The position numbers and the translations under genes were made by a program. DNA of 63,894 nucleotides, the filler included, from Acidimicrobiia bacterium (GTDB lineage Bacteria; Actinomycetota; Acidimicrobiia; Spongiisociales; JAHEDJ01): NCBI GenBank assembly GCA_029210695.1. It is 11 parts of 11 records of this genome, joined end to end, with 100 filler letters (N's around TTAATTAATTAA, not from the genome) between each part and the next. Parts side by side here need not be neighbours in the genome. Positions count along the whole stretch, not along the records: positions 22,950 to 28,323 come from JARGFH010000110.1; 10 more parts are not named here. The stretch is one strand, 5' to 3'. Positions 1 to 63,894 of this stretch are shown in pieces. A model generated the notes under the pieces. It ran no database searches. It was not told the DNA's origin and was given only the letters and a program-made list of their open reading frames with translations. Every line of letters begins with the position of its first letter. Positions within the stretch are counted from its first letter, which is position 1.

Positions 1-30
1 CAGAATCCCCTGTGTTTACAGGGGATTCTG
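1..30 (-). terminator. Hairpin downstream of the tRNA 3' fragment, probably the native tRNA terminator
   Basis: Perfect 13-bp inverted repeat CAGAATCCCCTGT-gttt-ACAGGGGATTCTG. Confidence 0.6.
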
Positions 31-31
31 A

Positions 32-77
32 GGTGGGCGCTACTGGGATCGAACCAGTGACCTCTGCCGTGTGAAGG
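32..77 (-). mobile_element. 3' half of tRNA-Val(CAC), an att-site copy at a genomic island boundary
   Basis: Minus strand reads CCTTCACACGGCAGAGGTCACTGGTTCGATCCCAGTAGCGCCCACC: CAC anticodon loop, T-arm GGTTCGATCC and acceptor 3' strand. Similarity stops in the anticodon stem, with no D-arm or 5' half. Confidence 0.85.
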
Positions 78-523
78 TCTTCCAGGGCATTTCGGTGACC
101 TGCGAGAACGCCCAGAAATGGCCTCTGACCTGGGGTTTCATCACTCATCGAAGCTCAGGGATTTGCATCGTTTCTCAGCAAGACGCGTCCCATGCGCGTC
201 CTGGGGTAACGATCGAAATCTGCCCCCTGGCGGTCACCAGCAACCGACGACCAATCCGCCACACTGAGTGGGCGTTGACGCCGGGTGGTCGGTGTCTATC
301 AAGTCCATGTCCGTTCCTCGCCCGCACGTCGACCGCGGTCGCGGCGAGTCCCTATCGAGCGCATTGGGGTGGTCCTGGGCATTGCTGCCGATGTTGGCAC
401 CAATGCTCGGCGCGACGCGCCGGGCGCAGTATCCGCCCAGCCGGACCTGCGGCCCAGGACGATTGAGCCTGGCGTTTCTTGCGGCCGTGCATGGCAGTGG
501 CCTGCTGCATGTACCCTCATGGG

Positions 524-1582
524 ATGGCACGGCGACCACGCTGGCATCACATGGCGATGGCAGGACGCGAAGAGGCGTTGCAGGCGGTCGAGATTCACAA
601 CAGTCCGCTGTCGCCGCGGCCGCTTGAGGGTTTCCTCGTCCACATGCACATAGCGTGGCTGTACGTACTGCACGCCGGATTCACCAAGAACGGCGTGAAC
701 TTCCATTACCGCCGCCCCAACGGACGGTACGAGCTGGTCGATGGAGAGCGTAAGGCGTGGGACTTGACAAAGTCGGTGAAGGAGCGCTGGCCGAACACTG
801 CTGACCCTGTTCGAGCGAACCTCGAGCTGACTGCGTCGTTGAGGAACAAGGTCGAACATCGATACGAGCGCGGCCTCCAAGTGGTGAGCTACGGGTTCAC
901 ACAAGCGCTCACCCTCAACTTGGAGAACGAACTCGTGGACGAGTTCGGCCCGAACTACTCGATGGCCGACCGCGTCCACCTCCCAGTGTCGTTGTCGGCG
1001 TTCACCCGGGAGGGTGCCGCAGCGATGGTGGCTGCGCAGGCCCAACTTCCGGAGCGGCTCCGCGATTGGATCATCGACTACCGCGCTGGGCTCGACGAGT
1101 CCGTTAGGACTAGCAAGGCGTTTGAATTCCGCATCGAGATCACCCAGAAGCGATCGCCGACCAGCGAAGCAGATCTAGCAGTTGAGTTCGTGCGTCTCGA
1201 CGACCTGACCCTCGAGGAGGTTCAGGCCTACGAGGCGTTGGAGCGGACCGGACGGGTCATCATACGGGACAAGCTGTTACCCGACCCAGGGTGGATGCGC
1301 CCTTCGCAAGCAGCCGCGGAGATCCAAGCCCAGATCGGCTACCGATTCAAGCCGTCGGCCGAATTCCCAAAGGCGTGGAAGCACTACAAGGTGCGACCAC
1401 CTTCTTCGGCCGCCGGTGAGGCCCGGCATAAGACGGATCTGAAGTACTGCAGATGGAATCGGTCGTTCGAACAGTACGAGTACAACAAGGCTTTCGTCGC
1501 GAAGGTGGTCGACGAATGCACCACAGCCGACGGATTCGAGCACGTCATCGGGTGGCAGCCGAAGCCGATCCCACCTGTGTAG
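524..1582 (+). CDS. DUF3644-family protein with HEPN-like motif
   Basis: N-terminus EALQAVEIHNSP...EGFLVHMHIAWLYVLHA resembles DUF3644; RxxxxH motif RNKVEH; start chosen at MARRPRW. Confidence 0.75.
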   Translation: MARRPRWHHMAMAGREEALQAVEIHNSPLSPRPLEGFLVHMHIAWLYVLHAGFTKNGVNFHYRRPNGRYELVDGERKAWDLTKSVKERWPNTADPVRANLELTASLRNKVEHRYERGLQVVSYGFTQALTLNLENELVDEFGPNYSMADRVHLPVSLSAFTREGAAAMVAAQAQLPERLRDWIIDYRAGLDESVRTSKAFEFRIEITQKRSPTSEADLAVEFVRLDDLTLEEVQAYEALERTGRVIIRDKLLPDPGWMRPSQAAAEIQAQIGYRFKPSAEFPKAWKHYKVRPPSSAAGEARHKTDLKYCRWNRSFEQYEYNKAFVAKVVDECTTADGFEHVIGWQPKPIPPV

Positions 1583-1795
1583 AGGTACCGTCGCCACCCG
1601 ATCGTCATCGCTCGGCTGACGATTCGTCGGTACTGGTTCAACGACGCGTCAGTCACCCGACACGTGAGCGTCCAGGGTGCTCGACAGTGGCCCCTGGGCC
1701 CACTGGCTCACGGCCGTCCCGGACACCGTGAAGTACGCCGCCGTCCCATAACCTCGTGCGTAGTGACAGCGGTCTGTTCCACCAATCGCCGGGTG

Positions 1796-2449
1796 CTAGT
1801 CGAGATCAACGCCGAGCACAGACTCCGCAATCTTGGCCGCCACCTCACCTAGTGAGGAGTCCGAGGTTGAAAGGCCGGCACGCGATGCGAGAAGAGGACT
1901 CTCCGCACGGAGTTCGTCATACGTCACGTCGTCGCTCACGGGAATCACGCGGTCGGTCGCTAGCAAGGCGCCCAACTCCTTGTCGGCGAAGCCACCGTTT
2001 CGGAGTGCGACCAGCATGTTTGGCGTCACGAGCACGATCCCGACGCGACTGACCCGAAGGCCGGCGTCAAGCTGGCGGGCAAGGCTCCTACCGAGTACGA
2101 CCTCCCGCTCGCTGAACCAGACATCCACACTGAGACTGCTCAGCGCTTCAAACAGATCCGTTGCGGCCCCGGTCCGATCAGCCCACGCATGGCACAAGAA
2201 AACGTCTCGCTCGCGCTCAACGTCGGCGTTGACGACATCGCGCACATGGTCGAGGAAACTGCTTTCAGGCTGTGTATACGTCAGTCGGCTTGTTCGCCTA
2301 GGTATCGGTCGCTGCGCACCAGGTGGACTCAAGGAACTCGTTTGGACGACGGACGGGTGCGAAACGACTTGGTGCTTGACAGTCCTCGTAATAGTGATCC
2401 GCCGCGTCTGCTTGATTCTGATGGTGCCAATTCGACGTCTCTGAGCCAT
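1796..2449 (-). CDS. TIR-domain protein
   Basis: DVFLCHAWADR, VDVWFSE, LARQLDAGL, GIVLVTPN, and ADKEL with the catalytic-type Glu. Confidence 0.85.
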   Translation of the reverse strand: MAQRRRIGTIRIKQTRRITITRTVKHQVVSHPSVVQTSSLSPPGAQRPIPRRTSRLTYTQPESSFLDHVRDVVNADVERERDVFLCHAWADRTGAATDLFEALSSLSVDVWFSEREVVLGRSLARQLDAGLRVSRVGIVLVTPNMLVALRNGGFADKELGALLATDRVIPVSDDVTYDELRAESPLLASRAGLSTSDSSLGEVAAKIAESVLGVDLD

Positions 2450-2454
2450 GCGGC

Positions 2455-2481
2455 ATTATGCCACGTCGAACACATGTTTGG
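2455..2481 (-). promoter_or_regulatory. Extended -10 promoter (leaderless) and LexA/SOS box of the TIR gene
   Basis: TCGAAC-ACAT-GTTTGG at 2466-2481 fits the actinobacterial TCGAAC-N4-GTTCGA consensus; TGG-CATAAT lies 5 nt before the ATG on the minus strand. Confidence 0.7.
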
Positions 2482-2930
2482 TAGGCGTGACACCGAGCAG
2501 GCCTGCCAACCCTTCGGACGGTCTTGTCGACTTCGCGTGGGCGGGCGAACCTTCGGCCGTCGGCTTGGGAACACCAGGACCGGCGTCAGGATGATTCGGG
2601 TCCATTCTGCACGTTCGAGTGCCGCGCCGCCCGGCCCGTCGGTGATGGGGTCGGTGCCGCAAGGTCAGCTTTGCGGAGAGCACCGCTCGATATCCGAATA
2701 CACCCTCGCCCTTGTCTCAGAGCGCCCGGAATGGGACCGCCCAAAAGAACTCGGGTCCGGGCATCAGGGCGACCGACTGGCAACTCAGAGGCAGTCAGCT
2801 GTATGTGCACCGCAACGCCATCTACTGACGGCGTCTGGGAAGATCGTCGTGTCCGGTCCTCGAACCGATCCCGTGCGGCGAGGCGGCCCATCGCACCAAT
2901 CCGCCACCCGCGCGGTCGCCCTGGCCCTAT

Positions 2931-3647
2931 TCAAACCTCACCAAACCGGGCGTCATACGCCACGGCAATGCTCTCAATGAACTCCTCCCAACGGAGGCCG
3001 CTCGCCACCGGTGGCAGGTCCGGCTCGATGGCGCCAGTCTCGCGGTCGAAGGCAACGACTGCGATCCCCTCGAGGAGGTGCGGCGCATCTCCCTCGGTCT
3101 CCCGACCGCCGGCTCTCATGAAGCGGGCAACCGCGCGGGAAACAAGGTGGCTCGTTGACTTCCAATCGGTGTCTGAACCCGATTTCACGCGCTCGGTCGT
3201 GGGAAGAGTCAGGATTCCACCGACCACTGCGAACGGGAACTTCAGGTGGATGTTGACGGCGAACGTCCTGACGTCGCCGAATCGATTCCATATCGCACGG
3301 CCGACCGCCAGGTGAACCGGCTTGATCTCGACAGCAAGCGTCAATCCGTGGATCTCGGAGATCTCGGACACATCGGCCTTAACGCTCCGCAAGCCACCGC
3401 CAACCTCCCTCTCGCCTGCTACTGCTCGGTCGAGGCCCAAGCCGTGATCTCGGAGATCACCAAGAGTGACCTCAGCCAGGGCGTTTGACAGCCTGATTTG
3501 CGCGGCCTTCCCCTTGTCTCCGCCGAGCTCGGTCGCGTTGCGGATGTATTCGGCGGATGCCCTGCAGTAGTCCTCGATAGTGGGGCGCTCTCGCCCGACT
3601 AGACCATCCACGAGATCGAGGCCTGTCGGTTCGGGCGCTCTAGTCAT
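2931..3647 (-). CDS. Putative type II restriction endonuclease, PD-(D/E)xK fold
   Basis: KADV...AVEIK...NRFGD motif; starts 4 nt after the methyltransferase stop. Confidence 0.7.
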   Translation of the reverse strand: MTRAPEPTGLDLVDGLVGRERPTIEDYCRASAEYIRNATELGGDKGKAAQIRLSNALAEVTLGDLRDHGLGLDRAVAGEREVGGGLRSVKADVSEISEIHGLTLAVEIKPVHLAVGRAIWNRFGDVRTFAVNIHLKFPFAVVGGILTLPTTERVKSGSDTDWKSTSHLVSRAVARFMRAGGRETEGDAPHLLEGIAVVAFDRETGAIEPDLPPVASGLRWEEFIESIAVAYDARFGEV

Positions 3648-3651
3648 CGTC

Positions 3652-4668
3652 TCATCCGATCAGGTCAAGAGCGGTCTGCGCTTTTGTACCCAGGGTGGCC
3701 TCGACCCGATTGACGGACATGGCGAAGTACTCCGGATCCACTTCGATGCCGATGCTGTTGCGGCCGCACGCAGCGGCTGCGGCGGCGGTAGTTCCGGTAC
3801 CGACGAATGGGTCGAGCACAGTGTCGCCGACAAACGAGAACATCCGGATCAAGCGGTGGGCAAGTGATAATGGGAACGGTGCCGGGTGGCTCGCCGTGGA
3901 CGCTCCTCCGAGCGTCCACACCTGCTGGAACCAGTTCGCGTGATCGGTTGCAGGGATGACCGACAGCAGCCGGGTTGCGAGGTCGGGTTTGCGGTATCCA
4001 CCTGGCTTCCGCTGGAACAAGATGTACTCGACGTCATTCTTGACGACGCCGTTCGGCTCGAACGGCTTGCCGAAGAAACCGCCCGGTCCCATCTCATATT
4101 GGGCGTTGGCGATCTTGTACCAGATGATCGGCGCCAGGTTGTCGAAGCCAACGTGACGGCACCGCTCCTGAATGCTTGCGTGGAGAGGAAACACCAGATG
4201 CCGACCGTAGGCGCGCCGTGACACGTTCACGTCACCGACCACAACTATGAGCCGTCCACCCGGTACCAGCGCTCGATATGCGCGCCGCCACACATGGTCG
4301 AGCTCGTCGAGGAACTGCTCGTAGTCGGCCACGTCGCCGAGCTGGTCGTCGTGGTCGTTGTACTTCTTGAGTGTCCAGTACGGAGGAGAGGTCAGCACCA
4401 GGTCCACGCTCTCGTCCTCAATCTCAACTTGCCGGCTGTCCGCGTGGTAGAGCAAGTGTTTGGTCTCGAGACCACTGACTACATGCTCGATCTGGGCGCA
4501 TGCAGCGGGATCCTTGGCGATCGCAGGAATGGCCTTCTGTGGCTCCTCAACTATCTGCTGGAGCAAGGTAGGCGGCGCCAACGAGCGGTGTTCGCTTCGC
4601 TCGACCCTGTGGCCGAGCACGATTGAAGCTTCGGTGCGTTTGTCGATATTCGTTGCCGCCAAGCTCAC
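3652..4668 (-). CDS. Site-specific DNA methyltransferase (N4-C/N6-A, beta class)
   Basis: TSPPY catalytic motif precedes HPAPFP and VLDPFVGTGTT SAM-binding motif. Confidence 0.92.
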   Translation of the reverse strand: MSLAATNIDKRTEASIVLGHRVERSEHRSLAPPTLLQQIVEEPQKAIPAIAKDPAACAQIEHVVSGLETKHLLYHADSRQVEIEDESVDLVLTSPPYWTLKKYNDHDDQLGDVADYEQFLDELDHVWRRAYRALVPGGRLIVVVGDVNVSRRAYGRHLVFPLHASIQERCRHVGFDNLAPIIWYKIANAQYEMGPGGFFGKPFEPNGVVKNDVEYILFQRKPGGYRKPDLATRLLSVIPATDHANWFQQVWTLGGASTASHPAPFPLSLAHRLIRMFSFVGDTVLDPFVGTGTTAAAAAACGRNSIGIEVDPEYFAMSVNRVEATLGTKAQTALDLIG

Positions 4669-4819
4669 GGGTCCACCTCGCTACGAGTCGATCGGATGCC
4701 CGGACCACTCTCGAAGGGTTAAGTTACACGATTGTAATCCGCACAACCACCGTACCTCGGCGGTCCGACAGAATCGTGAGAGTGAGACCGGTCCCGAGCT
4801 CACCATTCAGAGATGTCGC

Positions 4820-5329
4820 TCACCTGCTACCTATTCCATGGCAGTGCTTGTGCTTCAGCCCCGACCCGCATGGACATCGTTCGTTGCGGCCGACCTTTGG
4901 ATCCTTCGCGGCAGGTCGAGCCGACAACCTCGTTGTCAACTCAGTCCGTTGCTCTCGAGCTTCTAGTTCTTCCTCCCAGTGGCGCAGCCGCTCGTCCTGC
5001 CTGCGAAGACGCCCTTCCGAAACCTTGATCTCGCGTTCACGGGCGTGGACCTGCGCCTCCCGTGCTGCCAACTGTCCTTCCGCTCGACCCGCGAGGAGTG
5101 GCACGTCTTCCCCGGTGGACTGGCCGAATACGCTCACCAGCTCGCGGTCGATGAGCGCCAAGATCGCCCGGCCCATAGAGATCCCCGCTGCTTCGCAATA
5201 CCGCTTCCACGTCGCCCACTTCGCCGCCGTCACCGGAACCCTGACCATCTGGAAGCGCTCATCCTGGCCGAGCCCGGCGAGCAGCTTCCGATCGATCCTC
5301 GCCAGTGTTCCTCGGTCGAGCTCCATCAC
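4820..5329 (-). CDS. SEC-C motif protein with RHH-like N-terminus and coiled coil
   Basis: C-terminal KVGRNERCPCGSGLKHKHCHG; central E/R-rich heptads. Confidence 0.75.
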   Translation of the reverse strand: MMELDRGTLARIDRKLLAGLGQDERFQMVRVPVTAAKWATWKRYCEAAGISMGRAILALIDRELVSVFGQSTGEDVPLLAGRAEGQLAAREAQVHAREREIKVSEGRLRRQDERLRHWEEELEAREQRTELTTRLSARPAAKDPKVGRNERCPCGSGLKHKHCHGIGSR

Positions 5330-5427
5330 GGCCTCGCGTGTCTACACGTGGACATCGGGCAACTTGTCAGTGGTTTACCTTCGGGTGGGAGCGCCGGTTG
5401 GTGCTCTTGGAGACTGGTGATGGCCAC

Positions 5428-5527
5428 NNNNNNNNNNNNNNNNNNNNNNNNNNNNNNNNNNNNNNNNNNNNTTAATTAATTAANNNNNNNNNNNNNNNNN
5501 NNNNNNNNNNNNNNNNNNNNNNNNNNN
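5428..5527. other. Artificial contig spacer; the same spacer is at 22850, 28324, 33524, 38566, 43421, 48253, 53038, 57810 and 62533
   Basis: N runs flanking TTAATTAATTAA (stop codons in all six frames). Confidence 0.98.
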
Positions 5528-5641
5528 TTCTCCCTCTCCAGTGTCCCCTTCGCCATGCCCCAGGGGACCGAATGCCCCGCGCTCGGCGGGGCCCATCAGG
5601 CAGACACATGAGTACAGCGTCTGCAACGTTTTTCCAGACAT

Positions 5642-5691
5642 ACCACTACATGTAGTGGTCGATGGCTTCTCTGACCACGACATCTGGTGGT
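5642..5691 (-). promoter_or_regulatory. Tandem NrdR boxes; the regulated gene probably lies beyond the contig edge
   Basis: ACCACTACATGTAGTGGT (perfect palindrome) and ACCACGACATCTGGTGGT, starts 32 bp apart; minus strand ends in RBS-like GGAGAGGGAGAA at the edge. Confidence 0.75.
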
Positions 5692-5967
5692 GTGTTACTC
5701 GAATGTAGTTACACGCGTGGAAGTCGTCAACCACCGGTGCGTGCTATTCCGCGCATGACACGTGGCTTTCTTGTCAAACCGGGAAACGGCGAGCCAAACC
5801 TGTCGTCTGGTGTGCCGGGGGAAGCGCTCGACACTGTATCGCAGACACCTTGGGGCGCGAAAACCATGCTCGACCCGGGTTTTCGCGAGCCCTGGTCTGC
5901 AGGAGCCGGCCGTATTCGATAAGCTCAGCGGAGCCGTCAGACGTCCGATGAGACAAGGGGTTCGACT

Positions 5968-6447
5968 GTGAGTTGGCGCGTTGCCCAGGTTCTGGATGGG
6001 TTCACCGACTGGCGATGGTTGACTCTTCTTGCCATCGTCACAGTGGTGATCGGACTGGTGGCATCCCTGAGTTGGTCGAGGGGACGGCCAAGTATTGCCG
6101 AGATGCCGTCGAGTCTCTTCGCACGTCGGGACTATCCGGTGGAAGTCGTTGAAGATCCGCGACAGGGTCCGCCGGGCGGGCGAGTGGTGCGCCTCGACGA
6201 AGTTGCACCCGCCGCGCCGCCTGGTCCCGCTGCGTCGGGCGACTCACTTCCCCGTCTGCCGCTCGCCGATCACGGCGCGGCCGATGCTCCGCCCCTGCCG
6301 TATCCGGACCATCCTGTCGTGGTAGTCGACCTGACCGAACTCGAGTCCGAACCGGCGGTCGGTACGGTCCTCGACTTGAGAGACGTCGTCGTCGATCTCA
6401 CATCTGAAGAGGATTTGGCTTCGTTGCCCGCCGATCCGTGGTCCTGA
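5968..6447 (+). CDS. Single-pass membrane protein with acidic/Pro-rich tail
   Basis: N-terminal TM helix, RBS-like AAGGGG, repeated VVDL motifs. Confidence 0.65.
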   Translation: MSWRVAQVLDGFTDWRWLTLLAIVTVVIGLVASLSWSRGRPSIAEMPSSLFARRDYPVEVVEDPRQGPPGGRVVRLDEVAPAAPPGPAASGDSLPRLPLADHGAADAPPLPYPDHPVVVVDLTELESEPAVGTVLDLRDVVVDLTSEEDLASLPADPWS

Positions 6448-6577
6448 ACTCCAAGGACGGCCATCGGCCGAGATCCGGTCGCGCGGCTTTCTTGCACACG
6501 AAATGATCACCCCCTTTGGAGACAATCTCGGATATATTTCGTAGATCGATCGAGGGGTTCACATCCGATCAAACAAC

Positions 6578-7075
6578 ATGCGGCAGAGCACGATGGTCGG
6601 TCCGTTGCTTGCTGCGCAGTCCGTTGAGTCCGGTGGGGCGGCCGGATGGCTCATCATCGGTGGGGCTCTCGTGGTGCTGACGGTGGGCCTGGTGATGGTC
6701 TTCTTCGCTCGCTCGAGTCGCCGGGAAGAGGTCGACGATCGAATCGCGGTGCGCTCTGAAGCTCCCGAAGAGGTGCGCCCGGCACCGGTGGTGCCTCGAG
6801 AGCGGCCCCGATCTGGAGCCACGTTCGTCGACCTTCCCCGCCGGCAAAGAACGGGCCATGTTGATATTCGTATCGGGCAGGAGATCCAGGCTCAAGGCAG
6901 GAGAAGCCCGATGTCGGCCTTCGACCCTGATGTCGAAGGCGAGCCGCGGGAAACGTTCATCGATCTCCCCACCTCCGGATCGGTCCCCGACCCGGTGATC
7001 GACCTCAACGATGAGCTCGTCGATCTCACCGAGAAACGCGAAAAGGCTGCGCCGAAGCGCGACCCGCTGGTGTAA
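6578..7075 (+). CDS. Single-pass membrane protein with acidic tail
   Basis: TM WLIIGGALVVLTVGLVMVFF; repeated [FVL][VI]DL motifs. Confidence 0.65.
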   Translation: MRQSTMVGPLLAAQSVESGGAAGWLIIGGALVVLTVGLVMVFFARSSRREEVDDRIAVRSEAPEEVRPAPVVPRERPRSGATFVDLPRRQRTGHVDIRIGQEIQAQGRRSPMSAFDPDVEGEPRETFIDLPTSGSVPDPVIDLNDELVDLTEKREKAAPKRDPLV

Positions 7076-7275
7076 TCCGGGTATTGCTCCTCGCCCTGGA
7101 CGAGGGGCGCCGGGTTGCCAATCGCCGACCCTCGAGTTTCCCTGACGGAACAACGTCGAAAGGGTCGTTTGGCCCGGGAAACCGACCCCGACCGTTCGGT
7201 AGGTTGAGCAGGGGGCCTCGGTCGCGGTTGCGACCGGCGGGCTGCGCGCAACGCCGGCGTGTGCAAGGTGTAGAG

Positions 7276-8178
7276 ATGAAGGTTCTCCGTACTCCGGACA
7301 AGCGGTTCGAGATGCTTCCCGATTTCCCGTTCGAGCCGCATTACGTGGAGATCCCCAACGAGTGGGGCCCTGCCATTCGAATCCACTCAATCGACGAGGG
7401 CCCGGCCGGAGCCCCGTGTGTGGTTCTGATGCACGGAGAGCCAACCTGGTCCTACCTGTTTCGGCATCTGATCCCTCCGATCGTCCGGGCCGGGTACCGG
7501 GTGCTTGCTCCCGACCTGGTCGGATTCGGCCGGTCGGACAAGCCAGCTTCGATCGACGACTACTCCTATGAGCGCATGGTCGAGTGGACCGCGGCCTGGT
7601 TCGAGGCAGTGAACCCCCGTCGGGTCACGCTCATCGTCCACGATTGGGGCGGTCTGATCGGCCTCCGCGTCGTGGCCAGGGGATCTCGGAGGTTCGCCAG
7701 AGTCATCGCGATGAATGCCGGACTTCCGACCGGAACTCAGGTGATGTCGTCTGAGTTTGCGACGTGGCAGCTCATGGCTCACAACATGCCGGTGCTGCCG
7801 GTCGGGCAGATCGTGAACGGCGGATGCTTTGTCGATCTGCCCCAGGAGGTGATTGCTGCCTACGACGCGCCGTTTCCCGACGAATCGTTCAAGTCCGGCG
7901 CCAGAGCGTTGCCGTCGCTGGTGCCGATCCATCCCGACGATCCCTCTGCTGCTGAGAACCGGGACGCGTGGCGATCGCTTCGCCGGTTCAAGAAGCCGTT
8001 CTTGACCGCTTTCAGCGACCTCGACCCCATCAGCAGCGGAACCGAGGAGGTCTTCAAAGCCGCCATTCCCGGGGCTGTGGGTCAACCGCACACCCGCCTT
8101 CGTCATTCCGGGCACTTCGTGACGGAGGACCGCACCGAGCGTCTGATCAAGGTGATCGGCCATTTCCTCCGCTCGTGA
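7276..8178 (+). CDS. Haloalkane dehalogenase
   Basis: MKVLRTPDKRF start, MHGEPTWSYL, APDLVGFGRSDKP, nucleophile HDWGG, GHF. Confidence 0.9.
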   Translation: MKVLRTPDKRFEMLPDFPFEPHYVEIPNEWGPAIRIHSIDEGPAGAPCVVLMHGEPTWSYLFRHLIPPIVRAGYRVLAPDLVGFGRSDKPASIDDYSYERMVEWTAAWFEAVNPRRVTLIVHDWGGLIGLRVVARGSRRFARVIAMNAGLPTGTQVMSSEFATWQLMAHNMPVLPVGQIVNGGCFVDLPQEVIAAYDAPFPDESFKSGARALPSLVPIHPDDPSAAENRDAWRSLRRFKKPFLTAFSDLDPISSGTEEVFKAAIPGAVGQPHTRLRHSGHFVTEDRTERLIKVIGHFLRS

Positions 8179-8217
8179 GAGAGGCGAACGGGCCGTCGAT
8201 CTGGCACTCTGTAGGCC

Positions 8218-8826
8218 ATGACTGATTCGAACCGGCGGTTCTTCAGGCCGTTCCCTGTCGCGGGAGTGGCGCGGCCGCTCGGTGTTGCTGTTTTGTGGGC
8301 ATTCGCGGCGGCCATTGTCGGCGGCGCGATCGTAGGCTTGGCCTCGCTGATTGCCGGCGGCGTGTCCGGGATTGGCTGGATGTTCGACCACTCGATCTCG
8401 GTCACCCACATGATGGGAGAGGCCCTTCGCATTGCTGCGTGGGTGATTGCTCCGATCGGCATCGCAGTTGCCGTATGGGTGGCGGCGTATGGTTCAACCC
8501 AGCAAGGGTCGATGTCGCGTGCTCTAGTGGCCGCTCCTGCCGCATTGGCTCTGGGGGTGGCCCTTTTGTTGTTGAATTCATCCGGTCTGGTTGCGGCGGC
8601 CCTGGCGCTCGGATGGGCCCTGGCGGTCCCGTCGACGTCGCCCACCCACATCGCCGCCCGGGCGGTACCCATACTCGTGCTGGCGCTTCTGGTGCCCGGG
8701 CTCGATGATCTGTCGGGTTGGGTGATCGTCGCAGTCCTGGTCGCTTCACCGGTCGCCGCCGGAATGGCCATCCTGGTCGCCGATGTGCTGTGGAGGTTGC
8801 GGGCGGACGCCGCCGGTGACCTCTGA
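8218..8826 (+). CDS. Hypothetical multi-pass membrane protein
   Basis: Several hydrophobic helices; fits operon layout. Confidence 0.65.
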   Translation: MTDSNRRFFRPFPVAGVARPLGVAVLWAFAAAIVGGAIVGLASLIAGGVSGIGWMFDHSISVTHMMGEALRIAAWVIAPIGIAVAVWVAAYGSTQQGSMSRALVAAPAALALGVALLLLNSSGLVAAALALGWALAVPSTSPTHIAARAVPILVLALLVPGLDDLSGWVIVAVLVASPVAAGMAILVADVLWRLRADAAGDL

Positions 8827-8889
8827 TCGCGAATCGCAGATGCTCACCTGCTGGTAGGTTGGCTGAGGAGATCATCGAGAGGACCGATC

Positions 8890-9468
8890 ATGTTCAGCGT
8901 CTACCTATTTGCCACGCTGGTCGGCTGGCCATTCGTTCTGTTTTTTCTCTTCTTCTCCGCCGATGCCGATTTCGATGCTGATCTGGAAGTCGACTTCGAT
9001 GCGGATGCAGACGTAGACGCCTCCGTCGTCGCCTCGGCCGGATCAGGAGTGGCGGATGCCGTGCTTTCGATCTTCTCTTTCCGGGCACTCGTGTTCTTGT
9101 TCGCCTTCTTCGGAGTCACCGGACTGATCTTGCGGGGACTCGGCCTACACGCCATTCCCACGTTCCTACTTGCAGTGAGCATGGGCCTGTTTGCCGGGTA
9201 TCTCCACTCACGGCTGTACGCATACCTGCGGCGGTCGTCGACGGGTGCACTCACGACCGATGCCGACCTGCGGGGATCCAGGGCGAAGGTCGTCGTTCCG
9301 ATCTCGGATGACCAGAAAGGTCGGATCGAGGTCGATGTGGACGGCCAACCGGTTTACGTCACCGCGCGGGGGTTCGGAGGGGGATCCTACGAGATCGGCG
9401 CGCAGGTGGTTGTGGTCGAGATCGACAATGGAACCGCATTGGTAGGGCAGTTGAACCTGGACGAATAG
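8890..9468 (+). CDS. NfeD-like (YuaF/YqiJ-type) flotillin partner
   Basis: TM helices with Asp-rich loop and C-terminal OB-fold-like GRIEVDVDG...VVVVEID; directly upstream of flotillin. Confidence 0.8.
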   Translation: MFSVYLFATLVGWPFVLFFLFFSADADFDADLEVDFDADADVDASVVASAGSGVADAVLSIFSFRALVFLFAFFGVTGLILRGLGLHAIPTFLLAVSMGLFAGYLHSRLYAYLRRSSTGALTTDADLRGSRAKVVVPISDDQKGRIEVDVDGQPVYVTARGFGGGSYEIGAQVVVVEIDNGTALVGQLNLDE

Positions 9469-9477
9469 GAGTGAACC

Positions 9478-10800
9478 ATGGAAGTTGTGTTGACACTGGC
9501 GGGCCTGATCGTGGCAGCGGTCGTGGTTGTGCTGCTGGCCATCCGGAGCCTGATCGTCATCTGCCCGCCAAACCGAATAAGTGTGATTTCCGGGCGTTCC
9601 AGGCAGGACGGAGAGGGTACCGCCCGCGGGTACCGGATCATCCGGGGTGGGCGCACGATACGAATCCCGTTGCTGGAGAAGGTCGATTGGATGGATCTCA
9701 ATACGATCGCCATCGAGTTGTCCGTGACGAACGCCTACTCGAAGGGTTCGATCCCGCTCAACGTACAGGCCGTCGGCGATGTGAAGATCTCGAGCAGGGA
9801 AGGCGTGCTGGACAACGCAATTGAACGGTTCCTCGGTCGCCCGATCGGATACGTCCAGCAGATCGCCAAAGAGACGCTAGAAGCCAACCTGCGCGGGGTT
9901 CTCGCCACTCTCACTCCCGAAGAAGTCAACGAGGATCGGCTCAAGTTCGCCTCCGTCTTGATTGAAGAGGCCGACGACGATATGAGAATCCTGGGTCTGG
10001 ATCTCGATGTTCTCAAGATCCAGAACGTGACAGACGAAGCCGGGTACCTCGATTCGGTCGGAAGGCGGAGAACGGCTCAGGTCATCAAGGAAGCCCGGGT
10101 TGCCGAAGCCGAGCGTCAGGCAGAAGCACAGGAGAGCGAGGCCGACTCCCGCCGGCGGGCGGAGGTCGCCAGGGCCGATGCGGACCTACTGATCGTCGAG
10201 CGTGAGAACGCCCTGCGTGTGCGGACGGCCGAACTCGAAGCCGATGCCCTCATCAAGGAGGAGCAGGCCAAAGTGGCCGGTGACAAGGCACGGGCGATCG
10301 CTCAACAAGAACTCCAGCACGAGCGAATTGAACTCGAGCGGCGCCGGCTGGAGGCCGACATCGTGGCACCGGCCCGGGCGGAGAAGGAGGCCAAGGAGCT
10401 CATCGCCAAAGGTGTAGCCGCCTCGATCATCGAGGACGGCGCTGCACAGATCGACGTGTTCAGGCGCCTGGTCGAGCAGTACCAGTTGGCCGGCGAGGAT
10501 GCTCAGCAGATCTTCGTTCTGAACATGCTGCCCGACCTGGTCGACAGGATCGTCGGCACAGTCGAGGGCGTGTCCATCGATCGGGTGTCGATCATCGACT
10601 CGGGCTCCGGAGAACCGGGTATCCCCGCGGTGATGTCGCAGCTTCCGGCAGCCGTCATCAAGCTAACGGAACAAATCGAAAACGCCACCGGGGTCAACAT
10701 CCTTTCGAATCTCGGCGGGCCGCGCCGGGCCGGGTCTAGCGCCTCAACCCCGGCGGCCGCGACAGATGATGCCGGAGGCACCGGCGAACCGGTAGCCTGA
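9478..10800 (+). CDS. Flotillin/SPFH-domain protein
   Basis: GGRTIRIPLLE, ETLEANLRGVLATLTPEEVNEDR, AEA-rich coiled coil. Confidence 0.92.
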   Translation: MEVVLTLAGLIVAAVVVVLLAIRSLIVICPPNRISVISGRSRQDGEGTARGYRIIRGGRTIRIPLLEKVDWMDLNTIAIELSVTNAYSKGSIPLNVQAVGDVKISSREGVLDNAIERFLGRPIGYVQQIAKETLEANLRGVLATLTPEEVNEDRLKFASVLIEEADDDMRILGLDLDVLKIQNVTDEAGYLDSVGRRRTAQVIKEARVAEAERQAEAQESEADSRRRAEVARADADLLIVERENALRVRTAELEADALIKEEQAKVAGDKARAIAQQELQHERIELERRRLEADIVAPARAEKEAKELIAKGVAASIIEDGAAQIDVFRRLVEQYQLAGEDAQQIFVLNMLPDLVDRIVGTVEGVSIDRVSIIDSGSGEPGIPAVMSQLPAAVIKLTEQIENATGVNILSNLGGPRRAGSSASTPAAATDDAGGTGEPVA

Positions 10801-10827
10801 GGCGGGACAAGAGACACGGAGATATCG

Positions 10828-11838
10828 ATGGCGCGATTGCGCCTGTTTGCCAACCTGCGAGAACTCGCCGGAACATCTGTGGTGGAACTCGAGGCGGATA
10901 CCGTCGGGGACTTGCTCGAGAAAGCAGCCGAATCCTACGGCCTCGACTTCCGGCGAAGCATGCGACGTGCCCGTGTGTGGGTCAACGGTGAGCCGGCTGT
11001 GCCCGAGGACGCCGTCGACGACCAGGATGAAGTTGCCTTGATCCCTCCGGTTTCGGGCGGAGCCGAGACAAGTGTCATCGCCGGCATCGACTTGCACGTG
11101 TTTGCCCCCCTGGTCACAGTTGCCGTGCTGATTCTGGCCAACCTCCCTGCCACTCCAGAATGGTTCGTGACTGCGCTCGTCGCCGTCGGAGCCGTATGGG
11201 CCGTCGATCTCGTCGATTCGGCGCGAATGGCCGGCGTCGACCTGCAACTCCCTCCGCTGCTGGCGACGATTCTCGTCGGGGCTATCGCGCCGTACGGGAT
11301 GGCAGACAATACGTCGGGGGTCGTCGGACTCGGCCTGGTCGTGGTCTTCGCCCTCGTCGCAGCCTTTGTTTGGGCGATCGTGGCTCCGCAGGCTCGCGAT
11401 GTGATGGCGGTCGCCAACACGGCACTGGCTCAGGTGATCGCCGGTACCGGAATCGGATCGTTGGTGCTCACCCGCTTGTCGCCGGACGGGCGCGCACGGG
11501 TGGGGGCGTTTCTGGTCATCATCATTCTCTCGGCGGCGGCATGGTGGGCGGCCGGTAGAGGGAAAGGCATCGGGTTCCTCGATCCGTTTGCAGCCGGGGC
11601 ACTGGCGGCCGTGACGGGAGCGGTGCTGGCTGCCTGGTTGTGGAATCTCGGCATCCTCACCTTTCTGTTCGTCGGGGTCGTCGTGGCGCTCGCCTTGATC
11701 GCAGGGCGGGGATTCGGGGCGATGGTGAGGACGGGTGAGGTGTATCTGGTCGACCATCCGCCCGGTTACCTGACTTTGATCGACGGCCCGGCGCTGGCGG
11801 CGGCGGCCTTCTACCCGATACTGCAGCTCGTCTTATAG
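10828..11838 (+). CDS. MoaD/ThiS ubiquitin-like domain fused to a multi-TM CdsA-like domain
   Basis: RLFANLRELAG...VNGE...DEVALIPPVSGG followed in frame by about 8 TM helices ending PPGYLTLIDGPALAA. Confidence 0.8.
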   Translation: MARLRLFANLRELAGTSVVELEADTVGDLLEKAAESYGLDFRRSMRRARVWVNGEPAVPEDAVDDQDEVALIPPVSGGAETSVIAGIDLHVFAPLVTVAVLILANLPATPEWFVTALVAVGAVWAVDLVDSARMAGVDLQLPPLLATILVGAIAPYGMADNTSGVVGLGLVVVFALVAAFVWAIVAPQARDVMAVANTALAQVIAGTGIGSLVLTRLSPDGRARVGAFLVIIILSAAAWWAAGRGKGIGFLDPFAAGALAAVTGAVLAAWLWNLGILTFLFVGVVVALALIAGRGFGAMVRTGEVYLVDHPPGYLTLIDGPALAAAAFYPILQLVL

Positions 11839-11868
11839 TCGCGAGTCGCGGGTTGCTGGTGGTGGGCC

Positions 11869-12249
11869 TCACACGGCCAGAGTGCGGCCGATCGCTAGGC
11901 CGGCAATGGCGGCGGCCAGGCCGGCAACCACCGCCACCACGACGTTGACGACGCCCGCGCCGATCCGCCCGGTTCCCACCAGATCCATCGATTCGACCAT
12001 CCATGTGCTGAAGGTGGTGTATCCGCCGAGGAGCCCAACAGTGAGGCCCGTACGCACCGCGCTGTTGTCCGTGACGTGGTCTCCGAAGAACCCGACCAGG
12101 ATGCCGAGCGCCAGCGCGCCGGTCACGTTGACGGCCATGGTGGCCATCCAGTAGTCCCAACCTTCCCTGCGTCCCAGGAGTGAGCCAACGGCATAGCGGG
12201 CCATCGAGCCGATGGCCCCACCGAGACCAACGGCGAAGAAGGTACGCAT
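11869..12249 (-). CDS. crcB: Fluoride channel Fluc/CrcB
   Basis: GGAIGSMARY, TMAVNVTG, GLLGGYTTFST. Confidence 0.92.
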   Translation of the reverse strand: MRTFFAVGLGGAIGSMARYAVGSLLGRREGWDYWMATMAVNVTGALALGILVGFFGDHVTDNSAVRTGLTVGLLGGYTTFSTWMVESMDLVGTGRIGAGVVNVVVAVVAGLAAAIAGLAIGRTLAV

Positions 12250-12335
12250 TGCGGCGGCGAGGATAGCGGCAGTGGGGTGGCGAGGGATACACGCTCGCTC
12301 TTGGCCACCGGAGGCGAGACCACTACGTTGACGGG

Positions 12336-13346
12336 ATGCGCCGAGTGTTGTGGCCGATCGTTGCGACCTTCCTGACCGCTTCATGCAGCGGCGGCGGCAT
12401 AGGATCCTCCGACGCGACGGCGCAGTCCGGGGCATCCACCACCACGACGGCCGTTGTATCGAGCCTCCAGACGACCCCGATCCCATCATCGACCCTGTCG
12501 ACGGTTTCGACCTTGTCGACGGTTTCGACCTTGTCGACGGTTTCGGCCTTGTCGGCGACCCCCACCACTCCTCTCGACAGAAACGGCGCAGCCGGGCGCA
12601 TGGAGGATGACCTCGCCGGACTCGTCGCGTTCGGGGTACGCGAAGCGGGGTCGGCCGAGGAAGCCATGGCCGCGGCGTTTCTGAGCGAGTCGCTGGAAAG
12701 TGCCGGCGTCATCGTTGAACTGAGGGAGGTTCCGCTTCCCACCGGAAACACCTCACTCAACGTGATCGCACGCTTTGGCACCGGCGATCGGCACGTCCTG
12801 CTCGGGGCTCACTACGATTCGAAGCCGCCCTCCCCGGGCGCCGACGACAACGGCAGCGGAACCGTGGTACTGCTCGAGCTGGCGCGGCGCCTGGCCGAAT
12901 CGCCTCCGCCGGATCAGCGCGTGACCGTGGTCTTCTTCGGAGCCGAAGAAGTTCTCATCGGCTATGAACGCACCGTTCACCATTTCGGCTCGCGGCTGTT
13001 GGCCGGGCAAATGGAAGAGAGTGGCGACCTTCCCGACCTCATGGTCTCCGCCGACATGATCGGAGTCGGTTCGCGCATCCTCGCCGCCACCTACCTCGAC
13101 TCGGATCCGAGGGCCGCCGAGCTCATTGTTGAGGCGGCAGCTGCGCTGGGAATCAGCGTTGTGCGTGACCAGAGGGGTGATATTTCCGATCACGAGGCCT
13201 TCGCCCGAGCCGGGGTGCCGTCCGTGTTTCTGTGGCGTCTCGATAACCCCGACTATCACGCGGCGAGTGACCTCGAGGTTCGCACTGGGGTTCTCCTCGA
13301 GGATCTGGCGATCCTGGAGGCCTTCCTCGATCTGGCCGGCCATTAG
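12336..13346 (+). CDS. M28 family peptidase, lipoprotein
   Basis: Lipobox LTASC; GAHYDS, GADDNGSG, AEE, SDH, YH; STLSTV repeats in the linker. Confidence 0.88.
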   Translation: MRRVLWPIVATFLTASCSGGGIGSSDATAQSGASTTTTAVVSSLQTTPIPSSTLSTVSTLSTVSTLSTVSALSATPTTPLDRNGAAGRMEDDLAGLVAFGVREAGSAEEAMAAAFLSESLESAGVIVELREVPLPTGNTSLNVIARFGTGDRHVLLGAHYDSKPPSPGADDNGSGTVVLLELARRLAESPPPDQRVTVVFFGAEEVLIGYERTVHHFGSRLLAGQMEESGDLPDLMVSADMIGVGSRILAATYLDSDPRAAELIVEAAAALGISVVRDQRGDISDHEAFARAGVPSVFLWRLDNPDYHAASDLEVRTGVLLEDLAILEAFLDLAGH

Positions 13347-13412
13347 CGACTAGCGACCGCGACCGGCGTACATCCTTCCGGTTCTACCGACCGGAAGGTA
13401 CCCTGGATACAC

Positions 13413-14516
13413 ATGTTGCGCTCTGTGGCAGCGCGAACGCTGCTTGCCCTGCTTCTCCTCGCTTCGCTGCTGCTCAGCGCGGCGCCGGCTGCCTCGATCA
13501 CGAAGAACGAGGTCGACGAGGCGTGTGCCGAATCACAGACTGCCAAGGCTGTGCTCGACGAGGCGCAAGCGCAGCTGGATGCCGCCACGGCGGCCCATCA
13601 GGAGGCCTACTGGCAACGGGACGACATCTCCTACAAGCAACTCGGGTTACGGGCCACCATCGATGATCATGTCGATGAAATCGACGAGATCCGCGTCCGG
13701 GTCGTCGAGCGGGCCGTCGACATGTATATGGCGGGCGGGTCGGTGCAACCCGGTATGTTGTTCAATGCCGATTCGGTAGAGGACGTGATCACCGGTCAGG
13801 CGTATCTAGACGCCGCCACCAAAGATGACGTCGTTGCTCTCGAACGACTTCAGGCATTGAAGGGGACGCTCGACGGACTCCAGGCGCAGTTCGTGACCCA
13901 GAAGGAAGAGCTCGACATCATCGAGGCAGAGCTGGCCGCCATCGCGCAGAGTCAGCTCGAACTGGTCGGACAAGTGACGACTGCGTTCAATGAGCTCGAT
14001 GGTGAGTGCCGGGCCGCTCGTCAGGAATACGAACGCCAGCTCGCCGTTGAGAGGGCGCTCAAGGCGGCCCGGGCCGGCGGCGGCGGCGGCGGCATCGGAG
14101 CCGAGGCAACTCCCGGATTCATCTGCCCGATGCCCGCCCCCGTGTCGTTCATAAACGATTGGGGATTCCCACGCTCGGGCGGAAGGACCCACAAGGGCAC
14201 GGATGTCTTCGCCGCCTACGGTCACACGGTGGTGGCGGTTGCGAACGGGACCGTCCGGCTCCGCTCCGGCGGATTGGGTGGAACCTCGATCTGGCTCGAC
14301 TCCGACTACGGAGTGAGCTTCTACTACGCTCACCTCAGTGGATACGCTCCCGGGATCACCGACGGGGTGAGGGTCTCGATCGGTCAAGAGATCGCCTACA
14401 ACGGTGACACGGGTAACGCCCGCGGTGGCGCCCCGCACGTGCATTTTCAGATTCACCCGGGGGGCAGCTCACGGCCGGCAGTGAACCCGTATCCGACTTT
14501 GTCTAGGAATTGTTGA
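13413..14516 (+). CDS. M23 peptidoglycan endopeptidase with N-terminal coiled coil
   Basis: Signal peptide; HKGTD, YAHL, PHVHF, VNPYP. Confidence 0.9.
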   Translation: MLRSVAARTLLALLLLASLLLSAAPAASITKNEVDEACAESQTAKAVLDEAQAQLDAATAAHQEAYWQRDDISYKQLGLRATIDDHVDEIDEIRVRVVERAVDMYMAGGSVQPGMLFNADSVEDVITGQAYLDAATKDDVVALERLQALKGTLDGLQAQFVTQKEELDIIEAELAAIAQSQLELVGQVTTAFNELDGECRAARQEYERQLAVERALKAARAGGGGGGIGAEATPGFICPMPAPVSFINDWGFPRSGGRTHKGTDVFAAYGHTVVAVANGTVRLRSGGLGGTSIWLDSDYGVSFYYAHLSGYAPGITDGVRVSIGQEIAYNGDTGNARGGAPHVHFQIHPGGSSRPAVNPYPTLSRNC

Positions 14517-14526
14517 GAGGAGTGAG

Positions 14527-15060
14527 GTGAACGGAGAGCATCGCAGACGGATCGACAAGATCCTCGACGACGAATTCCTGGCCGGGTTTGAGAGCGCCGA
14601 TCTCGACTCGATTCGTGAGTTGCGGCAGATGACCGACGAGGTCGAAACGGAGCTTTCTTACTACCGGAGACTCCTACACGGTCGAATGGATCTTCTGGCG
14701 TTCGAGCTCCGCCGCCGGTCCGGTGAAGAGACTCGTTCTCTCATCGAGGCCCTCCCTGAGATTCTCGGATCGGGAGAACGGACCGGGCCGCTCGGCCGCG
14801 TCCCCGCCATCTTCTCCCCCGACTTACCCGACGAGCGACATCGCCCGGTCGACAAGGTGCTGGGTGATGATTTCCTCACGCGTATGCCGGACCTGAGCGA
14901 AGAGGAACTCCATGAGATGCAGGGACTCCTCGCCGAGACCGAGGAGTCGATCTCGGTTCAGCGCCAGAACGTTCAAAAGGTGTTCGACGAGATTCAGGCC
15001 GAGATCACCCGTCGATACAAGGACGGCGTGATCGACGGCGTCGATCTTCTCGCCGACTGA
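14527..15060 (+). CDS. rsiG: RsiG (AmfC)-family c-di-GMP-binding anti-sigma factor
   Basis: Two E-x3-S-x2-R-x3-(Q/H)-x3-D motifs: ETELSYYRRLLHGRMD and EESISVQRQNVQKVFD. Confidence 0.85.
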   Translation: MNGEHRRRIDKILDDEFLAGFESADLDSIRELRQMTDEVETELSYYRRLLHGRMDLLAFELRRRSGEETRSLIEALPEILGSGERTGPLGRVPAIFSPDLPDERHRPVDKVLGDDFLTRMPDLSEEELHEMQGLLAETEESISVQRQNVQKVFDEIQAEITRRYKDGVIDGVDLLAD

Positions 15061-15066
15061 TCAGGG

Positions 15067-16005
15067 ATGATCGCCAGGGTCGTACGATCGGGGGTCGTTG
15101 AGGCAACCCACGATGGCGCGGTAGCGGCCGTTGATCGGCAAGGCGGTTTGCTGGCGGCATCCGGCGAGATCGACAGACGGTTCTTTGCCCGGTCCGCCGT
15201 GAAACCGTTCCAGACCTACACGTCCCTTCAGTATGGGGGAGATATGTCCCCCGAACTCGTGGCGGTGGCCACCGCCAGCCACGGCGGCGATCCGGTACAT
15301 GTCGCCATCACCCGTTCCATCCTGTCCGACGCCGGACTCGACGAGTCCCACCTGCGGTGCCCGCCCGCCTGGCCGCTCTCTCCCGAGGCCGCCCGCCGGG
15401 TTGCCGGCGCGCCGGGCCCGCAACGCATCTGGCACAATTGCTCCGGGAAACACGCGGCCATGCTGCGTGCTTGCGCAGCGCGAGGCTGGCCGATCGAGTC
15501 GTACCTGGATCCGGAGAGCCCCATTCAGCAAGCCAACTTCGCATTGATCGCCGAGGTTACGGGAGAAGACCCGGGACCGGTCGGAGTGGACGGTTGCGGG
15601 GCGCCGGTCTTTCGGGTTTCCACCATCGGTCTGGCGCGGGCGTTTGCCGTTCTCGCCTCCGATTCCCGGCTGGCGGAGATATGGACGGCGATGCACCGAT
15701 TCCCGATGCTCGCCTCGGGAATCGACGGGGCAGACGCGGCCATCGGCCGGTCGATTGATGCGGCAGCCAAACGCGGTGCCGAAGGCCTCCTCGGAGTCGC
15801 CATCCGCAACCAGATGGGCGTGGCGGTGAAGGTGTGGGATGGCGCTAAGCGAGGCGCCGGTGTGGCAATGATCGCCGCTCTCGATCAACTTGGCGCGCTG
15901 GTCGGGACGGCGCCCGACCATCTGGCAGAGCTGGCGCGACCGCCCGTGCTGGGCGGCGGCTCACCGGTCGGGCATATGGAACCTACGCTGCAGCTCACTC
16001 GATGA
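15067..16005 (+). CDS. Rhizobium etli-type asparaginase (Asparaginase_II family)
   Basis: RSAVKPFQ, ASHGG, NCSGKH, DGCGAP, KRGAEG. Confidence 0.88.
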   Translation: MIARVVRSGVVEATHDGAVAAVDRQGGLLAASGEIDRRFFARSAVKPFQTYTSLQYGGDMSPELVAVATASHGGDPVHVAITRSILSDAGLDESHLRCPPAWPLSPEAARRVAGAPGPQRIWHNCSGKHAAMLRACAARGWPIESYLDPESPIQQANFALIAEVTGEDPGPVGVDGCGAPVFRVSTIGLARAFAVLASDSRLAEIWTAMHRFPMLASGIDGADAAIGRSIDAAAKRGAEGLLGVAIRNQMGVAVKVWDGAKRGAGVAMIAALDQLGALVGTAPDHLAELARPPVLGGGSPVGHMEPTLQLTR

Positions 16006-16916
16006 TCACGCACACGGACTGGACGAGTAGGGGATTCTCACTGGCGCCGGTTGCCAACGCTGTCGGACCGTTCGCCGGGCCCGACTTCCTCGCCACCCTG
16101 TGGAACAACACGCAGGCTGAAGGAGAGCAGCTGGTTATCGCCGAGTCCACCGACGCACTGACTGTGCTGACCATCGTGAACGACACCCTCGGATTCGTCG
16201 GCCATCGGGATCTTGTCGACTATCGCAGTCCGCTTGGTCCCGGATCCGGCGACCTGATCGGGGAGGTGGTGCGGTCTCTTCCTTCCGGCACCCGGATCGT
16301 CCTCGACTCGTTGCCTAGTGAGGCCGCCCATCCGCTGGCGGCCGGCCTCCGCCGGGCGGGCATCGGCGTTGCCCCAACGGTGCACGACGTGGCGGCCGTA
16401 CTCGCGTTGCCGCCCACCTTTGATGAGTATCTGACCTCGATCGGAAAGAAGGACAGACACGAGTTGCGCAGAAAGCGCCGTCGCTTTGAGATGGAAGAGG
16501 GTCCGTTCTCTCTGCAGAGGGCGATCGCTGATGGCACCATCTTCAAGCGATTCGTCGAATTTCATCGTCGTTCTGAAGGCGAGAAAGGCAGATTCATGAC
16601 GCCCGGTATGGAGCAGCTCTTCTCAGCGTTGCTCGAGTTGCCCGGCTGGGGGGTAGACGCGCTATTGACCGGTACCGGTGAGGTCGCCGCAGCTGCGTTC
16701 GGGTATGCAGACGAAGACGGCTACTACCTCTACAACTCTGCGTTCGATCCTGCTCTGCGCCAGGTCGCCCCTGGACAGGTGTTGCTCGGCGCGATGATCG
16801 AGCAGGCGATCGGATCAGGGCACAGGATCTTCGACTTCCTGAAAGGCAACGAGGCATACAAGTTCCGGCTCGGCGCAGTCGAGCGGCCGCTCCTTGAAAT
16901 TGCGGTGGTCACGTGA
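16002..16916 (+). CDS. GNAT-superfamily acetyltransferase (BcsL/CelD-like)
   Basis: FDEYL...ELRRKRRR, YLYNSAFDP, PGQVLL, FDFLKGNEAYKFRLG. Confidence 0.8.
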   Translation: MITHTDWTSRGFSLAPVANAVGPFAGPDFLATLWNNTQAEGEQLVIAESTDALTVLTIVNDTLGFVGHRDLVDYRSPLGPGSGDLIGEVVRSLPSGTRIVLDSLPSEAAHPLAAGLRRAGIGVAPTVHDVAAVLALPPTFDEYLTSIGKKDRHELRRKRRRFEMEEGPFSLQRAIADGTIFKRFVEFHRRSEGEKGRFMTPGMEQLFSALLELPGWGVDALLTGTGEVAAAAFGYADEDGYYLYNSAFDPALRQVAPGQVLLGAMIEQAIGSGHRIFDFLKGNEAYKFRLGAVERPLLEIAVVT

Positions 16917-18118
16917 TCTCGAAGGTCGCCTTCCTGAGCTTTCATACCTGTCCTCTGGTCCCGCCCGGATCGGGTGACGCGGGTGGCATGAACGTCTACA
17001 TCAACGAACTGGCCTCGATGATGGTGTCGCGAGGAGTCGAAGTAGACGTGTTCACCCGGCGGACCGGTGTCGAAGACCTGGGCATCGTGGAGGCTCCCGG
17101 TGGCTACCGGGTGGTGCACGTCACCGCCGGGCCGCTCGAGCCGCTTCCGAAGCTGGCCGGGGCTCTCCACCTGTCGACGTTCGCGGCGGCCGTCGCCGAT
17201 TTCGGAGTCGCCTACGATCTCGTACATTCCCACTACTGGTTATCCGGTTGGGCGGGGTTGATCCTCAAACGCCGCCTCGGGATTCCGCTGGCCAACTCAT
17301 TCCATACCCTTGGAAGGGTGAAAGATGCGACGAGGCGCGCGGATGAACCACCGGAGAGTCTCCTACGGATCGCCGCCGAACACGATGTGCTGGCCGGCTC
17401 GGATTGCGTGATTGCATCAACGCCGATCGAAGCTGAAGACCTCCTCGCTCATTACGGCGCGGATCCGACCCGTTTGTGCATCTCGCCACCCGGGGTCAAT
17501 CACGACATCTTCGCTCCTGGTGACCGGCGTGAGCGGCGCGCAGAACTGGACCTTCCGCGCGATACGCCGGTCGTGTTGTTTGTGGGACGGGTACAGCCGC
17601 TCAAGGGCATCGATGTGGCCGTCGATGCGTTCGCCCGGATCCGACATCAGCATCCCGAGGCGAGATTGGTGGTCGTTGGGGGGCCGAGCGGGACACAGGG
17701 TCAATCCGAGTTCCGCCTGGTGCGGGCATCGGTTGAGGAAGCCGGCCTGGCCGGGAGCGTGGACTTCCGCGACCCGGTCGGGCATCCGGCTCTGGCCGGT
17801 TATTACCAGGCGGCCGATGTTCTCCTGGTTCCATCGCGAAGCGAATCGTTTGGACTCGTGGCGGTCGAGGCGCAGGCGTGTGGGCTCCCGGTGGTTGCCG
17901 CCAACGTCGGCGGACTCGCCTACGCGGTCGCAGACGGCGAGTCGGGCTACCTCATCGACGGTTGGAACCCGGCCGATTACGCCGCTGCGATCAACACGGT
18001 CCTGGACGATCGGGAGTTGGCCCTGCGGCTCTCCAAAGGTGGGATAGAACACGCCGACCTGTTCTCGTGGGAGGCGACGGCCAACCGGTTTTTCGAGCTC
18101 TACGACGGCATCCTCTGA
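16913..18118 (+). CDS. mshA: D-inositol-3-phosphate glycosyltransferase (mycothiol pathway)
   Basis: GDAGGMNVY, HSHYWLSG, HTLGRVK, GRVQPLKG, SESFGLVAVEAQACG. Confidence 0.8.
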   Translation: MISKVAFLSFHTCPLVPPGSGDAGGMNVYINELASMMVSRGVEVDVFTRRTGVEDLGIVEAPGGYRVVHVTAGPLEPLPKLAGALHLSTFAAAVADFGVAYDLVHSHYWLSGWAGLILKRRLGIPLANSFHTLGRVKDATRRADEPPESLLRIAAEHDVLAGSDCVIASTPIEAEDLLAHYGADPTRLCISPPGVNHDIFAPGDRRERRAELDLPRDTPVVLFVGRVQPLKGIDVAVDAFARIRHQHPEARLVVVGGPSGTQGQSEFRLVRASVEEAGLAGSVDFRDPVGHPALAGYYQAADVLLVPSRSESFGLVAVEAQACGLPVVAANVGGLAYAVADGESGYLIDGWNPADYAAAINTVLDDRELALRLSKGGIEHADLFSWEATANRFFELYDGIL

Positions 18119-18244
18119 TCTCCGCCGGCCGGTCTCGACTTCTGGTGACGGGCGATGGGCAACAGGCCCAAGTTGCCGCTAGATAACGGCCGTGTCCTGG
18201 TCGCTCGTCGCGCCGAGATTGCGCGAAAAATCTGCTTCAGAAAC

Positions 18245-18301
18245 TTGTCGACAGGGGCTTGTGCACAAGCCCCTGTGGAAACCTGTGGATTCTGTGGATA
18301 A
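18245..18301. promoter_or_regulatory. Cluster of about 5 DnaA boxes
   Basis: TTGTCGACA, TTGTGCACA, TGTGGAAAC, TGTGGATTC and perfect TGTGGATAA (18293-18301); 26-bp palindrome at 18251-18276. Confidence 0.7.
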
Positions 18302-18426
18302 CCAGGGTTTGTCCCGTCGATTAGCAGCGAATAGAAGCAGGTAGCACTAACCACATGGTTCGGGAATGCGAAAAACGCCACTCGCAGTGGGGTTGACGGG
18401 GGGCAGAATCACTCGTAGTTTCGGAG

Positions 18427-18514
18427 TGCAAAGCCCAAGGTGCTACGGCCGTGGTGCGACCTGTCAGGGGAAGTGCGGGGAGCGTCCGGTCGGGTTCCTT
18501 GGGCTTTGTGTTTT
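18427..18514 (+). ncRNA. Candidate small structured RNA
   Basis: Promoter TTGACG-N17-TAGTTT (18393-18421); 13-bp closing stem GCAAAGCCCAAGG/CCTTGGGCTTTGT followed by a T-tract. Confidence 0.6.
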
Positions 18515-18595
18515 CTAGTCGCGAGTCGCGGGTTTCCAGTCGCGGGTAGCGGGTTTCTAGTCGCGAGTTGCGGGTTTCTAGTCGCGGGTCGCGAG
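18512..18595. repeat. Tandem heptamer array, 12 units
   Basis: tttctag/tcgcgag/tcgcggg/tagcggg units in a 7-nt register. Confidence 0.85.
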
Positions 18596-18620
18596 TCCCT
18601 CCAGTCGGCAAGGGCGCGGC

Positions 18621-19349
18621 TCAGACGACGCAGAAGATCCGTGAGGTCGGTGCGAGGATCATGCCCTCTGTACACGGGTAGACGACCCGCTGATGGATGG
18701 ACAGGTGCCCGGCGGAGACCGTCGCATCGGCGAAGAACGGAGTCGGTGCGGCGCTGGCCGTTCTGGGTTGCGTCGTAGAAGTCGTCGGGGGTGCCGTCGT
18801 TGTGGTTGTCGCCGCAGGTGGCGGTGCGGTGGTAGTCGTGGTGGCTCCGGGTCCAGTGGTGGTGGTCGTGGTCGGTGGTGCCGTCGTTGTCGTTGTCGGT
18901 GGACTCACCAACCCGTCCGGGCCGAGCATGAACACCACGGTGATGTAGAGGTTGCCGTCGGGAGCTCGATCGGCTCCGATTCCAATGTAATTGTAGTTGC
19001 CGAGGATGTTCGCCCGATGACCCGACGAATCCATGAAGGCACTGTGGAGACGATCGACGTTGGGTCCCACACCGACGTTTTCTCCCAGTGAGGACCAACC
19101 GGAGGTCACGCCGGCCAGATTGGGGTTGTGCGAGATTTCGCCGGCACCGATCATCACCGCGGTCCATGCCCGGGCGTCGTCCGTGAGGTCCCAGTAGACC
19201 TGGAGGGTGTTCTGGCCGTTGGCTACTCGCTCCGCGTTGATCAGTGCGACCATCGAGGACTCGTCTGAGGAAGCGGCGCCGGCAATGCCCGCCGATCCTA
19301 CAACAGCTACCGCCAGAAGCAGCCATGCAATGAATATCCGTCGAAACAT
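18621..19349 (-). CDS. Secreted CAP/SCP-domain protein with Thr/Pro-rich tail
   Basis: Signal peptide; INAER, GENVG, FMDSSGHRANIL, IGIG. Confidence 0.88.
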   Translation of the reverse strand: MFRRIFIAWLLLAVAVVGSAGIAGAASSDESSMVALINAERVANGQNTLQVYWDLTDDARAWTAVMIGAGEISHNPNLAGVTSGWSSLGENVGVGPNVDRLHSAFMDSSGHRANILGNYNYIGIGADRAPDGNLYITVVFMLGPDGLVSPPTTTTTAPPTTTTTTGPGATTTTTAPPPAATTTTTAPPTTSTTQPRTASAAPTPFFADATVSAGHLSIHQRVVYPCTEGMILAPTSRIFCVV

Positions 19350-19378
19350 GATTCGGTTCTCCGCCTGTGTCCCGTTAG

Positions 19379-19405
19379 GTATCGGCAGGATTCAGGAGGA
19401 CTTGA
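19379..19405 (-). promoter_or_regulatory. Sigma28/WhiG-like promoter of the CAP gene
   Basis: TCAA-N15-GCCGATAC about 30 nt before the ATG. Confidence 0.55.
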
Positions 19406-19411
19406 CCGCTA

Positions 19412-20332
19412 TCAGTGGTCGAAACCGAACATAACCTCACGGAGGTTTACGCGCTGAACGCGGTGGTCTAGCGGGTCGACTCGAAGGGAGCCGAGGCGGA
19501 GTCCTTGCATCCCCTCACCACAGTTAGTGATTACCCGCAGCACATCTTCCTCGTATTGGAGGGCACCGAGTCCGAGGCAGCGCCCTTCTCCGTCCTGCAC
19601 GCCGACCAGCATGCCGTCGAGCCTGGCGAAATCAAGGCCGGCTGAGATAGTGGGCGCAAAGACGGTTGGACGGACGCGCCACCGCTCGAGCGGAGCTTTG
19701 AAGGCCTTGGCGAACGCCTGCTGCCGGCGTTCGGAGAGCACCTCCGGTGACACCGGAACGACATCGGGGTGGACGGGCAGTGTCTCGACCCTGGCGGCGA
19801 AGAACCGGCGTAGCATCCCGACGATCGGTTCCATTTCGGCGCCACGCTGTAGTGCCACAACGAGCTCCGGCCGGCACAGCTCCATCTTGTGGTATTTGAG
19901 GGTCTGACCGACCACGCCGGAGACCGCTCCGGTGGTATCGATGACGACGAGATTTGCCGAGCGGCGAGCAACGTCCACCAGTGTGGCTGTGGCGAGGACC
20001 TGTTGGAGAACCATTCGTTCGGGGCTCGTTGATCCAACGAAGCGGAGGTCATCAGCTGTGGACAGATCGGCCAGGTCTTCGGCGGTGTTGACCAACCGGA
20101 GCCCAACACAGGCGGGCGGTCCGACGGTGCTCTGGCCAACGTCGGCGTCCACATAGCCGATCGATCGGCCGGCCCGGATGCCTTCGCTCATGATCTGATG
20201 GGCAAGCGTCGTCTTCCCGGTATCCGGTGCACCGACAAGCATCACTACGCCACCGGTCTCGGCAATGTCTGCTGCGAGTTGGGCATGAAGCTGTTCCGAC
20301 ACAACGACATGGTACTTGGCCACTCGGCGCAT
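19412..20332 (-). CDS. Clp1/Grc3-family polynucleotide 5'-kinase
   Basis: Walker A GAPDTGKTT, DADVGQSTVGPP, VIDTTG, lid RRQQAF. Confidence 0.85.
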   Translation of the reverse strand: MRRVAKYHVVVSEQLHAQLAADIAETGGVVMLVGAPDTGKTTLAHQIMSEGIRAGRSIGYVDADVGQSTVGPPACVGLRLVNTAEDLADLSTADDLRFVGSTSPERMVLQQVLATATLVDVARRSANLVVIDTTGAVSGVVGQTLKYHKMELCRPELVVALQRGAEMEPIVGMLRRFFAARVETLPVHPDVVPVSPEVLSERRQQAFAKAFKAPLERWRVRPTVFAPTISAGLDFARLDGMLVGVQDGEGRCLGLGALQYEEDVLRVITNCGEGMQGLRLGSLRVDPLDHRVQRVNLREVMFGFDH

Positions 20333-20394
20333 GAATCATTGCCTATTGCCTATTGCCTATTGCCGTACGCGGCGTCCCCTCTAGGCTTCGGCCG

Positions 20395-21207
20395 ATGTCC
20401 GAACCTCTCCCCATCTCCTTTCTCTCCGATTTCGGACTCGACGATGAGTTCGTCGGGATTGTCCATGGCGTCATCGCCCGCATCGCACCGCAGGTACGCG
20501 TGATCGACGTCAGCCATGGCGTACCGCGCGGCGACGTCAGGTCCGGTGCGCTGTCCCTGATGCGAGCCATCCAATACCTGCCGGAGGGCGTAGCGCTGGC
20601 CGTCGTCGATCCGGGCGTTGGGACTGAACGAAGGGCCATCGCCGCGGAGACCCGGTGGGGCTACTTCGTCGGGCCGGACAACGGGTTATTGTCGCCGGCT
20701 GCGGCGATGGTCGGTGGGTCGTTGAGGGCGGTCACCATCGAGAATCCCGAACTCGTCCTGCCTTCTTCGGGAGCGACGTTTGATGGTCGCGATCGGTTCG
20801 CTCCGGCTGCGGCCGTGCTGGCTTCGGGACAGGCGACGCTGGATGAGCTCGGACCTGCGGTGCACCCCGATGACATCATGCCGATGATGCTGCCGCTTCC
20901 CAAGGTGGGCGATACGGCAGTCGAAGGAGAGGCGTGGTGGGTCGACGCCTTCGGCAACGTCCAACTCAATGCCGGCCCGGACGAACTCCGGCAGATCGGC
21001 GTCTCCGTTGGGGAGACAGTCGATGTGGTCGTTGGTCCGCTCAAGCGCAGCGCCACCTGGGTTCGGTCCTACGGCGACGTTGCCGAAGGTGCGCCGCTCC
21101 TCCACGTCGACTCGACGGGGATGCTGGCGCTGGCGGTTCGTGGTGGCAGCGCTGCCGATTTCTTCGTGCTGCGGTCGGGCAGCCGGGTCATGCTCAGGAA
21201 GCCATGA
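20395..21207 (+). CDS. DUF62 SAM hydrolase/halogenase-family protein
   Basis: SFLSDFGLDD, VVDPGVGTERR, GPDNGLL, TFDGRD, VDAFGN. Confidence 0.9.
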   Translation: MSEPLPISFLSDFGLDDEFVGIVHGVIARIAPQVRVIDVSHGVPRGDVRSGALSLMRAIQYLPEGVALAVVDPGVGTERRAIAAETRWGYFVGPDNGLLSPAAAMVGGSLRAVTIENPELVLPSSGATFDGRDRFAPAAAVLASGQATLDELGPAVHPDDIMPMMLPLPKVGDTAVEGEAWWVDAFGNVQLNAGPDELRQIGVSVGETVDVVVGPLKRSATWVRSYGDVAEGAPLLHVDSTGMLALAVRGGSAADFFVLRSGSRVMLRKP

Positions 21208-21286
21208 TCTGACTGATCTGCACAACGGCAGCGATCAGGATGATGGCGAGCAGCACGATGATGGCGATGGTGGTTCCGGGGCGCAT
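21194..21286 (-). CDS. 30-aa single-TM small protein (below the ORF-track cutoff)
   Basis: MRPGTTIAIIVLLAIILIAAVVQISQIMAS; TATGCT -10-like hexamer just upstream. Confidence 0.55.
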   Translation of the reverse strand: MRPGTTIAIIVLLAIILIAAVVQISQIMAS

Positions 21287-21472
21287 CGGAGGTGCAGCAT
21301 ACCTTCGACGCGTTGAGACCTCCCCGAAGGGAGGTCTCAACCAGAAGGGCCACTCCAACTTCCGCCGCAGGGGCGGGCTGGGAGGCTTTCCTCTTACAAC
21401 TTCGGACGTGAACGTGCCCTTGGTTGTAGGGTGCGACGGTCGCCGTCGTGGCCCCTCAATCGAGCACCAAAG

Positions 21473-21790
21473 ATGCTCGACGTCGCGAATATCGGTTTCG
21501 TAGGTGGGAACTTGAGATCTTTTTTTGTCGATTTCCTGACCAGGCAGCAGTGTGGTCTATGTCGGACCGCCGCGCCAGTCATTTTGCGCGTGGCAGTTAT
21601 AGCACGTGCGGAGGTGAGTGTACGCGATGTGACGACCGACGACGAGTTGTTCGATCGGTATGAACATCGAATTCCGGTCGTACTCGGCCCTGATGGGCGG
21701 GTCCTGGCGGAGGGACAGATCAGCTTCTGGGCGCTGCTGGGCTCCGTCTTGAGGGCGCGCGCCAGGTGGGCAGTGGGCAGTAGGCAGTAG
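21473..21790 (+). CDS. Glutaredoxin-like protein (DUF836); start may be TTG at 21512
   Basis: TRQQCGLC CxxC motif; DELFDRYEHRIPVV. Confidence 0.75.
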   Translation: MLDVANIGFVGGNLRSFFVDFLTRQQCGLCRTAAPVILRVAVIARAEVSVRDVTTDDELFDRYEHRIPVVLGPDGRVLAEGQISFWALLGSVLRARARWAVGSRQ

Positions 21791-21805
21791 GCAGTAGGGG
21801 GGAAG

Positions 21806-21969
21806 GTCCAGGACATCGTTGGCGGTTTGTAGACCGTCTATGGGGTTCAGGACATCGTTGGTAGTGGGCCGGGGAGGTGGTCGAGGAGTCCGTTGGGGGC
21901 TGGCGGGTGGAGGGGTTCGATGTTGCTGGGCGTGATGGGGTAGTCGTGACGTTGGGCGAGTTTGCCGCG
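21806..21969 (-). mobile_element. IS481-like end remnant
   Basis: Repeated CAGGACATCGTTGG boxes; a similar end lies at 43353-43420. Confidence 0.45.
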
Positions 21970-22772
21970 TGTCATGATTTGTGGGACAGGTCATTGTTGG
22001 GACCTGATCTGAAGGAGAGTCATGTCGAAGCCTCCGTTGAAGTCTGTGGAGGAGAAGACCCGGATTGTGTTGGCTGTTTTGCGTGGTGAGGTCACGATTG
22101 CTGCGGCAGCACGTCGTGAAGGGGTATCAGAGACCACGATCGCGAAGTGGCGGGACCGGTTCCTAGATGGTGGCCAGGCGGCGATCGCGGCGGGTGGCCG
22201 TGTCGGCGGTTCGAGCCGGGAGCAGCGACTCCAGGCCGACATTGAGGAGCTGACCTCGGCGTTGGGTGAAGCACATGTGGAGCTTCGTTTGTGGCGTAAA
22301 GGGGGGGCTCTTTACCCGGCTTCGAGGAGCTCGAAACGGCACGGCGGGACGCCAACATGACGGTCACCCGGTTTTGTCAACGTCTGGGGATTCCTCGTTC
22401 GTCGTGGTATCGGTGGCGGGCGACGAGCACCGACACCAAGGGTCCGTGGCCGACACCGGCCCAAGACGCTGTCGAAATCGATGCAAAGGTACTCGCTTCC
22501 GATTGGGATGGGTGGGGGCATCGCAAGCTCGCCGAGTTGAAACGGGTCGGCATCGACGAGATCGACCCCGGGCCGGTGTCGGACTCGACCATGTATCGGG
22601 TCCTAGCCCGTAATGGGCTGTGTCTACCGGCCAATTACACCCATGAGGTCCGTCTCTTGGCAGGACTCCGTAAAGAGACGTTCATTACCCCACCAACGAG
22701 GCGGAACCGGTTGTGGCAGGCCGACTTCTCCGAATACGAAACGTCTGGGGCCGGCACCTGGAATCTGGGTGG
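21970..22772 (+). mobile_element. IS3-like element (orfA 22022-22360, orfB from about 22357), interrupted
   Basis: TGT terminus; HTH orfA; AAAGGGGGGG slippery site at 22298-22307; orfB NRLWQADFSE. Confidence 0.8.
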
Positions 22773-22849
22773 TGAACCGCCCTGGGTTTGATGGAGACTC
22801 GGTTGTTTGGTTTCCAAGTCATCCGGTAGTGGTCAGTTGAGCGTAGTGA
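22773..22849. mobile_element. Terminus of a second IS3-family element inserted in the first
   Basis: TGAACCGCCCTGGGTTTGATGGAGACT, an IS6110-like inverted repeat. Confidence 0.75.
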
Positions 22850-22949
22850 NNNNNNNNNNNNNNNNNNNNNNNNNNNNNNNNNNNNNNNNNNNNTTAATTA
22901 ATTAANNNNNNNNNNNNNNNNNNNNNNNNNNNNNNNNNNNNNNNNNNNN

Positions 22950-23026
22950 GGCGCCTGCAGTTTCTTTGACATAACTCCATCCTCGCTTCCAAGGTAAAGA
23001 GTCTCCAAGAATCCCAGGGCGATACA
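22950..23026 (-). mobile_element. IS3-family left end
   Basis: Reverse complement TGTATCGCCCTGGGATTCTTGGAGACT...GAGGATGGAGTTATG; related ends at 28424-28500 and 30185-30235. Confidence 0.75.
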
Positions 23027-23042
23027 CAACTATTGATTCAGA

Positions 23043-25761
<2,719 letters not shown>

Positions 25762-25780
25762 GGTCACATGATCTGCCCAA

Positions 25781-25796
25781 TTCTGGATTTTGTCAA
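25781..25796 (-). promoter_or_regulatory. furA -35 region and FurA operator
   Basis: TTGACAAAATCCAGAA resembles the mycobacterial furA operator. Confidence 0.6.
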
Positions 25797-25945
25797 ATAT
25801 TGGCCCTAGCCCACCTGTTGGGAGCGCGAGGAAATCGCCGCAGGGACGTGCCGGAGCTACGTCTCGCTCAGTGATCCGCGGACTGTCGGCGCCGGTGAGT
25901 AGCTTGAAGGCCTCGTATTGCCTAGCCGGCTTCATCTCTCGAATC

Positions 25946-26001
25946 ACAACAGAACTAACCCAATATGGTCTGGCCGACCAGAGCCCAACTCCCGATCTCC
26001 G
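25946..26001. repeat. Direct repeat copy 1, downstream of the cassette ORF
   Basis: ACAACAGAACTAACCCAA...GCCGACCAGAG..CCCAACTCCCGATCTCCG. Confidence 0.85.
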
Positions 26002-26003
26002 GC

Positions 26004-27296
26004 TCACGGCAGGATGGCGTCGAGGAGGCGTTCGGCCGACACTTCGCCGAACACGGTGACGACGAAGGCGATGGTGGGGATGAGCAATCCCGCCGCGGTT
26101 CGGAGGAGGTTGTTGGTGGTGGTGACGGTCGCGGGGGCGTCGCGGATCCTGTCGTGGAGGAAGAGCAGATCCCGGAGTTCCTCCGACTCCTGTGTTGACA
26201 GGTTGGTGTAGCGCGGTCCGAACGCGTCGATACGCCGTTGCAGTCCCTGCAGTCGCTGGTTTCGGCTCCGCTCGACGATCTTGCGAACGCTCGCCGCGTA
26301 TCTGAAGGCCAGGGCGAAGGTAGAAACGTAGCCGATCGCCACGAACCCGACCGCCATCGGTAGCACCAGCGCCGAGTCCCATCCCACCAGCACCACCGTC
26401 AGCACCAGAAAGAGAGTGGTCCACATCCCGGCCGTGAACGCTTGCCAAATTGTCCTTCGCATCGCCTTGCGGATCTCGGGCGAGTCGGCCGGACTCGGCC
26501 AGAAGAGCTGGTGGTCGTACCTGGCCTGGCGAGACATCGTGACCCAGTTGAGGAGGGTGTTGCTCCAGATGGGTAGTGTCCCGAAATCGTAGAGCAGCAG
26601 AGCCAGCAGAACGATGCTCCCGGCGGGAAGGTCGCCCAGGGCGGTTGGGGCAAACAGCCAGGAGGCCAGCAGCATGACGGCCGCCACCGCCACCCCGGCA
26701 GTCGCCACCACCGGCAGCCGGTACAGACGCCGGGTGAGGCCGGCCAGGTCACGCAGGTCGGACTCCCGGGCGATTGTTGGGATCAGCGCCGTCCAGTCCT
26801 CCAGCAACGGCTTCAACCGTGGCGGCACAGGGTCGTCAAAAACCGGCCAGAGGAGCGCCAAGATGACGTCGATCAGACCGTAGAGCACAAGGATCGCCGC
26901 CCACCGTCCCCAGGGGATCCCGGTCCACTGTCCGGCTAGGGCGGTAGCGAGAACCACGACGGCCAGCCTGATACCAAACCCCGTCAGCCCGTACAGCGCC
27001 GCGGCTCCTGTAGTCCGCGGTGCCAGCCCGAGGCGCCGCCGAATACGATCGCTCAGGCTGCGCAAGACCAACTCAGGGCCAACGATCCAGAGCTTGCGGA
27101 GGTTCTCCACCAGGGTGTCGAACGCCTCGGTACGTTCGGGCCGAAACTCGCGTTGAATCCCGGACGGGGTTTGCGGTAGCACAGGCTCGGTGCCCGCCTC
27201 CGCAGCGGCATTCCCCACCATCTCCGACATGGAATCGGTCGGCTGTGTCCCTCCCGGGGCTTGTGGCGTCGTTGCCACGAACCACCTCCGCGCCAC
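26004..27296 (-). CDS. Hypothetical multi-pass membrane protein (start uncertain)
   Basis: 430-aa ORF with about 7 TM helices filling the space between the repeats. Confidence 0.75.
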
Positions 27297-27327
27297 CTAC
27301 GTCGGTGCCTCTCGACCTAGCTCCGCA

Positions 27328-27391
27328 ACAACAGAACTAACCCAAGCGGTGCAAGCCGACCAGAGGAAAAGGACCCAACTTCCGATCTCCG
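27328..27391. repeat. Direct repeat copy 2, upstream of the cassette ORF
   Basis: ACAACAGAACTAACCCAA...GCCGACCAGAG...CCCAACTTCCGATCTCCG. Confidence 0.85.
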
Positions 27392-27415
27392 ACAGTCGGG
27401 TTTCGCCGCCGCAAT

Positions 27416-28247
27416 GAGGCTCTTATGGTGTCAAGTGGTGGTTTTCGCGATCTTGGTTTGGTTGTCAAGGTGCGGTGCGGGGTGGGCGGACACGACAGGG
27501 TTGGGCCACTGGCGTTGAGGGCATGCTCTTATTAGGTCACGCTGTCCCGCTGCTGGTGGTGAGAGCGGGGTGGGGCGGGCAGTTCATTGGTTGGACAGCC
27601 CGGTTGGGGCGTCGGCCGGTTCGGGGGCCACGCCCCTCCCTGCAGGTTTTTGGGTGTTAGGCGACGGGGAGGTGTTTGAACACTTCCCGAGCCACGTAGC
27701 GTTTCAACATCCGGACGGTCTCGCCGATCGATTTGCCTTCCTTGCTGCGTCGTTCCACATACCGTTTGGTGTCGGGGTCGGATGCGAGGCGGCTAAGGAC
27801 CACCTGATAGAGGGCATGGTTGGCTTGCCGGTTGCCGCCTCGGTTGAGTCGATGCCGGATCACCTTGCCCGACGAGGCCGGCAGTGGCGCTACCCCGCAG
27901 AGGTGAGCGAACGCGGCTTCGCTTTTCAGCCGTTCCGGGTTGTCCCCGGCAGCGACGAGGAGGATGGCGGCGTTGTCGACCCCGACCCCGTAGACGTTGA
28001 GCAGGTTGGGGGCGGCGGCGTTGATCAGGGGAGGCAGCATGTGGCGGATCTGGCTGATCTGGGCATCGAGTAGTTGCACCCGCTGCGCCAACGTCTTGAG
28101 CGCCACCTTGGTGGCGTAGGTGACCACGTCACCGTTGTCTCGAGGACGCAAGGCGGCGGTCTGGTTCACCAGTTGGGTTTTGGAGAGCCCGAAGAACCGT
28201 TCCCGCAGCGGCTGGGGGGCGGTGAATACCAGATGCCGCATCTGCAC
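27416..28247 (-). mobile_element. IS110-family element, 3' part (recombinase C-terminus 27657-28247 plus noncoding end)
   Basis: SEAAFAHLCGVAPLPASSG, RLNRGGNRQAN, LKRYVARE; end reads CTTGACACCATAAGAGCCTC. Confidence 0.9.
27484..27636 (+). ncRNA. Putative IS110 bridge RNA, antisense to the recombinase
   Basis: Two stem/internal-loop modules: GCGGACACGACAG...GCTCTTATTAGGTCACGC and GGGGCGGGCAGTTCATTG...GGCCACGCCCC. Confidence 0.65.
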
Positions 28248-28323
28248 CGGGCGTGTCAGATCCTCTGTGTAAGAGGGGTGGCCTGACATAGTGACCCTGG
28301 CGGTTGGAGTCGGGGTCCGTGGA
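28248..28323 (+). mobile_element. IS256-like terminus inserted in the IS110 recombinase
   Basis: GGGCGTGTCAGATCCTCTGTGTAAG terminal sequence at the contig edge. Confidence 0.55.
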
Positions 28324-28501
28324 NNNNNNNNNNNNNNNNNNNNNNNNNNNNNNNNNNNNNNNNNNNNTTAATTAATTAANNNNNNNNNNNNNNNNNNNNN
28401 NNNNNNNNNNNNNNNNNNNNNNNGTCCCATCACCCTGATAATCCATAACTCCATCCTCGCTTCCAAGCTCCGGAGTCTCCAACTCTCCCAGGGCGATTCA
28501 C

Positions 28502-30044
28502 AGCTGACGCAGTAGAGGATGTGGTTGGGCGTTTGGTCGCGGTGGGCGGCTTATTTAGGTCCAGCGACGAGGTGGCTCAGGTGGAGTTCCGTCGCTTCGT
28601 GGCCGATATTGGGTTGGCACCTGGGTTGGGGGGTATCGGATATATGCCGATCGTGCGGGTCGAGGACCTTGACGGGTTTGTAGCCGAGATGCGGGAAACG
28701 ATCCCCGCCTATTCGGTGTTCGAACTCGACGCAGAGGGTGGGCGGATTCCGGTCGGGGAACGTCCCGAATATGTACCGGTGCAGTGGTTTGAGCCGTCCG
28801 AGGCGTTCGACCAGCCGCACGGGTTCGATTCGATGTCGCAACTCGACCGTCTCACTGCCCTGGAGCGTGCCCGGACCACCCATGAGGTGGCGGCGACCCC
28901 GTTCGTGCGGTTGGTTTCGGAGACCGAATCGGATGGGTTCTTGATGTACTGGCCGGTCATCGATCCCGACACCGACGCGGTGGTGGGGTTCACGGTAGCG
29001 CCGATGGATCTGAGCGAACTGCTCCGCGGTCACCACTCGGCGACCCTCTCCAGCCTGGTCGATTGGGAAGTCAGCGACATCACCACCGGCTCGTCTCGGG
29101 GAGAAGCCGAAGGGGTTTGGGTGGGGAGTCTGGAGGTGGGGGGCCGCCGGTGGGAGATCACCGTCACCCCGAAACCCTCTTCGGGCATGATCCCTGACCC
29201 GACCGGGGCGCTGCTGGTCCTGTTTGTTGGCCTGGCGGCGTCTGGTCTGGCCACCGGCGGGATCTTCTTGTACCGGCAGCGGTCACATGCCCGACAGGAA
29301 CTGGAGGTCCTCCAGGAGCTCACCCGGGCCAGGGATCAGTTCTTGGCGTCGGTCAGCCACGAGCTCCGCACCCCTTTGACCGGGGTGCTCGGTTTTGCCG
29401 AACTGTTGCGGGAGGGCCACGGCGTGTTGAGCGACGAGGAGCGTCTATCGATGATCTCCAGTGTCGCTGAGGAAGCTACCGACCTTTCCCATATCATCGA
29501 TGACCTGTTGGTGTCGGCTCGTTCCGAGCTCGACCTGCTGGTGGTGACCCGGGTGCCTGTGGCGGCCCGAGCCCAGGTTGCCCAAGTGCTCGAAGCGGCC
29601 GGGTCCGATACCGGCGCCCGGGTCGAGGTGATCGCCGGCCTGGAAGGAGCCGACAGGGCGTCTGGGGATCCCGGTCGGGTCAGACAGATTCTCCGTAACT
29701 TGATCAGCAACGCCTGCCGTTATGGGGGCGACCGGATCCAGGTCCGGTTGGGTGCCACCGACCAGCGGGTCCACATCCAGGTAGCTGACAACGGGCCTGG
29801 GATCCCAGCCGAGGAATGGGAACGGATCTTCGAGCCCTATTATCGAGCTCATCCAGGGGAGAGCCAACCCGCCGCGCTCGGTATTGGGCTCAGTGTGGCC
29901 CGCCACCTCGCCCGGTTGATGGAGGGGGACCTTACTTACCGGCGACAAGACCACTGGAGTGTCTTCGACCTCGAGCTACCGGCCGCAAGGACCCCCGAAG
30001 CCGAACGCATCCCACCCCAGACCGCCAAGGTCAACAGCCGCTAG
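28502..30044 (+). pseudogene. CHASE-domain sensor histidine kinase, 5' end cut by an IS3
   Basis: ERPEYVPVQWFEP..GFD CHASE segment; SHELRTPL, NLISNA, DNGPGI, GIGLS; no N-terminal TM; abuts an IS end. Confidence 0.75.
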
Positions 30045-30235
30045 TTCGACTGGCCGGGACCGATCCACCGGGAACGCTGGGCACCACCCGCCGGGCCGCC
30101 CCCGAATCTGGCTGTCAGAGGGGAGCCGGATGTCCACCCCCGGAACCCGTACCAGGAGACCCCAGTCAGGGTTCGGCGGCTACCTGACTCCATCCTCCCA
30201 AGGATCGGAGCCTCCGGAAAACCCGGATCGATTCA

Positions 30236-30600
30236 ATGGTGGCCTCTTCGGATATCTCGATCACGACCCGCCGCAAAGGTAGCCGGTGGAACCAGTCAAC
30301 ATGTGCCAGCGAGCTTGCTGTTTCGGGGGAGACGTTGACACTCAAGAACGCCTCGGCGGGGATCTGGGGGAGGTGCATTACCGCGGTGTGGATGGCAGCT
30401 AGTTCCAGGTCGGCGCCCAGACCCGTCCGGGCCGCTTCCCGGAACCAGACGTCGGGTGCGACCGGGAGATCGAAACGGGCCAACGCTTCAAACCCGACCA
30501 CCCGTTTAGTTCCCACCAGCCAGGCACCCAGATCGAAGATCGGCTGGAACTGGACGGCCAAACCCTCCCCGCCCAACACGTCGCGGATCCCAGCTTCGAT
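30236..30600 (-). pseudogene. EAL phosphodiesterase fragment truncated by an IS3 end remnant
   Basis: FQPIFDL, GFEALARF, LSVNVSP, VIEISE, then IS3-type inverted repeat; no DDFG motif. Confidence 0.8.
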
Positions 30601-30852
30601 ATCGAAAATAGGTTCACTACCGGGAAGGTCGGCGACACAAACAACTAGTCAAAGAACGAGACGGACGCCGAAACCGCTACCACATCCAAGAACATCTTCC
30701 ACTGATGGCGGTACATATGTACGGCCCCGGCGATGAGGCAACCCCCGTCCGGCGGTGTGGTTGAGCCACCTGTCAGAGGCGGGAGTCGATGATGGCGTTC
30801 CGGTGTTCTTCGCGCCGCGGTCCGGGGGTTCGAGTCTGGGTAGTCTGGGGCG

Positions 30853-32163
30853 ATGAGGAACCGGGTTCGCGACCTTTTCGACCGTGTACGGCAGAGTCTC
30901 TTCTTTATACCCGCGCTGATCGTCGGCGGCTGTGCTGTTCTGGCCCGCACGCTGTTGTGGGTGGACGGCAGTGGATCGCTGGATGGACTTCTGGTTCTGT
31001 CGACCACCGTCGCCAGCGCTCGGGTGATCCTGTCGACCATCGCCGGTGCCACCATCACCGTTGCCGCTATCGTTTTCTCGATAACTGCTCTCACGGTGCA
31101 GCTGGCGGCCAGCCAGTACTCGCCTAGGATCCTCGGGGTTCTGTTCCGGGATTCGTTTCAGCAGATAGTCATCGGGATTACCACGGGCACGTTTGTCTAT
31201 TCGCTGCTTGTCCTGGCCGCGGTACGCCTTCCGTCGGACGGAGCCGAGGAATCCAGCCCGAGCGTCTCCACAACCGCGGGCATTATCCTGGCGGTTCTCG
31301 CCATGCTCCTCATCGTCGGCTTTCTCAACCACGTGCTTCAACGGATCGAGGTCGGCACGCTGATCCGAGGAATCGCGGATGCTACTACCCACGAGGTCCG
31401 ACGGGAACTTCCCGAGCGTCTCGAGGCGAGTCCCGAAACTGCGCTCGCGGCGGACCAACTGTCGGGAGAGCCGTCCCTGCGGGTCAGGGGAACGACGAAG
31501 GGTTGGGTCACCTCCATAGACAACAGACAGCTGCTCGATGCCGTTGACGACGGGGGTGTGCTGCGAGTCGACGTGGAGGTCGGAGATTACGTGCACTCGG
31601 GCACCATGCTGGCCACCGTGTGGACACTTGACCCTCCATCGGGTCTCGAGAGCGCCATCAGGGAGGCGATAGGCACCGGGACGAATCGGAAGATCGAAGG
31701 CGACCCCCGGTTCGGACTGAGGCTGTTGAGCGATATCGCCCTGCGGGCACTCTCGCCGGGTATCAACGACCCGGCGACCGCAGTGGACGTCGTCACTCAT
31801 CTTGGAGAGCCCCTCGGCGAGGTCCTCACCCGCGATCTGCCGCACCGGGTGGTCGGCGACCGCGGGAGCAACCGCCGTCTGTTCCGCCCGGACCGTCCCG
31901 ATCGGGACGACTACATCCGCTCGGCCCTGCAGGGAATCCGCTTGAACGCCGGGGCTCAACCGGAGGTGATTCGGGCGATCATCGATCTCGCTCACGACCT
32001 CGTGTCCCTGCTCCCCGAGGCTCAGGCTGGAAGGGGAGACTCTCTTCGCCGGGAGGTGCATCTCCTCCTCCAGCAGGCCGAGCGTGAACTCCCCGACGAC
32101 GACGTGAAGCTGCTCAGGAGACGCGCCGAGAAGCATGGTTTGGTGCCGGAACCCGGAGACTGA
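30853..32163 (+). CDS. DUF2254 membrane protein
   Basis: QLAASQYSPR, GTFVYSLLVL, DIALRALSPGINDPATA. Confidence 0.9.
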   Translation: MRNRVRDLFDRVRQSLFFIPALIVGGCAVLARTLLWVDGSGSLDGLLVLSTTVASARVILSTIAGATITVAAIVFSITALTVQLAASQYSPRILGVLFRDSFQQIVIGITTGTFVYSLLVLAAVRLPSDGAEESSPSVSTTAGIILAVLAMLLIVGFLNHVLQRIEVGTLIRGIADATTHEVRRELPERLEASPETALAADQLSGEPSLRVRGTTKGWVTSIDNRQLLDAVDDGGVLRVDVEVGDYVHSGTMLATVWTLDPPSGLESAIREAIGTGTNRKIEGDPRFGLRLLSDIALRALSPGINDPATAVDVVTHLGEPLGEVLTRDLPHRVVGDRGSNRRLFRPDRPDRDDYIRSALQGIRLNAGAQPEVIRAIIDLAHDLVSLLPEAQAGRGDSLRREVHLLLQQAERELPDDDVKLLRRRAEKHGLVPEPGD

Positions 32164-32441
32164 CCCTTGACCCCTACCCCGATCCCCGGCCACTCGGATG
32201 ATGCGCTACGGAGCACACGATTCAGTGGCCAAGCGATCACCGGCCGAACCGGCCACCGAGACGACTAAGACGCCACTCCACGAATAGCGCATCCCCGGCA
32301 CGTCGTGCGTGCTGGTGGCAAACCCGCGTCGGACACTGACTGGGGCGGCGGACGGCCCACCCGCCGTCGATCTGGCCGGTTGTGAGCGGGATTTGATTGG
32401 GGTCGAAGCTTCACGGCGTAGGGTTCTGGTTGTCACAAGGA

Positions 32442-33383
32442 ATGGTTGGGATTTTCGTGGATGGTTGGGGTTCTCGCCGGATTGCTGTCGAGTTCGAGTC
32501 TGAAGGTACTGTCCTTCGGGGGTTTCTGTATGAGGCTGTGAAGGGCGACCCGCCGTTTCCGGTGGTGGTGATGACGCACGGAACCTCCGCCACGATACCG
32601 ATGACAACCGACCGGTATGCCGAGGTATTTGCTGAGGCTGGGGTGTCGGCTCTGATCTATGACCATCGGAATCTGGGGATCAGCGGAGGTGAGCCACGCC
32701 AGGAGATCAACCCTTGGGTGCAGTGCCGTGGTTATCGAGACGCCATCACGTTCGCCTCGACCATCGAAGACCATGATCCGAACCGGATCGGAGTCTGGGG
32801 TGACTCGTACTCGGCTGGCGAGGTGTTCTTGGTGGCTGCCTGCGACTCTCGGGTCAGGGTGGTGGTAGCTCAATGCCCCACCTTCGGCGCCCACGCTTCT
32901 CACGTAAACCCAACACTTGAAGCGTTCGAAGCGATCCGTGAGACCTTCGAATCGGGTGACGTTTCCGGTCGCCCGGAGGACACCACTGGTCCGATTCCGG
33001 TTGTGTCGCCCGACCAGTTGGGCACTCCTTCGCTGCTGCAACCGATCCAGGCGTTCCGTTGGTTCGTCGACTACGGCGGCAGGCATGGAAGCGGGTGGCA
33101 GAACCAGGCCACCAGGGTCATCCCATCGGACACCGCCCCTTACAGCCCATCCCTGTGCGCTCCCTTTGTGACGGTCCCGTCTTTGATGATGGTCGCACCG
33201 GCCGACGAAATGGTTGGCGCCAACCCGGAGGTCAGCCGAGAAGCTTTCGATCTCCTGTCGGGTGAGAAGGACTGGTACGACATCGACGGTGGACATTTCG
33301 GTCTCCTCTACCACCCCAGCGACCTGTTCGACGAAGCAAGCACAGTCCAAGCCGCCTACCTCACCAGACACCTTCTCCACTGA
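32442..33383 (+). CDS. Alpha/beta hydrolase (S15/CocE-like)
   Basis: YDHRNLGISGGEPRQ, WGDSYSAG nucleophile, GGHF. Confidence 0.85.
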   Translation: MVGIFVDGWGSRRIAVEFESEGTVLRGFLYEAVKGDPPFPVVVMTHGTSATIPMTTDRYAEVFAEAGVSALIYDHRNLGISGGEPRQEINPWVQCRGYRDAITFASTIEDHDPNRIGVWGDSYSAGEVFLVAACDSRVRVVVAQCPTFGAHASHVNPTLEAFEAIRETFESGDVSGRPEDTTGPIPVVSPDQLGTPSLLQPIQAFRWFVDYGGRHGSGWQNQATRVIPSDTAPYSPSLCAPFVTVPSLMMVAPADEMVGANPEVSREAFDLLSGEKDWYDIDGGHFGLLYHPSDLFDEASTVQAAYLTRHLLH

Positions 33384-33447
33384 TCCCAAACCGCCCATAT
33401 CGTCAGATCAGGCGGCATAACAGCCGGTCTATCAAGTGCTCTGTATC

Positions 33448-33523
33448 GGCACTTCCGCGAGCGGTGCTCGATCTACCGACGCCACCTAGCGCGGTCGCGT
33501 ATCAAGTGTGCCATCAGGTCCTG
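33448..33523. repeat. Multicopy element end, reverse-complement identical to 43521-43596
   Basis: GGCACTTCCGCGAGCGG...GCCATCAGGTCCTG at two contig ends. Confidence 0.85.
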
Positions 33524-33623
33524 NNNNNNNNNNNNNNNNNNNNNNNNNNNNNNNNNNNNNNNNNNNNTTAATTAATTAANNNNNNNNNNNNNNNNNNNNN
33601 NNNNNNNNNNNNNNNNNNNNNNN

Positions 33624-33700
33624 CTCCAGTGTGACCGAAAACGACCCCGAACGCGAGCACCCCCGACCCACAACCACCAACTTTTTCGGCAGCCACCTAG
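33624..33700 (+). mobile_element. IS1182-like right end (second copy 38666-38741), CTAG target
   Basis: Near-identical 76-nt ends finishing CAGCCACCTAG; inverted match to the left end at 52654. Confidence 0.75.
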
Positions 33701-33708
33701 GGGAGGGC

Positions 33709-33757
33709 TTGACGGAAACACATCATTGCGACATCATATGGACATCATGGTAATGTC
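33709..33757 (+). promoter_or_regulatory. Promoter/operator of the ABC exporter operon
   Basis: TTGACG-N17-CATCAT overlapped by three ACATCAT repeats at 11-bp period. Confidence 0.5.
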
Positions 33758-34727
33758 TAACGGGGATTCTGCTGCCACCGACGCGGCAGACTGGACATTT
33801 CGAGCAGAGGACGTCACGAAGACCTACAACGGCGAGGTCTACGCCAACGATGCCATTTCCATCGAGGTGCGTCCCGGTGAGGTCTACGGTTTGCTGGGCC
33901 CGAACGGAGCCGGCAAGACCACGTTTGTGAAACAGATCATCGGTCTTCTCAAGCCGACCTCTGGTCGGATCACCCTCGGACCGTATGACCTCGTCGAAGA
34001 CCCGGACGTCGCCAGGCAACTCTGCTCCTATCTGCCTCAGGCACAGATGCCGATCGAGTCGTTCAAGATGCACGAGGCGGTGCAAATCACGGGGCTCATT
34101 CGTGGTGGTCCTCCCGATGAGGTCAGAGCCCGGGGTGATGCTCTGATCGAAGCACTCGATCTCACCGAGTGGAGAAACACCATGGGTCACAAGCTGTCGG
34201 GCGGCGTCCGCAGGTTGGTCGGCTACATCATGACGACGGTGTGGCCTGGCAAGGTGGTGATCCTCGATGAGCCGACCAACGACGTCGATCCACGCCGACG
34301 CCGGCTGCTGTGGGATCAGATCCGGTTGCTGGGCAGCGAGGGGGCGGCGGTATTCCTCGTTACTCACAATGTGCTCGAAGCTGAGAAGGCCGTCGATCGC
34401 CTGGCCATCATCAACGAAGGAAAGCTCATCGCGCAGGGGACGCCCTCCTCGCTGAAACTGGATGACCGCGGCCGACTCAGGCTGCAGCTGATGCTCGTGC
34501 CCGGCAACGGTGTACCTGAGATGCCGGCGCTCGTCCACGATTCCGCCCGGGTGGGCAACAACCTGATGATGGTCATCGACGAAGGGGATGCAGCAGCAGG
34601 GATCGCCTGGGCGCAGTTGATGATGGTGGAAGGAGTAGCCGAGGAGTACGCGCTCGGTGCAACGACCCTCGAGGACGTCTATATCCGTCTGACCGGGCAC
34701 ACCTCCGCAGAGCCGGACGGCACATGA
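33753..34727 (+). CDS. ABC exporter ATP-binding protein
   Basis: GPNGAGKTT, LSGG, ILDEPT, VTHN. Confidence 0.92.
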   Translation: MSNGDSAATDAADWTFRAEDVTKTYNGEVYANDAISIEVRPGEVYGLLGPNGAGKTTFVKQIIGLLKPTSGRITLGPYDLVEDPDVARQLCSYLPQAQMPIESFKMHEAVQITGLIRGGPPDEVRARGDALIEALDLTEWRNTMGHKLSGGVRRLVGYIMTTVWPGKVVILDEPTNDVDPRRRRLLWDQIRLLGSEGAAVFLVTHNVLEAEKAVDRLAIINEGKLIAQGTPSSLKLDDRGRLRLQLMLVPGNGVPEMPALVHDSARVGNNLMMVIDEGDAAAGIAWAQLMMVEGVAEEYALGATTLEDVYIRLTGHTSAEPDGT

Positions 34728-35515
34728 CGGCGACCGCGCTCCCGGTGCACGTGCTCCCGGTCAAGCGGTCCGGACCAGTCCATTGGCTTCGCAGCTACCG
34801 GGCCATGCTGCGCTGGCAACTCACCGACATGCGACTGCTGCTTCCGCTCACCGTCATGGTGCAGCTCTTGTCCGGAGTCGGGCTGGTGCTCGGATTTGGC
34901 TTGCTCATCGCCGACATGACGGAGTCCGTCGCCCTGTACCTCTCGACCGGGGCAGTGGTCGTCACCCTGGGCATTGTCGGGGTCATCATGGGCCCGCAAT
35001 TGATCGCCCAGCAGAAGAGCTCCGGTTCGTACGATTTCATGTGGTCGCTGCCGGTGCCCCGCAGTTCGGCGTCCGCAGCCTGGGTTACGCTCAACGTGTT
35101 CATTGCCCTGCCGGCCATGCTCGGCGCGCTGGGCGCGGCGATTTGGCGGTATGACGTGACATTCGACGTGTCATTCATGGTCTTGCCTGCCGTCGGGCTC
35201 ACTTTGTTGACCGGCACACTGATCGGGTATGCGCTTGCCCACGCGGTTCCCAAGCCCGACATCACGCAGCTGATTTCGCAGCTCTTGATCTTCGTCATAT
35301 TCGGTTTCTCGCCGATCAGCTATCCGATTGAGAACCTGCCCGCCTGGCTGGCGACTGTGAATGAGTACCTGCCGTTCTATCCGATGGCCAACGTCGTGCG
35401 GGATTCGCTGACCAACGGCATTGTGATCGAGGTGGGGCGTTCCTATATGGTCCTCGGGGTTTGGGCTGTGGGTGCGGCCGTGGTTGCCGGCTGGGTGTTG
35501 AGGAGGCGGAAGTGA
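34724..35515 (+). CDS. ABC-2 permease
   Basis: 6 TM helices; YPIENLPAWL...LP. Confidence 0.88.
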   Translation: MTATALPVHVLPVKRSGPVHWLRSYRAMLRWQLTDMRLLLPLTVMVQLLSGVGLVLGFGLLIADMTESVALYLSTGAVVVTLGIVGVIMGPQLIAQQKSSGSYDFMWSLPVPRSSASAAWVTLNVFIALPAMLGALGAAIWRYDVTFDVSFMVLPAVGLTLLTGTLIGYALAHAVPKPDITQLISQLLIFVIFGFSPISYPIENLPAWLATVNEYLPFYPMANVVRDSLTNGIVIEVGRSYMVLGVWAVGAAVVAGWVLRRRK

Positions 35516-36291
35516 ACACTGCCACGCTCACCCCCGTCGTCCGGTCCGGGTCTTCGTACTGGCTCAGCAGCTACCGGTCGATGCTGCGCTTCGAGCTGAT
35601 CAACATGCGGACGTTCCTGGCGTTCGCTCTGGTCATCCAGATTCTCACCGGAGCGGGGATGGCATACCTCTATGGCTTCTACATGGGAGAGATGCCTGCG
35701 ACCGCACGGATGTTCATCGTGACCGGGATTCCGGCACTGGCGCTGGTGCCGATCGGCCTCGTCATGGTTCCCGCCTCGATAATGATGCACAAGATCCGCG
35801 ACACCTACGACTTCGTTTGGTCGCTTCCCGTTCCGCGCATGACATCGGCGGCAGCCACCTTCACGGTGTTCACCGCGCTGGCGATTCCCGGCACGGCGAT
35901 TGCCTTGATCGTTGCCGATCTCTACTACGACGTCACCCTGATCTGGTCCTGGCTGCTGATTCCGGCGGTGTTGCTGACCTCACTGATGGCGACCTCGGTC
36001 GGTTTTGCGATGGCACACGCCATCCCCGAGCCTCGCTTCACCAACCTGCTCACCAACATCGTCATGTTCATGGCCATGCTGTTCGCACCGATCGTGGTGC
36101 CGATCGCTCAGTTCCCGGAGTGGTGGGCCTCGGTGCACCGGGTGTTGCCGTTCTATCACATGGCCCAGGTCATCCGTGCCTCCTTGTCGAACGGTCTCGT
36201 GGAGTCGGTTGGCACATCGTGGGCCGTCCTGACGGCCTGGACGATCGGGGCTTGGCTACTCGCCGGATGGGTGGTCGGTCGTCGCAAGTAG
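35512..36291 (+). CDS. ABC-2 permease (paralog)
   Basis: GTG overlaps the previous stop; YDFVWSLPVPR, QFPEWW..VLPFYH. Confidence 0.88.
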   Translation: MNTATLTPVVRSGSSYWLSSYRSMLRFELINMRTFLAFALVIQILTGAGMAYLYGFYMGEMPATARMFIVTGIPALALVPIGLVMVPASIMMHKIRDTYDFVWSLPVPRMTSAAATFTVFTALAIPGTAIALIVADLYYDVTLIWSWLLIPAVLLTSLMATSVGFAMAHAIPEPRFTNLLTNIVMFMAMLFAPIVVPIAQFPEWWASVHRVLPFYHMAQVIRASLSNGLVESVGTSWAVLTAWTIGAWLLAGWVVGRRK

Positions 36292-36362
36292 GCGCTTGGG
36301 CGAAACCATCGATGACGGCCCTCGGTTAGTGTCGTGACGTCGCAGGCTCGGAGGTCAACGCG

Positions 36363-38495
36363 ATGGATCGAATCGCCCGGATAATCGTCGAGCATTCCAG
36401 GCGCGTCCTGGCCGTCACCGGCCTGGTGACGCTGCTGTCGCTTCTGATGCTGTTCCGGATGGACTTCAACGCAGACGTCTCCTCGTTCATCATCGATGGC
36501 AGCGCGGTCGGCAGGGACTTCGCCGATCTACAGGACAAGTACGCCACCTCCGATCCCATCAACGTCGTCATCTCCTTGCCGGCCGGGCAGTCGTTCACGG
36601 AGAAGGCATCGTTGCTGTCCTTGCTAGAGATTCGCAGTGAACTCGCCGTGATGCCTGGTGTCACTTCGGTAGCCTCGCTGATCCCCGATGTGAATCCCCT
36701 CACCGGCACGCCGGTGACAGCCGCGATGCTGAATCTCGCACCGGATGAACAGCTCGCCGGTCTGCTCGACACCAATCCGCTGGCCGAACTGTTTGTCAGC
36801 GAGGACGGCCGGCACTCGATGTTGATGGTTGTGCCCGACGACGACGGCATGGCCCTGGCGCTCGACCTCTCCGACTACGAACCACCCGCCGGCATCGACC
36901 TCGTCCTATCCGGCAACCCGGTCATCTTCGCCAAAGTGATCGACATCCTCTCCTTCTTCTTGCTCGTGATTCCACCAATTGTGATGGTGTTGCTCATCGG
37001 CACCTTCTACGCCACGATCGGGGATCGACGCTTGAGTGTGCTGGCGCTCGTGCCGGCTCTGCTTGGCGCTGTGTGGACCTTCGGATTCATCTTTGCACTC
37101 GGTCGCCAGATCGACGTGGTGACTGTGATCGTTCCCATCTTCGTCATCGTCATGGGCTCTGCGGACGGCCTGCATTTCGTGACCCACTTCCAGGAGGTCG
37201 CCGAGCGATCAACCGATCCCGTGGAGCGAGTTCGGTCTGCATTACGACACGTGGGAGTTCCGATGATCCTCACGACGGTTTCAACCGCGGCCGGGTTCAT
37301 GTCTCTGACCTTCACCGACGTTCGCCCGATTCGTCAGATGGGGCTGTTCGCTGCCACCGGAATCGTGTTCGCCGGGATCATCTCATTCTTCTCGCTCCCG
37401 GCGCTGTTGAGCCGCCTCAGCATCGACGCCAAACACCACACCGCCATCCTCGGCCCAAAGGTAACTACAGCCCTGAAGAGGCTCGTTGCTACCAGAATCC
37501 CTGCCCTCGTGTTGACCGTCGGCCTCGTTGCCTTTGCGGTTCTGACCATCCCTCGACTGACCGTCGACGCGGATCAGCTTTTTTTCTTCAAAGACAACGA
37601 TCCGGTGCGGGAGGCGTTTGACAGAACCGAGGAACTCTTCGGAGGAGCAACGCCACTGACCGGCGAATTCGTGTTCGACCCGGCAGGTGGTGCCGGGCAG
37701 CTCGGCGAGGTTCTGGCGGTGTCGCGACAGATGGAGGCTTTGCCCGGTGTGCGGACCGTGTTCTCGCTGGCAGACATGGCAGCAGCATTGCCGATCGAAC
37801 AGGTGGAAGCGGTCTTGAGTGGGGAGATAGAACTCCCGCTCGGAAGCATGGTATCTGCAGATGGACTCAGGTTCATGTTGCTGCCGTCGGGATTCAGCAA
37901 TGAGGATCTTCAGGGCTGGCTCGACTTCGTGGACGAGAATGATGAAGTGCGCGTGCTGACCGGAATGCCGATCATCTGGGATGAGATCGCCCGGTTGGTC
38001 CTGACGGCCCAGGTGGTGTCGCTCGTTGTCGCCTTCGCGCTCGTGTTCGTGATGTTGATGATCGCCTACCGCCGTCTCAGAGAGACGCTGGTCTCGCTGG
38101 TCCCCGTGACGCTGACCATTGCCACCCTGCTCGGCTTTGTTGCGATATCCGGGATTCAGCTCAACCTGTTGACGGCGATCATCTCGAGCATCGTCCTCGG
38201 GGTTGGCATCGACTACTCGATCCACTTCGTGGCAGCCATCGACAACGCCAGAGGGGAGGGCGATGGCTACGTGCTGCGGGCCATCGACCGCGCCGGGCGC
38301 CCGATCGTCGCCAACGCTCTCGGCATTGCGATTGCGTTGAGTGCGCTGTGGCTATCGCCGCTGGCCATTCATCCCCAGGTATCGATGATCATGTGGGTTT
38401 CGATGGTGACGGCCGCCCTGTCGGCTCTGCTCATAATCCCGGCCCTGCTACCCCGCGCCGGGGTCCGGCCGGTAAACGGCATCGATCCGGGCTAG
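36363..38495 (+). CDS. MMPL/RND-superfamily transporter
   Basis: Two repeats with GSADGLHF and GVGIDYSIHF; TAAGF. Confidence 0.88.
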   Translation: MDRIARIIVEHSRRVLAVTGLVTLLSLLMLFRMDFNADVSSFIIDGSAVGRDFADLQDKYATSDPINVVISLPAGQSFTEKASLLSLLEIRSELAVMPGVTSVASLIPDVNPLTGTPVTAAMLNLAPDEQLAGLLDTNPLAELFVSEDGRHSMLMVVPDDDGMALALDLSDYEPPAGIDLVLSGNPVIFAKVIDILSFFLLVIPPIVMVLLIGTFYATIGDRRLSVLALVPALLGAVWTFGFIFALGRQIDVVTVIVPIFVIVMGSADGLHFVTHFQEVAERSTDPVERVRSALRHVGVPMILTTVSTAAGFMSLTFTDVRPIRQMGLFAATGIVFAGIISFFSLPALLSRLSIDAKHHTAILGPKVTTALKRLVATRIPALVLTVGLVAFAVLTIPRLTVDADQLFFFKDNDPVREAFDRTEELFGGATPLTGEFVFDPAGGAGQLGEVLAVSRQMEALPGVRTVFSLADMAAALPIEQVEAVLSGEIELPLGSMVSADGLRFMLLPSGFSNEDLQGWLDFVDENDEVRVLTGMPIIWDEIARLVLTAQVVSLVVAFALVFVMLMIAYRRLRETLVSLVPVTLTIATLLGFVAISGIQLNLLTAIISSIVLGVGIDYSIHFVAAIDNARGEGDGYVLRAIDRAGRPIVANALGIAIALSALWLSPLAIHPQVSMIMWVSMVTAALSALLIIPALLPRAGVRPVNGIDPG

Positions 38496-38565
38496 ACACC
38501 CCAGGGTTGTATCTTGTCAAGCGGCGGCTTTGTCTCGTGTTGTCTGGCGGTGGGCCCAGGCGGTG
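38492..38565 (-). mobile_element. IS110-like right end
   Basis: Reverse complement GCTTGACAAGATACAACCCTGGGGTGTCTAG with terminal -35 hexamer at the contig edge. Confidence 0.45.
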
Positions 38566-38760
38566 NNNNNNNNNNNNNNNNNNNNNNNNNNNNNNNNNNN
38601 NNNNNNNNNTTAATTAATTAANNNNNNNNNNNNNNNNNNNNNNNNNNNNNNNNNNNNNNNNNNNNTCCAGTGTGACCGAAAACGACCTCGAACGCGAGCA
38701 CCCCCGACCCACAACCACCAACTTTTTCGGCAGCCACCTAGCTGTGCGAGAGGAGGTGAC

Positions 38761-39246
38761 ATGCAGAGACTTCACAAAGACGACGACGGGTTCACCCTGG
38801 TCGAGTTGATGGTTGTGGTGCTCATTATTTCCATTCTCATCGCCATTGCCGTTCCTACCTTCATGGGTGCCAGGACGAGATCCCAGAATCGTGCCGTTCA
38901 GAGCGATCTTCGGAACGCCCTCACGGCAGCCAAGGTCTATTACGCGGACAAGACAACCCAGGACTACGGGTTTGCGATCGCGGATCTGGCCGCCGTCCAC
39001 GCCAACCTCGCCTTCGTTGCCGGTAATGCACCGGCGCTCAAGGAAGTCGGGTTCATCGCGCTGGCCAACACCGATGGGTTCGTCGACCAGGCGGTGGTAT
39101 TCATCAGCCAGAGTGCATCGGGATCATGGTTCTGCCTTGTGGACGAAGCCAGCGGGAGCAGAGCCGGCACTTACTATGGCATGGTTGATGCACCAGGTAA
39201 TGGTGCCGACCTCGACTCACTGGTCGAGTGTGCCGGTGGTTGGTAG
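38761..39246 (+). CDS. pilA: Type IV pilin
   Basis: G/FTLVELMVVVLIISILIAIAVP class III signal peptide; C-terminal Cys pair. Confidence 0.9.
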   Translation: MQRLHKDDDGFTLVELMVVVLIISILIAIAVPTFMGARTRSQNRAVQSDLRNALTAAKVYYADKTTQDYGFAIADLAAVHANLAFVAGNAPALKEVGFIALANTDGFVDQAVVFISQSASGSWFCLVDEASGSRAGTYYGMVDAPGNGADLDSLVECAGGW

Positions 39247-39339
39247 CTCCGCTCGACGTAACGGGATTGCGGGCCCTGCGGGGTCCGCAACCGCGATGAC
39301 CCTGTGCTTTAGGCTGTCGATCGTCAGGAGTGTTGCGAG

Positions 39340-40113
39340 ATGACTGGGTTGGCTGCCGGCTTCGCCGGTGTTTTTGGGCTTGTGTTCGGCTCTTTTCTCA
39401 ACGTGGTTGCCTACCGGGTGCCGCTCGGGCGCTCGGTGGTGAATCCGCCGTCCGCTTGCCCGGCGTGCGGGGCTCCCGTTCGCCCGCGTGACAACATCCC
39501 GGTGGTCTCCTGGTTATTGCTCGGCGGCAAGTGCCGGGACTGTGCTGCTCCGATTTCCTCGCGCTATCCGATCGTTGAGGTCCTCACCGGCGCTTTGTTC
39601 GCGGCAACGGTCTTCGTGACCGACATCAACTGGGTGTTGCCTGCCTACTTGTGGTTCACGGCGGTGACGCTGGTGTTGATCCTCACCGATCTAGATCACA
39701 AACGCATTCCGAATCGAATCCTCTACCCGGGGACGGTGGTTGGTGTACTGCTGCTCGCGATTGGGGCGGTCCTTGATAGTCAGCTCAGTCAGTTCGGCCG
39801 GGGCGCATTGGGGGGCTTGTTGTACTTCGCAGGGTTGTTCTTGCTCGCCCTGATCGCCCGCGGTGGCTTCGGGTTCGGCGACGTCAAGCTCGCCTTCCTG
39901 CTGGGACTGTTCATGGCCTTCCGCGGGTGGGAGCATCTCGTGGTGGGAATCTTCCTTGCCTTCTTCATCGGTGGTCTGATCTCGATCGCGCTCCTCGTGA
40001 GCCGGCGGCGGGGGAGAAAGGACGCCATCCCGTTCGGCCCGAGCCTCGTACTGGGAGCATGGATCGGCATCGTCTACGGCCTCCCGATCGCTGATTGGTA
40101 TCTGGGTATTTAG
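39340..40113 (+). CDS. pilD: Prepilin peptidase
   Basis: GSFLNVV, CPAC/CRDC, DLDHKRIP, GFGDVKL, IPFGP. Confidence 0.95.
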   Translation: MTGLAAGFAGVFGLVFGSFLNVVAYRVPLGRSVVNPPSACPACGAPVRPRDNIPVVSWLLLGGKCRDCAAPISSRYPIVEVLTGALFAATVFVTDINWVLPAYLWFTAVTLVLILTDLDHKRIPNRILYPGTVVGVLLLAIGAVLDSQLSQFGRGALGGLLYFAGLFLLALIARGGFGFGDVKLAFLLGLFMAFRGWEHLVVGIFLAFFIGGLISIALLVSRRRGRKDAIPFGPSLVLGAWIGIVYGLPIADWYLGI

Positions 40114-40379
40114 CCGATTCAGTTCGATGTGTGAAGCTCTTTTCGAACTCTCGGTTCTAGGTTCTGGGTTCTAGGTTCTGGGTGCGTCAGGCGTCGTCGG
40201 CGTCGGGGGGATCGAACCTTCAAATCTGAACCCGGTACCACCTTGCGTCCAGGCCCGATCTTCCTCCCGGATGCACTTGCCTTGGTTACACTTGTGTAGT
40301 TACATGTTCGTAATCAACGCGGTGCGCGCTGCACCGCGAGAGGCGCAACATCTATGCGGTCGCCTGGAGCGGAGAACTG

Positions 40380-41450
40380 ATGGCGGTCAATGTGGGGTTA
40401 GACATCGGCACGACTGCTGTGCGTGCTGCGGTAGTCAACGCCGGGAAAGGCACCCCGACACTCCAACGATACGGTGAAGTGGCGCTGCCGCCGGGCGCCG
40501 TCATCGGGGGCGAGATCGTCGATGAAGACCTGGTGCGCGGCGCTCTCACCCGACTCTGGAAAACGGCCAAGCTGCCCAAGAAGCGCGTGGTTCTCGGAAT
40601 CGCCAATCAGAGGGTGATCGTCCGCCGGGTCGATCTCCCGTATATGGCGGAAGATGAACTGGCTGAGTCGCTCGCCTTTCAGGCACAGGAGTACATTCCC
40701 ATCCCGATCGAGGACGCCATCCTCGACTTCATTCCGCTCGAGGAGTTCACGACACCGGACGGCGAACCCATGTTGTCGGTTCTTGTGGTAGCTGCTCAAA
40801 AACAGATGGCAACGGATGTGCTTCGCGTGGTCCAGGGTATTGGCATCAAGCCCATGGCCGTCGACCTCCAGGCTTTCGCGCTCGTGCGAGTCCTCTTTGG
40901 TGGTGATTTGAATCTCGATACTGCACCCCAGGCGATCATTAATATCGGGGCCGGTCTTACGCAGGTGGTCATCGTCAAGGGCGGAACCGTCCGCTTTCTC
41001 CGGATCGTCTCATTGGCAGGTGAGGACTTCTCGAGAGCGCTCGTCGACGGCATGGGGATGGATGCAGTTCAGGCTGAGCAGACCAAACGCCGGGTCGGCG
41101 TTGCCATCGAAGGAACCCCGGTCGGCAGCGAGGGCGATGACAAGGCCCGTGTTCTGCTCACCAGGCAGGCCGATGCGTTGATCGACGAGATCCGGGGTTC
41201 GGTCGACTACTACTTGTCGCAGGCCACCGACGGCGGAATCCAACGCATGTACGTTGCCGGCAACGGGGCGAGGCTGCCGCACCTGGCCAACCGCCTGGGG
41301 CGCTCCCTCAACATCGAGGTGGCGCCTATCCGGATGCTGGATGGGGACCGGCTGAGCATCGGAAAAGTGGGGCTCTCGGAAGCTGAACTGGCACAGGCAC
41401 AGCCTGTTTTGCCGGTGCCGGTCGGCCTGGCCCTCTGGGGTGAAACCTAA
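40380..41450 (+). CDS. pilM: Type IV pilus assembly protein PilM
   Basis: VGLDIG, QAQEYIPIP, INIGAG, GNGARL actin-like motifs. Confidence 0.93.
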   Translation: MAVNVGLDIGTTAVRAAVVNAGKGTPTLQRYGEVALPPGAVIGGEIVDEDLVRGALTRLWKTAKLPKKRVVLGIANQRVIVRRVDLPYMAEDELAESLAFQAQEYIPIPIEDAILDFIPLEEFTTPDGEPMLSVLVVAAQKQMATDVLRVVQGIGIKPMAVDLQAFALVRVLFGGDLNLDTAPQAIINIGAGLTQVVIVKGGTVRFLRIVSLAGEDFSRALVDGMGMDAVQAEQTKRRVGVAIEGTPVGSEGDDKARVLLTRQADALIDEIRGSVDYYLSQATDGGIQRMYVAGNGARLPHLANRLGRSLNIEVAPIRMLDGDRLSIGKVGLSEAELAQAQPVLPVPVGLALWGET

Positions 41451-42070
41451 TGCGACCGATCAACCTTCTTCCACCGGAGGTTTCGGAGAAATCGAAGGCG
41501 CGACGCAAGATCTTCGGGATGATGCTCGGAGTGCTGGCGTTCGTGGCGGTGCTGGCGCTGGCCACATTCTGGCTGGTCGGCCAGGCCAATGACGCCGAGT
41601 CCGACCTGGAGGCCCAACGCCAAGAGAATCAGCGATTGCAGGCAGAAATCGGTCAGCTGGACGGTGCCAGGCAGTTGCGGGCGGACTATCAAAGCGGCGT
41701 CTCCAGAGTGCAGCTGGCGCTCGCCAACGATATCGCATGGGGCCGGCTGCTCAACGATCTGGCGAGAATCATCAACGATCGAGCCTGGCTGTCGTCTCTG
41801 TCTGCCCAGGCTTCGACGCCGACGGAGACCGATGTCACGTTTGGCACGCTCAGTGTGAGCGGTACGGCTTTCTGGTATGAAGACGCCTCCTCGTGGCTGC
41901 GGGTCCTCGACTCGAGCTATTGGCCGGCGGTGGGCGCTGGGTGGGTGAGTTCAACCTCGGTGTCCGAAATCGAGGAGATACCGGTCGTCAACTTCAGTTC
42001 CGCGGCCGCGTTGACGTCGGCCGCTTTGTCCACTCGAGTAGTCGACCTCATTCCGGAGGTTCCGGAGTGA
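41450..42070 (+). CDS. pilN: PilN-like protein
   Basis: INLLP motif, TM helix, coiled coil. Confidence 0.88.
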   Translation: MRPINLLPPEVSEKSKARRKIFGMMLGVLAFVAVLALATFWLVGQANDAESDLEAQRQENQRLQAEIGQLDGARQLRADYQSGVSRVQLALANDIAWGRLLNDLARIINDRAWLSSLSAQASTPTETDVTFGTLSVSGTAFWYEDASSWLRVLDSSYWPAVGAGWVSSTSVSEIEEIPVVNFSSAAALTSAALSTRVVDLIPEVPE

Positions 42071-42756
42071 GGCGCATACTGGTCGGATTACTCATCGCGG
42101 TTCTGATCTCCGCCGTCTGGTACTTCTTCGTCGTTGGTCCGATCAACGAGCGGAAGGAAACCGCCCAGATCGACCTCGAAACCGCTCAGACCGAGGAGTT
42201 CACTCTCCGGACCACACTGTCGCGACTTCAGAAGATCGAAGAGAACCAACTGGAATACGCCACCGCCATCGGTCAGCTCGAGACGGGGATTCCATCCACC
42301 CCCCGACTCGCCGAACTGATCGACGATCTCAACTACCTGGCCGATGAGAACGGGCTCGCCTGGACGAGCGGAAGCTACACGGTGCCGAACCTCATCCAGG
42401 GCACCGAGGTCTTCGAGATCGGTGTCACCGTGCAGGTGCAGGGTCAGTTCTTCGAGATACTCGGATACCTCTACGGGATCGCCGACCTGGATCGGATTGT
42501 GCGGATCGACTCACTCACCTTGTCCGCCAGTACGGATGAAGCCGGATTCCACTCAATGAACGCGACGATCTCCGGCGTTGTATTCACGACCAGCGAAGTG
42601 GTCATACCGCTCGAGCTCTCGTCGCTCCTGCCGGCGGAACCGGCCGCCGATGAGGCTCCGGCGGAGGATGCCCCCGCTGAGGATGCCCCCGCTGAGGAAC
42701 CTGCCGCCGGTGCAGATGGTTCTACTGAGACAACGACCACGACGGTAGGGGGATGA
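42067..42756 (+). CDS. pilO: PilO-like protein
   Basis: TM, coiled coil, GQFFEILGYL, LDRIVRID; GTG overlaps the pilN stop. Confidence 0.85.
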   Translation: MRRILVGLLIAVLISAVWYFFVVGPINERKETAQIDLETAQTEEFTLRTTLSRLQKIEENQLEYATAIGQLETGIPSTPRLAELIDDLNYLADENGLAWTSGSYTVPNLIQGTEVFEIGVTVQVQGQFFEILGYLYGIADLDRIVRIDSLTLSASTDEAGFHSMNATISGVVFTTSEVVIPLELSSLLPAEPAADEAPAEDAPAEDAPAEEPAAGADGSTETTTTTVGG

Positions 42757-42757
42757 C

Positions 42758-43270
42758 ATGCAGCCGCGCACGATACGAAGAGCCGGAACCGCGATCGCCG
42801 TCTCGATCCTCTTGATCGGGTTCGGAGTGGCGGCCGTCTGGTTGGCTCTCGTTCCCGGATATCGCGCTCAGACCGAGGTTCTGTCGGGCGAACTGGCGTC
42901 GACCGACACCATCGCAGTCGAGGCTGCTCCACTGCTCGAGGGCATGAAGGTGGCTGCCAACTTTCAATTCTCTCAACCCCGCGATCCCTTCCGGCCGCTC
43001 ATCGTCGCAGGCGGAGTCATCATCACCGATGGGACCTCGTCGGGTGGCGGAGGATCGGTCACCGGCACGGTAGTGAAGCTCCTCGATATCACCGACGTCG
43101 GTGGGGAGCTTCGGGCCAAAGTCGAGGTTGCCGGTGTCGAATACGACGTCGGGGTCGGCGAGACCTTCGCCACCAATTTCAAAATAGTGAGCCTCGATGC
43201 AGACTCGGCGGTCATCCTCTTCGGCGACAACGCCTTCGAACTCTTGATCGGCCAGGAGATCATCAAATAG
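42758..43270 (+). CDS. PilP-like pilus accessory protein
   Basis: RDPFRPL motif and small beta domain; follows pilO. Confidence 0.65.
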   Translation: MQPRTIRRAGTAIAVSILLIGFGVAAVWLALVPGYRAQTEVLSGELASTDTIAVEAAPLLEGMKVAANFQFSQPRDPFRPLIVAGGVIITDGTSSGGGGSVTGTVVKLLDITDVGGELRAKVEVAGVEYDVGVGETFATNFKIVSLDADSAVILFGDNAFELLIGQEIIK

Positions 43271-43654
43271 CGACCTCCGTTTTAGGTTTTGAGTTATGGG
43301 TTGTACTTGGCGGCCCGCTGTAAATCACAACCCAAAACCTAGAGGCAGTCCGCCAGGACATCGTGCCTGTTGTGTAGCGCGTCTATGTCCGCCAGGAGAT
43401 TGTTCCTATGCGTGGTGGTANNNNNNNNNNNNNNNNNNNNNNNNNNNNNNNNNNNNNNNNNNNNTTAATTAATTAANNNNNNNNNNNNNNNNNNNNNNNN
43501 NNNNNNNNNNNNNNNNNNNNCAGGACCTGATGGCACACTTGATACGCGACCGCGCTAGGTGGCGTCGGTAGATCGAGCACCGCTCGCGGAAGTGCCGGTC
43601 TGCTCGGTTCCGAGAGGTGGGCGTTTCTGCTCGGGATCTGTTGTTCGGCGCTGG

Positions 43655-43972
43655 TCAGTTGAGGCCGAGGACGGTGAGCAACGCGGCGTCGACCCCCCAC
43701 TGCTCTTCCGGTGTGAGATGGCCGGCGAGGTCACCGAGCCGCTGAAGATCGACTGCACCGACCTGCTCGACAAGCACCCTGGTGAGGGTGCCGTCGATAT
43801 CGATCTCGGGTCGGAAGGAAGCTGGTTTGGCGCTGGTCGATGTGGGTGCCACCAGAACTACCGATCGTGGGAGGAAGGCATCGGATTGCACGACGACACC
43901 GAAACGACGCCCTCGCTGTTCGTGTCCCAGCCCCTTGGGGAGTCGCAGGGCGAAGATGTCACCCCGGTGCAC
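43655..43972 (-). CDS. PemK/MazF toxin
   Basis: RGDIF, GHEQRGRRFGVVVQSD, VAPTST. Confidence 0.92.
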   Translation of the reverse strand: MHRGDIFALRLPKGLGHEQRGRRFGVVVQSDAFLPRSVVLVAPTSTSAKPASFRPEIDIDGTLTRVLVEQVGAVDLQRLGDLAGHLTPEEQWGVDAALLTVLGLN

Positions 43973-44198
43973 GGAGACTCTCCATGAGCTCGGCCACCGC
44001 CATCATCTCCGCGCGGTCGTGGTCATCGGCTTCGAGAGCGGCGACCTCTTCAGCGAGAGCCCGCTTGTCATGAAGCCGGGACGCAGCCTCAACGAGTGCG
44101 GCACGGATCGCTTCGGAGCGAGACATGCCGGTTGCCTCGAGCTCGCTCAGGGCATGGAGAGCGTCGTCGTCGAGTCGGACCGATATCGCTTGAGTCAT
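43959..44198 (-). CDS. Ribbon-helix-helix antitoxin
   Basis: ISVRLDD...SRSEAIRAAL; overlaps the toxin; operator palindrome GTATCAC-N5-GTGATAC at 44208-44226. Confidence 0.88.
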   Translation of the reverse strand: MTQAISVRLDDDALHALSELEATGMSRSEAIRAALVEAASRLHDKRALAEEVAALEADDHDRAEMMAVAELMESLRAPG

Positions 44199-44420
44199 GC
44201 GATCAACGTATCACGATCTGTGATACAGGGCAATAGACACGGGCGAAGAGTGCACTCGCACGTGCCGATACCGGACACTCGGCGAGATGTGCGTTCGTGT
44301 TCCCGATCTCGTGATCGGCGCTGGTCAGGACGCCTACGTGAGGGTCGTGGTGATAGGCACGGGCTGTTGGCGGACGGGAGAAGCCCCCCTGAGACCCCGG
44401 CGTCAGTAGCCTGTAGCGCC

Positions 44421-45032
44421 ATGACCGCCACCGAGCCCGCCCAGACCGCCGGGGCCCTGCCCGACCACGTGGCCGAGAACAGACGTCACTGGGATGAGAT
44501 GGCCCACGAGTGGGTAGCAATGCGCGACCGGGTCGTCATGGTTCCCCAAGAGGGGATGCTGTTCGCGGGCTCGATCGCCGACAACGTGCGGATGGGACGA
44601 CCGGAAGCAACCGACGAGGAGCTACAGACCACCTTCGCCCGACTCGGTCTCACCAACTGGCTGGACGAACTGTGGGCAGGGCTCGCTACTCCCGTCGGAG
44701 AACACGGTGGAGCAGTGTCGGTCGGCGAGCGACAGCTGGTCACTCTCGTCAGGGCGGCCATCGCCGACCCCGACCTGCTGGTGCTCGACGAAGCCACCTC
44801 CGCGGTCGACCCTGCCACCGAGGTACGGATCAGCGGCGCCCTGAATGAGCTCACCGCCGGGCGGACGGTGGTGACCTTCGCCCACCGGATGTCCACGGCG
44901 GAAGCGGCCGATCGTGTCCTGGTCTTCGACCAGGGCCGGCTCGTCCAGGATGGACCTCATCACCGGTTGGTGGCCGAAGGCGGCGTGTACGGCCGGTTGT
45001 ACGACTCCTGGCAACGCGGCACGGGCAGCTGA
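44421..45032 (+). pseudogene. Chimera: methyltransferase-like N-terminus plus ABC ATPase C-terminal half
   Basis: DHVAENRRHWD then VPQE, SVGERQL, LDEATS, AHR; no Walker A. Confidence 0.7.
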
Positions 45033-45135
45033 CGGGGATCCAAATCCTGACCTCTGGCGGTACTGCCGGGGTCGTCCGGCCCTGGTACGACACCCATCTG
45101 CTCCCAAAACTGAAACAGCCGTCGGAAGAGGAGCC

Positions 45136-47620
45136 ATGCGAACCGGCTTTGCCGTGGGCACGCTGGTAGGGGTTCTGCTGCTCTCTTCGCTCCCCGCTTC
45201 CGGTCAGACAGATATCGCCGACAACCTCCCCCTGGAAACGTTCACAGAGGAAGCTCCCGATCCCGGGTTGGTTGCTTCCGAGGCGTTCGGGCCACCTCCG
45301 AACGCCGATCCAGCACTGCACGACTTCGCCGGAACCCTGACGATCGAATTGGGACTGATGACGCAAGACAACGTCACCGCGTTGGCGGGCAGCGGCACGT
45401 TCCCGGGACTCAGCGCCGAGTTCTTTGTGCACGAGGGATGGCTCGTTCCGGTCGAGCGAGACATCATCCAATCGTCGTGCTGCTGGGACCTCATCCTGTC
45501 GCCCGGTCGCGTCTGGTCGGACCCGGATGACGGTGGGTGGTCGCGAGCCGGGTTCCCCTTTGTGCTGATCAACACCGGTTTCCCGGAGGCGCACAACGGA
45601 CTGGCCACCTTTCTCTACGGTGAGGACGCCGTTTCATCGGTTCGCATCCAGGTGACGGCCGAAACCGCTCCTGAACGGGAGTTCGACGCCCGGGCACTGC
45701 TTCCCGCTGCATACCAGCCCAGCCCCGTCGGTGATGACGTTCGTGAAGCATTTGCCTCCGAGCTGGCAGCCCGCCTGCCGGTCCGGCTTATGACCGAACT
45801 CAGCGAGCACGTGGGACGTGATCTCGAGACCGAGATCATCGGGAACATCCCTCCTGAAGAGGTATCGGCTTTGGCGGTACTCGCGGATGGGGTCATCTAT
45901 CAGGGTCGGTCGGCCATCCGCACCGGCAATCATCCATACCCCGAGTCGATCCGCTCGAGTGTGTACTCGATGTCAAAGTCGATGGGCGGCGGGCTTTCGG
46001 CGCTCTGACTGGCGAGGGCGTACGGACCGGAGGTTCTGGATGACCGAATCGCCGACTGGTTAGAGGTGACTTCCGATCACGACGGATGGGACGACGTGAC
46101 ACTCCGGCATTGCATCGACATGGCCACAGGAATCGGTGAGAAGAACCCGGAACCATGGCCGCTCGACATCATGAGCGAGGCGGGCGGGGACACGCGCATG
46201 GCTCGTTTCTGGGCATCCCGCACGGCCCCGGCCAAGCTCGACGTGGTGTTCTCGTACGGCAACTATCCGTGGGGTCCGGGAGAGGTCGCCCTACACCGAC
46301 AAACACACGTTTGTGTTTTCGGCGGCCGCCGAAGCGTTCCTGCATGCACAGGACGATGCCCGGACCGATCTGTGGGAGGCGGTCACACGGGAAGTCCTCG
46401 AGCCGATCGGACTGCACGGCATTCCGATGACCCATTCGCTGCCCGATCCGGACGGGAATACCGTCGCCTTCTTGTCGAGCGGCCTGTATCCGAATGTACA
46501 GGAGTCGGCCAAGGTAGCCCAGCTGCTGATGGACGATGGCAGGTTTGAAGAAACCCAGCTCCTCGAGCCGGACCTCGTGAGGGAAGCGCTGTTTCGCGAA
46601 GATGACTTCGGAGGCTACCCGTCGGGAATCGCCAACCCTGACGGTGATCTCGCTTACCGCCTGTCGTTCTGGGGGCTGGCATACGAAGCGGAGGACGGAT
46701 CGCTCCACCAAATCCCCCACATGTCCGGTTTCGGGGGGAATTACCTCCTCATGGCTCCCAACGATGTGGCCGTACTGGTGTATACCGATCACGGCAACAC
46801 CAATCTGAGCGGCTACTCGGTTGCGGTGCAGCTGGCCGAGGTAGCCGAGTCGATCAAACCGTTCCCGGCCGGTTCAAGCGCACCGGGTCCGCCGTTGATG
46901 GGAAACCGGATCGTGCTGCCGGCCCGGAACCAATCCCTGCTGTGGACGCTCTTCTGGATTGCGATGGCCTGGGCGGCGGCAGCCGTTGCCTCGGCCCTGT
47001 ACTTGACCGTCCGTGCACGCAGTGGAACGCCGGCCTGGGCGGCGGCGGGACTCGTAACGGGTCCCCTGGCCGTGCTCGGTCATGGCCGCCGGGACGGCGC
47101 CGGATTGGGCACTGCCCTTGGCGATGCTGCCCTGGCCGTCATCGGACCGTTCGTCGGACTGGTCGTGGCGACCCTCGGTTTCGGCGCGTTCGACCTGCGC
47201 GCGGTGGCGCTGGGCCTGGTGATCGGATGGCTGGCCCTCCGGGTTCCTCTGTCGCGGCGGAATGCCCAATGGACCATCGGCAGGGCGACACTCGAGTTGG
47301 CACCGGTCGAGTTTGTCTCAGCGGGGTGGGGGTGGGTGGGAATGATGGTGGCCGCCGACTTCCTGGGCGTCGCCTATCTCGAGCAGTTCGGCCTGGAGGC
47401 GGAGTTCGGCTCTCTTCCGTCGATCATGATCGCTGTCGCGGCAGCGCTGGCCGGTTTCCTGACCACGATCCCCGCCCAGCTGTGGTTGGGGCGGAACCGG
47501 CTGAGCTCGCTCACGATCGGTCCTGACTCCTCCCTGCCCGGTTGGCCGGCTCGCGCCATTGCCCTGCTCGTCACTGTGGCCGCCCTGGCCGGGGCAATCG
47601 CTGTGGCGCTGGCAACGTGA
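45136..47620 (+). pseudogene. Secreted beta-lactamase-like serine hydrolase with C-terminal membrane domain; nonsense mutation and frameshift
   Basis: SMSK motif; TGA at 46006; frame change near 46290-46315; HMSGFGGN. Confidence 0.75.
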
Positions 47621-47689
47621 GAGGGGTGGCTTGTGGTTTCGGGGTTCCGGGTTTCGTGTCACGAGTCCGGTCAGTGTGGGAGAGAGATC

Positions 47690-48056
47690 TCGAGGACCAG
47701 GGGCCGATCGGGGTTGCGTTCCTCGTCGGCTACTCAGGAGACATCACCCGATTCGAGAGCGCCGGCCACTACGCCTCATACAACGGGACAGCACCCATCG
47801 AAATGTCATCAGCGGGCAGCAAGAAACATCGGCTCAGCCTCCGCGGTAACCGGAAACTGAACCACGCCATCCACATGGCCGCCGTCTCCCAGATCCGAAA
47901 CGACACTCCCGGTCGGATCTACTACGACAAGAAACGAGGTGAAGGCAAAACCAAGAAAGAAGCACTCCGAGCGTTGAAACGGCGAGTCTCCGACGCCGTC
48001 TACAAACAGCTGGCCGCCGACCAGATTTAGGGCCCGGGGACACCCAGGAACGTCTC
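47690..48056 (+). mobile_element. IS110 recombinase C-terminal fragment
   Basis: YASYNGTAPIEMSSAG, RLSLRGNRKLNHAIH, ALKRRVSDAVY. Confidence 0.85.
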
Positions 48057-48352
48057 TGTCGGGGTGGAGCTAGCAAATGGACAATTCGCGTCGGTTTCGG
48101 GCAGCCAACCAGGAGGCCCGATCAAGCGTGCTCACGCTGAGTGGCGCCCGCATCGCCCGGTAGCCGAGCGCGGAGGTGCCTGATAGGTCTGTAGGTACGT
48201 TGCGGGAGTTTGTTCCGTAGCGTTGCAGGGGTCCCGGCGGGTGTGGCTCTCGNNNNNNNNNNNNNNNNNNNNNNNNNNNNNNNNNNNNNNNNNNNNTTAA
48301 TTAATTAANNNNNNNNNNNNNNNNNNNNNNNNNNNNNNNNNNNNNNNNNNNN

Positions 48353-48428
48353 CAGAGTGACCAAAACCCGGCCCGGGGGGTCAATTTTCAACCGGTGCCA
48401 GGGGGTCAATTTTCAGGCGGTGTTGACA
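48353..48428 (+). mobile_element. IS21-family end (matching end at 57736-57809)
   Basis: Repeated GGGGTCAATTTTCA boxes ending TTGACA; inverted match to TGTCGCCACCGGGTGAATACTGACCC. Confidence 0.75.
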
Positions 48429-48429
48429 G

Positions 48430-49326
48430 AGCCGGCTTAGATCCCTCACATCGGGGATACCTATTGGGGTCATCGTACTGGTCGCTCTCTTCACTCTCTT
48501 TGTAAGCATCAGCACCTTCTCAAGCACGATCGGACCCTTAGCCTCCGCACAGGTATGTGCAACTGATTGGACAGCCGCTATTCGAGCCCGCGAATCCGGA
48601 GCTGCCGACTACTCGGGTACGTGCGCAGACTTCGGGGGCTTCGGAGCCACTGAAGGCGTGCCAGATGACTTCACTCGCATCCAATCGGATTGGGAGCGGA
48701 GAGCGAACGAAGAATTCACGATCCTGACCACTGACCTGTGGGCAACAGCCGGAAAGAGTCTCGGCGGTCTACCCCTTATCTTGTTCGCTGTGATATCAGG
48801 ATCTCTGATCGCCGGGTCGATGATGGGATCAGGAGTCACGGCGTGGTCGCTATCGAACGGATGGAGTCGGGCGCTCTGGATCAGATCGATCCTACTGTTG
48901 AACGTCATACTGACTGTAGCGGCATACATCATCCTGACCTCTGGCTTCGTTCTCGCAACAGTCATTCGAATCGCACAACTTGGTTTGCATACCACGCCGG
49001 GTGGACCGGGCTGGTCTGCTTTCACGCCATTGCCAGGACTATTGTTCTACTCATTGATTGGGCTTGCGGCTGGGTTACTAACCGGGAAAGGCGAATCAGC
49101 CGTCCTCGGCGCCTTGGCTTTCATCACTGGCGAATACGTGCTCTCCTCAGCTATGGGCGGTCTGCCTGTGTTCCCGGCATCATTGCATCAGGTGACACTT
49201 GACAATAGCGAGGTCGTTACCGGCAGAATTGCCTTCATAGTGCTCCTCCTCATTTCTCTATTGCTGGCCACCCTCATATGGGTGTACTTCACCTCGAGTC
49301 GGGATGTACCAGATCGCCCAAGATAA
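48430..49326 (+). pseudogene. ABC-2-type permease, 5' end cut by IS21
   Basis: Frame open back to the IS end; multiple TM helices; lower GC than flanks. Confidence 0.55.
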
Positions 49327-49783
49327 GGTGTGGAACCGATTGCTATCGGCCGCCACTGGTCTGCCCGATCCCGCGTGGGAGGCCAACCCCGACGGTCACT
49401 TCAGCAAAGGCTTGACCGGCCTCGACACCTGGCTCTGGTACTCCAATCCATCTCAGGTCGGCCCGATCGACGCCACGTGGACCGATCCCTTCACCCGTTT
49501 CGTCTTCGGCGTGCGGGGGAGAGGCTGGACCGAGTCGATCGCTTGGGACACCGGCGAGGCACGGTACGACGCGTTCGCTCCCACGTGGGACGAGGCACCC
49601 GGGATGGGTAGCGCGCCCGACGCCCCGGCCGCTACCCACCTCTACGACGTCACGTCAGTCGACGCTGGCTTCGGCGACGGCTACCCGGTCAGCGTCGAGC
49701 TCTTCTGGGTCGGCGAGTACCAGATCAGCCTTGTCGCTGGCGTCTGGTCTGATTGGGCGCGGTTCAGCAGCACCCTGAAGTGA
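49304..49783 (+). pseudogene. Fragment of an actinobacterial secreted protein
   Basis: GLTGLDTWLW and WDTGE motifs; no signal peptide. Confidence 0.45.
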
Positions 49784-50073
49784 GCTGTTTCCAGATGCGT
49801 ATGTCGTGGTGGAGGTGCGATCCGAGCTCTCGCGCTGACGGGGTTTGAGGAGACCGCTTCAGCCGATCGAACACGCCCTTAAATGCTCGGGGTGCGCGTT
49901 CCATTACGTGGGCCCCAATCGATTAGGAGCGAGCGAGGCGGACTCCGGTCATGCTCGGTCTCCCATGAAGCAGCTTGTGAACAAACCTGGCTGACGGACG
50001 GGGGACGATCAGACTCGAACTCGAGAACGGCGTCCATGCGCCCGGTGTTCTCCCGACGGTCCGACCTGCCTCC

Positions 50074-50730
50074 TCAGAAATCGCCGGCTGCGCGTCCCGA
50101 ATGCTCGTCGATGACCTGCTCGATCCGGTCCAGCTTGGCGTCGCGGTCGGGGTCGTTGGATTCCTTCCACGTCTTGGTCCGCTGGAACGTGATGCCGTGT
50201 TCCCCCAGCAACTGGCGGACTCGTTCCCGACTGATCACGACCCGATGGGTCTCGTTGTCGTTGAGATACTCCGTGAACTTGCGGACACTCCAGCGAGTAA
50301 ACGGCAACCCGAACTGCTCAGGACGAGTCCTGGCCGCCTCAACGAGGAATATCTCATCGTCAATCGTGATCCGGCGGGGACGGCCACCCGCCCACTGAGG
50401 GTCCAAGCACCGCAGCCCGATCTCGTTGAATCGATGGATCACCTCCCGGACCCGATCCGGGCTGGTCTACACCAGTCGGGCGATCACCTCAACGTTGTTA
50501 CCCGACGCCGACGCCAAGACCACCATCGCTCGTCGATACCGCGTCGCCAACTTGCCATGGCCCCGCCGCACGATCTGTTGCAGCTGCCGCCCCTCCTCAT
50601 CGGACAAACGCCGAACCCGAACCCGCTCCGCCATCCCACCCTCCTCAGTCGAACCCACGCGCCACACCACCAGGATGCGCGATCTCATCGACCAAGTCGA
50701 GGACCCCCAACGTTTGTGGTCAGAGCACTA
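50074..50730 (-). mobile_element. IS630-family remnant (transposase 50074-50634, in-frame TAG, truncated)
   Basis: TA-GTGCTCTGACCACAAACG end; GGRPRRI, WSVRK, TFQRTKTWKESNDP. Confidence 0.85.
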
Positions 50731-51310
50731 GCGATGCGTGCTTTGAGGTCTGTCAGACCCACAGGGCCTAGATCCCGTCCCCTTTCGATGACGACGACTG
50801 CCGGGCAGACGGTTCACTATCAGGATCGCCGACAGACGAGCTTTGATACGGTACCGGTATGCATGCGGGAGATCACCGCGCCATGCCGTCAACAGCCAGT
50901 CGATCTTATGAGTCTCGGGTGGCTATGAGGCGGGGGGCACGAAGACTCAGTTTCACACGGGGTCGGCCAGGTCTATCCACTCTCGCTTTTCTCGCGCTCG
51001 TGCTGGTCTGGTGGATGACGTGGGGCCGGACCGGCTTAGCTTACAGACGTTGCAAGCGACGAGCGAAGTGTCCAAGAACTCACGGCGGAGGAGTCGCATC
51101 GTCAACGGGTCAAATCGCTCAATAGGCAATCGCGCCTTCGTCGAAGTTGATTTCCGTTATAACGGCGCGTTAGCCCGTCCTTACAAGCCCGGCCTTGCCT
51201 AACGACGATGCTATGGCGACACCTGGCCTCGCCGTAGGGGCTGATCCTGATGACCCAGCCCGTGTCAAGAGTGATTGAAGGGCGACTTGGAGTCGACCCG
51301 CTGGATTGGG

Positions 51311-52600
51311 TTACGACGAGTATGAGTAGCTGTCTACCGTCGTCCCCGCCGCATTCCTCAGCGTCGCCGTGTCCCCACCCGAGTTATTCCAGATTGCCTG
51401 TCCCAAACCTTCGTAGTATGCGGTGGCCGTGTCGTCTCCTGGTCCCGAGTAGATCCTCAGTTCAGCTTCCGGTTGGATCAGGTATCCGTCCGGGATGGTG
51501 ATTACATGTCCGGCTTCGTCTTCCAGCCACCATCGACCTACGTCTGCGGTCCCGGTCCCGTCGTTGCGGAGCAGTACATACTCACTGTCACCGAACTCCA
51601 CATCGTTGCCGGGCCCGTCGTATCGGATGTTGGCAATGACCACCTCCACTGATCCTGCAACGGTGGATGTAGGCGCCGGCGTCGTTGTCGTCGTTGCCGG
51701 GGGAGTCGGATATGCGACTACGGCTCCCCCGACAGTCGTACCCTCGCACTGGGATTCGAAGAGGTTGGTGATACGCCCGTGCTCGGATGGGTCCATGGAC
51801 AGTTCCCAGGTGGCTTTGATGACCACCCAGGCGGCGATATACCGACATACATCACCCTCGTTCGGTGGTAGCCAGTTGGAAGGGTCGGCATCACCCTTGT
51901 CTTGATTCGATGCTGAGGACACCGCTATCAGGGTGAGAGAACTGGTCAGATCGTTGCCAAAGGCGACACGACGAGACCGATCCCACTCCCTAGCCCCTGA
52001 ATCCCATGCTTCTTTGAGGGCTACGACATGATCGACTTGGAGCTGCTGAGCGTGGTCCAGCCAGACGCCGTCGTACACCGAGAACCAGAGACCGGTCCCC
52101 ACGTCGCAGCCCGAGCCAACCGATGGGGATTCGACAGCGTCCCGTAAAAGAACCTCTTCACGGGTGTCACAGCCGTCGCCATCTTCGTCGGACCACACCT
52201 CGAAGAGGTCCCGGTCATATCCGGCGGGCGTTTCTAATGCGACCGGGATCGCGGCGAGGAGGTCGAGGACGAGTGTGTCAGCTGGCTGAGGAGATGATGT
52301 GGTTGGGATGGTCGTGGTCGAGGGCGGGACCTGTGTCGATGATGAGGCGGGGGATGTCGACATGGACGTGGTTGTTGATCTCGTTGAAGTTGAGGTGGTG
52401 GTTTCCGCGGCCACCGGCTCCTCAGGGTTGTCGGGTGAGGGGGTGAACGCAGCCCCTACGACGACCACAGCCAACGATATGGCGAGTACCGAGATTGCCT
52501 GTTTTCGAGTGGTCACTCCGAACCAGCCCAGCGGTCGTACCAGGCTGATCAGGCCAAAGAGCAGACCCCCAAGGCCGAGAAGTCCAAGCAGTGGTCCCAT
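51311..52600 (-). CDS. Membrane-anchored HNH (DUF1524) nuclease with lamin-tail domain
   Basis: CDTREEVL, DHVVALKEAWDSGA, NQDKGD; EYVLLRN, IWNNSGGDTATL. Confidence 0.88.
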   Translation of the reverse strand: MGPLLGLLGLGGLLFGLISLVRPLGWFGVTTRKQAISVLAISLAVVVVGAAFTPSPDNPEEPVAAETTTSTSTRSTTTSMSTSPASSSTQVPPSTTTIPTTSSPQPADTLVLDLLAAIPVALETPAGYDRDLFEVWSDEDGDGCDTREEVLLRDAVESPSVGSGCDVGTGLWFSVYDGVWLDHAQQLQVDHVVALKEAWDSGAREWDRSRRVAFGNDLTSSLTLIAVSSASNQDKGDADPSNWLPPNEGDVCRYIAAWVVIKATWELSMDPSEHGRITNLFESQCEGTTVGGAVVAYPTPPATTTTTPAPTSTVAGSVEVVIANIRYDGPGNDVEFGDSEYVLLRNDGTGTADVGRWWLEDEAGHVITIPDGYLIQPEAELRIYSGPGDDTATAYYEGLGQAIWNNSGGDTATLRNAAGTTVDSYSYSS

Positions 52601-52653
52601 CAGTGCAACGAAATCATCGGTGGTCTACCTTATCTTCGTGAGCGAGCGGAACC

Positions 52654-53037
52654 CTAGGTGGCTGGTGTCTTTCGTGGGTCTGAGTGCTCGCGATCCGGGT
52701 CGGTTTCTGGGAGAATCACATGACTGTAGTTTCCGATTCGGAGCGGCTGATGAGATTGGGACTGGCTGGATGGCAAGGCGACCTGTTGGATGATGTGAAC
52801 CGGTTCTGCGATCAGGCGTTGGCGGAGTCCTCGGTGTATGCGGTGTTGCACCGGGAACGTGACCGCCTGTTCGGTGACGAGCTGTTTTCTGATTTGTTCT
52901 CTGATCGGGGGCGGCGCTCGGTGCCACCTTCGGTGGTGGCCACGGTGATGGTGCTCCAACGCTTGGAGGGACTGTCGGATCGGGAGGCGACCGAGCGTTA
53001 CACCTTCGATACCCGCTGGCGGTATGCGGCGGGGGTG
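52654..53037 (+). mobile_element. IS1182-like left end and transposase N-terminus (from 52750)
   Basis: CTAGGTGGCTG inverted repeat; GRRSVPP, LQRLEGLSDREA, RWRYAAG. Confidence 0.85.
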
Positions 53038-53137
53038 NNNNNNNNNNNNNNNNNNNNNNNNNNNNNNNNNNNNNNNNNNNNTTAATTAATTAANNNNNNN
53101 NNNNNNNNNNNNNNNNNNNNNNNNNNNNNNNNNNNNN

Positions 53138-53211
53138 AGCCCTCCTCTACGCCGGAAAACCCAACTGGAATCTACTCGCCACCATCACACCCCGCTGAAA
53201 TCCGATGAGCC
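53138..53211 (+). mobile_element. ISL3-family right end (inverted copy at 62459-62532)
   Basis: Encodes [23 protein letters not shown]; ends GATGAGCC. Confidence 0.8.
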
Positions 53212-53764
53212 GGTAATCGGGCATGTGCAGACGCTCACCCGAATACTCCTCGGGGGAACGGACGTCGATGAGGCGGCCGCCGCCGCCGAGGTGACCCATA
53301 ACATCGTCCCGAAAGGCCCGGATGACCGTGTCGTCGCGGGGGACCACCGGGTAGTCAACGGGCGGCCGAACGGGCTGGTCCGTCGTCAAAGGACGGCCTT
53401 CCTCTACCCACTTCTGGCGGCCACCATCCATGATCCGCGTCACCGGATGACCAAAGAGTTCGAACACCCACAGGGCATATGCCGCCCACCAGTTGAAGTT
53501 GTCCCCGTAGAAGACGACCGTGTGATTTCGACCGATTCCAGACCGCGTCATCAAGGAGGCAAACTGCTCACTGTTGAGGTAGTCGCGCCTCAGGGAGTCA
53601 TTCAGGTCGGCCTGCCAGTCGACCTTCACGGCACCTTCGATGTGCCCCGTGTGGTAGAGCAGCACATCCTCGTCCGACTCAACGATGACGACCGTCGGGT
53701 CGTCCAGGTGCTGAGACACCCATTCGGTGGAAACCAACTTGGCCGGATGAGAGTATTGCGACAT
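53212..53764 (-). pseudogene. sseA: Thiosulfate sulfurtransferase truncated by ISL3
   Basis: [29 protein letters not shown]; the catalytic Cys region is missing. Confidence 0.85.
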
Positions 53765-53908
53765 GTTTCTCCGTTGATTGCGTCCAGAACCACTCTATAT
53801 CCTATCTAAGTAGTTGATAGAGAAATGTGAGAGATCCGGGGCAACGGGCCGTTGGCCGCTCCGCTCTCCCTGATCTCATTTCGAGAACGATGGCGTACCA
53901 TCACCCAT

Positions 53909-54343
53909 ATGAGTCTTCCGATTCGCCTTCAACGCATCGTCGAACTGTTTCGGTCGGCACCCAAGGACATTCGTATCCAGGCCCTCCTCGACTACTCGCA
54001 GCGGGTCCCGCCTCTCCCGCCCCGTCTGGCCGATGACCCCGGCCTCGAGCAGGTCCACGAATGCCAGACCCGGTTCTTCATGGCAACTGAGCTCTCAGAC
54101 GACGGCACGGTGCAGATCTACTTCGACTGCCCGCCGGAATCTCCCACCGTACGTGGCTACGCAGGGATCCTCCTGGAGGGCCTCAACGGAGAATCACCGG
54201 ACGCCATTCTGTCGGTGCCGGACGACTTCTATCGCGGCATCGGCCTCGAAGAAGTCGTGACGCCGCAGCGACTAAGAGGAATGGGCGCCATCGTGGCGCG
54301 CTTGAAACGGCAGGTAGCCGACCTGGCCGCCCGCGACGCATAA
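53909..54343 (+). CDS. sufE: SufE-family sulfur acceptor
   Basis: VHECQT, ESPTVRGYA, TPQRLRG; divergent from sseA. Confidence 0.88.
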   Translation: MSLPIRLQRIVELFRSAPKDIRIQALLDYSQRVPPLPPRLADDPGLEQVHECQTRFFMATELSDDGTVQIYFDCPPESPTVRGYAGILLEGLNGESPDAILSVPDDFYRGIGLEEVVTPQRLRGMGAIVARLKRQVADLAARDA

Positions 54344-54357
54344 GAGCGAACCCAACG

Positions 54358-54423
54358 CTACTTCGGCCCCATCCTGCTCCGGCGTCGAGGCGGATCACCT
54401 CTCCGTTGAGCATCGGGTTTTCG
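54358..54423 (-). repeat. Displaced copy of the SDR gene 3' end
   Basis: 54365-54423 matches 55258-55317 with 2 substitutions and 1 indel. Confidence 0.9.
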
Positions 54424-54477
54424 GAGATGGGCATGACCGGCGGCTCGGCGGCAGCGCAACCGGTGATTCCTCGGATG

Positions 54478-55254
54478 TCAGTTCGTTTCGTCGTCGACCT
54501 CTTCGAGGAAGTACGACTCCTCCCGCCCTCTGCGAATCCATTCCTGGAGGCTGTGAACACCTCGCTGCCACCGCGGTGTGGCGGGCGGGATGTGTTCAGC
54601 GCTCTTCAACTCGGGGCGCTCCTCGAGCAGCTGCCGGCGATAGGCTTCAAATGCGAAGAGGTCGCGCTCATCCCCCTCGGTAACCGGCTCCTGGTCCTCA
54701 ACAGCATCGGGCCCAAACACCGACTCCTTTGCGATATCGGGATCGATATTCTGTTGGAAGAAAGGCTGCTCCGTCGACGCGCCCCCGACAATGGGTTGAG
54801 CGTCGGGTTCTTCGCTTGGTGGAGGCGGCGCAGCCGGCTCCACCCCGACGACACCGTCTACCACGGCATCCAGTTCAAAAACCGTCTCCCCCACCAACAC
54901 CCCACCATCAACAAGCGGGAGGAGGGCGGCCATCTCGAGCTGGGCGACACGATCCTCGAGCAGCTTCCTACGCTCCAGCTCAAAGGCATAGCGTTCCTCT
55001 GCGCGCACCGCCCGCTCCGTCGCCTCGGCCAGCCGGCCACCGGCTTCATGGAGATTCCCGAGCTGTTCGAGCATCTTCTCCCAGGCACTCCGCGGAACAG
55101 CCACCGCCGGCTCCTCAGTCGAATGGCCATCGACCTGGGACTGCAGAACAACCTCAATGAGAACACCCTCAGCACGATCAGAGGCTTCTCGCAAAGCCAG
55201 CCACTCCTCAGGTGCACAGACATCGGAGACATCCTGGTGGTCGTCGACCGTCAT
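54478..55254 (-). CDS. Hypothetical acidic coiled-coil protein
   Basis: ATG overlaps the SDR stop; coiled coil AWEKMLEQLGNLHEAG. Confidence 0.7.
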   Translation of the reverse strand: MTVDDHQDVSDVCAPEEWLALREASDRAEGVLIEVVLQSQVDGHSTEEPAVAVPRSAWEKMLEQLGNLHEAGGRLAEATERAVRAEERYAFELERRKLLEDRVAQLEMAALLPLVDGGVLVGETVFELDAVVDGVVGVEPAAPPPPSEEPDAQPIVGGASTEQPFFQQNIDPDIAKESVFGPDAVEDQEPVTEGDERDLFAFEAYRRQLLEERPELKSAEHIPPATPRWQRGVHSLQEWIRRGREESYFLEEVDDETN

Positions 55255-56021
55255 CGGGGCCCCATCCTCGCTCCGGCGTCGAGGCGGATTACCTCTCCGT
55301 TGAGCATCGGGTTCTCGAAGACAGCGATCACCAGGTGCGCAAAGTCCTGCGGTGTACCCAACCTCCTGGGGAAGACGTGTACCTGTGCGAGTGCATCCTT
55401 CAACTCCTGTGGGGCGCCTGCCAGCATCGGTGTATCCATGATTCCCGGTGCGATCGTGTTCACGCGGATCCCGGCACTCGCCAGATCACGTGCCAGAGGC
55501 AGAGTGAGCCCGACGATTCCGCCTTTCGAAGCGGAGTAGGCCGCCTGGCCGATCTGGCCCTCATACGCCGCGATCGATGCAACGTTGACGATCGCACCCC
55601 GCTCGCCACCCTCGTCGGGTTCGTTGTTGCCCATCTCGGCGGCCACTCGGCGGACGACGTCGAAGAGCCCGATCAGGTTGACCTCGATAGTGGATTTGAA
55701 GAGATCGAGTGGAAAGAGCTCGCCGTTCCTGGCGACCACCCGGTGGGCGGTGACGACACCCGCCGCGTTCACCAGGAGGTTGAGCTTGCCGAAGGCACCG
55801 AGCGCGGCTGCCACCGCCTGCTCGACCTGCACGGTATCCCGGACGTCGGCGGGCACGAATACTGCATCGGCGCCCAGACCGGCGGCCACCGATGCACCGT
55901 CCGAACCCGGCAGGTCGAGGATCGCTACCTTGGCCCCGCGTTCCACGAGTGCTTCTGCCGCCCCGCGCCCCAACCCCGACGCTCCCCCCGTGATGAATGC
56001 CACGGACCCGTCGATACGCAC
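55251..56021 (-). CDS. SDR, type II 3-hydroxyacyl-CoA dehydrogenase-like
   Basis: TGGASGLG, YSASK, NGEVIRLD. Confidence 0.92.
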   Translation of the reverse strand: MRIDGSVAFITGGASGLGRGAAEALVERGAKVAILDLPGSDGASVAAGLGADAVFVPADVRDTVQVEQAVAAALGAFGKLNLLVNAAGVVTAHRVVARNGELFPLDLFKSTIEVNLIGLFDVVRRVAAEMGNNEPDEGGERGAIVNVASIAAYEGQIGQAAYSASKGGIVGLTLPLARDLASAGIRVNTIAPGIMDTPMLAGAPQELKDALAQVHVFPRRLGTPQDFAHLVIAVFENPMLNGEVIRLDAGARMGPR

Positions 56022-56087
56022 GCTGCGCCTCCATCTCGCTCTTGGTGGGACGCTACCACCCCAAAGATCTGCTGAGATGGCGGGTGC

Positions 56088-56861
56088 ATGAATGCCATCG
56101 GAATGTTTGATTCAGGGGTCGGCGGTCTCTCGGTCCTCAATGAGGCTCGCCGGCTCCTGCCGCGCAGCGACATGATCTATCTCGCAGACCAGGGCTACGG
56201 ACCGTATGGAGACCGCACTCTGGAAGATGTGCGTGGTCGGGCAGATCGCGTTACCCGGGCTCTCATCGAAGAAGGGGCGGCCATGGTGGTGATTGCCTGT
56301 CATACCGCCTCAGCCGCCGCCCTCCACTACCTCCGAAAGCGACACCCGTTGCTGCCGATTGTCGGGATCGAGCCGGCGGTGAAGCCGGCCGCAGAACGAA
56401 CCGAGACTCGCACGGTCGGCGTCCTGGCTACTACGGCGACGTTTCAGGGTGAGCTGTTCTCGAGCGTCGTTTCCCGTTTCGCCGCCAACACCAGAGTGAT
56501 CGCCAGACCGTGTCCCGGCCTCGCCGACCTCGTCGAGTCGGGTGCCGACGAGTCGGTGGTCGAGCAGGCCTTACTCGACCACCTCAGGCCGTTCCGCGAC
56601 CGAGGGGTCGATCAGATCGTGCTCGGATGCACCCACTACTCGTTTCTCGGTGAACTCATCGCCCGCATGTCCGGCGTTGACGTGGTCGACCCCGCCCCTG
56701 CCGTTGCCACACAAGTTGCCCGGGTCGCGACAGTGAACGGACTCAACGACGGCGGCACCGGTGAACTGAGGGTTCTCACGACCGGCGACACCGCCCGATT
56801 GCAGGTCAGGGTGGCCACACTGCTCGACCCGGCAGTGACCATCGAGAGCTTCGCCCTCTAA
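56088..56861 (+). CDS. murI: Glutamate racemase
   Basis: FDSGVGGLSV, PYG, ACHTAS, LGCTHY. Confidence 0.93.
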   Translation: MNAIGMFDSGVGGLSVLNEARRLLPRSDMIYLADQGYGPYGDRTLEDVRGRADRVTRALIEEGAAMVVIACHTASAAALHYLRKRHPLLPIVGIEPAVKPAAERTETRTVGVLATTATFQGELFSSVVSRFAANTRVIARPCPGLADLVESGADESVVEQALLDHLRPFRDRGVDQIVLGCTHYSFLGELIARMSGVDVVDPAPAVATQVARVATVNGLNDGGTGELRVLTTGDTARLQVRVATLLDPAVTIESFAL

Positions 56862-57163
56862 GTCCCGCCCTGGACCACCCGCAAGTACTCGAAGACGCGG
56901 AGGATCTGTTCCTCGGTCAAGGTGTTGCGAAATGCCGGCATCCGACCGAGCCCCGATGTGATGGTCTGAATCAGATAGGCGTCCGGCTGGCCGGCCACTT
57001 CGCTGCCCGCCCCCAACGCCGGCCCAACGCCTCCGGACAGATCACCGGCGTGGCATCGACTACACAGTGCTGAGTAGATCTCCGGGCCCGAGGCATCGAC
57101 TTCGAGACTGGTGGTGCAACCGGTCAGCAACATGACAACGAGAACCAACACGATCGTTTTCAT
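56858..57163 (-). CDS. Lipoprotein cytochrome c
   Basis: Lipobox LTGC; CSRCH heme motif; GPAL, MPAF. Confidence 0.88.
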   Translation of the reverse strand: MKTIVLVLVVMLLTGCTTSLEVDASGPEIYSALCSRCHAGDLSGGVGPALGAGSEVAGQPDAYLIQTITSGLGRMPAFRNTLTEEQILRVFEYLRVVQGGT

Positions 57164-57168
57164 CGCTC

Positions 57169-57672
57169 TCAGCTTTCCGCCAGGAATACGCCTGCTTCAT
57201 ACAATATCGAGACCACCACCCCGGCGATCATCACCCCCAACGCGATGAGGGCCAGCGCTTTGCGTCGCTGTACTCCGAACACGAAGGCCGCCAGCGAACC
57301 CGACCAGGCTCCGGTAATGGGAAGCGGAATCGCCACAAACGCGATCAACGCCAGATCGCGGAGCCGATCAAACCTCGTCGTGTGTCGCCTACGCGTATGC
57401 GCAAAGAGCTTCTCGAGAAACCGATGCAGCCAGGACCAATGCTTCTCCGCCCACGCCGTGACGGGTCCCAGCAACCAGAGGATGAACGGGACGGGCAGAA
57501 GGTTGCCGAGCACCGACCAAAAGAAGGCCGGTACGACACTCCACTCGAGAACCCCTCTGGCGAACGGAATCGCCAGTCTCAGCTCGGTGATCGGCAGTGC
57601 GGCGAGCAACACCACCGCCAGGGGTTCGGGTATTGGCAGACTCTCCACCCATTGCTGAACTGCTTCTCGCAC
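57169..57672 (-). CDS. Small multi-drug export-like membrane protein
   Basis: LPITELRLAIP, GNLLPVP, FVAIPLPITGAWSG. Confidence 0.85.
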   Translation of the reverse strand: MREAVQQWVESLPIPEPLAVVLLAALPITELRLAIPFARGVLEWSVVPAFFWSVLGNLLPVPFILWLLGPVTAWAEKHWSWLHRFLEKLFAHTRRRHTTRFDRLRDLALIAFVAIPLPITGAWSGSLAAFVFGVQRRKALALIALGVMIAGVVVSILYEAGVFLAES

Positions 57673-57909
57673 GGGCCGAGAGTATGGCAGGTCTCAGCCA
57701 TCGCGATAGTTGCAGCGGGTAATGTTTGACGGCACTGTCGCCACCGGGTGAATACTGACCCTTTATCACCGCTCGAATTTTGACCCCCTCCTGGTCGGGT
57801 CCACCACTGNNNNNNNNNNNNNNNNNNNNNNNNNNNNNNNNNNNNNNNNNNNNTTAATTAATTAANNNNNNNNNNNNNNNNNNNNNNNNNNNNNNNNNNN
57901 NNNNNNNNN

Positions 57910-58169
57910 TCACTGGCGAGCAGGTGGTCCCATCCCCCTGGCGAAACTCATCTCAAGGTGGTCCCATCCCGCTGGCGGGCGACATGGGTCAACTCCCGAG
58001 ACGTCACCTCCAAGAACGCCTCCCACTTCTCCTCCGGAGACAACAGCCGCCGCTTACGACGACCCGGAACCGATTGGTTGCTCATACTCACACCCTCCTC
58101 AGGGTCAGGCCCACAGCCTCCCATCGTTGGGTTAGGAATCGGCGCATCTCTATCACGAAGTCAGACGCA
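57910..58169. mobile_element. IS21-like end (57910-57984) nested in an IS3-like left end (57985-58169, minus strand)
   Basis: Repeated GGTGGTCCCATCCC boxes ending GCGACA; minus ORF start MSNQSVPGRRKRRLLSPEEKWEAF. Confidence 0.6.
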
Positions 58170-58793
58170 GGTGAACCCCTCGAGTACCACGCGGCAGTGC
58201 TCGGCGGTTATGCGGTTGAGCGCGACGCGCAATCCCGCGTTATTGCGGTCGTGGTCGCCGCCCTCATCGGCATCTTCGTCTTCCTCCAGGCTGCGTTCAG
58301 CAGCTGGCGACTCGCGCTCCTGGTGTTCGCGGCGTTGCCCCTGGCTCTGTCCGGCGGTGTGCTTGCCGTTGCGGCGAGCGGTGCTGAGGTGTCGCTCGGC
58401 TCGGTTGCCGGCCTGGTTGCGATTGTCGGACTGGCCACCCATGGGACTGTGCTGCTGATTCGCAACTACGAGGAGCGGGAGCAGCGCGGCGAGCCCTTTG
58501 GTGGCCAATTGGTGGTGGACGGCACGACCGAGTTGTTGATGCCGGCGCTGGTTCCGCTCGTTGGGCTCGCCGCCTTGTTCATTCCGGCGGCCGCGGCCAG
58601 TTCGATGGCCGGACTCGAGATCGTCGGACCGATGGCGATCGTCGTAGTCGGTGGATTGATCACGACCGCGCTCTTGCTGGGAGTTGTGGTCCCATCGTTT
58701 TACCTGCACTGGGGATACATCGCGAATCCCGACACGACGGCGCACGACCTCTTCGAACCCGCAACGCCCCACCTAGTGATAGGCGGTGACTGA
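58170..58793 (+). pseudogene. C-terminal part of an RND permease, cut by IS
   Basis: LPLALSGG, SLGSVAG, PMAIVVVGGL, VVPSFY; paralogous to the end of 59243-62395. Confidence 0.8.
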
Positions 58794-58795
58794 TC

Positions 58796-59233
58796 GTGGA
58801 CGGAAGATTTGGCATCGCGCTCGTCGGATTGGCCACCGTGGCGATGGTGTTCGTGCTCGGTTCGCTCTCGGCACAAGAGGTTGAACCGGACGGCGAATCG
58901 CCGGTTGCTTTGGAACCGGTTGCAGCGACCGGCTTGCAGCGTCTCACGCTGACGGAATCGGCCGCAGAGCGCCTCGATATTCAGACGGCGACCGTCCAGG
59001 CGACGCCCGACGGGACACTTCATGTGCCCAGCGCGGCGCTGATCATCACTCCGGATGGGTTGCACTGGGTGTACACCAATCCGGCCCCCCTGCAGTACGT
59101 GCGGCACGAGATCACTGAAGTCGTGGAAGACGACTTCCAAGCTTTCTACGTCTCCGGCCCTATTGCAGGGACATCGGTTGTGATCCGTGGTGTTCCGGAG
59201 TTGTACGGCGCCGAGTTCGGAATCGGGAAATAG
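58796..59233 (+). CDS. Short membrane-fusion-protein-like adaptor
   Basis: Signal/TM; LTESAAERLDIQT, VPSAALI, ELYGAE; no alpha-hairpin. Confidence 0.7.
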   Translation: MDGRFGIALVGLATVAMVFVLGSLSAQEVEPDGESPVALEPVAATGLQRLTLTESAAERLDIQTATVQATPDGTLHVPSAALIITPDGLHWVYTNPAPLQYVRHEITEVVEDDFQAFYVSGPIAGTSVVIRGVPELYGAEFGIGK

Positions 59234-59242
59234 GCGGTAGGC

Positions 59243-62200
59243 ATGTTTCGTTGGATCGTCGGTTCGAGTCTCAGATACCGGTTTATCGTCATGGCGATCG
59301 CATCCGGGCTCATGTTCTTCGGGGTCCAGCAGCTTCAGGACACGCAGATCGATGTCTTCCCGGAATTCGCTCCACCACGCGTCGAGGTCCAGACACCGTC
59401 GCTCGGCCTATCGGCCTCGGAGGTCGAGGCCCTGGTCACAATCCCACTAGAGCAATCACTGGCCGGAATTCCCGGGCTCGTTGAGATCCGTTCGAACTCG
59501 GTCGAGCAGCTTTCGTCGATACTGATGATCTTTGAGCGGGGGACAGATCTTCTCGACGCGCGCCAGCTGGTCAACGAGCGTATCTCTGTGGTCGGGCCGA
59601 CGCTTCCCACTTGGGCGAGTCCGCCGGTGATGATCCAGCCGCTCTCCTCGACTAGCCGGGTAATGAAGATCGGTTTGACCAGCGAGGATCCTGAACTCGA
59701 CCTCATCGACATGTCGATGGTTGCCTATTGGACGATCAGGACACGTCTCTTGCAGGTGCCGGGCGTTGCCAACGTCCCTATATGGGGAGAACGGCTGGAG
59801 ATGCTACAGGTGCAGGTCGATCCTGACCGGCTACGCGACAACGCGGTCACCCTCAACGCGGTGGCAACCAGTACCTCGGACGCATTGGCGGCGGGGCTCT
59901 ACTTGCACTCTGAAGGCCACATCATCGGCAAGGGTGGCTGGGTCGAGTCGAACGGCGAGCGCCTGAACGTCATGCACATTCCACCCATCGTCACCGCAGC
60001 AGACTTGGCATCCCTGCCGGTGCGGACCACCACCGGTGAAACGCTGCTGCTGGGTGACGTTGCAGAGTTGGTGAGGGACCATCAACTACTCAATGGTGAT
60101 GCCGTGATCAACGACGGGCCGGGCCTCATGTTGATCGTGGAGAAGCTTCCCTGGGCCAACACCCTCGAAGTGACGAGGGGAGTGGAAGAGGCCTTGGAGC
60201 AGTTGCAGCCGGGTCTGCCCGGCATTTCTGTCGATGCGGAGATCTTCCGCCCGGCGACCTTCATCGAGGAGTCGATCAACAACCTGGCGATCGCGATGTT
60301 CCTCGGTGCCATTCTCATGATCCTGATTCTCGGGGCCTTCCTGTATGAATGGAGGACGGCGCTGATCAGCGTCCTGGCGATTCCGCTCTCACTCGTGGCG
60401 GCGGGCCTCGTGCTGGACCTACGCGGGGCAACGATCAACACAATGATTCTGGCCGGGATGGTGATCGCCCTGGGCGACATCGTCGACGATGCGATCATCG
60501 ATATCGAGAACGTCGTCCGCCGCCTTCGACAGCACCGAGCCGAGGGCGGGAGCCGTTCGACGGCCAGGGTCATTCTGGACGCTTCCCTTGAGGTGCGCAG
60601 CGCCATCGTCTACGCCACCTTGATCGAGGTCGTCGCGATCGCACCGATCTTCGCCTTGAGCGGGTTGTCTGGGGCATTCTTCCGGCCCCTCGTCACATCG
60701 TATGCGCTGGCGTTGCTCGCGTCGATGGCAGTTGCACTCACCGTCACGCCGGCCCTCAGCCTCGTTCTGTTCAGAAACCCGAAATCGTTGATGCATCGTG
60801 GCTCACCGTTGGTGCCGCCCCTGAAGCGCTGGTACACCCGGGTGCTCGAGGGCATCATCAGCAAACCTCGCGGCGCTTATGCGACCGTTGCGGCGGCGGC
60901 CCTCGTCGGTGTGGTGATTGTTCCCCTGCTCGGTCAGTCGCAGCTTCCCGACTTCAAAGAGCGGGACTTCCTGATGCACTGGCTGACCAAGCCGGGGACC
61001 GGTCAGATCGAAATGGTGCGGATCACCGAGGAGGTGAATCGGGAGTTGCTCACCATCCCGGGCGTGCGCAATGCCGGTTCCCACATTGGGCAAGCACTCC
61101 TCATGGATGAAGTGGTGGGCATCGACTTCGGTGAGAACTGGGTCAGTGTCGATCCGGCCGTGGATTACGACGAGACCGTCGCAAAGATCCAGGAGGTGGT
61201 CGATGGGTATCCCGGGCTGTATCGGGACGTCCAGACCTATCTGAAGGAGCGGATCAGGGAGGTACTGACCGGGTCGAGTGAACCCATCACGATCCGTGTA
61301 TTCGGACCTGATCTGCAGGTCTTGCGAGATACCGCAGCCGAAGTCAACGAGATCCTTGGCGCCGTCCCGGGCGTCAAAGAGAATCACGTGTCTTTTCAGG
61401 AGGATATCCCGCAGGTTCGAGTCGAAGTCGATCTGGAGGCTGCCCAGCGGTACGGAATCAAACCCGGAGATGTGCGGAGAGCCGCCGCACGGCTCATCTC
61501 GGGTGAAGAAGCCGGCGACATCTTCTGGGAGGGCAAGGCCTACGACGTGCAGGTGTGGAGCACTCCTGAAACCCGTCGCAGTCTCACCGACGTCAAGAAC
61601 CTACTGCTCGATACGCCCAGCGGTGAGTACGTGCTGTTGAATGAGGTTGCCGATGTCAGCATCGCGGCGGTCCCAAACAAGATCCACCACCAGGATTTGT
61701 CGCGAAGCATCGACGTTGGGGCCAATCTCGATGGAACCCGTGACCTCGGAGCGGTAGTCGCTGACCTGGAGGATAGGCTGGGCACCTTCCAGTGGCCGGC
61801 CGAGTATCACGCCGAATTGTTGGGCGAGTTCAGCGAACGCCAGGATGCCTCCCAACGAATGATGACGATCGCGGTGATGGCCGCGCTCGGCGTGTTCTTG
61901 TTGCTGCATGCTTCATTCGGTTCCGGGCGACTCGCGTTGCTGTCGTTCCTAACTCTGCCGGTCGCGCTCGTGGGGGGTGTGATGGCGGCGTACATGGCGG
62001 GTGGTGTGATCTCGCTGGGGTCACTCGTCGGATTCTTCACCGTGCTGGGCATCGTTGCACGCAACGGAATCATGTTGATCAGTCACTACCAGCATCTCGA
62101 GCGTGAGGAAGGGGTCTCGTTCGGACCTGCGCTCGTTCTTCAGGGCGCGTCGGAACGCCTCGTTCCGATTCTCATGACGGTGCTCACTACCGGTCTGGCG

Positions 62201-62395
62201 CTCGTCCCATTGGTCGTGCGCGGCGAGATTCCGGGCCAGGAGATCGAGTACCCGCTGGCCGTCGTAATCCTCGGTGGCCTCGTTTCCGCCACGCTGCTGA
62301 ATTTGTTCGTCGTGCCGAGCCTCTACCTCCGTTATGCGCAACGGCGGGGACCTGCGGGCGGAGTAGATTCGGCGGTGCCGGAGGCGATGGCTTGA
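59243..62395 (+). CDS. CzcA/CusA-like RND permease
   Basis: DVFPEFAPPRVEVQT, VDDAIIDIEN, ARNGI, RLVPILMT. Confidence 0.93.
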   Translation: MFRWIVGSSLRYRFIVMAIASGLMFFGVQQLQDTQIDVFPEFAPPRVEVQTPSLGLSASEVEALVTIPLEQSLAGIPGLVEIRSNSVEQLSSILMIFERGTDLLDARQLVNERISVVGPTLPTWASPPVMIQPLSSTSRVMKIGLTSEDPELDLIDMSMVAYWTIRTRLLQVPGVANVPIWGERLEMLQVQVDPDRLRDNAVTLNAVATSTSDALAAGLYLHSEGHIIGKGGWVESNGERLNVMHIPPIVTAADLASLPVRTTTGETLLLGDVAELVRDHQLLNGDAVINDGPGLMLIVEKLPWANTLEVTRGVEEALEQLQPGLPGISVDAEIFRPATFIEESINNLAIAMFLGAILMILILGAFLYEWRTALISVLAIPLSLVAAGLVLDLRGATINTMILAGMVIALGDIVDDAIIDIENVVRRLRQHRAEGGSRSTARVILDASLEVRSAIVYATLIEVVAIAPIFALSGLSGAFFRPLVTSYALALLASMAVALTVTPALSLVLFRNPKSLMHRGSPLVPPLKRWYTRVLEGIISKPRGAYATVAAAALVGVVIVPLLGQSQLPDFKERDFLMHWLTKPGTGQIEMVRITEEVNRELLTIPGVRNAGSHIGQALLMDEVVGIDFGENWVSVDPAVDYDETVAKIQEVVDGYPGLYRDVQTYLKERIREVLTGSSEPITIRVFGPDLQVLRDTAAEVNEILGAVPGVKENHVSFQEDIPQVRVEVDLEAAQRYGIKPGDVRRAAARLISGEEAGDIFWEGKAYDVQVWSTPETRRSLTDVKNLLLDTPSGEYVLLNEVADVSIAAVPNKIHHQDLSRSIDVGANLDGTRDLGAVVADLEDRLGTFQWPAEYHAELLGEFSERQDASQRMMTIAVMAALGVFLLLHASFGSGRLALLSFLTLPVALVGGVMAAYMAGGVISLGSLVGFFTVLGIVARNGIMLISHYQHLEREEGVSFGPALVLQGASERLVPILMTVLTTGLALVPLVVRGEIPGQEIEYPLAVVILGGLVSATLLNLFVVPSLYLRYAQRRGPAGGVDSAVPEAMA

Positions 62396-62632
62396 AAGGC
62401 TGACCGAACTCGAGAGCCGATGTCGTGATGAGCGAACCGTTCAGAGGTCTCTATTCGTGGCTCATCGGATTTCAGCGGGGTGTGATGGTGGCGAGTAGAT
62501 TCCAGTTGGGTTTTCCGGCGTAGAGGAGGGCTNNNNNNNNNNNNNNNNNNNNNNNNNNNNNNNNNNNNNNNNNNNNTTAATTAATTAANNNNNNNNNNNN
62601 NNNNNNNNNNNNNNNNNNNNNNNNNNNNNNNN

Positions 62633-62706
62633 GTAGTAACCATCAGATTGGCAGAGCCCTCCTAATCAACCGGGAACCCCTACACCCCGCTCAATTCCGA
62701 AGCGCC
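62633..62706 (+). mobile_element. ISL3-like terminus
   Basis: Ends CCCCGCTCAATTCCGAAGCGCC, similar to the 53138-53211 end. Confidence 0.55.
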
Positions 62707-63894
62707 GGTAACGTCGTAGGTCACGACGTAGGAACCAACCGTGTTGGTATCAACACCGGTCGCATCGATCACAATGCTGCCCGTGAGATCACCGTCATAG
62801 TTATCAGAAGCTGTCGCACCCAACTCGACATAGGGGCTGCCAACCTCAATGGTCTGCGGATCAGCCCCAGACAGTGTGATCACCGGCAAAGTGGTGTCGA
62901 CCACATTCACTGTGCGGGTCACCTGCACAGCCGGGTTGCTCTGCGAGTCGATGACGTCATAAGTAACGACGTAGGAACCAACCACAGAAGTGTTGACCGG
63001 ATTGACCGTCACGATGCCGGCCGTGATGTCACCGTCACCAACATCAAAGGCGGTAGCGCCAGCATCCACATACGGGGAGCCAACCTCAACCGTCACCGGA
63101 TCCGATCCCAACAGGGTGATCACCGGAGCACCCGTGTCCACCACATTGACGGTCCGAGTCACCTGAACCGCAGCATTCCCGTTGGCATCCGAAACGTCAT
63201 AGGTCACCGTGTAACTGCCGACTGTGTTGGTATCAACACCGGTCGCGTCGATGAGGATGCTGCCCGAAATATCCCCGTCATAGTTATCAGAAGCAGTCGC
63301 CCCCAACTCGACATAGGGGCTGCCCACCTCGATCGTCTGCGGATCTCCACCCACCAGGGTGATCACCGGAACAGTGGTATCAACCACATCCACAATCCGG
63401 GACACGGTGACGGCCGAGTTGCCGTTGGCATCAACAACGTCATACGTCACCGAATACGAACCAACGACTCCGCTGTTCACAGCAGTGGCGTCGATCACGA
63501 TCGAACCCGAAATGTCCCCGTCGTAGTTATCAGAAGCCGTCGCACCTAGTTCAACGTATGGGCTGCCGACTTCGATCGTCTGCGGATCGACACCAGTCAA
63601 TGTGATCACCGGCAAAGTGGTGTCAACCACATTGACTGTTCGGATGGCCGAACCCGGGTTGCCGTTTGCGTCGACAACGTCATAGAACACCGCGTACGAA
63701 CCCACAGTGAAGACATCCACGGCGGTCGCATCGATCACGATCGAACCCGAAATATCACCGTCATAGGTGTCAGAAGCAGTCGCCCCCAACTCGACATACG
63801 GGCTTCCAACCTCGATGGTCTGCGGGTTGGCTCCTGTCAACGAGATCACCGGCACTGTCGTATCCACAACATCCACAATCCGGGACACGGTGAC
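62707..63894 (-). CDS. Partial large surface protein with tandem DUF5011/Ig-like repeats, cut by IS and window edge
   Basis: About five ~82-aa repeats VDTTx[30 protein letters not shown]. Confidence 0.88.

Follow-up and report, generated by a model that had tools for sequence, protein, structure and literature searches.

Is the non-coding DNA that follows a broken IS110-family recombinase gene itself the gene of a bridge RNA, and if so, from which strand is that RNA read? The locus lies in a window of 63,894 nt (the whole stretch of DNA analysed, from the Acidimicrobiia bacterium assembly GCA_029210695.1), which consists of 11 short contigs joined by N spacers. A first-pass annotation, made from the sequence alone, had noticed a two-loop structure on the plus strand, 3' of a minus-strand recombinase, with short loop sequences matching the end of the element and its flank, and had proposed a bridge RNA antisense to the recombinase in an inverted, right-end architecture. 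The analysis described below leads us to conclude, with a probability of roughly 0.8, that positions 27485-27643 encode an IS110-family bridge RNA that lies in the right non-coding end of the element and is read in the sense direction.

A truncated IS110-family element at a contig end

The contig at 22950-28323 ends within a minus-strand gene, the 3' part of which (27657-28246, minus strand; stop codon at 27657-27659) encodes the last ~195, C-terminal residues of an IS110-family recombinase, on the strand originally assigned to it. PF02371 was the only Pfam domain matched by this remnant (E 1.2e-16), the NCBIfam model NF033542 was matched at profile positions 173-336 of 343 (72.5 bits), and the N-terminal DEDD/RuvC-like domain was absent. 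Of 6542 candidate proteins (388-2000 residues) searched with the remnant, 1714 matched at E<=0.001, and identity to the best 120 of these 1714 was at most 64%. In BLASTP alignments to two relatives of 402 and 405 residues, homology begins at fragment residue 13-27, equivalent to residues 140-208 of the relatives, and the upstream part of the recombinase was not restored in any reading frame before the contig end. Full-length relatives carry PF01548 together with PF02371; one of them passes NF033542 ('IS110 family RNA-guided transposase') with 173 bits at a cut-off of 140, and matches the solved recombinases of ISCro4 (E 1e-7) and IS621 (E 1e-6).

The last 77 nt of the contig (28247-28323), to which an N spacer is joined, are unrelated to the recombinase and showed no homology in any frame. 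Exact overlaps of 74-77 nt are shared by other contig ends of the window, and the 77 nt therefore probably represent the initial k-mer of a different repeat, by which the recombinase gene is interrupted or truncated. The overlaps between contig ends (33447-33523 with 43521-43597, 53138-53211 with 62459-62532 and 33625-33700 with 38666-38741) are exact or near-exact over 74-77 nt and resemble the output of a de Bruijn-graph assembler, so that neighbouring contigs of the window are graph neighbours, which does not imply adjacency in the genome. The last contig (62702-63894) is filled by diverged tandem repeats with a period of ~240-480 nt (69-76% identity over 220-940 nt).

Because the catalytic N-terminal half of the recombinase and the left end of the element are both missing in the contig, the window copy is a broken remnant that is unable to move by itself. 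When the whole window was searched for the predicted start of the left end and for an empty target site, nothing above chance was found, and the window contains no second copy of the element or of the RNA. It does contain an unrelated second recombinase remnant of the IS110 family (47719-48030, plus strand; ~100 C-terminal residues, PF02371 E 3.3e-14), which lies close to the contig end at 48252, shares 35% identity with the first remnant and gives no match to the RNA model R1 described below.

The right ends of relatives are conserved as TTGACA, a few bases and then ATAGGAGC (motif TTGACA-N-ATA[G/A]GAGC), and the corresponding string of the window is TTGACACCATAAGAGC (27419-27434 read in reverse complement). 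The GC at 27419-27420 forms the end of the element or adjoins it; CAATGA at 27412-27417, which had been described as spanning the junction, is wholly within the flank. The right end is accordingly 238 nt long (27419-27656), compared with 204-219 nt where two copies of a relative are found in the same genome (219 nt for L005/L006, with an element of 1552 bp, and 204 nt for L036/L039). A TTGACA box is positioned 10 nt from the right end (27429-27434, minus strand), with a second copy at 27463-27468. In 30 rows TTGAC[A/G/T] was found 10-14 nt from the end, in 28 of them as exact TTGACA. The two boxes of the window are separated by an extra ~34 nt that are absent in most relatives, a similar insertion being present in L068.

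By analogy with the accounts given in PMC11187229 and PMC12288879, TTGACA might supply the -35 half of a promoter that arises when the element ends are joined. A GA-N3-T hexamer was considered as its partner, occurring 15-17 nt from TTGACA across the joined ends in 15 of the 21 rows with a located left end, and was treated as weak because it departs from the consensus. A scan of both strands between 27250 and 28323 detected no sigma-70-like promoter, and a terminator scan of the same interval gave a single terminator-like site, inside the gene, against 1.3 expected from shuffles. Inspection by eye revealed a short G+C-rich hairpin (CCCC-N4-GGGG) between the RNA and TTGACA, in L002, L003, L005, L011, L012, L019, L021, L033, L038 and L048. 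On the sense strand it has a run of A before it, so that the antisense reading resembles an intrinsic terminator, and it could block outside transcription from entering the element.

The flank of the element is intergenic, upstream of a 430-aa ORF (26004-27296, minus strand) for which there was no Pfam match. A repeat of ~60 nt, with the core ACAACAGAACTAACCCAA ... GCCGACCAGAG ... CCGATCTCCG, has copies at 25946-26001 and 27328-27391, upstream of two minus-strand genes: a Fur-family gene, followed by a catalase-peroxidase gene, and the 430-aa ORF. The insertion sequence lies 20 nt from the second copy.

The RNA module and its guide segments

An alignment-based scan, limited to one genome per species, yielded 79 related loci with 47-66% protein identity, mostly from Acidimicrobiia genomes assembled from metagenomes. 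Despite this level of protein identity, conservation of the DNA 3' of the stop codon reached E<=0.01 in 34 of 77 loci. A covariance model (R1) was built from 32 sequences of relatives, and its sole match in the window was at 27485-27643 on the minus strand (119.5 bits, E 7.8e-26), beginning 14 nt 3' of the recombinase stop codon and so, as the first-pass annotation had it, in the right non-coding end. The match covers positions 1-155 of 155 with two non-standard pairs, and the RNA module of the window is in this sense intact. Rfam gave no match at gathering score over the whole window and two chance-level matches (E 5-9) in 27350-27720.

The predicted RNA is made up of a target-binding stem-loop, a linker and a donor-binding stem-loop, with a large internal loop in each of the two stem-loops. 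The target-binding stem-loop (27565-27643, minus strand) has an outer stem of 16 pairs, the internal loop and an inner hairpin; its helices 1 and 2 were paired in 89.8% and 95.1% of cells, with compensatory change in 13 of 16 and 6 of 7 pairs, respectively. Helices 3 and 4 form the donor-binding stem-loop (27486-27542, minus strand), with 91.1% and 98.1% of cells paired. Taken together, the curated structure (32 sequences, 4 helices, 34 pairs) had changes on both sides in 28 of its pairs and 92.4% of cells paired, a value that none of 500 shuffles reached (74.3% in shuffles); when the structure was slid along the alignment, 29-47% of cells were paired. RNAalifold, run on 33 sequences, returned 29 pairs with compensatory change in 23. 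These covariation statistics bear out the two-loop structure that had been noticed on the plus strand. They do not bear out the strand, as the stems look alike on both strands and a structure seen on the plus strand is uninformative about which one is transcribed.

All four guides lie on the minus strand. In loop 1 they are the left target guide (LTG; 5' side, 27615-27623) and the right target guide (RTG; 3' side, 27583-27589), and in loop 2 the left donor guide (LDG; 5' side, 27525-27533) and the right donor guide (RDG; 3' side, 27494-27504). The strings on which the original proposal was based were all read directly where they had been placed, with GCTCTTAT at 27419-27426 and 27525-27532, CAATGA at 27412-27417 and TCATTG at 27584-27589. 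What had been called the loop 1 string is contained in the LDG, and the loop 2 string, TCATTG, in the RTG. These are the two of the four guides that the window allows to be checked, the left flank and left end being absent. The LDG matched the right element end, which is the left donor half (27419-27427, minus strand), at 8 of 9 positions, and the reverse complement of the RTG matched the right target half in the host flank (27412-27418, minus strand) at 6 of 7. The LTG predicts the missing left flank and the RDG the start of the missing left end, so that the target predicted from loop 1 has CGAACCGGC as its left half and approximately TCATTG as its right half. The RDG had its own coding DNA as its only exact match in the window, and five others with one mismatch.

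Matches of this length carry different weight in the window. The 8-mer GCTCTTAT occurs three times against 0.39 expected, a number reached in 1 of 100 shuffles, with two of the three copies 106 nt apart. TCATTG is present 23 times against 24.3 expected and is thus meaningful only through the relatives, in which this loop position and the flank covary. It is on these comparative data, and not on match length, that both short matches are judged to be real, the one as an LDG that reads the right end and the other as an RTG that reads the right flank.

The covariation of loops with donor and target sites, which the first-pass annotation had suggested as a check, was tested separately in relatives with the RNA downstream and upstream of the gene. 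In the downstream type, the LTG matched its own left flank at a mean of 7.94 of 9 positions and the flanks of others at 3.43 (18 unique pairs), and the RTG its own right flank at 5.57 of 7 against 3.89 (28 unique pairs); each of these own values was reached by 0 of 10000 permutations. For the RDG, it was the reverse complement that matched the start of the left end, at 8.41 of 11 positions against 6.61, in a test that is partly circular as the best match served as anchor. Covariation of the LDG was not significant in the downstream-type set (6.94 versus 6.77, reached by 1795 of 10000 permutations) because the guide is nearly invariant; the exceptions in L016, L033/L038, L029 and L068 covary. 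The upstream-type relatives, an independent set, gave 6.37 of 9 against 3.50 for the LTG, 5.67 of 7 against 3.75 for the RTG, 8.14 of 9 against 7.37 for the LDG and 8.50 of 11 against 6.04 for the RDG (again partly circular), with 0 of 10000 permutations for each of the four; it was in this set only that LDG covariation was significant. The loop sequences therefore covary with the flanks and ends of the elements, which is the logic of IS110-family bridge RNAs, and the donor- and target-binding loops first proposed for this DNA are upheld. An attempt to fix the two-base core failed: in many relatives the left and right junctions share the last C only, and without an empty site the crossover could not be placed.

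The transcribed strand and competing explanations

The position of the RNA relative to the gene argues strongly for the sense strand. R1 had 97 matches in the 79 loci. Four of them have no recombinase nearby; the other 93, each no more than 700 nt from a recombinase segment, are all on the strand of the recombinase, 50 of them upstream and 43 downstream of it. The upstream bridge RNAs of the IS110 group are sense transcripts (PMC11208160, PMC12288879). In addition, when the RNA is read in the sense direction its loop order and guide geometry are those of IS621. The pairs themselves carry a strand signal, as G-U outnumbered A-C in the sense reading of 78 distinct full-length matches, both in the model alignment (137 versus 65) and in a structure-blind MAFFT alignment of the same sequences (146 versus 94); the 32 closest sequences taken alone gave no such signal (24 versus 29). 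Shuffle-controlled z-scores were lower in sense for 23 of 32 sequences, and for the window were -2.70 in sense and -0.88 in antisense. From these comparisons the bridge RNA is very probably read from the recombinase strand.

Transcription from the plus strand, antisense to the recombinase in an inverted architecture, as first proposed, is by the same comparisons very improbable. Raw folding energy does favour it, the summed MFE being -2175 kcal/mol on the plus strand against -1946 kcal/mol, and the alifold energy -48.1 against -37.5 with a C-rich sense strand, whereas the shuffle-controlled z-scores, like the excess of G-U over A-C in the 78 sequences, favour sense. It might also draw on the absence of a sense promoter beside the RNA, and on a recurrent difference between the donor guide (ATAAGAGC) and the right end (ATAGGAGC), seen in 25 of 30 downstream-type rows, in which the guide has A and the end G: in antisense this would be a tolerated rU.dG wobble, in sense an rA.dC mismatch. 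An opposite case, GAC versus GGC in the RDG, is a wobble that fits sense alone, and the types of mismatch in guide-DNA pairs, being mixed, were not used to decide the strand. An antisense RNA would, moreover, have every guide running away from the crossover and the donor loop first, unlike IS621, and it would have to be reconciled with 93 of 93 gene-adjacent homologues on the strand of the gene, 50 of them in the canonical upstream position, where IS110-group bridge RNAs are known to be sense transcripts (PMC12288879).

Still less probable is that the right-end structure acts as DNA, forming a hairpin at which recombination takes place, or within the 3' UTR, as a stabiliser or a terminator, with the loop matches as by-products. 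Compensatory changes do not separate RNA from single-stranded DNA, and to that extent the structure by itself fits such a role. A terminator or hairpin would, however, have no need of four loop segments that covary with four DNA sites more than 1 kb apart, 35 relatives have the same module at the other end of their element, and there is no terminator-like site at the right-end structure. A different matter, compatible with the identity of the RNA as a bridge RNA, is whether the window copy is a dead relic whose RNA is now idle in the genome. This we consider rather probable, given a recombinase that lacks the DEDD domain, a left end that is not in the window and the lack of a second RNA copy there; the intact module with its full-length model match speaks against it, and an intact copy elsewhere in the genome could use the RNA or supply one in trans.

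For a sense-strand bridge RNA of this kind, transcription, protein binding and recombination are inferred by homology with IS621. The RNA would be made within the recombinase transcript or processed from it, would bind the recombinase and would hold two DNAs through base pairing, loop 2 being expected to pair with the joined ends of the circularised element, the LDG with the right end and the RDG with the left end (for background on excision, see PMC13626964).

Position of the RNA among relatives and known systems

Among the 79 loci, the full RNA was found only upstream of the gene in 32, with three more in which the downstream side is missing, and only downstream in 27, with four more in which the upstream side is missing. 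Nine further loci have a downstream RNA (six full-length, three partial) together with a match in the left end; in L032 this match is weak and full-length, and in the other eight it covers the target-loop half only. Among the 30 upstream-type rows considered to have a located right end, 25 have it 4-14 nt past the stop codon, and in the other five it is 49-81 nt past the stop or not found within reach; this is the canonical layout of the IS110 group. In L013 (3601-3725 and 4176-4335) and L017 (3608-3705 and 4154-4309) a partial RNA after the gene is followed ~450-550 nt further on by a full one, an arrangement that points to nesting or tandem rearrangement within the right end.

A tree of the C-terminal domains of 80 relatives, rooted at the midpoint, placed 30 downstream-type rows, the nine mixed ones, the window and a single upstream-type element (L030) in one clade of 41 rows (support 98/97), which with this root is nested among, and sister to, upstream-type elements. 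The RNA has likely moved from the 5' to the 3' side among the related loci. Within the clade the window groups (90/95) with L068, L015 and L016, all three of which carry the target-loop hairpin in the left end.

This hairpin stands alone, without a donor loop, in the left end of L010, L015, L016, L018, L068, L013, L017 and L041, with L032 and its weak full-length match counted as the ninth relative, and lies at ~2340-2510 in loci whose match starts at 3001. Its stems differ in sequence from those of the 3' RNA yet stay fully paired. Its RTG and that of the 3' RNA agree fully in L010, L018 and L068, are one base apart in L016 and differ at 4 of 7 positions in L015, and its LTG differs at 1-2 of 9 positions in all five loci compared. 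Counted over all nine relatives, four combine an unchanged RTG with an LTG that departs from that of the 3' RNA at 1-2 of 9 positions. RNAs consisting of the target loop alone (short seekRNA, 'truncated TBL RNA') are described in 10.1101/2025.10.25.684509 as processing products of the full RNA. The left-end hairpin of the relatives is like them in comprising the target loop alone, and unlike them in that the relatives would encode it separately, as a second copy. The window, in which the left end is missing, lacks it. In the titles and abstract openings surveyed, no description was found of a right-end bridge RNA with a target-binding loop in the arrangement reported here.

A location of the bridge RNA 3' of the gene is already known: elements of the IS1111 group have it as a rule, and it is noted for some IS110-type elements (PMC11208160, PMC11187229). 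PMC11187229 describes for ISEc11, ISPa11 and ISKpn4 a long non-coding region with a guide RNA downstream of the transposase gene, and seekRNA that is thought to be cut from a long transcript. The preprint 10.1101/2024.06.21.599552 had no passage on RNA location. The window family is like the IS1111 group, on the description in PMC11187229, in this downstream position, in the proposed processing from a long transcript and in the TTGACA-like -35 box in the right end. It differs in several respects. The IS1111 criterion is subterminal inverted repeats of 7-17 bp, and no consistent repeat of this kind was found: comparing the first with the last 45 nt, an exact repeat of at least 7 nt was present in 4 of 21 relatives, and 18 of the 21 were matched or beaten by at least 10% of shuffles (less than 10% in L008, L031 and L005). 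The order of the guides is also that of the IS110 type, with the 5' guide pairing to the bottom strand and the 3' guide to the top strand, whereas in IS1111 elements the top-strand-complementary segment is 5' of the bottom-strand-complementary one (PMC11187229). Further, the RNA has two simple internal loops in place of the multi-loop donor site that is described for many IS1111 members, and the nearest protein relatives of the window clade carry their RNA upstream.

Compared with IS621, as described in PMC11208160 and PMC11208158, the window-type RNA has the same two stem-loops with internal loops, target first and donor second, the same 3' loop side (7-11 nt in the window family) that is the reverse complement of the right half, and, very probably, the same location on the strand of the recombinase gene; the recombinases share their two Pfam domains, and the IS621 structure is the one matched by sequence at E 1e-6. 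Unlike IS621, by those same accounts, the window-type RNA comes after the gene, in the right end, and not before it, has no separate 5' stem-loop and has a right target guide that does not reach the terminal GC, and the junction bases expected to form a shared core are identical at the last C only in many relatives. With the IS110 group sensu ISfinder it shares two simple internal loops, target then donor, when set against PMC11208160, and differs from it in lying downstream and not in the left end. IS110-type elements with a 3' non-coding region, which PMC11187229 mentions briefly, have in common with it the IS110-type transposase and the downstream location of the long non-coding region.

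A joint reading of these observations is possible but tentative, and in our estimate doubtful. The RNA module would have moved from the 5' to the 3' side in one mostly-Acidimicrobiia clade, later than the old split between IS110 and IS1111 and independently of it. The window, L068, L015 and L016 would represent a state with two RNAs, the right end encoding a full bridge RNA and the left end a structurally intact target-loop hairpin with the same or almost the same target guides, both of which would be used; an abundant target-loop RNA might, for example, serve one strand-transfer step and the full RNA the other. The single base at which donor guide and right end constantly disagree in the 3' type may be part of such a changed mode; in upstream-type relatives the two are identical.

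For the annotation of this genome, a contig break is accounted for, as are 240 nt of 'non-coding' DNA, and the copy can be marked as the remnant of an RNA-guided insertion sequence whose target is predicted from sequence alone. No new antisense architecture is shown by these data. What they add is a high-G+C actinobacterial family of natural bridge RNAs in which the target and donor guides can be read, together with a covariance model able to detect the RNA whether it lies 5' or 3' of the recombinase gene. Close relatives exist in three states, with the RNA upstream, downstream, or downstream with a target loop in the left end, and such a set of elements makes it directly testable how a bridge RNA passes from one end of an element to the other.
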